A DNA stretch of 13,855 nucleotides from positions 1 through 13,855 of the forward strand of contig JAEOUH010000035.1 in NCBI GenBank assembly GCA_016839365.1, read 5' to 3'. The notes beneath the pieces were generated by a model that was not told the DNA's origin, ran no database searches, and worked only from the letters and a program-made list of their open reading frames with translations. Positions 1-13,855 of the stretch are shown one piece after another. The translations under genes were made by a program, and so were the position numbers. Each line of letters begins with the position of its first letter. Position 1 is the stretch's first letter. Source of the stretch: Candidatus Hermodarchaeota archaeon (GTDB lineage Archaea; Asgardarchaeota; Hermodarchaeia; Hermodarchaeales; Hermodarchaeaceae).

Positions 1-368
1 CATGTTCGGGGTCTACCCGTCCCAAAAGGCTCATCCCATTGGTTATGACAAGTCAAGCACCGAAACCACCGGGTTGTTGGCATTTCAATTGGTCCTCCTT
101 CAATGCGAAGGGCTTTTCCATTCACTAAGGCATCTGCTATCTTCAAGTGTGCAGATTTTAGTATTCGGTGAATCGTAGTCTGGGAGACCTTCAGTTGTTC
201 AGCTGCTTCGGTTTGAGAAAGGCCTTGGTAGTCATAAACTCGAATAGCTTCGAACTCATCCATGCTCAGAACGACCTCCGCGATGGTCCCGATGGGGATA
301 CCTCGGGGCTTGTAATAACTCACGTTGGGTTCTGCACGGACAAACCTGCGCTTATATGGTCTTGGCAC
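1..368 (-). CDS. DUF134 (UPF0251) family HTH DNA-binding protein with C-terminal Zn-ribbon; 3' end runs off the window (absent from the ORF track)
   Basis: Manual translation from GTG at 368: MPRPYKRRFVRAEPNVSYYKPRGIP...VVLSMDEFEAIRVYDYQGLSQTEAAEQLKVSQTTIHRILKSAHLKIADALVNGKALRIEGG...RWFRCLTCHNQWDEPFGTGRPRT. It has the typical MPRPxKxR start, FKPxG-like motif, sigma70-r4-like HTH, ADALVxGKALRIEGG motif and a CxxC. No stop before base 1. Confidence 0.9.
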   Translation of the reverse strand, partial: MPRPYKRRFVRAEPNVSYYKPRGIPIGTIAEVVLSMDEFEAIRVYDYQGLSQTEAAEQLKVSQTTIHRILKSAHLKIADALVNGKALRIEGGPIEMPTTRWFRCLTCHNQWDEPFGTGRPRT

Positions 369-390
369 GTTATGAATATATATTCATAAC
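369..390. promoter_or_regulatory. Perfect 22-bp palindrome, putative operator of the DUF134 regulator
   Basis: GTTATGAATATATATTCATAAC is its own reverse complement. It abuts the GTG start (368) and lies just downstream of a T-rich TATA-like stretch on the minus strand (about 391-401). Confidence 0.75.
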
Positions 391-489
391 TACCTAAAAA
401 AGTATCCCATGTTTATCAACCAGCACAACATAAGAAGGCAAAATACACAATAGTCAAAAAATCGTACTTTCCTGCGGAGACGTGATGCT

Positions 490-2259
490 GTGCCCATTTC
501 AGGTGGAGAAATTCTTGCCCAATGCCTTGCCAATGAACATGTGAAATATATCTTCGGTATCATTGGGGATCAATGGAATTCTTTTTTTGATGTACTCGCT
601 CGAAAAGGTGACCAATTGGGCATCGAATTCATTACGACACGCCATGAAGCCTCTGCTGCTCACATGGCTGATGCCCATGCCCGATTAACCGGGGAACCTG
701 GCGTTTGCTTGGGAACAGTCGGACCAGGTGCGGCAAATCTTGTGGGCGGGGTATACGCGGCCTATGCCGACAGTGTTCCACTTGTAGTCTTGACTGCCCA
801 GAACCAGACTTGGCGGATTTATCCAGATACAGGGATGACTCAAGGTCTTGACCAGATCAATCTCTTCAAACCTATTGTAAAATGGAATGCAGTAGTGTGG
901 ACCATTGACCGTATTCCTGAGCTTGTCCAACAAGCCTTTCGTCGAGCCTTAACGGGTCGACCAGGACCAGTGCAGTTGGATATTCCTTCAAACATTCTCT
1001 ACGGAACTGTAGATACACCGCCCCCCCTCATCCTGCCAAGTAGATACCGACCGACGAATCAGCCAACGGCTTTTCCAACGCTAATCGGACAAGCGGCACA
1101 AATGCTCCTTGATGCCGAGTTTCCTCTCATTCATCCGGGAGCCGGTGTGTTATGGGCAGAAGCATCAGAAGAACTTGTAGCGCTGGCAGAACATCTTTCG
1201 GCAGGCGTAACTGTGAGCCCTTCTGGACGAGGCACAATCCCAGAGGATCATCCGCTCGCATTTGAACCTGGACTTCAATGCGGGGCATTTGTGCAAAATT
1301 GTGCGGATGTGGTTCTACTTGTCGGTGGCCGCTTGGGTGATCTTGATTTTTGGGGAAAACCACCCGGATGGAAGACGCCTGAAAATCAGAAGCTTATTCA
1401 AATTGATATCGCAAGCGAGATGATTGGGGTTAACCGAGAAGTAGATTTAGCACTCGTCGGTGACGCGAAAAGTACTCTTCAGTTTCTGCTTTCGGAAGTC
1501 AAACGGCGTGGTGAACCCAAAGCTCCTTCTCCTCTTCTTGAGCAGTGTCAAACCTCACGCCAGTCTTTTTATCAATCACAAATGGAGATTGCTGCAAAAG
1601 ACACTGAGCCAATTCATCCTCTCCGTTTAGCGAAAGAGGTTCGCGATTTCTTTGATCGAGACGCAATCATCTGTGTAGATGGGGGTAATTCCATCCTTTG
1701 GAGTCTCCACCTGAATCGAGTTTATGAACCCCGTTCCTACCTTTATGCCTGTGACTCAGGCCATCTTGGGGTTGGACTTCCGTATGCGATAGGAGCCAAA
1801 CTTGTGCATCCTGACCGTCAAGTCTTTCTAATCACTGGTGATGGCGCTTTTATGTTCAATATTCAGGAATTGGAAACAGCAGTTCGACATAACGCACCGA
1901 TGATTGCTATAATCGCCAATGATCGACGATACGGAATGATTGCAGGAGTTCAACATCTATTATTTGAAGACAGGTTCTATCAGGTCGATTTCACCGATGT
2001 TCGATATGATAAGATAGCGAAAGCGATGGGTTGCTATGGAGAACGTGTTACGAAGCCGAAGGAAATCCGACTTGCTCTTAAACGAGCATTAGACTCCAAG
2101 TTACCCGCCGTCATTGATGTTATTATTGACAGGGATGCCAACCTGAACCCACCTGAACTTGCCCTCGTGGGATCAGTATGGCTTGAAGGGTGTACCCCAC
2201 CACCGGTTGAAGAAGAGAAAAAGGAAAAGAAAGCGGTCACCGAAGTCGTTGCAAGCTAG
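490..2259 (+). CDS. Thiamine-diphosphate-dependent enzyme, acetolactate synthase large subunit-like family (substrate uncertain)
   Basis: Catalytic Glu in TRHEASAAHMADAHAR, GPGAANL, GRPGPVQLDIP, and the ThDP/Mg motif GDGAFMFNIQELETA...ND. GTG start with GGAGA at 476-480. No small subunit or ilv genes adjacent. Confidence 0.9.
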   Translation: MPISGGEILAQCLANEHVKYIFGIIGDQWNSFFDVLARKGDQLGIEFITTRHEASAAHMADAHARLTGEPGVCLGTVGPGAANLVGGVYAAYADSVPLVVLTAQNQTWRIYPDTGMTQGLDQINLFKPIVKWNAVVWTIDRIPELVQQAFRRALTGRPGPVQLDIPSNILYGTVDTPPPLILPSRYRPTNQPTAFPTLIGQAAQMLLDAEFPLIHPGAGVLWAEASEELVALAEHLSAGVTVSPSGRGTIPEDHPLAFEPGLQCGAFVQNCADVVLLVGGRLGDLDFWGKPPGWKTPENQKLIQIDIASEMIGVNREVDLALVGDAKSTLQFLLSEVKRRGEPKAPSPLLEQCQTSRQSFYQSQMEIAAKDTEPIHPLRLAKEVRDFFDRDAIICVDGGNSILWSLHLNRVYEPRSYLYACDSGHLGVGLPYAIGAKLVHPDRQVFLITGDGAFMFNIQELETAVRHNAPMIAIIANDRRYGMIAGVQHLLFEDRFYQVDFTDVRYDKIAKAMGCYGERVTKPKEIRLALKRALDSKLPAVIDVIIDRDANLNPPELALVGSVWLEGCTPPPVEEEKKEKKAVTEVVAS

Positions 2260-2266
2260 ATAGACA

Positions 2267-2824
2267 ATGGGGGGAATAGCCGTGACAGATTCGAAGATCC
2301 AGCCCTGGAAATGTCTCAGTCAAAGAATGGTCTATGAAAACCCGTGGATGACAGTCTACGAAGACCAAGTTCAACTTCCGAATGGACGAACCACAATCTA
2401 TGGGATAATGGAAACGAAAGAGTTTGTGGGAATAGTGCCATTACTTGATGCCAATACAGTAATACTGACTCGACAATATCGCTACATTCAGGATGAAGTG
2501 ACCTGGGAAATCGTCTCAGGAGCCATCGATAAAAATGAAACGCCTGAACAGGCAGCCCAGCGTGAACTCCGTGAAGAGATTGGCTATCAAGCTAATACGC
2601 TTAAACTGATTAGTGTTATGCGATCAAACAAATCACTCATGCGTGATTTTGGGTATATTTTTCTCGCTCAAGGGCTCACAAGCTGTGTGAAAGAACCGGA
2701 TGAGACAGAGGAATTTGAAACCGTCACAATGCCATTGGCGAACGCGCTTGATATGATAAAACGTCATGAAATCACAGATTGCGTTTCCATTATTGGGCTT
2801 CTCATGGTAGGAAGCCAATCCTAG
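2267..2824 (+). CDS. NUDIX hydrolase, ADP-ribose pyrophosphatase-like
   Basis: Nudix box GAIDKNETPEQAAQRELREEIG (GX5EX7REUXEEXG), plus RQYRY and PDETE motifs. Starts 7 bp after the previous stop. True start may be the GTG at 2282. Confidence 0.9.
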   Translation: MGGIAVTDSKIQPWKCLSQRMVYENPWMTVYEDQVQLPNGRTTIYGIMETKEFVGIVPLLDANTVILTRQYRYIQDEVTWEIVSGAIDKNETPEQAAQRELREEIGYQANTLKLISVMRSNKSLMRDFGYIFLAQGLTSCVKEPDETEEFETVTMPLANALDMIKRHEITDCVSIIGLLMVGSQS

Positions 2825-2851
2825 CTCTACGGGTCGAAATGGGAATCTCTG

Positions 2852-3322
2852 TTAGTCGATCTGAACCTGTCGTTGGCGTTTCTTTTTGAGGACATGGATC
2901 TCTAAAAACCCCTCATTGAACTCTGCCTTGATATGCTCTGGATCCGCATCACGAGGAAGTGAGACCTTCTTCGAAAGGCTCCGAAACCGAATTTCCCGTT
3001 GAACCGTTCCCCACCTTTCGTAATGAACCTCTTCACGCATTTTTGCTTTAACGCTAATATGCTCATCAGTTGTAGTGAGTTCGATATCTTTCTTGTTCAC
3101 CATTGGCAAATCCAAAGTAACGATATATTCGGTTTCAGTTTCTCGAACATCACCCAAGGCTTCAAGGCAACATGAATCTCCATCCCAAAGTGTTTGAATC
3201 CTTGATTTGGAACCCACTGGTGAACCAAAGAGTTCATCAAATCTACTTTGCAAGGCCTTCACCGATTCGTCTATTCTCTCAAGTTCATTCTTCCGTTTTT
3301 TGGGCTGCTTCGCTTCAGGCAT
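2852..3322 (-). CDS. hsp20: Small heat-shock protein (Hsp20/alpha-crystallin family)
   Basis: DVRETETEYIVTLDLPMVNKKDIEL...VSLPRDADPEHIKAEFNEGFLEIHV and a C-terminal IXI-like VQI. Purine-rich RBS GGAGGGG upstream on the minus strand. Confidence 0.92.
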   Translation of the reverse strand: MPEAKQPKKRKNELERIDESVKALQSRFDELFGSPVGSKSRIQTLWDGDSCCLEALGDVRETETEYIVTLDLPMVNKKDIELTTTDEHISVKAKMREEVHYERWGTVQREIRFRSLSKKVSLPRDADPEHIKAEFNEGFLEIHVLKKKRQRQVQID

Positions 3323-3336
3323 CCTTTATCCCCTCC

Positions 3337-4119
3337 TTATGAATAGAAAGCAGGAATTTGGAACTCCTGCTCTTTACTACTCGTCTGCATTGTTGTTGTT
3401 GTTTGGTTCATTAAATCTCGAACTCGAACGCGAACCTCTTCGGCTCCTTCGATAAGAGCCTTTGTCGAAATGGGAATCTCGGTTAGGGTAGACAAAGTCT
3501 TCACCGTTTCTGCTGCTGCACCAGGATCCGGGAAATTCAGGAAGGCCTGTGCCATGATATAGGCAATAGGGATTCTTTGTCGCTGGGCTTCAAGGAGTAT
3601 AATCGCATAAGCCCCGGCTACAATCCCCTCATCCAGGAACTTGAGTTTCTTATCCATAATTCGATCATATACCGACTCTGTTGTAGCGACTGCGTAAACT
3701 TCGGGAACCTCAATCTGTGATCTGAGGGCCGGGGGCAACGGTGTGCCTCCAAGGGCAGTTATCGATTTGGGCTCTACCTCCTGAAGATATTGTAAAATAG
3801 CAGTAGATACTGGTCGCATCGCCTCAGCGGGAAGGGGAATCTCAGATACAATTAGCAGGAAATCATCATTTGCATACAACTGGATGGGTGGACGAGCCTT
3901 ACGATTATGAATTACAGCAACTGGAGGCATAATAGCGGCGTCAATGTAACCGACCAACTCCATGTTGAGTGCTTGAACCAAATGCATCCCTGCAATAGTT
4001 CCCACCAAACCTGCATCAGGCAACGCAATGATGGCGTGTTTCTTACCTTTTGGTTGTTCAACGAGCTCAACAATCTCAAAGAGCGTTTCCTGAACGACCA
4101 TGACGTCTTTATCTTCCAT
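3337..4119 (-). CDS. PAC2-family proteasome assembly chaperone homologue (PbaA/PbaB-like) with C-terminal HbYX motif
   Basis: LPDAGLVGTIA (GFPGxGLVGxIA-like), SEIP, ITALGG, FPDPGAAA, and C-terminus F-Y-S. Start placed at ATG 4119 (GAGGT upstream). The open frame extends to 4161. Confidence 0.88.
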   Translation of the reverse strand: MEDKDVMVVQETLFEIVELVEQPKGKKHAIIALPDAGLVGTIAGMHLVQALNMELVGYIDAAIMPPVAVIHNRKARPPIQLYANDDFLLIVSEIPLPAEAMRPVSTAILQYLQEVEPKSITALGGTPLPPALRSQIEVPEVYAVATTESVYDRIMDKKLKFLDEGIVAGAYAIILLEAQRQRIPIAYIMAQAFLNFPDPGAAAETVKTLSTLTEIPISTKALIEGAEEVRVRVRDLMNQTTTTMQTSSKEQEFQIPAFYS

Positions 4120-4179
4120 GACCTCATCAGGCATACAGGAATGTAAAAAAGTTACGGGCACAAAGGAATCTGAACACCA

Positions 4180-4458
4180 ATGGCAGATCAGGGGCGGTTC
4201 ATTGGCGAACGTATCTCCGTTGATGTCGTCGATTTAGAAAAACCTGTTAGTTTTACCTGGCGTAACCAGAAACATAAAATCATCGAAATCGAAGCGAGTG
4301 ACAGACGCCTGGACCTGCAAAGTACATGGTATCGAAGAAAACACCGAGACTATTTCATTGTCAAAATCGAAGGTGGAAAACGCTTCGAAATCTACCGCCA
4401 TCGGGTTCCTGGAAAACCCTACTGGGTGTTAACCCGCGAACTCCCTAAACCCGATTAA
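4180..4458 (+). CDS. Small conserved protein, DUF6504-like
   Basis: Pattern PVSFTWRN...WYRRKHRDYFIV...G.RFEIYR...WVL matches my recollection of DUF6504. It fits cleanly between neighbouring genes. Confidence 0.7.
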   Translation: MADQGRFIGERISVDVVDLEKPVSFTWRNQKHKIIEIEASDRRLDLQSTWYRRKHRDYFIVKIEGGKRFEIYRHRVPGKPYWVLTRELPKPD

Positions 4459-4461
4459 AAT

Positions 4462-5142
4462 CTAACGATTACCCTTCTGTTTTTCAGGTAATTCAAACAC
4501 GATCACCTTATACATCGGAGTCCACGGAAGAGTCTCAGTAAAGGTAAATCCCAAGGGTTCCAACCTTGTAGCAAACCAATCTGCATTTCTGATAGGAGTA
4601 ACACGAAAGGTTTGGGGGGCGATCCGAAACGCCACGCGTCCCTTTGACTTAAGAATTCGATGAATTTCTTTGAACAGGGTATTGGGTGTTTTCAAACTAT
4701 TCAGTAATCCAGTTACCGATGTAACAAGGGTAAAAGTAGAATCACCAAACGGGAGAGGGAGTTGGACATCTCTGCATAGGAATTCGACATTCTTTTGTGT
4801 TCCCTCTAATCGCGTTTGGCGTTGGGCCTCGTGAATCATCTCTTCAGACCAATCAATGCCAACGACGCGACCACGAAACCACCGCTGTCTTGCGACGAGA
4901 CGTGGTAGGTGCCCAGTTTGTGTGCCCAGATCCAAAATCTCTTCCGCGGGGCTAATCTTTAATCGCTTGATTAAGTGCTCCCATAGCTTCCAATCATTGC
5001 GCACCTCAAATGAAACCGATCGACGATTATACCCCCATCGCATGAGACGTTTACCAAAATAGCGTCCCTCGGTGGCTATGATAAAAATAAGAAATGCGGT
5101 GACTATGCCACTGATTGCTAGAACTAAAAACAAAACCCACAT
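4462..5142 (-). CDS. Class I SAM-dependent methyltransferase with N-terminal transmembrane anchor
   Basis: Motif I ILDLGTQTG, VVGIDWSEEMI, LPFGDSTFTLV, EIHRILKSKG. Hydrophobic N-terminus MWVLFLVLAISGIVTAFLIFII. Start moved to ATG 5142 because the longer ORF overlaps the divergent gene. Confidence 0.88.
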   Translation of the reverse strand: MWVLFLVLAISGIVTAFLIFIIATEGRYFGKRLMRWGYNRRSVSFEVRNDWKLWEHLIKRLKISPAEEILDLGTQTGHLPRLVARQRWFRGRVVGIDWSEEMIHEAQRQTRLEGTQKNVEFLCRDVQLPLPFGDSTFTLVTSVTGLLNSLKTPNTLFKEIHRILKSKGRVAFRIAPQTFRVTPIRNADWFATRLEPLGFTFTETLPWTPMYKVIVFELPEKQKGNR

Positions 5143-5231
5143 AGTGTCAATGCTATAAAGGACTGCATGGAACTTAACTTCTTTTAGGAAGAAGCATCCA
5201 TAATAAGGAGATTCATTAGGATGGATGCATA

Positions 5232-7787
5232 ATGGCATCAACTGCCAAAAAAATCGGAAAACTAGCAATTCCACTCGCTCTTATCATCAGTATGTCAATC
5301 CTCCTCGTCATTCCGTTGGATATCATTCCGCCACTTGGAGGACTCATCGACCCATTCACGGGAATCTGGACAGTATACGAAGATGCGGAACATCCTCCTT
5401 TCGCAATGGCTCATATTCCAGGCCTATCCGAACCCGTAACGGTCATCCGAGACAACTGGGGCATCCCCCACATCTATGCCGCTAATGAACCTGACTTATA
5501 CTTTGCCTTTGGATATGTTCAAGCCCAGGACCGACTCTGGCAAATGGACATCACCCGCCGACAAGCCCGCGGTCAACTCGCAGAAATTCTTGGTCCAAGC
5601 TATCTAGTTGCAGATCGATTTCTGCGAAATCTGGGAATGGAAAGGGCTGCCCAACAGACGATTGACCAAATGTATTCCCAACAAGATCAATACAACATCA
5701 CATTGAGGGAGAATCTCGCATCCTTCGCTGATGGTGTAAACTTCTACATTTCAAATATTGGATCAAACCTCCCCTTGGAATTTAAACTCCTTAACTATCG
5801 CCCTCACCCTTGGACACTTCTAGATTCCATTTCAGTTGGGCGAATCCTTGACTATGGTCTGTCTTGGTCTGACTCCGATCTACGATTTGCCAATACGATT
5901 GCAGAGTTAGGAAATGATTCAGCCTGGGAACTCTTTCCCCTAAATCCGCCTTTCCAGACTCCAGTAGTCCCAGAATATGGAGTTACCACGGTTCCTCCCA
6001 CCTCTTCCGCTCTCGGCAATTCAGAACTCCCTGAATCCTTACAAAAAACCATCAAGACCTTCCTCTCATGGACCGAAAACATACCTGATCCAAATAATGT
6101 CCTCTCACGATGGCAATTGGACTCTTTGGGCTCGAACAATTGGGCGGTCAATGGCACCAAATCTGCCACAGGTAGCCCAATACTCTGTAATGATATGCAC
6201 CTTCCTCGTGATGTCCCAGCAATTTGGTACCAAGCTCATCTCGTAGCAGCGGATACTGGACGAAATGTATATGGATTTGTTCCACCAGGCGTTCCGCTAA
6301 TTATTGCAGGGCACACCGAATATGTTGCCTGGGGGTTCACAAATGTTGGCGCGGATGTGATTGACTGGTACTATTATTCGATTAATCCCGAAAATGAGGA
6401 TGAATATTGGTATGACGGAGCTTGGCAACCCTTTGAAGAAGAAACCACTACCATCTTAGTAAAGGGAGAAGCACCCTACTACCATACAATAAGACGAAGT
6501 GTTCATGGACCTGTTATGTCAGATGTTGGATTCTCCTACAATGACTATGTCCTCGCTCAACGATGGACTGGTGGGGAACCAAGCTATGAAATGATAGCCC
6601 TTGACAAAATGACAATGGCGCATAATTACACAGAATTCATTGAAGGGCAAAAATTCTGGTGGACAATTTCACAAAACATCGTGTTCGCCGATATCTATGG
6701 TAATATAGCAATTCGCCCAACTGGTCATTGGCCCATTCGCGATGGATGGTTTGGTGGCTTACCACACAACGGCTCGGCGGGAGAAGGTGAATGGACTGGC
6801 TTCATCGACTTCGATGCCTTACCTTTATCCCTGAATCCTGATCGCGGCTGGGTTGTCAGTGCCAATCAACTAGCCGCAGTGCAGGGTCCCGGATTCTACC
6901 CCTATTATATTCACCAAGGTTATGATCCTGGGTATCGGGCACGACGCATCATTCAAATGCTTGAGAATGACAATGCCATCACCGTCGATGACATGAAACG
7001 AATCCAAAACGATGTACTCGATACCGCTGCTGAGGCTTTTGTACCATACTTGATTGATGCCTTTGATAATGCTGGTTCTTCGATCACAAGCGATCCGATA
7101 TTGTCTGCCGCGATTGATCAATTGCGCACCTGGAATTATACCATGCTCAAAGAATGGGTGGCACCGACCATCTGGCGAGCCTGGTTTGACTACTATTGGG
7201 AGGATGTCTTTAGCGACGAATATCCTTCCGATCGTGGGGGGCTCCTCTGGCCTTCTCCAGTAATATTAGAAAACCTCACACGGTATAATCCAAATTCGCA
7301 TTGGTTCGACGATATAACTACAGGAGCCGTTGAATCCCGTGATGATATCATAATTCGGTCATTTCAAGCAGCTATGACCCGGTTAGGCGACGAAGAAGGA
7401 TCTGACGTCAATGAATGGACTTGGGATAAATTCCACTTTGTTGTCTTTTCTCATCAGGTGGGTGGAGCCTTGGGACACGCTCCTATACCTGCTGATGGAA
7501 GCGCTGTCACTGTGAATCCATCACGGGTAGATATGTGGGCTCGTGAACAAGGCGCCTCACGGGGTGGAGCGAGCGAGCGTCTCATTGTTAATTTCAATGA
7601 TCCCTTGCACGCAGTGAGTGTAATTCCTGGAGGTGAAAGTGGAAATCCGCTTTCACGACACTATAGCGACCAACTCTTTCAACTTTACCTTGTTGGAGAC
7701 TATCATGTCGACTATCTCTACTTCGATCAAGAGGATCTCCTTTTCTCTGCGTTTCGAGTGGAATCCATCCTGATACTAACGGGGTGA
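5232..7787 (+). CDS. Penicillin acylase family (peptidase S45) Ntn-hydrolase precursor, membrane-anchored or secreted
   Basis: VIRDNWGIPHIYA, GYVQAQDRLWQMD, the autoprocessing site GSNNWAV (Ser codon 6132-6134, residue 301), NDMHL, WGFTN, SANQ, PGGESGNP. Hydrophobic N-terminal segment. Confidence 0.93.
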   Translation: MASTAKKIGKLAIPLALIISMSILLVIPLDIIPPLGGLIDPFTGIWTVYEDAEHPPFAMAHIPGLSEPVTVIRDNWGIPHIYAANEPDLYFAFGYVQAQDRLWQMDITRRQARGQLAEILGPSYLVADRFLRNLGMERAAQQTIDQMYSQQDQYNITLRENLASFADGVNFYISNIGSNLPLEFKLLNYRPHPWTLLDSISVGRILDYGLSWSDSDLRFANTIAELGNDSAWELFPLNPPFQTPVVPEYGVTTVPPTSSALGNSELPESLQKTIKTFLSWTENIPDPNNVLSRWQLDSLGSNNWAVNGTKSATGSPILCNDMHLPRDVPAIWYQAHLVAADTGRNVYGFVPPGVPLIIAGHTEYVAWGFTNVGADVIDWYYYSINPENEDEYWYDGAWQPFEEETTTILVKGEAPYYHTIRRSVHGPVMSDVGFSYNDYVLAQRWTGGEPSYEMIALDKMTMAHNYTEFIEGQKFWWTISQNIVFADIYGNIAIRPTGHWPIRDGWFGGLPHNGSAGEGEWTGFIDFDALPLSLNPDRGWVVSANQLAAVQGPGFYPYYIHQGYDPGYRARRIIQMLENDNAITVDDMKRIQNDVLDTAAEAFVPYLIDAFDNAGSSITSDPILSAAIDQLRTWNYTMLKEWVAPTIWRAWFDYYWEDVFSDEYPSDRGGLLWPSPVILENLTRYNPNSHWFDDITTGAVESRDDIIIRSFQAAMTRLGDEEGSDVNEWTWDKFHFVVFSHQVGGALGHAPIPADGSAVTVNPSRVDMWAREQGASRGGASERLIVNFNDPLHAVSVIPGGESGNPLSRHYSDQLFQLYLVGDYHVDYLYFDQEDLLFSAFRVESILILTG

Positions 7788-7793
7788 CGCCAA

Positions 7794-8210
7794 ATGTCAT
7801 TAGCACAACGAATCTATGATGCATTTGCCCAACAAAATCTCCTGAAAACCTTTCTCCTCATCATTGTTTTATCCGTGGTTCTGCTTTATCTAATCAGTTG
7901 GCCTGGGACAATAATTGCTGCTGCAATTTCTGGCTTCTTCGTGAGACGATATTCTCGAGCAGCATTAGTGGGCTTTCTGGGTGGTTTGACAGCGTGGGGA
8001 ATCCTTGTAGGTATCCATGCTGCCTTCGGAGGAATCGCGGTCCTTAATCTCTTCGGGGCCATTGCAGGATTAGAAGGGATGGGGGTCGCGCTAGCAGCAA
8101 TCATTATCCTCATCGGAGGCGTACTTGGACTCGCTGGAGCTCTCTTCGGAAATGCGGTTTTTAGTTTTCTCGACCAATACTTCGTTCCTAGCCCAACAAC
8201 TGCAGAATAA
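7794..8210 (+). CDS. Hypothetical integral membrane protein (about 4 TM, Gly/Ala-rich)
   Basis: Four hydrophobic stretches with GxxxG-like spacing. ATG lies 6 bp after the acylase stop. Confidence 0.8.
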   Translation: MSLAQRIYDAFAQQNLLKTFLLIIVLSVVLLYLISWPGTIIAAAISGFFVRRYSRAALVGFLGGLTAWGILVGIHAAFGGIAVLNLFGAIAGLEGMGVALAAIIILIGGVLGLAGALFGNAVFSFLDQYFVPSPTTAE

Positions 8211-8377
8211 TTTCATATAGGTATTCAATAGGTGTACTCGGTAAGTACTGGATATGCCATAGGATGGTAGGAGTAATCTGAGCGCGGTTTGAAGTGGCAA
8301 TTCTAGTATTCCCCAAACGCTTAAAAAAATTCAATTGTATTGGTGGCGAAGAAACGACACCTTGAGGCAAATTCTCT

Positions 8378-10129
8378 ATGAAGAAACTGGTTCATCATGG
8401 CGTTCGTGTAGCAAAACTGCCAGCAACGACTGGGATGGTTCTCACCATCAGGGGTACAGACTATACACTGAATGCACGGCAAGAAGAAATGATGCGAGCC
8501 TTCGTTTCGAAACGCCATCTTGGTTACTGGGAGGATCAAGTCTTTGTGCGCAACTTTCTAAAAGATTTCAGCAAAGCCTTGGGTATCAAACCTGTTCTGA
8601 AACCCCAAGAAGTCAATCTAGAATCTTTGTTTCGTGAAGGTATCACCCAACGGGAACATGAACTGCAGCAGAAAGAAGCCATGACCAAAGAGGAACGAAA
8701 AGAATTAGCCGCACAGCGGAAAGAAATCCGGGAAGCCTTACGTGCTAAGTATGGGTATGCGGAAATTGATGGTGAGCGCGTGGAAGTGTCGAATTGGACC
8801 GCGGAGCCCAGCTGTATCTTCATGGGTCGAGGTACACATCCCCTTCGTGGACGATGGAAACCAGGACCCCAAGAAGAGGATATTACGCTAAATTTGAGCC
8901 CAGATGCACCCATGCCTGAAGGGAACTGGGCTGGGCGCCTTTGGCAACCCGATAGCCTCTGGCTGGCAAGATGGGAAGACAAACTCTCAGGAAAAGTCAA
9001 GTACGTCTGGGTATCGGATACCGCTACGATCAAACAGGATCGGGAAGCCCAAAAATTCGCGGTAGCCCAACAGCTGGCGAAGCGTATCAATAGCGTGCGC
9101 CACTCAATTCAGAATGACTTGAATTCCAATCAGCCTAGACGACGAAAAATCGCCACCGCTTGTTATCTGATTGATGCGTTAAGCTTGCGTGTAGGTGATG
9201 AGAAAGACCCCGATGAGGCTGACACTGTAGGCGCTACCACACTCCGACCTGAACATGTCACAATTAGAGAAGATGGGGTAGTCGAGTTTCAGTTTCTTGG
9301 AAAAGATTCCGTACCTTGGCACAAGACCGCGAAACTACCTCCTGAGGTTGTAGACCAATTACAGGTGCTGATAGATAATGCCAGAGCACCCCGCTCTGGT
9401 GATCGGCGCGGTCATCCGAGCCTTGACCGCCCCCAAATATTTCCCGATGTGAAGAGTCGTAACGTTAACGCCTATCTTTCCGAAATCCTGCCGGGACTTA
9501 CCGCCAAAGTCTTCCGCACATACCATGCCAGCAGCACTGTTCGGACTTCCCTCAGCCGCGCAAAAGTAAAGCCCGTCGACCCGAATTGGATAAAGAAAGA
9601 TGCCGCAAAGCGGGCGAATCTGGAAGCTGCAATTGTATGTAATCACACTAAACAGGCACCTAAAGGTTGGAACGCCCGGCTCCAACGCTTTCGCGAACAG
9701 CAAAAACGCGCAAACGAACGCATTGCCAAGGCGAAAGAAAACCTAGCAGCTCGACAAGCCCGTCAAAAAGAACTTGAAGCCAAACAACTGGCTAAACTCA
9801 AGCAATTACAGGAGAGAGGCCACCCTATTCCCCGGGGTAAGAATCGGCCCTTCGCCAGTTCAATTGCCTCAGCTCGAAGAAGCGTTGAAACTGCCAAAGA
9901 GCGCCTTGCACGTGCCATGGACGCAAAGGCGAAACTCAATTCGCAGTATGATATTGCCAAGAAAACCCGCACCTGGAATCTGGGAACGAGCCTCAAGTCC
10001 TACATTGATCCGCGCATCTATCGCGACTGGGGTCGCCAAGTTAAGTACGATTGGAAGGATTTCTACCCCTCAACCTTACAACGAAAATTCGCTTGGATTG
10101 ACAAAGACGACCAAAACAATGAATGCTAG
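8378..10129 (+). CDS. top1: DNA topoisomerase IB, eukaryote/archaeal long type
   Basis: IFMGRGTHPLRG, LRVGDEK..EADTVG, FLGKDS, LTAKVFRTY, CNH, LGTSLKSYIDPR. All five catalytic residues (R, K, R, H, Y) are present, with a coiled-coil linker before Tyr542 (10001-10003). Confidence 0.96.
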   Translation: MKKLVHHGVRVAKLPATTGMVLTIRGTDYTLNARQEEMMRAFVSKRHLGYWEDQVFVRNFLKDFSKALGIKPVLKPQEVNLESLFREGITQREHELQQKEAMTKEERKELAAQRKEIREALRAKYGYAEIDGERVEVSNWTAEPSCIFMGRGTHPLRGRWKPGPQEEDITLNLSPDAPMPEGNWAGRLWQPDSLWLARWEDKLSGKVKYVWVSDTATIKQDREAQKFAVAQQLAKRINSVRHSIQNDLNSNQPRRRKIATACYLIDALSLRVGDEKDPDEADTVGATTLRPEHVTIREDGVVEFQFLGKDSVPWHKTAKLPPEVVDQLQVLIDNARAPRSGDRRGHPSLDRPQIFPDVKSRNVNAYLSEILPGLTAKVFRTYHASSTVRTSLSRAKVKPVDPNWIKKDAAKRANLEAAIVCNHTKQAPKGWNARLQRFREQQKRANERIAKAKENLAARQARQKELEAKQLAKLKQLQERGHPIPRGKNRPFASSIASARRSVETAKERLARAMDAKAKLNSQYDIAKKTRTWNLGTSLKSYIDPRIYRDWGRQVKYDWKDFYPSTLQRKFAWIDKDDQNNEC

Positions 10130-10803
10130 TCGACTTTGTTTCTCGGTGTACGTGTAAGTTTACGGATTTCTGTTTGAAAAGCCTTTGCAGCACGGGAAGG
10201 GCTCTTCGCCTTGGTTATCCCTCCACCGGCGATCACGATTTCGACCGGGTAAGCCAAGATATTTGGTAGGTCAGCTACTCGAATACCTCCCGCCACAGCC
10301 AAGCAGGGATGACCGCGTAATCGAGAAACTTGGTCTAGCTCCGATAAAGGCGAGCGTCGTGCGGCACGTCGATCTAACCCACTGTGAACCAAAGCATAAT
10401 GGATCTCTGTTCCTTTATACTCTAAACCAATGATATCCGCTAGCCGACTAACAGGAATCCGGGATACAATTAAATCGGCCATAACCTCAATGCCAAATTC
10501 ATGGGCGGCTTGCAACGCCCCAATGAGCGTTTCATTATACGCATCGGCAAGAACCGTTACGATATCAGCTGATGCTCGGGCTGCCATGTGCACCTCTAAA
10601 TACCCCGCATCAGCGGTTTTAAGGTCCGCACACAACGCCTTGTCGGGGTGTGCCTTTTTGATCGCTTTCACAGCTCCAATCCCTTCCGCTTTGATGAGCG
10701 GCGTTCCCACCTCCATGATATCCACATAAGGGGCAACCTGTTCTGCGATTTTGAGGGCATCAGCGAGATTTTCATAGTCCAACGCAACTTGCAGCCGTAC
10801 CAT
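10126..10803 (-). CDS. hxlA: 3-hexulose-6-phosphate synthase-like enzyme (HPS/KGPDC branch of the OMP decarboxylase superfamily)
   Basis: MVRLQVALD, EVGTPLIKAEG, DLKTADAG, ADIVTVL, VHSGLD, AVAGGI. Start moved to ATG 10803. The stop overlaps the top1 stop in CTAG (10126-10129). Confidence 0.8.
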   Translation of the reverse strand: MVRLQVALDYENLADALKIAEQVAPYVDIMEVGTPLIKAEGIGAVKAIKKAHPDKALCADLKTADAGYLEVHMAARASADIVTVLADAYNETLIGALQAAHEFGIEVMADLIVSRIPVSRLADIIGLEYKGTEIHYALVHSGLDRRAARRSPLSELDQVSRLRGHPCLAVAGGIRVADLPNILAYPVEIVIAGGGITKAKSPSRAAKAFQTEIRKLTRTPRNKVD

Positions 10804-10838
10804 GGTGAGCACATCCCATACACATCCCTGAGGGGCTC

Positions 10839-10846
10839 CTATAAAA
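10839..10846 (-). promoter_or_regulatory. TATA-like box for the HPS-like gene
   Basis: TTTTATAG on the minus strand, 36-43 bp upstream of ATG 10803, in the divergent intergenic region. Confidence 0.4.
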
Positions 10847-10963
10847 GCACCCATCACCCTTTCTTTTCCACCAAGAGGGAAGAAATTCCAAGGAATTGGT
10901 TGCGACACTGGTCGCTTCAGTGACACGAAAGGATAAAAGGCGCAAACTAGTCTACTGTCACAT

Positions 10964-11347
10964 ATGAGAGCGTTAACTTGTATTGCGATTCTCTTTGGAA
11001 TCATCGCCATCGCTGCGGGATTCCTCGGTTTGATGTTCTTCATAGCCACAGTCGGTGACATCGTCGCCAATCAAACGACTGCCCTCATGCTCTTCGGTGC
11101 AGCAGGGATTATGATAGTCGTCGCCATCATTCTGGGCTATCTTGGCCAACGGCAACCAGAACGGGTCGTCGTCAAAGCCCAAGTCGATCTCCCTGGTGAC
11201 TTTGATGTTAGTCAGGTTAAATGCCCCCATTGTGGTGGTTCACCCGATCGTGAACACCTCGCCTACGATCCCCGAATTGGTGCAGTTGTTCTCACCTGCC
11301 CCTACTGTAACAGAGTCTCCCAACTTGTCGAAGATGTCAAATGGTAA
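10964..11347 (+). CDS. Hypothetical protein: two N-terminal TM helices and a C-terminal Zn-ribbon
   Basis: Two long hydrophobic segments followed by CPHC-X18-CPYC, ending VEDVKW. Confidence 0.85.
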   Translation: MRALTCIAILFGIIAIAAGFLGLMFFIATVGDIVANQTTALMLFGAAGIMIVVAIILGYLGQRQPERVVVKAQVDLPGDFDVSQVKCPHCGGSPDREHLAYDPRIGAVVLTCPYCNRVSQLVEDVKW

Positions 11348-11443
11348 TCTCATGACTAAAAACAAAAAAACCCGTATTGCGCTAACACCCTCACGAACTT
11401 CCAATACTGTCCTTTGAGGACCCAGACTGAGCTGAAACCGTAA

Positions 11444-11812
11444 ATGCCCCCAATACCGCCTGAAACACCTTCCAAGTCAATGTCGTCGGACGACATTGTA
11501 AAACAGATTTCAAAAGTATTAGAGGACTTGAAGAAAGACGGAAAAATCATCCGAATACGAATTTGTCCCAAATGCAAATCCCCGAATATACGAGGACAAG
11601 AAACCTGGTATGATATTGGAGGCGCTATGGGAATTTCACCGCCCAAATACCGCTGCCTTCAATGCGGGTACTGGGGGCGGGTTATCCTCGAAGCTACCAA
11701 CGAAGACTTTGATGAACGGATCCTCGATGAACTCAATCGCACAGATGTTCAAAGCGCCCAAAAACTCTTGAACGACATCAACCAACAAGCAACCGAAGAA
11801 GAAGATCAATGA
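11444..11812 (+). CDS. Hypothetical soluble Zn-ribbon protein
   Basis: ICPKCKS...KYRCLQCGYWG and an acidic C-terminus. The stop overlaps the next in-frame ATG (ATGA, 11809-11812). Confidence 0.82.
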   Translation: MPPIPPETPSKSMSSDDIVKQISKVLEDLKKDGKIIRIRICPKCKSPNIRGQETWYDIGGAMGISPPKYRCLQCGYWGRVILEATNEDFDERILDELNRTDVQSAQKLLNDINQQATEEEDQ

Positions 11813-13575
11813 ATGGATGTGCACAACTGTTGACACGAATCAAACTCATGCCTCTCACTCTTCTGGCATTACTCTTCCTCATGCTCGCTAGCCCTTTCAT
11901 GTTCACACAATTTTCTGCAGTGGCTGACACACCAAACAATACCACTCTTTCGAATCGATCGAGCCCTATGAATTATGATTTCCGTGTCCTCAATGAAACC
12001 GTGCACGTCATCCCCCAAATGGATGCGTCAGTAATCATTAATTATTCCATCTCCTTCGAAAACTATGGCACCGACTTCGACTACATCGATATCGGTCTGC
12101 CGAATTCCTACTACGTGCTTTCCAGTTTCCGAGCCTATTGGTCCCTCAGCAATGCACCCTATGTTGAACTTAGCGTCGCCCCCTCTGAGGCAATCGCCAT
12201 TGGTATTGAAATCTTCATCCCGGTGGCTCTCCGACCCGGAAACGGTGAAAACGGGACAATTATTGTTTGGGGTAACCAACAACGCATGGTCTATCTTGAC
12301 ACCGATCCAGCAACTCCTGGTTATGTTGGCTACGAATTCATTCCCACCTGGTATGGGTCCAGCTATAACCGTGGGACCGATTATCTCGGCTGTCACCTCC
12401 ACTTCCCCAATGGGTTCAACAATGGCACCCTCGCCAAATACCACCACACAGCACCCACCACCTACTACTGGACTAACACCAACCTAGTCTACCTATGGGA
12501 ATACACTAACCTCCCCAACTATCAAGGACTACCCCACGGCATCAGCTTTCCCTATGACGAATCTTACATCACCACCTACTTCACCACAGGAGGAGGCATC
12601 GATTGGGGCGGGATTTTAGAGGAATACTTTGACCTCATCATCTTTGCCGTCATTGCCATTGTCATCTTTGGCGCCTGCTGTCTCAGCATTACTCGAAGCG
12701 TCCGAGCAGGTGGGACCGCTCGTGGCCTGGTCAAACGCGGCTATCTACCCCCCGCTGTGAAAGTTGAAGCACTGGGAGTTCGCCGTGGCCTCACCGTCGT
12801 AGAGGCGGCGGTACTTAACGAAGTCCCGCTCAACCGGGTGTTCACCATGATTGTCTTCGGCCTTCTCAAGAAAGAGCTCATCACCATCCAACGCGAAGGC
12901 AAAGCTAAACCCACCTTTCACCCCGACCAGGCCAACATCGCCAAGGCTGCTGGTAGCCAAGGGCGCTTCCACTACTACGAACGCCTCTTCATCAAAGCCA
13001 TCACCTCCCAAGGCAACCTTGACAAAACTGCAGTTCGCACCATGCTCAACACCCTCATCAAAACCACCGCCCGTAAACTCGAAGGCTACTCCCGCACCGA
13101 CACCAAAGCCTTCTACACCCGCATGATCGACCAGGCCTGGCGCCACATCGACCAAGCCACCACCCCCGACGCCCAAGCCAACGCCCTCAACGACTACGCC
13201 GAATGGCTCCTCCTCACCCCCGACTACGACCACCGCATCAAACCCTACCACCACTACCACGTCCCCGGCTGGTACTGGTGGTGGATCTGGGCCAGCCACC
13301 CCCGCCCCCACGTCATCACCCCCACCGTCCCCACCACCGCCATCCGCCCCACCACCCCCATCACCCTCACCGACTTCGCCAACGCCACCGTCCTCGGCAC
13401 CCAAAACTTCGCCAACAACGTAGTAACAGGATTCCAGAACCTCGCCAACCAAATCGCCACCGCCTTCCGCCCCCCACCACCCCCACCCCCCAGAAGCTCA
13501 TTCAGCGGCCGCAGCTGCGCCTGTGCCTGCGCCTGCGTATCTTGTGCGTGTGCTTGTGCGGGGGGAGGGCGTTAG
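11809..13575 (+). CDS. Hypothetical membrane protein (DUF2207-like architecture) with a polyproline stretch and a C-terminal (Cys-Ala)n-GGGR tail
   Basis: Signal/TM segment, Tyr/Asn-rich domain with several N-x-S/T sequons, TM LIIFAVIAIVIFGACC, then a basic region, P7 and CACACACVSCACACAGGGR-stop. Alternative start ATG 11848. Confidence 0.88.
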   Translation: MNGCAQLLTRIKLMPLTLLALLFLMLASPFMFTQFSAVADTPNNTTLSNRSSPMNYDFRVLNETVHVIPQMDASVIINYSISFENYGTDFDYIDIGLPNSYYVLSSFRAYWSLSNAPYVELSVAPSEAIAIGIEIFIPVALRPGNGENGTIIVWGNQQRMVYLDTDPATPGYVGYEFIPTWYGSSYNRGTDYLGCHLHFPNGFNNGTLAKYHHTAPTTYYWTNTNLVYLWEYTNLPNYQGLPHGISFPYDESYITTYFTTGGGIDWGGILEEYFDLIIFAVIAIVIFGACCLSITRSVRAGGTARGLVKRGYLPPAVKVEALGVRRGLTVVEAAVLNEVPLNRVFTMIVFGLLKKELITIQREGKAKPTFHPDQANIAKAAGSQGRFHYYERLFIKAITSQGNLDKTAVRTMLNTLIKTTARKLEGYSRTDTKAFYTRMIDQAWRHIDQATTPDAQANALNDYAEWLLLTPDYDHRIKPYHHYHVPGWYWWWIWASHPRPHVITPTVPTTAIRPTTPITLTDFANATVLGTQNFANNVVTGFQNLANQIATAFRPPPPPPPRSSFSGRSCACACACVSCACACAGGGR

Positions 13576-13817
13576 CAGGCGTGCGTATGTCAAGAATGTT
13601 AGGCATTCTGTGCTCCTAGAGTAATACCGTGGTTTCGTATGGAGAATTATTTATAGGTGATACGCTAGGCTGTACGCCGAGGTTATGGAGGAATCGTGGT
13701 CCCTCGGAGAACCATTGCGATATTCCTTCTTCTCCTTCTTTGTCTTGTTGTAGGATTTGGGATAGTACAAGTGTTAAAAATTCTAACTGCCGTGCTTGCG
13801 CTGGGGGCGGCAGATAG
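13550..13817 (+). repeat. Imperfect direct repeat of the gene end (13550-13575 vs 13792-13817) bracketing a short intervening segment
   Basis: GT GCT TGT GCG GGG GGA GGG CGT TAG vs GT GCT TGC GCT GGG GGC GGC AGA TAG. Both encode ACAGGGR-stop and all differences are synonymous. Confidence 0.8.
13792..13817 (+). pseudogene. Displaced 3' fragment of a Cys-Ala-tail gene
   Basis: Encodes ACAGGGR-stop, identical in protein sequence to the end of 11809-13575, without the upstream gene body. Confidence 0.6.
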
Positions 13818-13855
13818 TAGTATTCCAATAAAAAAGGATTCTAAACTTCTTATTC

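Follow-up and report, generated by a model that had tools for sequence, protein, structure and literature searches.

A C/A-saturated gene end in a Hermodarchaeota archaeon as the probable mark of a recombination hot spot

Introduction

Why do the silent positions of one gene of a Candidatus Hermodarchaeota archaeon fill with C and A as the gene approaches its 3′ end, and why does this pattern end abruptly just before the stop codon? The gene lies in a stretch of 13,855 nucleotides (the window, that is, the whole of the DNA analysed). The first-pass annotation had read the bias as A-to-G and C-to-T changes accumulated on the minus strand, near a replication start, an R-loop or a recombination hot spot, or through a targeted mutator. 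The features on which the argument rests are collected in Table 1.

Table 1. Coordinates of the features of the locus, as positions in the window
Feature	Position	Strand	Remarks
Two small upstream genes	10964–11812	+	Ordinary composition; order with the host gene conserved (same in L014, L015)
Upstream gene, membrane protein with zinc ribbon	10964–11347	+	
Upstream gene, zinc ribbon	11444–11812	+	
Host gene	11809–13575	+	588-aa protein of an uncharacterised family; ORF and translation
C/A-saturated arm	12400–13536	+	Bias in synonymous sites and amino-acid choice, climbing toward 13536; full gradient ~1.1 kb
Long antisense ORF	12745–13452	-	Low-complexity Gly/Val/Glu/Asp translation
Tract core	12843 to about 13536–13556	+	Keto skew -0.36; 714 bp to 13556
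Sole repeated piece of the host gene	13505–13585	+	81 nt, 89% identical to contig C56:46–126 (paralogue tail); blastn
Flip point in the Cys-Ala tail	13537–13575	+	Same residues pass from TGC/GCC to TGT/GCG/GCT; codon alignment
Stop codon, end of interspecies homology	13573–13575	+	Four-species DNA alignment
Right flank, weakly G/T-leaning	13576–13855	+	Keto skew +0.20 to +0.26; spacer and start of paralogue

The host gene and its tract

The protein encoded by the host gene finds no sequence match in Pfam, NCBIfam or the PDB, and the same holds for its one distant homologue, a 29%-identical protein from another family that ends in the same Cys-Ala tail; orthologues in congeners are 65–89% identical. 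Read from the translation and from the helices of a low-confidence AlphaFold model (pLDDT 36, too poor for a fold search), the chain appears to run from an N-terminal hydrophobic helix through a strand-rich region, a putative central transmembrane helix, a helical C-terminal region and a proline run to a (Cys-Ala)n-GGGR tail, and the gene appears to be that of a membrane protein.

In codons 400–562 of this gene, two-fold codons ending in a pyrimidine are 48 C to 0 T (chance about 3e-18, with C at 43% in the genome), those ending in a purine are 13 A to 2 G, and four-fold sites hold 79 C, 8 A, 4 T and 0 G, that is 87% C against 27% genome-wide, which bears out the original description of near-universal C endings with A-ending Lys, Glu and Gln codons. 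The count first given for 13321–13380 was likewise exact (39 C, 6 T and 5 G, besides 10 A). Over 13060–13420, C reaches 49% and A 23%, with G at 16% and T at 11%, and across 12901–13500 a GC skew of -0.44 to -0.55 accompanies an AT skew of +0.28 to +0.36, excess C going with excess A. Both the most C-rich 360-nt segment of the 2.2 Mb genome (51.7% C; mean 22.9%, sd 3.4%) and its highest 120-codon C3 segment (0.84; 99.9th percentile 0.675) fall here, and the tract is the strongest of its kind in the genome. The other genes of the window have mixed third positions, as had been noticed (C3 0.15–0.29). Moreover, the bias reaches beyond silent sites: codon positions 1 and 2 of the tract stand at the 99.3–99.7th percentile for C+A, and the residues with C/A-rich codons that had caught the eye are indeed enriched, Pro, Thr, His, Gln, Asn and Lys making up 42% of codons 400–562 versus 25% genome-wide. 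The long antisense ORF and a +2-frame ORF at 13203–13619 were considered as genes and rejected as by-products of this composition; the antisense frame stays open because sense NNC codons read as GNN on the opposite strand, never as a stop.

As the gene approaches its 3′ end, third-position C+A climbs from ~0.55 to 0.96–1.00, interrupted only by a dip over codons 300–350. The intensification toward the gene end reported earlier is thus real, but it stops short of that end: the boundary is sharp at about 13537, 40 nt upstream of the stop codon, and the last 12 sense codons carry no third-position C. The strongest C/A-to-G/T step in the genome is found here (D=0.71 at 13506, in 300-nt windows). 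On the other side, the right arm is short and weak (about +0.2) and is ended by the contig edge. A co-oriented tandem paralogue, which starts with GTG at 13696 and has a match in the sister species G007, is cut by the same edge.

Conservation and age of the tract

Low-complexity sequence so close to the end of a contig (280 nt), in a draft metagenome-assembled genome, invites the suspicion of an assembly, binning or chimera artefact. Its probability is negligible, given that neither the reading frame nor the conserved protein sequence is disrupted, that the same tract is found in seven species-level genomes (four records coming from two accession sets), that public contigs from other samples cover 13078–13416 and 13350–13578 with 1–6 differences, and that synteny past the stop is shared with G007. 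The public (Logan) contigs diverge from the window at 13505, 13537–13568 and 13605; the tract holds few of their differences (13074 T>C, 13181 A>G, 13422 A>C) and the 5′ part of the gene many.

Orthologues, in which the first-pass annotation had suggested looking for the same gradient, have kept it in at least four congeners and share the same profile. At conserved amino acids, third positions are identical in all four species compared in 93 of the 111 codons of residues 401–560, versus 78 of 246 in residues 1–400. For C>T, the changes per C3 site amount to 0.017 in the tract and 0.122 in the 5′ part; the figure for C>A does not differ. Since amino-acid divergence within the tract is ordinary, recent interspecies transfer does not explain these frozen synonymous sites. 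Present-day changes, once polarised, mostly leave C/A (11 vs 2), which runs against the continuing directional accumulation that had been supposed. The tract is old, inherited and maintained, and its saturation predates the divergence of the congeners. In the other family, the homologue with 29% identity is without it.

The slot behind the stop codon

Interspecies homology ends at the stop codon, which marks the 3′ end of the host gene as an insertion slot. ORF maps and tblastn of seven loci revealed that its contents vary between relatives: a single endonuclease gene in convergent orientation, two copies of which one is co-oriented and the other convergent, a copy with a frameshift, or else a tandem paralogue. 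In five congeners (G002, G003, G005, G010 and G012) the orthologous stop is followed directly by LAGLIDADG homing-endonuclease genes, one or two in number, and these congeners apparently have no tandem paralogue at the slot and yet keep the tract; the tandem paralogue occupies this place in the present genome and in G007. No endonuclease gene is found in the window itself, and the anchor is placed from the congeners and from contig C56 of the same genome, where a convergent LAGLIDADG gene, at C56:140–1744, lies ~25 nt past the stop of the paralogue. Six loci display a common layout, consisting of a C/A arm, a roughly neutral endonuclease core and a ~1 kb G/T arm.

A PDB sequence search alone fails to recognise the endonuclease family, which was identified through its homologues and a fold search. 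Thirteen of its 14 members match PF14528, both LAGLIDADG motif acids are conserved, and the model (pLDDT 90) matches the folds of I-DmoI, I-Tsp061I and PI-SceI, so that the slot genes are predicted to be double-motif LAGLIDADG homing endonucleases.

From these observations, the tract is probably the upstream (C/A) arm of a kilobase-scale skew mark of mirror polarity, located where the host gene ends in a hot spot of both recombination and insertion; among the settings proposed at the outset, a recombination hot spot is the best supported. The hot spot would be the slot where free-standing LAGLIDADG genes swap in and out in this genus, with endonuclease-made breaks as the presumed trigger. Break-and-copy repair repeated at the anchor over the long term would drive one strand, the one that presents its 3′ end to the anchor, toward C>A>>T>G and the complementary strand toward G>T, with an effect fading over roughly 0.7–1 kb. 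Such a DNA-level bias would fill the synonymous sites and also move amino-acid usage toward Pro, Thr, His, Gln and Asn.

Gene conversion between the host gene and its tandem paralogue, with no endonuclease involved, might also make and spread a skew, as in a strict form of the GRINS known from bacteria (PMC8256042). Besides the tandem paralogue there is a third tail on C56, in four relatives the contig breaks off within the tract, a contig end is no more than 400 nt away for 11 of the 88 skew tracts in the genome (p=0.0002), and the type of skew with its amino-acid shift fits the published description. Even so, the repeated part in the assembled genome is limited to the 81-nt tail, five congeners keep the tract in the apparent absence of a tandem paralogue, and low-complexity C runs can explain the contig breaks (one relative's contig ends in poly-C), which leaves conversion by itself an improbable source of the tract.

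Skew tracts in the genome and in other Asgard archaea

The tract belongs to a class. Of the 88 skew tracts of the genome, 46 are C/A-rich and 24 G/T-rich on the coding strand, and weaker examples of the class, in either orientation, are found in about 20–70 genes. Four-fold sites hold C 493, A 66, T 37 and G 9 in the C/A tracts, and G 293, T 140, A 65 and C 56 in the G/T tracts. Sharp intragenic steps run from C/A to G/T in 16 genes and in the reverse direction in 3, and whole-DNA counts of the two kinds of step range from 30:11 to 11:2. The genome has six LAGLIDADG or intein loci, and top-24 third-position tracts accompany five of them; most tracts have no endonuclease close by. The first-pass annotation had held that similar tracts, if common genome-wide, would tell against its interpretation; in part they are common, and they indicate a class and not noise. 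The bias acts on DNA and not at the coding level. Because the genes at this locus converge, each arm is rich in C and A on its respective coding strand, and it is through other loci that a coding-strand effect is excluded.

A relation new here is that the tracts follow the absence of canonical MutS-MutL across 22 Asgard genomes. The statistic used was the spread of third-position C+A per genome, tract counts by all-nucleotide keto skew having given no separation of the genomes. Its median is 0.090 in the 12 genomes without detectable mutS-mutL versus 0.058 in the 10 that have them (p=0.0003 by genome, 0.0023 by family), a comparison confounded by kinship, since the mutS-mutL genomes may be one clade. 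One genome (G025) has mutS-mutL and still shows tracts. The presence of NucS alone is a weaker predictor, two tract-bearing genomes being without it by family and protein search.

Selection on mRNA or translation, whether for optimal C/A-ending codons or for an A/C-only RNA kept unstructured, was weighed against this background. NNC codons, and NNA codons for Lys, Glu and Gln, are read by Watson-Crick pairing with G34 and U34 tRNAs. The preferred codons of the tract are precisely these, its synonymous sites are strongly conserved, and tracts coding in C/A are about twice as common as those coding in G/T, and more extreme. Nevertheless, ribosomal-protein genes are ordinary (L1, L10, L11 and L12, with C3 of 0.24–0.38), the mirror tracts take the rarest codons, with 53% G at four-fold sites, and codon choice flips within a single Cys-Ala repeat. 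In addition, amino-acid usage is shifted as well, the distant homologue has no tract, and the bias follows repair-gene content across genomes. Selection of this kind is already largely refuted and very improbable. The ribosomal-protein genes, the complementary G/T tracts and the tract-free distant homologue also uphold the initial judgement that no ordinary GC3 or codon-adaptation bias is at work.

Strand exposure, repair and the polarity of the mark

The other family of explanations holds that the minus strand stayed single-stranded for long, whether in an R-loop or close to a replication start, or that a targeted deaminase acted on it, with C>T and A>G as the outcome. The composition is formally equivalent to an enrichment of G and T on the minus strand, and in this regard the original interpretation stands as an asymmetry between DNA strands; the polarity of the flip, C/A on the left and G/T on the right, is also origin-like. 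Moreover, in break-induced or synthesis-dependent repair, displacement would leave the nascent strand unpaired with the polarity seen here, a suggestion that draws on PMC7615360. However, the skew is gone within ~1 kb and does not persist over the length of a replichore, 88 tracts and dozens of flips are spread over 2.2 Mb, and no Orc1/Cdc6 initiator is found among the window proteins scanned against Pfam, all of which speaks against a replication start. As for R-loops, sense transcription would expose the plus strand, and tracts occur in both orientations with respect to genes. C>T deamination is not the main driver, as the GC content of the tract reaches 66%, and transitions alone are insufficient, the saturation of four-fold sites with C requiring a purine-to-pyrimidine pressure. 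Finally, no directional flux is seen today. Exposure or deamination of the minus strand is thus unlikely, if less so than conversion between paralogues alone; a targeted mutator as such is conceivable.

Damage to the resected 3′ overhang of a break was rejected as a cause on polarity: the simplest break-damage model fails because the polarity is opposite to that of human meiotic hot spots (PMC7615360). For repeated repair at the slot, two chemistries may be envisaged. Heteroduplex correction could be one-sided if carried out by NucS/EndoMS, an enzyme that would cut only G/T, G/G and T/T mismatches, in which case G and T alleles of the invading strand would be converted and A and C alleles would escape. 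Alternatively, G.T mispairs might go uncorrected on the strand that is synthesised anew, running outward from the break. By either route, it is conceivable, though we hold it only tentatively, that such marks and the bacterial GRINS are together a general outcome of recombinational repair without MutS-MutL, in which mismatches near a recurrent break are handled one-sidedly.

Relation to known systems

In vertebrate mitochondrial DNA the sense strand is A/C-rich, and third positions undergo T>C and G>A changes in proportion to exposure. The tract resembles this gradient in its A/C-rich sense strand and third-position shift; the mitochondrial gradient covers a whole replicon and depends on replication, whereas the present one is local (~1 kb) and one of many.

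GRINS are the closest published kind. Described in 2021 in bacteria, and also noted in eukaryotes, they are duplicated regions of >500 bp, with >80% DNA identity to another part of the same cluster or genome and a mean absolute GC and TA skew >0.15, the two being correlated, and are commonest in Streptomyces (PMC8256042). Shared with them are intense correlated skews (G with T, C with A) over 0.3–1.4 kb within functional genes, a maximal effect at third codon positions, the enrichment of Pro, Thr, His and Gln in C/A-rich parts, abrupt skew changes, and a tie to gene conversion as well as to genes for endonucleases or of mobile elements. By the published definition, the skew, the length of the core and the codon and amino-acid pattern of the tract all agree, and duplication is lacking in an assembly that is 84% complete and in which the tandem paralogue is unassembled: in the blastn search of 11809–13855 against the whole assembly the tract is single-copy. 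Further differences are the host, an Asgard archaeon and not a bacterium, and the fixed polarity around an anchor with a gradient over distance, neither of which is described for GRINS. Streptomyces lacks MutS-MutL and uses NucS (PMC6159521, PMC11109965); no paper joining NucS and GRINS was found in the literature searched.

Homing by free-standing and intein-borne LAGLIDADG genes, with co-conversion of the flanks, is known, for instance from the seg and mob genes of phage T4 (PMC2790892, PMC2330249). In the congeners a double-motif LAGLIDADG gene adjoins a conserved host gene, the slot is filled differently in sister species, and the effect on the host gene is graded with distance, as in a co-conversion tract. 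In contrast, co-conversion is described in the literature searched as the copying of markers and not as strand-asymmetric composition. Literature searches for codon usage in Asgard archaea, and for skew at endonuclease sites, returned nothing relevant.

Hot spots of meiotic double-strand breaks in humans show a loss of C and A from the resected single strand, and a long-range asymmetry is attributed to break-induced replication (Hinch et al. 2023, PMC7615360). Both systems show a kilobase-scale, mirror-image, strand-specific signature at a recurrent break, with an off-centre extent of 1–2 kb. They differ in that the strand ending 3′ at the anchor is C/A-saturated here, and in that the human signal is a rate of new mutation whereas the tract is a saturated equilibrium composition.

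Implications

If the tract is indeed the arm of a hot-spot mark, silent sites would record where an archaeal chromosome repeatedly breaks and is copied, including the slots of selfish endonucleases, even empty ones, and recombination hot spots could be mapped from sequence only in uncultured organisms. Low synonymous divergence and odd codon usage at such places would then not be evidence of selection or of gene transfer, and the marks would help to account for the poor assembly of genomes there. Through the link with the loss of MutS-MutL, GRINS-type skews would gain a concrete cause that can be put to the test, of relevance to the engineering of polyketide synthases. How GRINS arise has been an open question since 2021, and a one-sided handling of mismatches near recurrent breaks in the absence of MutS-MutL, if true, would make it testable. 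Should this general reading hold, break hot spots could be read off the genome itself, as a map polarised by strand.

Composition and age of the tract

The window is contig C93 in full (13,855 bp), and the gene carrying the C/A-saturated tract (12400-13536, plus strand) belongs to a draft genome of 2.2 Mb, with 93 contigs and 46% G+C, in which genes were taken as simple longest-ORF calls. The saturation pointed out by the first-pass annotation was borne out by counting: 13321-13380 contains 39 C, 10 A, 6 T and 5 G, and in codons 400-562 the alleged preference for final C is complete at two-fold pyrimidine-ending codons (48/48, compared with 43% in the genome), while purine-ending codons favour A over G by 13:2. 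It also considered residues with C/A-rich codons enriched: P, T, H, Q, N and K make up 42% there, whereas their share is 25% over the whole genome and 28% where a distant homologue aligns. At the four-fold sites of these codons, C occurs 79 times, A 8 times, T 4 times and G not at all; C and T reach 49% and 11% at 13060-13420, and the tract is the top window of the genome for C content (360 nt) and for the fraction of codons with C at third position (C3; 120 codons). The suggested gradient toward the gene end is real: the bias climbs 3'-ward with a single dip at codons 300-350, but saturation ends short of the gene end, at ~13537, where the Cys-Ala tail codons switch from TGC/GCC to TGT/GCG/GCT. 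The dip, to about 56-60% C+A at 12700-12860, coincides with the best cross-family-conserved protein segment (YLPP...LTVVEAAVLNE...).

The bias is an effect of the DNA strand, not of translation. Genes for ribosomal proteins L1, L10, L11 and L12 show a C3 of 0.24-0.38, and the genome also holds G/T-saturated coding tracts of exactly complementary pattern, with mostly G at four-fold sites despite G-ending codons being its rarest. Out of 88 skew tracts, the coding strand is C/A-rich in 46 and G/T-rich in 24, and a 29%-identical homologue from another Asgard family keeps the same architecture and Cys-Ala-GGGR tail without any tract. Tracts of the same kind occur in the S19 ribosomal protein gene starting contig C85 (C3 0.66; T at third positions 0.02) and in an FKBP-type isomerase gene of that contig (C3 0.61), its remaining ribosomal-protein genes being of ordinary composition.

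Nor is the tract an artefact or recent. Parts of it are nearly identical in public contigs of other samples, and the gradient recurs, wherever assembly covers the region, in orthologues from seven or more congeneric species, four of them with titled public records from two accession sets. Among codons whose amino acid is shared by four species, the third base is invariant at 93 of 111 within residues 401-560 and at 78 of 246 within residues 1-400; the C/A state is older than the split of these congeners. Parsimony-polarised changes per C3 site were 0.017 in the tract versus 0.122 in the 5' part for C>T, and 0.006 versus 0.037 for C>G, with C>A unchanged, which indicates that G and T are specifically excluded. 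Since protein divergence within the tract is ordinary, recent interspecies exchange does not explain the frozen third positions. As for assembly, contigs of four relatives break within the C-rich tract (G014, locus L006 on C13, plus G005, G010 and G012 at residues 495-540), one relative's contig terminates in a poly-C run, and for 11 of the 88 skew tracts the nearest contig end is no more than 400 nt away (p=0.0002).

Polarity and the endonuclease slot

No C/A-to-G/T step in the genome is stronger than that at 13506. Sharp steps of this sense outnumber the reverse by 30:11 (threshold 0.40) and 11:2 (threshold 0.50), and intragenic ones, scored in reading direction at third positions only, by 16 genes to 3, with genes of both strands among them. 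In PolD, MCM and other genes, C/A climbs to one point and G/T then fades away from it; together with the step polarity, this makes the tract the left arm of such a skew mark.

DNA homology of four species stops precisely at the host stop codon (13573-13575), the slot where congeners carry an additional gene. Thirteen of 14 members of the slot family matched PF14528, the acidic residues of both LAGLIDADG motifs are conserved, and the predicted structure (pLDDT 90) matches I-DmoI, I-Tsp061I, PI-SceI and WhiA; the family is thus a predicted double-motif LAGLIDADG endonuclease with helix-turn-helix domains. The gene is absent from the window, and in this genome and its sister species G007 a tandem paralogue occupies the slot instead. 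The sole repeated part of the host gene has its second copy, the paralogue tail, at the start of contig C56, where a 535-aa gene of the same endonuclease family follows ~25 nt past the paralogue stop. Public contigs diverge at 13505, 13537-13568 and 13605.

A common arrangement recurs at six loci: first a C/A arm, made up of the last 700 nt of the host gene, then a roughly neutral 0.6-1.9 kb holding the endonuclease core(s), and finally a G/T arm of ~1 kb formed by the N-terminal, better-conserved half of the convergent endonuclease gene. In the present genome the right arm is weak and ends with the contig. Top-ranking tracts are found at five of its six LAGLIDADG or intein loci.

Features of the host contig and of the compared loci
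Feature	Location	Strand or orientation	Description
Topoisomerase IB gene	8378-10129	+	Eukaryote-type; Topoisom_I_N, Topoisom_I, Topo_C_assoc
Host gene	11809-13575	+	588 aa
Repeated segment	13505-13585		Second copy on C56
(Cys-Ala)n-Gly-Gly-Gly-Arg tail	13519-13572		C-terminal
S19 gene	C85:132-718
FKBP-type isomerase gene	C85:2748-3504
Endonuclease N-terminal region	C56:10971-11852		Second, partial copy
Slot gene, G002	3' of orthologous stop	convergent	533 aa
Slot genes, G003 and G010	3' of orthologous stop	co-oriented; convergent	Relative; copy
Slot gene, G005	3' of orthologous stop		Frameshifted copy
Slot gene, G012	3' of orthologous stop	convergent	Copy
Slot gene, G005, as locus L017	C21:287-1820		Past the tail

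In G005 (locus L017), the slot gene past the tail is split into three matching pieces in different frames and probably represents a decaying copy, as the homing cycle predicts. The partial copy at the opposite end of C56 has a strongly C/A-rich coding strand and continues into the contig end. In the host region, the topoisomerase gene, two genes upstream of the operon, is of ordinary composition, and the C-terminal tail, matching letter for letter that of the 29%-identical homologue (L011, on contig C38 of Asgard genome G021), is probably a functional motif for metal binding, lipidation or sorting, of which no earlier account was found.

The tract resembles GRINS (PMC8256042) in skew type, third-position focus, amino-acid shift, abrupt changes and an unexplained mechanism. 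It is set apart from strict GRINS because these are duplicated by definition, unlike the tract in this assembly, and were described without the anchor and polarity found here (PMC8256042).

Mismatch repair and possible mechanisms

The spread of third-position C+A over 100-codon windows was compared among 22 Asgard genomes (binomial floor 0.05). Its median is 0.090 without detectable mutS-mutL versus 0.058 with them (Mann-Whitney p=0.0003 with genomes as units, 0.0023 with family means), a contrast confounded by kinship, as the mutS-mutL families may be one clade. With the present genome left out, extreme genes number 31.6 versus 3.0 per Mb, respectively. Presence of NucS predicts the spread less well (p=0.005 with genomes as units, 0.026 with families). 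The strongest tracts, with third-position C+A down to 0.03 and 10 extreme genes within the 100 kb sampled, belong to G035 (family f14; 1.2 Mb), an 84% complete genome in which no NucS or MutS-MutL could be found. Tracts are absent from G021, which has both systems, and the single exception, G025, shows tracts despite mutS-mutL.

The C/A-rich strand is the one whose 3' end faces the anchor of the mark. Damage to a resected 3' overhang predicts the opposite polarity, as observed at meiotic hot spots in humans, where C and A are lost from the single strand (PMC7615360), and was therefore rejected. One possibility is that a strand re-synthesised outward from a break would retain G.T-type mispairs and become G/T-rich; leading-strand synthesis shows this asymmetry too when Streptomyces is repair-deficient (PMC11109965). 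Alternatively, NucS/EndoMS, which cleaves mismatches of the G/T, G/G and T/T types and leaves A/C, A/A and C/C uncut (PMC4838380, PMC6159521), might act on the heteroduplex beside the break, converting G/T alleles of the invading strand and sparing A/C alleles. The excess of C over A is explained by neither model, so an extra GC bias is needed, and the observed polarity is compatible with both outward re-synthesis and NucS/EndoMS conversion.

Follow-up and report, generated by a model that had tools for sequence, protein, structure and literature searches.

The last seven residues and the stop codon of a Cys-Ala-tailed protein gene (ACAGGGR-stop) are encoded twice on one archaeal contig, at an offset of 242 nt, and we conclude that the second copy is probably a 26–29-nt piece of a genuine tail that was placed there by illegitimate recombination among tail-bearing paralogs arranged in tandem. 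The second copy is real and more than a coincidence; it is out of frame and unique to one lineage, and the region around it contains a sharp recombination breakpoint. We infer that its donor was another tail of the same family and that the event was an illegitimate recombination. The resulting scar looks like a one-off, lineage-specific occurrence, and like the footprint of neither a mobile element nor a new system.

A gene end encoded twice

The window analyzed here is the entire contig C93 (13,855 nt) of a 2.2-Mb, 84%-complete metagenome-assembled genome. The features that bear on the duplication are as follows.

11809–13575, plus strand: gene A (P0001, 588 aa), a member of a large unnamed family, with a signal peptide, an outer domain, one internal transmembrane (TM) helix, a C-rich Pro/His tract and a Cys-Ala tail
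13513–13575, plus strand: native full tail, SCACACACVSCACACAGGGR, and stop codon, forming the end of gene A
13552–13575, plus strand: copy 1 of ACAGGGR-stop (GCT TGT GCG GGG GGA GGG CGT TAG), which closes ORF 11809–13575 and is the native gene A terminus
13576–13695, plus strand: intergenic spacer, which opens with the post-stop motif CAGGCGTGCG (13576–13585) and carries GGAGGA at 13687–13692, 3 nt before a GTG
13696–13855, plus strand: 5′ end of the downstream gene A′, with a GTG start and a leader/signal peptide beginning MVPRRTIAIFLLLLLCLVVGFGIVQVLKILTAVLALGAADSS; cut by the contig end
13717–13720, no strand: breakpoint of similarity to sister genome G007, where identity falls from 75–82% to 44% against a neutral level of 72%
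13792–13820, plus strand: core of copy 2, matching 13550–13578 at 22 of 29 positions and reading VLALGAAD in the A′ frame
13794–13817, plus strand: copy 2 of ACAGGGR-stop (GCT TGC GCT GGG GGC GGC AGA TAG), which closes ORF 13629–13817 in a frame different from that of gene A
13818–13855, plus strand: stretch 3′ of copy 2, 24% G+C, either the 3′ flank of an orphan terminus or a diverged mature start of A′ (SIPIKKDSKLLI)

Gene A, which is preceded by a gene for a small zinc-ribbon membrane protein, belongs to a Cys-Ala-tailed family defined by ...CACACA-x-x-CACACAGGGR at the C-terminal end of a signal/TM protein of ~550 aa. Its orthologs within the genus are 64–89% identical, and all 20 residues of the tail SCACACACVSCACACAGGGR are unchanged in 6/6 orthologs in which that part is assembled. 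A full-library search (E ≤ 1e-3) returned relatives in 510 representative clusters; ~130 of the best 150 family representatives from these 510 clusters end in the same motif or a close variant, and overall identity among family proteins is merely ~30% despite the near-invariant tail. No Pfam or NCBIfam model matches gene A or its family, and a literature search on the tail motif found no paper. No radical SAM gene was detected on the 13.9-kb contig among all sizeable ORFs (Pfam, NCBIfam); the two SPASM genes of the genome sit on other contigs, C87 and C18. The exact gene A product is known from this contig alone in a collection of 15 billion proteins. Elsewhere in the assembly there are no further gene bodies of the family, and the third genuine family tail in the genome lies at the start of contig C56. 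We regard the protein family as a more interesting object than the stray copy of its tail.

The two copies agree at 18 of 24 nucleotides, and 6/6 differences are synonymous; the 7-mer GTGCTTG straddles the 5′ edge of each. These values and the coordinates of the copies had been reported in the initial annotation, and all of them held when recomputed. A repeat search extended the match to 29 nt (22/29; 13550–13578 against 13792–13820). At the same offset the similarity is limited to this 26–29-nt core, the upstream flank being 28% identical (not significant) and the downstream flank 42% (p ~0.015). The contig terminates 38 nt 3′ of copy 2.

The position of the 7-mers, whose spacing is exactly one unit, could be explained by an old 242-nt tandem duplication that arose by slippage on GTGCTTG, with a unit composed of tail end, spacer and leader and a second unit that has since diverged, and the weak post-stop similarity at offset 242 is in keeping with such an origin. 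We nonetheless consider it very unlikely: DNA upstream of the core is dissimilar at that offset, neutral decay would hardly keep eight codons perfect while erasing the rest, and G007 has the first unit without copy 2. Homology of 13700–13791 to the 3′ end of gene A, read in the tail frame (WDSTSV against CACACA, by eye), was also considered and rejected, as the identity of 28% is not significant.

Chance, assembly and the silent differences

In a six-frame translation of the 2.2-Mb genome, ACAGGGR followed by a stop occurs three times (copy 1, copy 2 and the C56 tail), and the shorter string AGGGR-stop yields the same three occurrences and none besides. Markov models of order 2–5 give a probability of 3–5e-11 per position, which corresponds to ~3e-8 for a match within ±300 nt on either strand; when checked on 4–5-mers (sub-motifs) with the three tail-derived copies removed, these models predicted within ~2–4 fold. 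Across 400 genomes of the phylum (Asgard), the degenerate pattern GCNTGYGCNGGNGGNGGNMGNTRR has 61 matches in 59 genomes, and its reversed control has none. The genome from which the window derives is the sole one among the 400 with more than one match, and copy 2 is the only match that is not part of a tail.

It could still be argued that copy 2 is pure coincidence, namely the Ala/Leu/Gly-rich end of a signal peptide in which a second frame spells ACAGGGR-stop by accident. At this place coding is better supported for the leader frame, the 22/29 match lies slightly above that of other short chance repeats nearby, and the feature was picked post hoc from a very large scan. Against these points stand the local chance of ~3e-8, the empty reversed control together with the lack of any other non-tail match in 400 genomes, and the absence of AGGGR-stop from the rest of the genome, and we give coincidence very little weight.

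An assembly artefact is ruled out by Logan contigs from independent studies, which agree with the window without a single difference over 13567–13855 (run X1) and 13630–13855 (run X2), and both of which continue past 13855, by 122 nt in X1 and 154 nt in X2; mis-assembly had been named as an outcome that would undo the earlier interpretation. Nor does the contig end in a repeated mobile element, since 13700–13855 has no other copy in the genome. We also considered whether the window continues into a second copy of the spacer, as a shared 10-mer at a loose end of the run X2 assembly might imply; the upstream part of that contig does not match the window.

The silent character of the six differences was evaluated against genuine tails of the genus. 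Pairs of these are alike at 16–21 of 24 bases, and they differ solely at silent sites because the last seven residues are invariant in the family. Copy 2 falls close to this range (15–20/24 against genuine tails, the best being 20/24 with G002), and its Gly codons are G-rich, as is typical of the genus. Among orthologous tails, silent sites vary freely at every third position, and therefore the contrast in codon usage between the two copies, which had been taken to mark one as original and the other as imported, carries little weight. The apparent synonymous recoding is therefore simply the normal look of a second genuine tail end. The exact 24-mer of copy 2 is absent as a donor from the rest of the genome and from metagenome, genome-contig and species-representative collections. 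This counts against our preferred explanation, as do its single occurrence and the absence from the assembly of the A′ body and of DNA past 13855.

The spacer, gene A′ and its neighborhood

The DNA that follows gene A has the character of an ordinary intergenic region leading into what is probably a second gene of the same type. The post-stop motif CAGGCGTGCG is seen again behind the paralog tail of C56 and, slightly altered, behind the G005 and G007 orthologs. The segment 13582–13719 is 82% identical to the region of G007 that comprises the intergenic DNA, a GGAGG and the start codon of a tandem paralog; G007 thus shares the spacer and gene start but is without copy 2. In other organisms represented in runs X2 and X9, the part of the spacer from 13605/13613 onward is preceded by different DNA.

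The G007 counterpart of A′ is a tandem paralog of gene A, and its N-domain matches residues 48–137 of gene A with 63% identity; the gene A of G007 itself is 89% identical to that of C93. On C93, the 53-aa leader of A′ alone is present, in a hydrophobic frame that begins at 13696 and has no stop before the contig ends. By BLASTP this leader matches the G007 leader (E=7e-4) and not gene A, second codon positions are 62% conserved between the two leaders, and the alignment spans the copy-2 segment (V..GA.[DE]). The assembly lacks the A′ body, and no protein with its N-terminus was found in 5.8 billion clusters. Copy 2 begins ~33 codons into the A′ leader, one base out of register. For the 38 nt that follow, the codon log-odds in the A′ frame are -4.3 bits, and identity is 45% to the mature start of the G007 A′, 42% to the spacer at offset 242 and, by hand count, 42–53% to the 3′ flanks of several orthologs. 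All of these similarities are weak, and as competing alignments they appear uninformative.

Comparison with G007 also locates a discontinuity in the leader. Between C93 and G007, gene A is 88.5% identical at the DNA level and 72% identical at four-fold degenerate sites; past ~13720, at codon 8 of A′, identity is 44%. As this is far below the neutral level of 72%, the A′ leader has been replaced by recombination and has not merely diverged. A third allele, from run X2, diverges at A′ codon 8 as well, and at least three sharply different leader alleles exist. The spot between the tail gene and a neighbor encoding an HTH/LAGLIDADG-like protein receives inserted genes that vary by species: the neighbor follows the tail gene directly and convergently in G002, G005 and one metagenome contig, an extra co-directional paralog of the HTH/LAGLIDADG-like gene lies downstream of the tail gene in G003, and A′ occupies this position in G000 and G007. 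The scar alone matters little; it has some value as a marker of recombinational activity just 3′ of the Cys-Ala-tail gene in these Hermod-type Asgard archaea.

The source genome contains one copy of the HTH/LAGLIDADG-like gene, located on C56 directly after the third tail and in a syntenic position. With this neighbor right after its tail, C56 is likely to represent the far end of the array, and the genome contains at least two tail-bearing genes (gene A, and the owner of the C56 tail beside the conserved convergent neighbor), in support of such an array. That the neighbor itself might be a homing element targeting the tail was ruled out, as it is single-copy and syntenic.

The initial annotation had proposed a different history, in which an integrative or cassette-exchange element used the Cys-Ala tail as its attachment site and brought a replacement end with it, so that copy 2 would be the displaced original terminus, copy 1 an imported one, and the intervening DNA a decayed or minimal element of an undescribed system. 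A duplicated gene end with silent differences only, the common 7-mer, the species-to-species variation in the DNA after the tail gene (A′, an extra HTH/LAGLIDADG-like gene, or the convergent neighbor directly) and the sharply different leader alleles all lend themselves to this model. One element of it stands, in that copy 2 behaves as a genuine terminus out of place, its 18/24 agreement with copy 1 lying within the 16–21/24 of genuine pairs; it is not an attachment site. The attached copy is native, being contiguous with the full conserved tail SCACACACVSCACACAGGGR and followed by the post-stop motif that recurs in C56, G005 and G007. The 216 nt between the copies consist of spacer, ribosome-binding site and the start and leader of a putative paralog, conserved as spacer and gene start in G007 and therefore not specific to an element, and a genome search found no further copy of them.

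The machinery and the alternative alleles expected of such an element were not found either. No integrase or recombinase was detected between or beside the copies on C93 (Pfam, NCBIfam, all sizeable ORFs), tRNA and Rfam scans of the window returned nothing, and no terminal inverted repeats were found. The candidate core repeats are identical over just 7 nt and match at 22/29 overall. With the degenerate pattern, no empty site (an allele ending GGC GGC AGA TAG) was seen in 400 Asgard genomes, and none of the six orthologs and metagenome loci has a gene A that ends at a copy of the distal type or carries a second copy. No excision joints were reported in the contigs of four runs, and such contigs drop rare forms. 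The HTH/LAGLIDADG-like neighbor, as noted, is not mobile. Given a single occurrence in one lineage, with no recurrence in 400 genomes, the proposal of an undescribed system falls away, and a scar left by an element targeting the tail, an explanation largely refuted by these findings, has only a very slim chance of being correct.

ORF 13629–13817 might alternatively encode a real small protein whose mini-tail (CRACAGGGR) serves as a decoy or substrate for whatever recognizes the tail, given its 62 codons without a stop and the terminal motif of the family at their end. We find this barely conceivable. No ribosome site accompanies its GTG start, the 15-billion-protein collection does not contain its product, it is without the family's invariant Cys-Ala repeat, and its codon score is the worst of the three frames. 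In G007 the same frame reads ...WSGGAALV at the place of copy 2, so that the terminal motif is not conserved.

Origin of copy 2 and comparison with known systems

According to the explanation that we favor, gene A would have retained its native tail, and A′ would start 120 nt further on with its own ribosome site and GTG. Some 33 codons into the A′ leader (...GCC GTG / CTT GCG...), the sequence would switch to the last 8–9 codons of a tail, one base off. The junction would have formed at the level of microhomology, with no site-specific recombinase or mobile element taking part. At its position in A′, copy 2 would have no role as a tail, and in the A′ frame it would spell VLALGAA-DS, which may suit the end of a signal peptide by chance.

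Two versions of this event can be envisaged, and the odds between them are about even. In the first, A′ or a further paralog would have lost its body through a deletion that brought leader codon 33 next to the final nine tail codons; the product would be a stub, an internally deleted A′ whose leader runs straight into a terminus, either its own or that of another paralog. In the second, A′ would be whole and would have absorbed the fragment as its signal-peptide cleavage region. The 24% G+C and negative codon log-odds of the 38 nt after copy 2 speak for the stub and against an intact gene, and the N-terminus of A′, unmatched in 5.8 billion protein clusters, also favors the stub. Capture of a short patch is, moreover, a rarer kind of event than deletion, a further point against the intact version. 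On the other side, only ~1–3% of genuine tails could be read as an unbroken hydrophobic/small peptide in the A′ frame, an estimate that requires both Ala codons to be GCT and no Gly codon to be GGA. The A′ frame is also open to the contig end, and if A′ were a stub, the C56 tail would need yet another gene as its owner.

The intact version overlaps with a stronger claim, in which the tail fragment, once caught one base out of register, would have been selected as the putative signal-peptide cleavage region of A′. In the tail's codons for Ala and Gly, the silent third positions are second positions of leader codons, so adaptation towards Leu and Ala would spare the old reading. In agreement with this logic, of the six positions at which copy 2 departs from copy 1, five are leader second positions and convert V-R-E-G-V to A-L-A-A-D, and VLALGAA-DS fits a site of the Ala-x-Ala type within an open, hydrophobic frame. 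The low fraction of genuine tails (~1–3%) that would be compatible by luck, the continuity of the leader alignment with G007 through the copy-2 segment (E=7e-4), and the availability of the C56 tail as the end of an intact A′ point in the same direction. Weighing against co-option are the absence of a coding signal after the patch, the lack of a protein with this N-terminus among 5.8 billion clusters, the failure to find a second lineage, and the hypothetical nature of the patch-capture mechanism. On balance we regard co-option as possible but doubtful.

A known precedent for duplicated gene ends is the integration of e14 and phage 21 at icd of Escherichia coli, where, according to PMC13626634 (citing Hill, Gray and Brody 1989, PMC210168), the prophage supplies a replacement 3′ end and leaves the C-terminal pseudogene icdC. 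As in icd/icdC, gene A has its 3′ end in two versions: one is attached and completes the gene, the second is a detached C-terminal fragment, and the differences between them are mainly silent. Unlike C93, the icd locus has a 15-kb prophage with its own integrase between the copies, a long duplicated stretch of the gene, and observed excision. On C93, a 216-nt spacer and gene start lie between the copies, and the duplicate is 26–29 nt long and out of frame in another gene; a recombinase, an empty site and, in contigs, excision were not found. An invariant peptide makes any stray copy of its coding DNA seem synonymously recoded, and such a copy can mimic gene-restoring integration of the icd/e14 kind.

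A closer kind, in our view, is a remnant or patch from exchange between tandem paralogs. In the cpsG/manB chimeras, gene remnants and hybrids arise from deletion or unequal exchange between tandem paralogs (PMC13626634), and C93 resembles them in its putative tandem paralogs, its sharp similarity breakpoint, and a terminal fragment beside an intact copy. The cpsG/manB type involves long homology and in-frame hybrids; on C93, homology at the junction amounts to a few bases at most, the duplicated piece does not keep the reading frame, and the body of the partner gene lies beyond the assembly. The unusual detail is that the relic sits out of frame in the leader of the next gene.

That detail invites comparison with overprinting. 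In overprinting, DNA that already codes for one protein gives rise to a new coding sequence in a second frame. Here too, two frames of one stretch make sense, one as a tail of the family and the other as a plausible piece of a leader. Unlike overprinting proper, the leader frame alone is usable at C93 and the tail reading is a relic. Co-option of the fragment, if true, would be a tidy small case of coding DNA reused in a shifted frame.

Cys-Ala tail and gene neighbourhood

The 588-aa membrane protein encoded by gene A (P0001; window 11809-13575, + strand) belongs to a family of 510 clusters at the 50% identity level. Its C-terminal end, ...CACACA-x-x-CACACAGGGR (window 13513-13575), is almost invariant among the best 150 of these clusters (P0004-P0153); outside the tail, family members are only ~30% identical. 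Pfam and NCBIfam contained no model for the Cys-Ala-tailed family, and a literature search for the tail motif found no paper describing it. No radical SAM/SPASM enzyme gene was found on the window contig (1-13855), in which the locus is assembled only up to the contig end downstream. Two SPASM-domain genes are present in the same genome (G000), both on other contigs (C87:43182-43367 and C18:5074-5253).

Other genes identified in the window are as follows.

8378-10129: topoisomerase IB of the eukaryotic type, present at full length in this Asgard genome (with Topoisom_I_N, the catalytic core and the C-terminal domain)
10964-11347 and 11444-11812: zinc-ribbon membrane protein and 122-aa protein, upstream of gene A

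The order of the zinc-ribbon membrane protein and 122-aa protein genes upstream of gene A is kept in every related locus examined, and together the three genes form a module.

Assembly breaks in gene A orthologs

In four related MAGs (G012, G014, G005 and G010; loci L007-L010 and L014-L016), the gene A ortholog is broken by a contig end at approximately residues 494-538, within an extremely C-rich Pro/His tract. The rest of the C-terminal part was found on another contig in three of the four (G012, G005 and G010). The C-rich tract appears to defeat short-read assembly.

Tail-gene paralogs and a variable downstream site

A third genuine tail lies at the start of another contig of G000, C56 (locus L002), where it is followed by a convergent gene.

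L002 3-116: third tail (...GGGGVSCACACACASCACACAGGGR), at the contig start
L002 140-1624, - strand: 494-aa protein with an HTH and a weak LAGLIDADG_3 match

At the DNA level, this tail is 86% identical to the tail region of gene A, including 10 nt beyond the stop codon. In G002, G005, G003 and one metagenome contig, the HTH/LAGLIDADG-like gene is the neighbour conserved downstream of the tail gene. G003 (L038) carries an additional, co-directional paralog of this neighbour, 32-36% identical to it, with the tail gene on one side and the convergent copy on the other.

L038 4834-6090, + strand: extra paralog
L038 6110-6931, - strand: convergent neighbour

The spot taken by the extra paralog in G003 is occupied by a tail-gene paralog in G007 and probably also in G000. 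The G000 gene is A', the gene downstream of gene A that is cut by the contig end, and its leader exists as at least three alleles (window 13696-13720; G007 L004, from 3385; and a loose end behind 13699 in independently assembled contigs from sequencing run X2). These alleles are alike through the spacer, the RBS and the opening 7-8 codons, after which they diverge abruptly at one and the same point, and this pattern suggests that A', or its 5′ part, has been replaced repeatedly.
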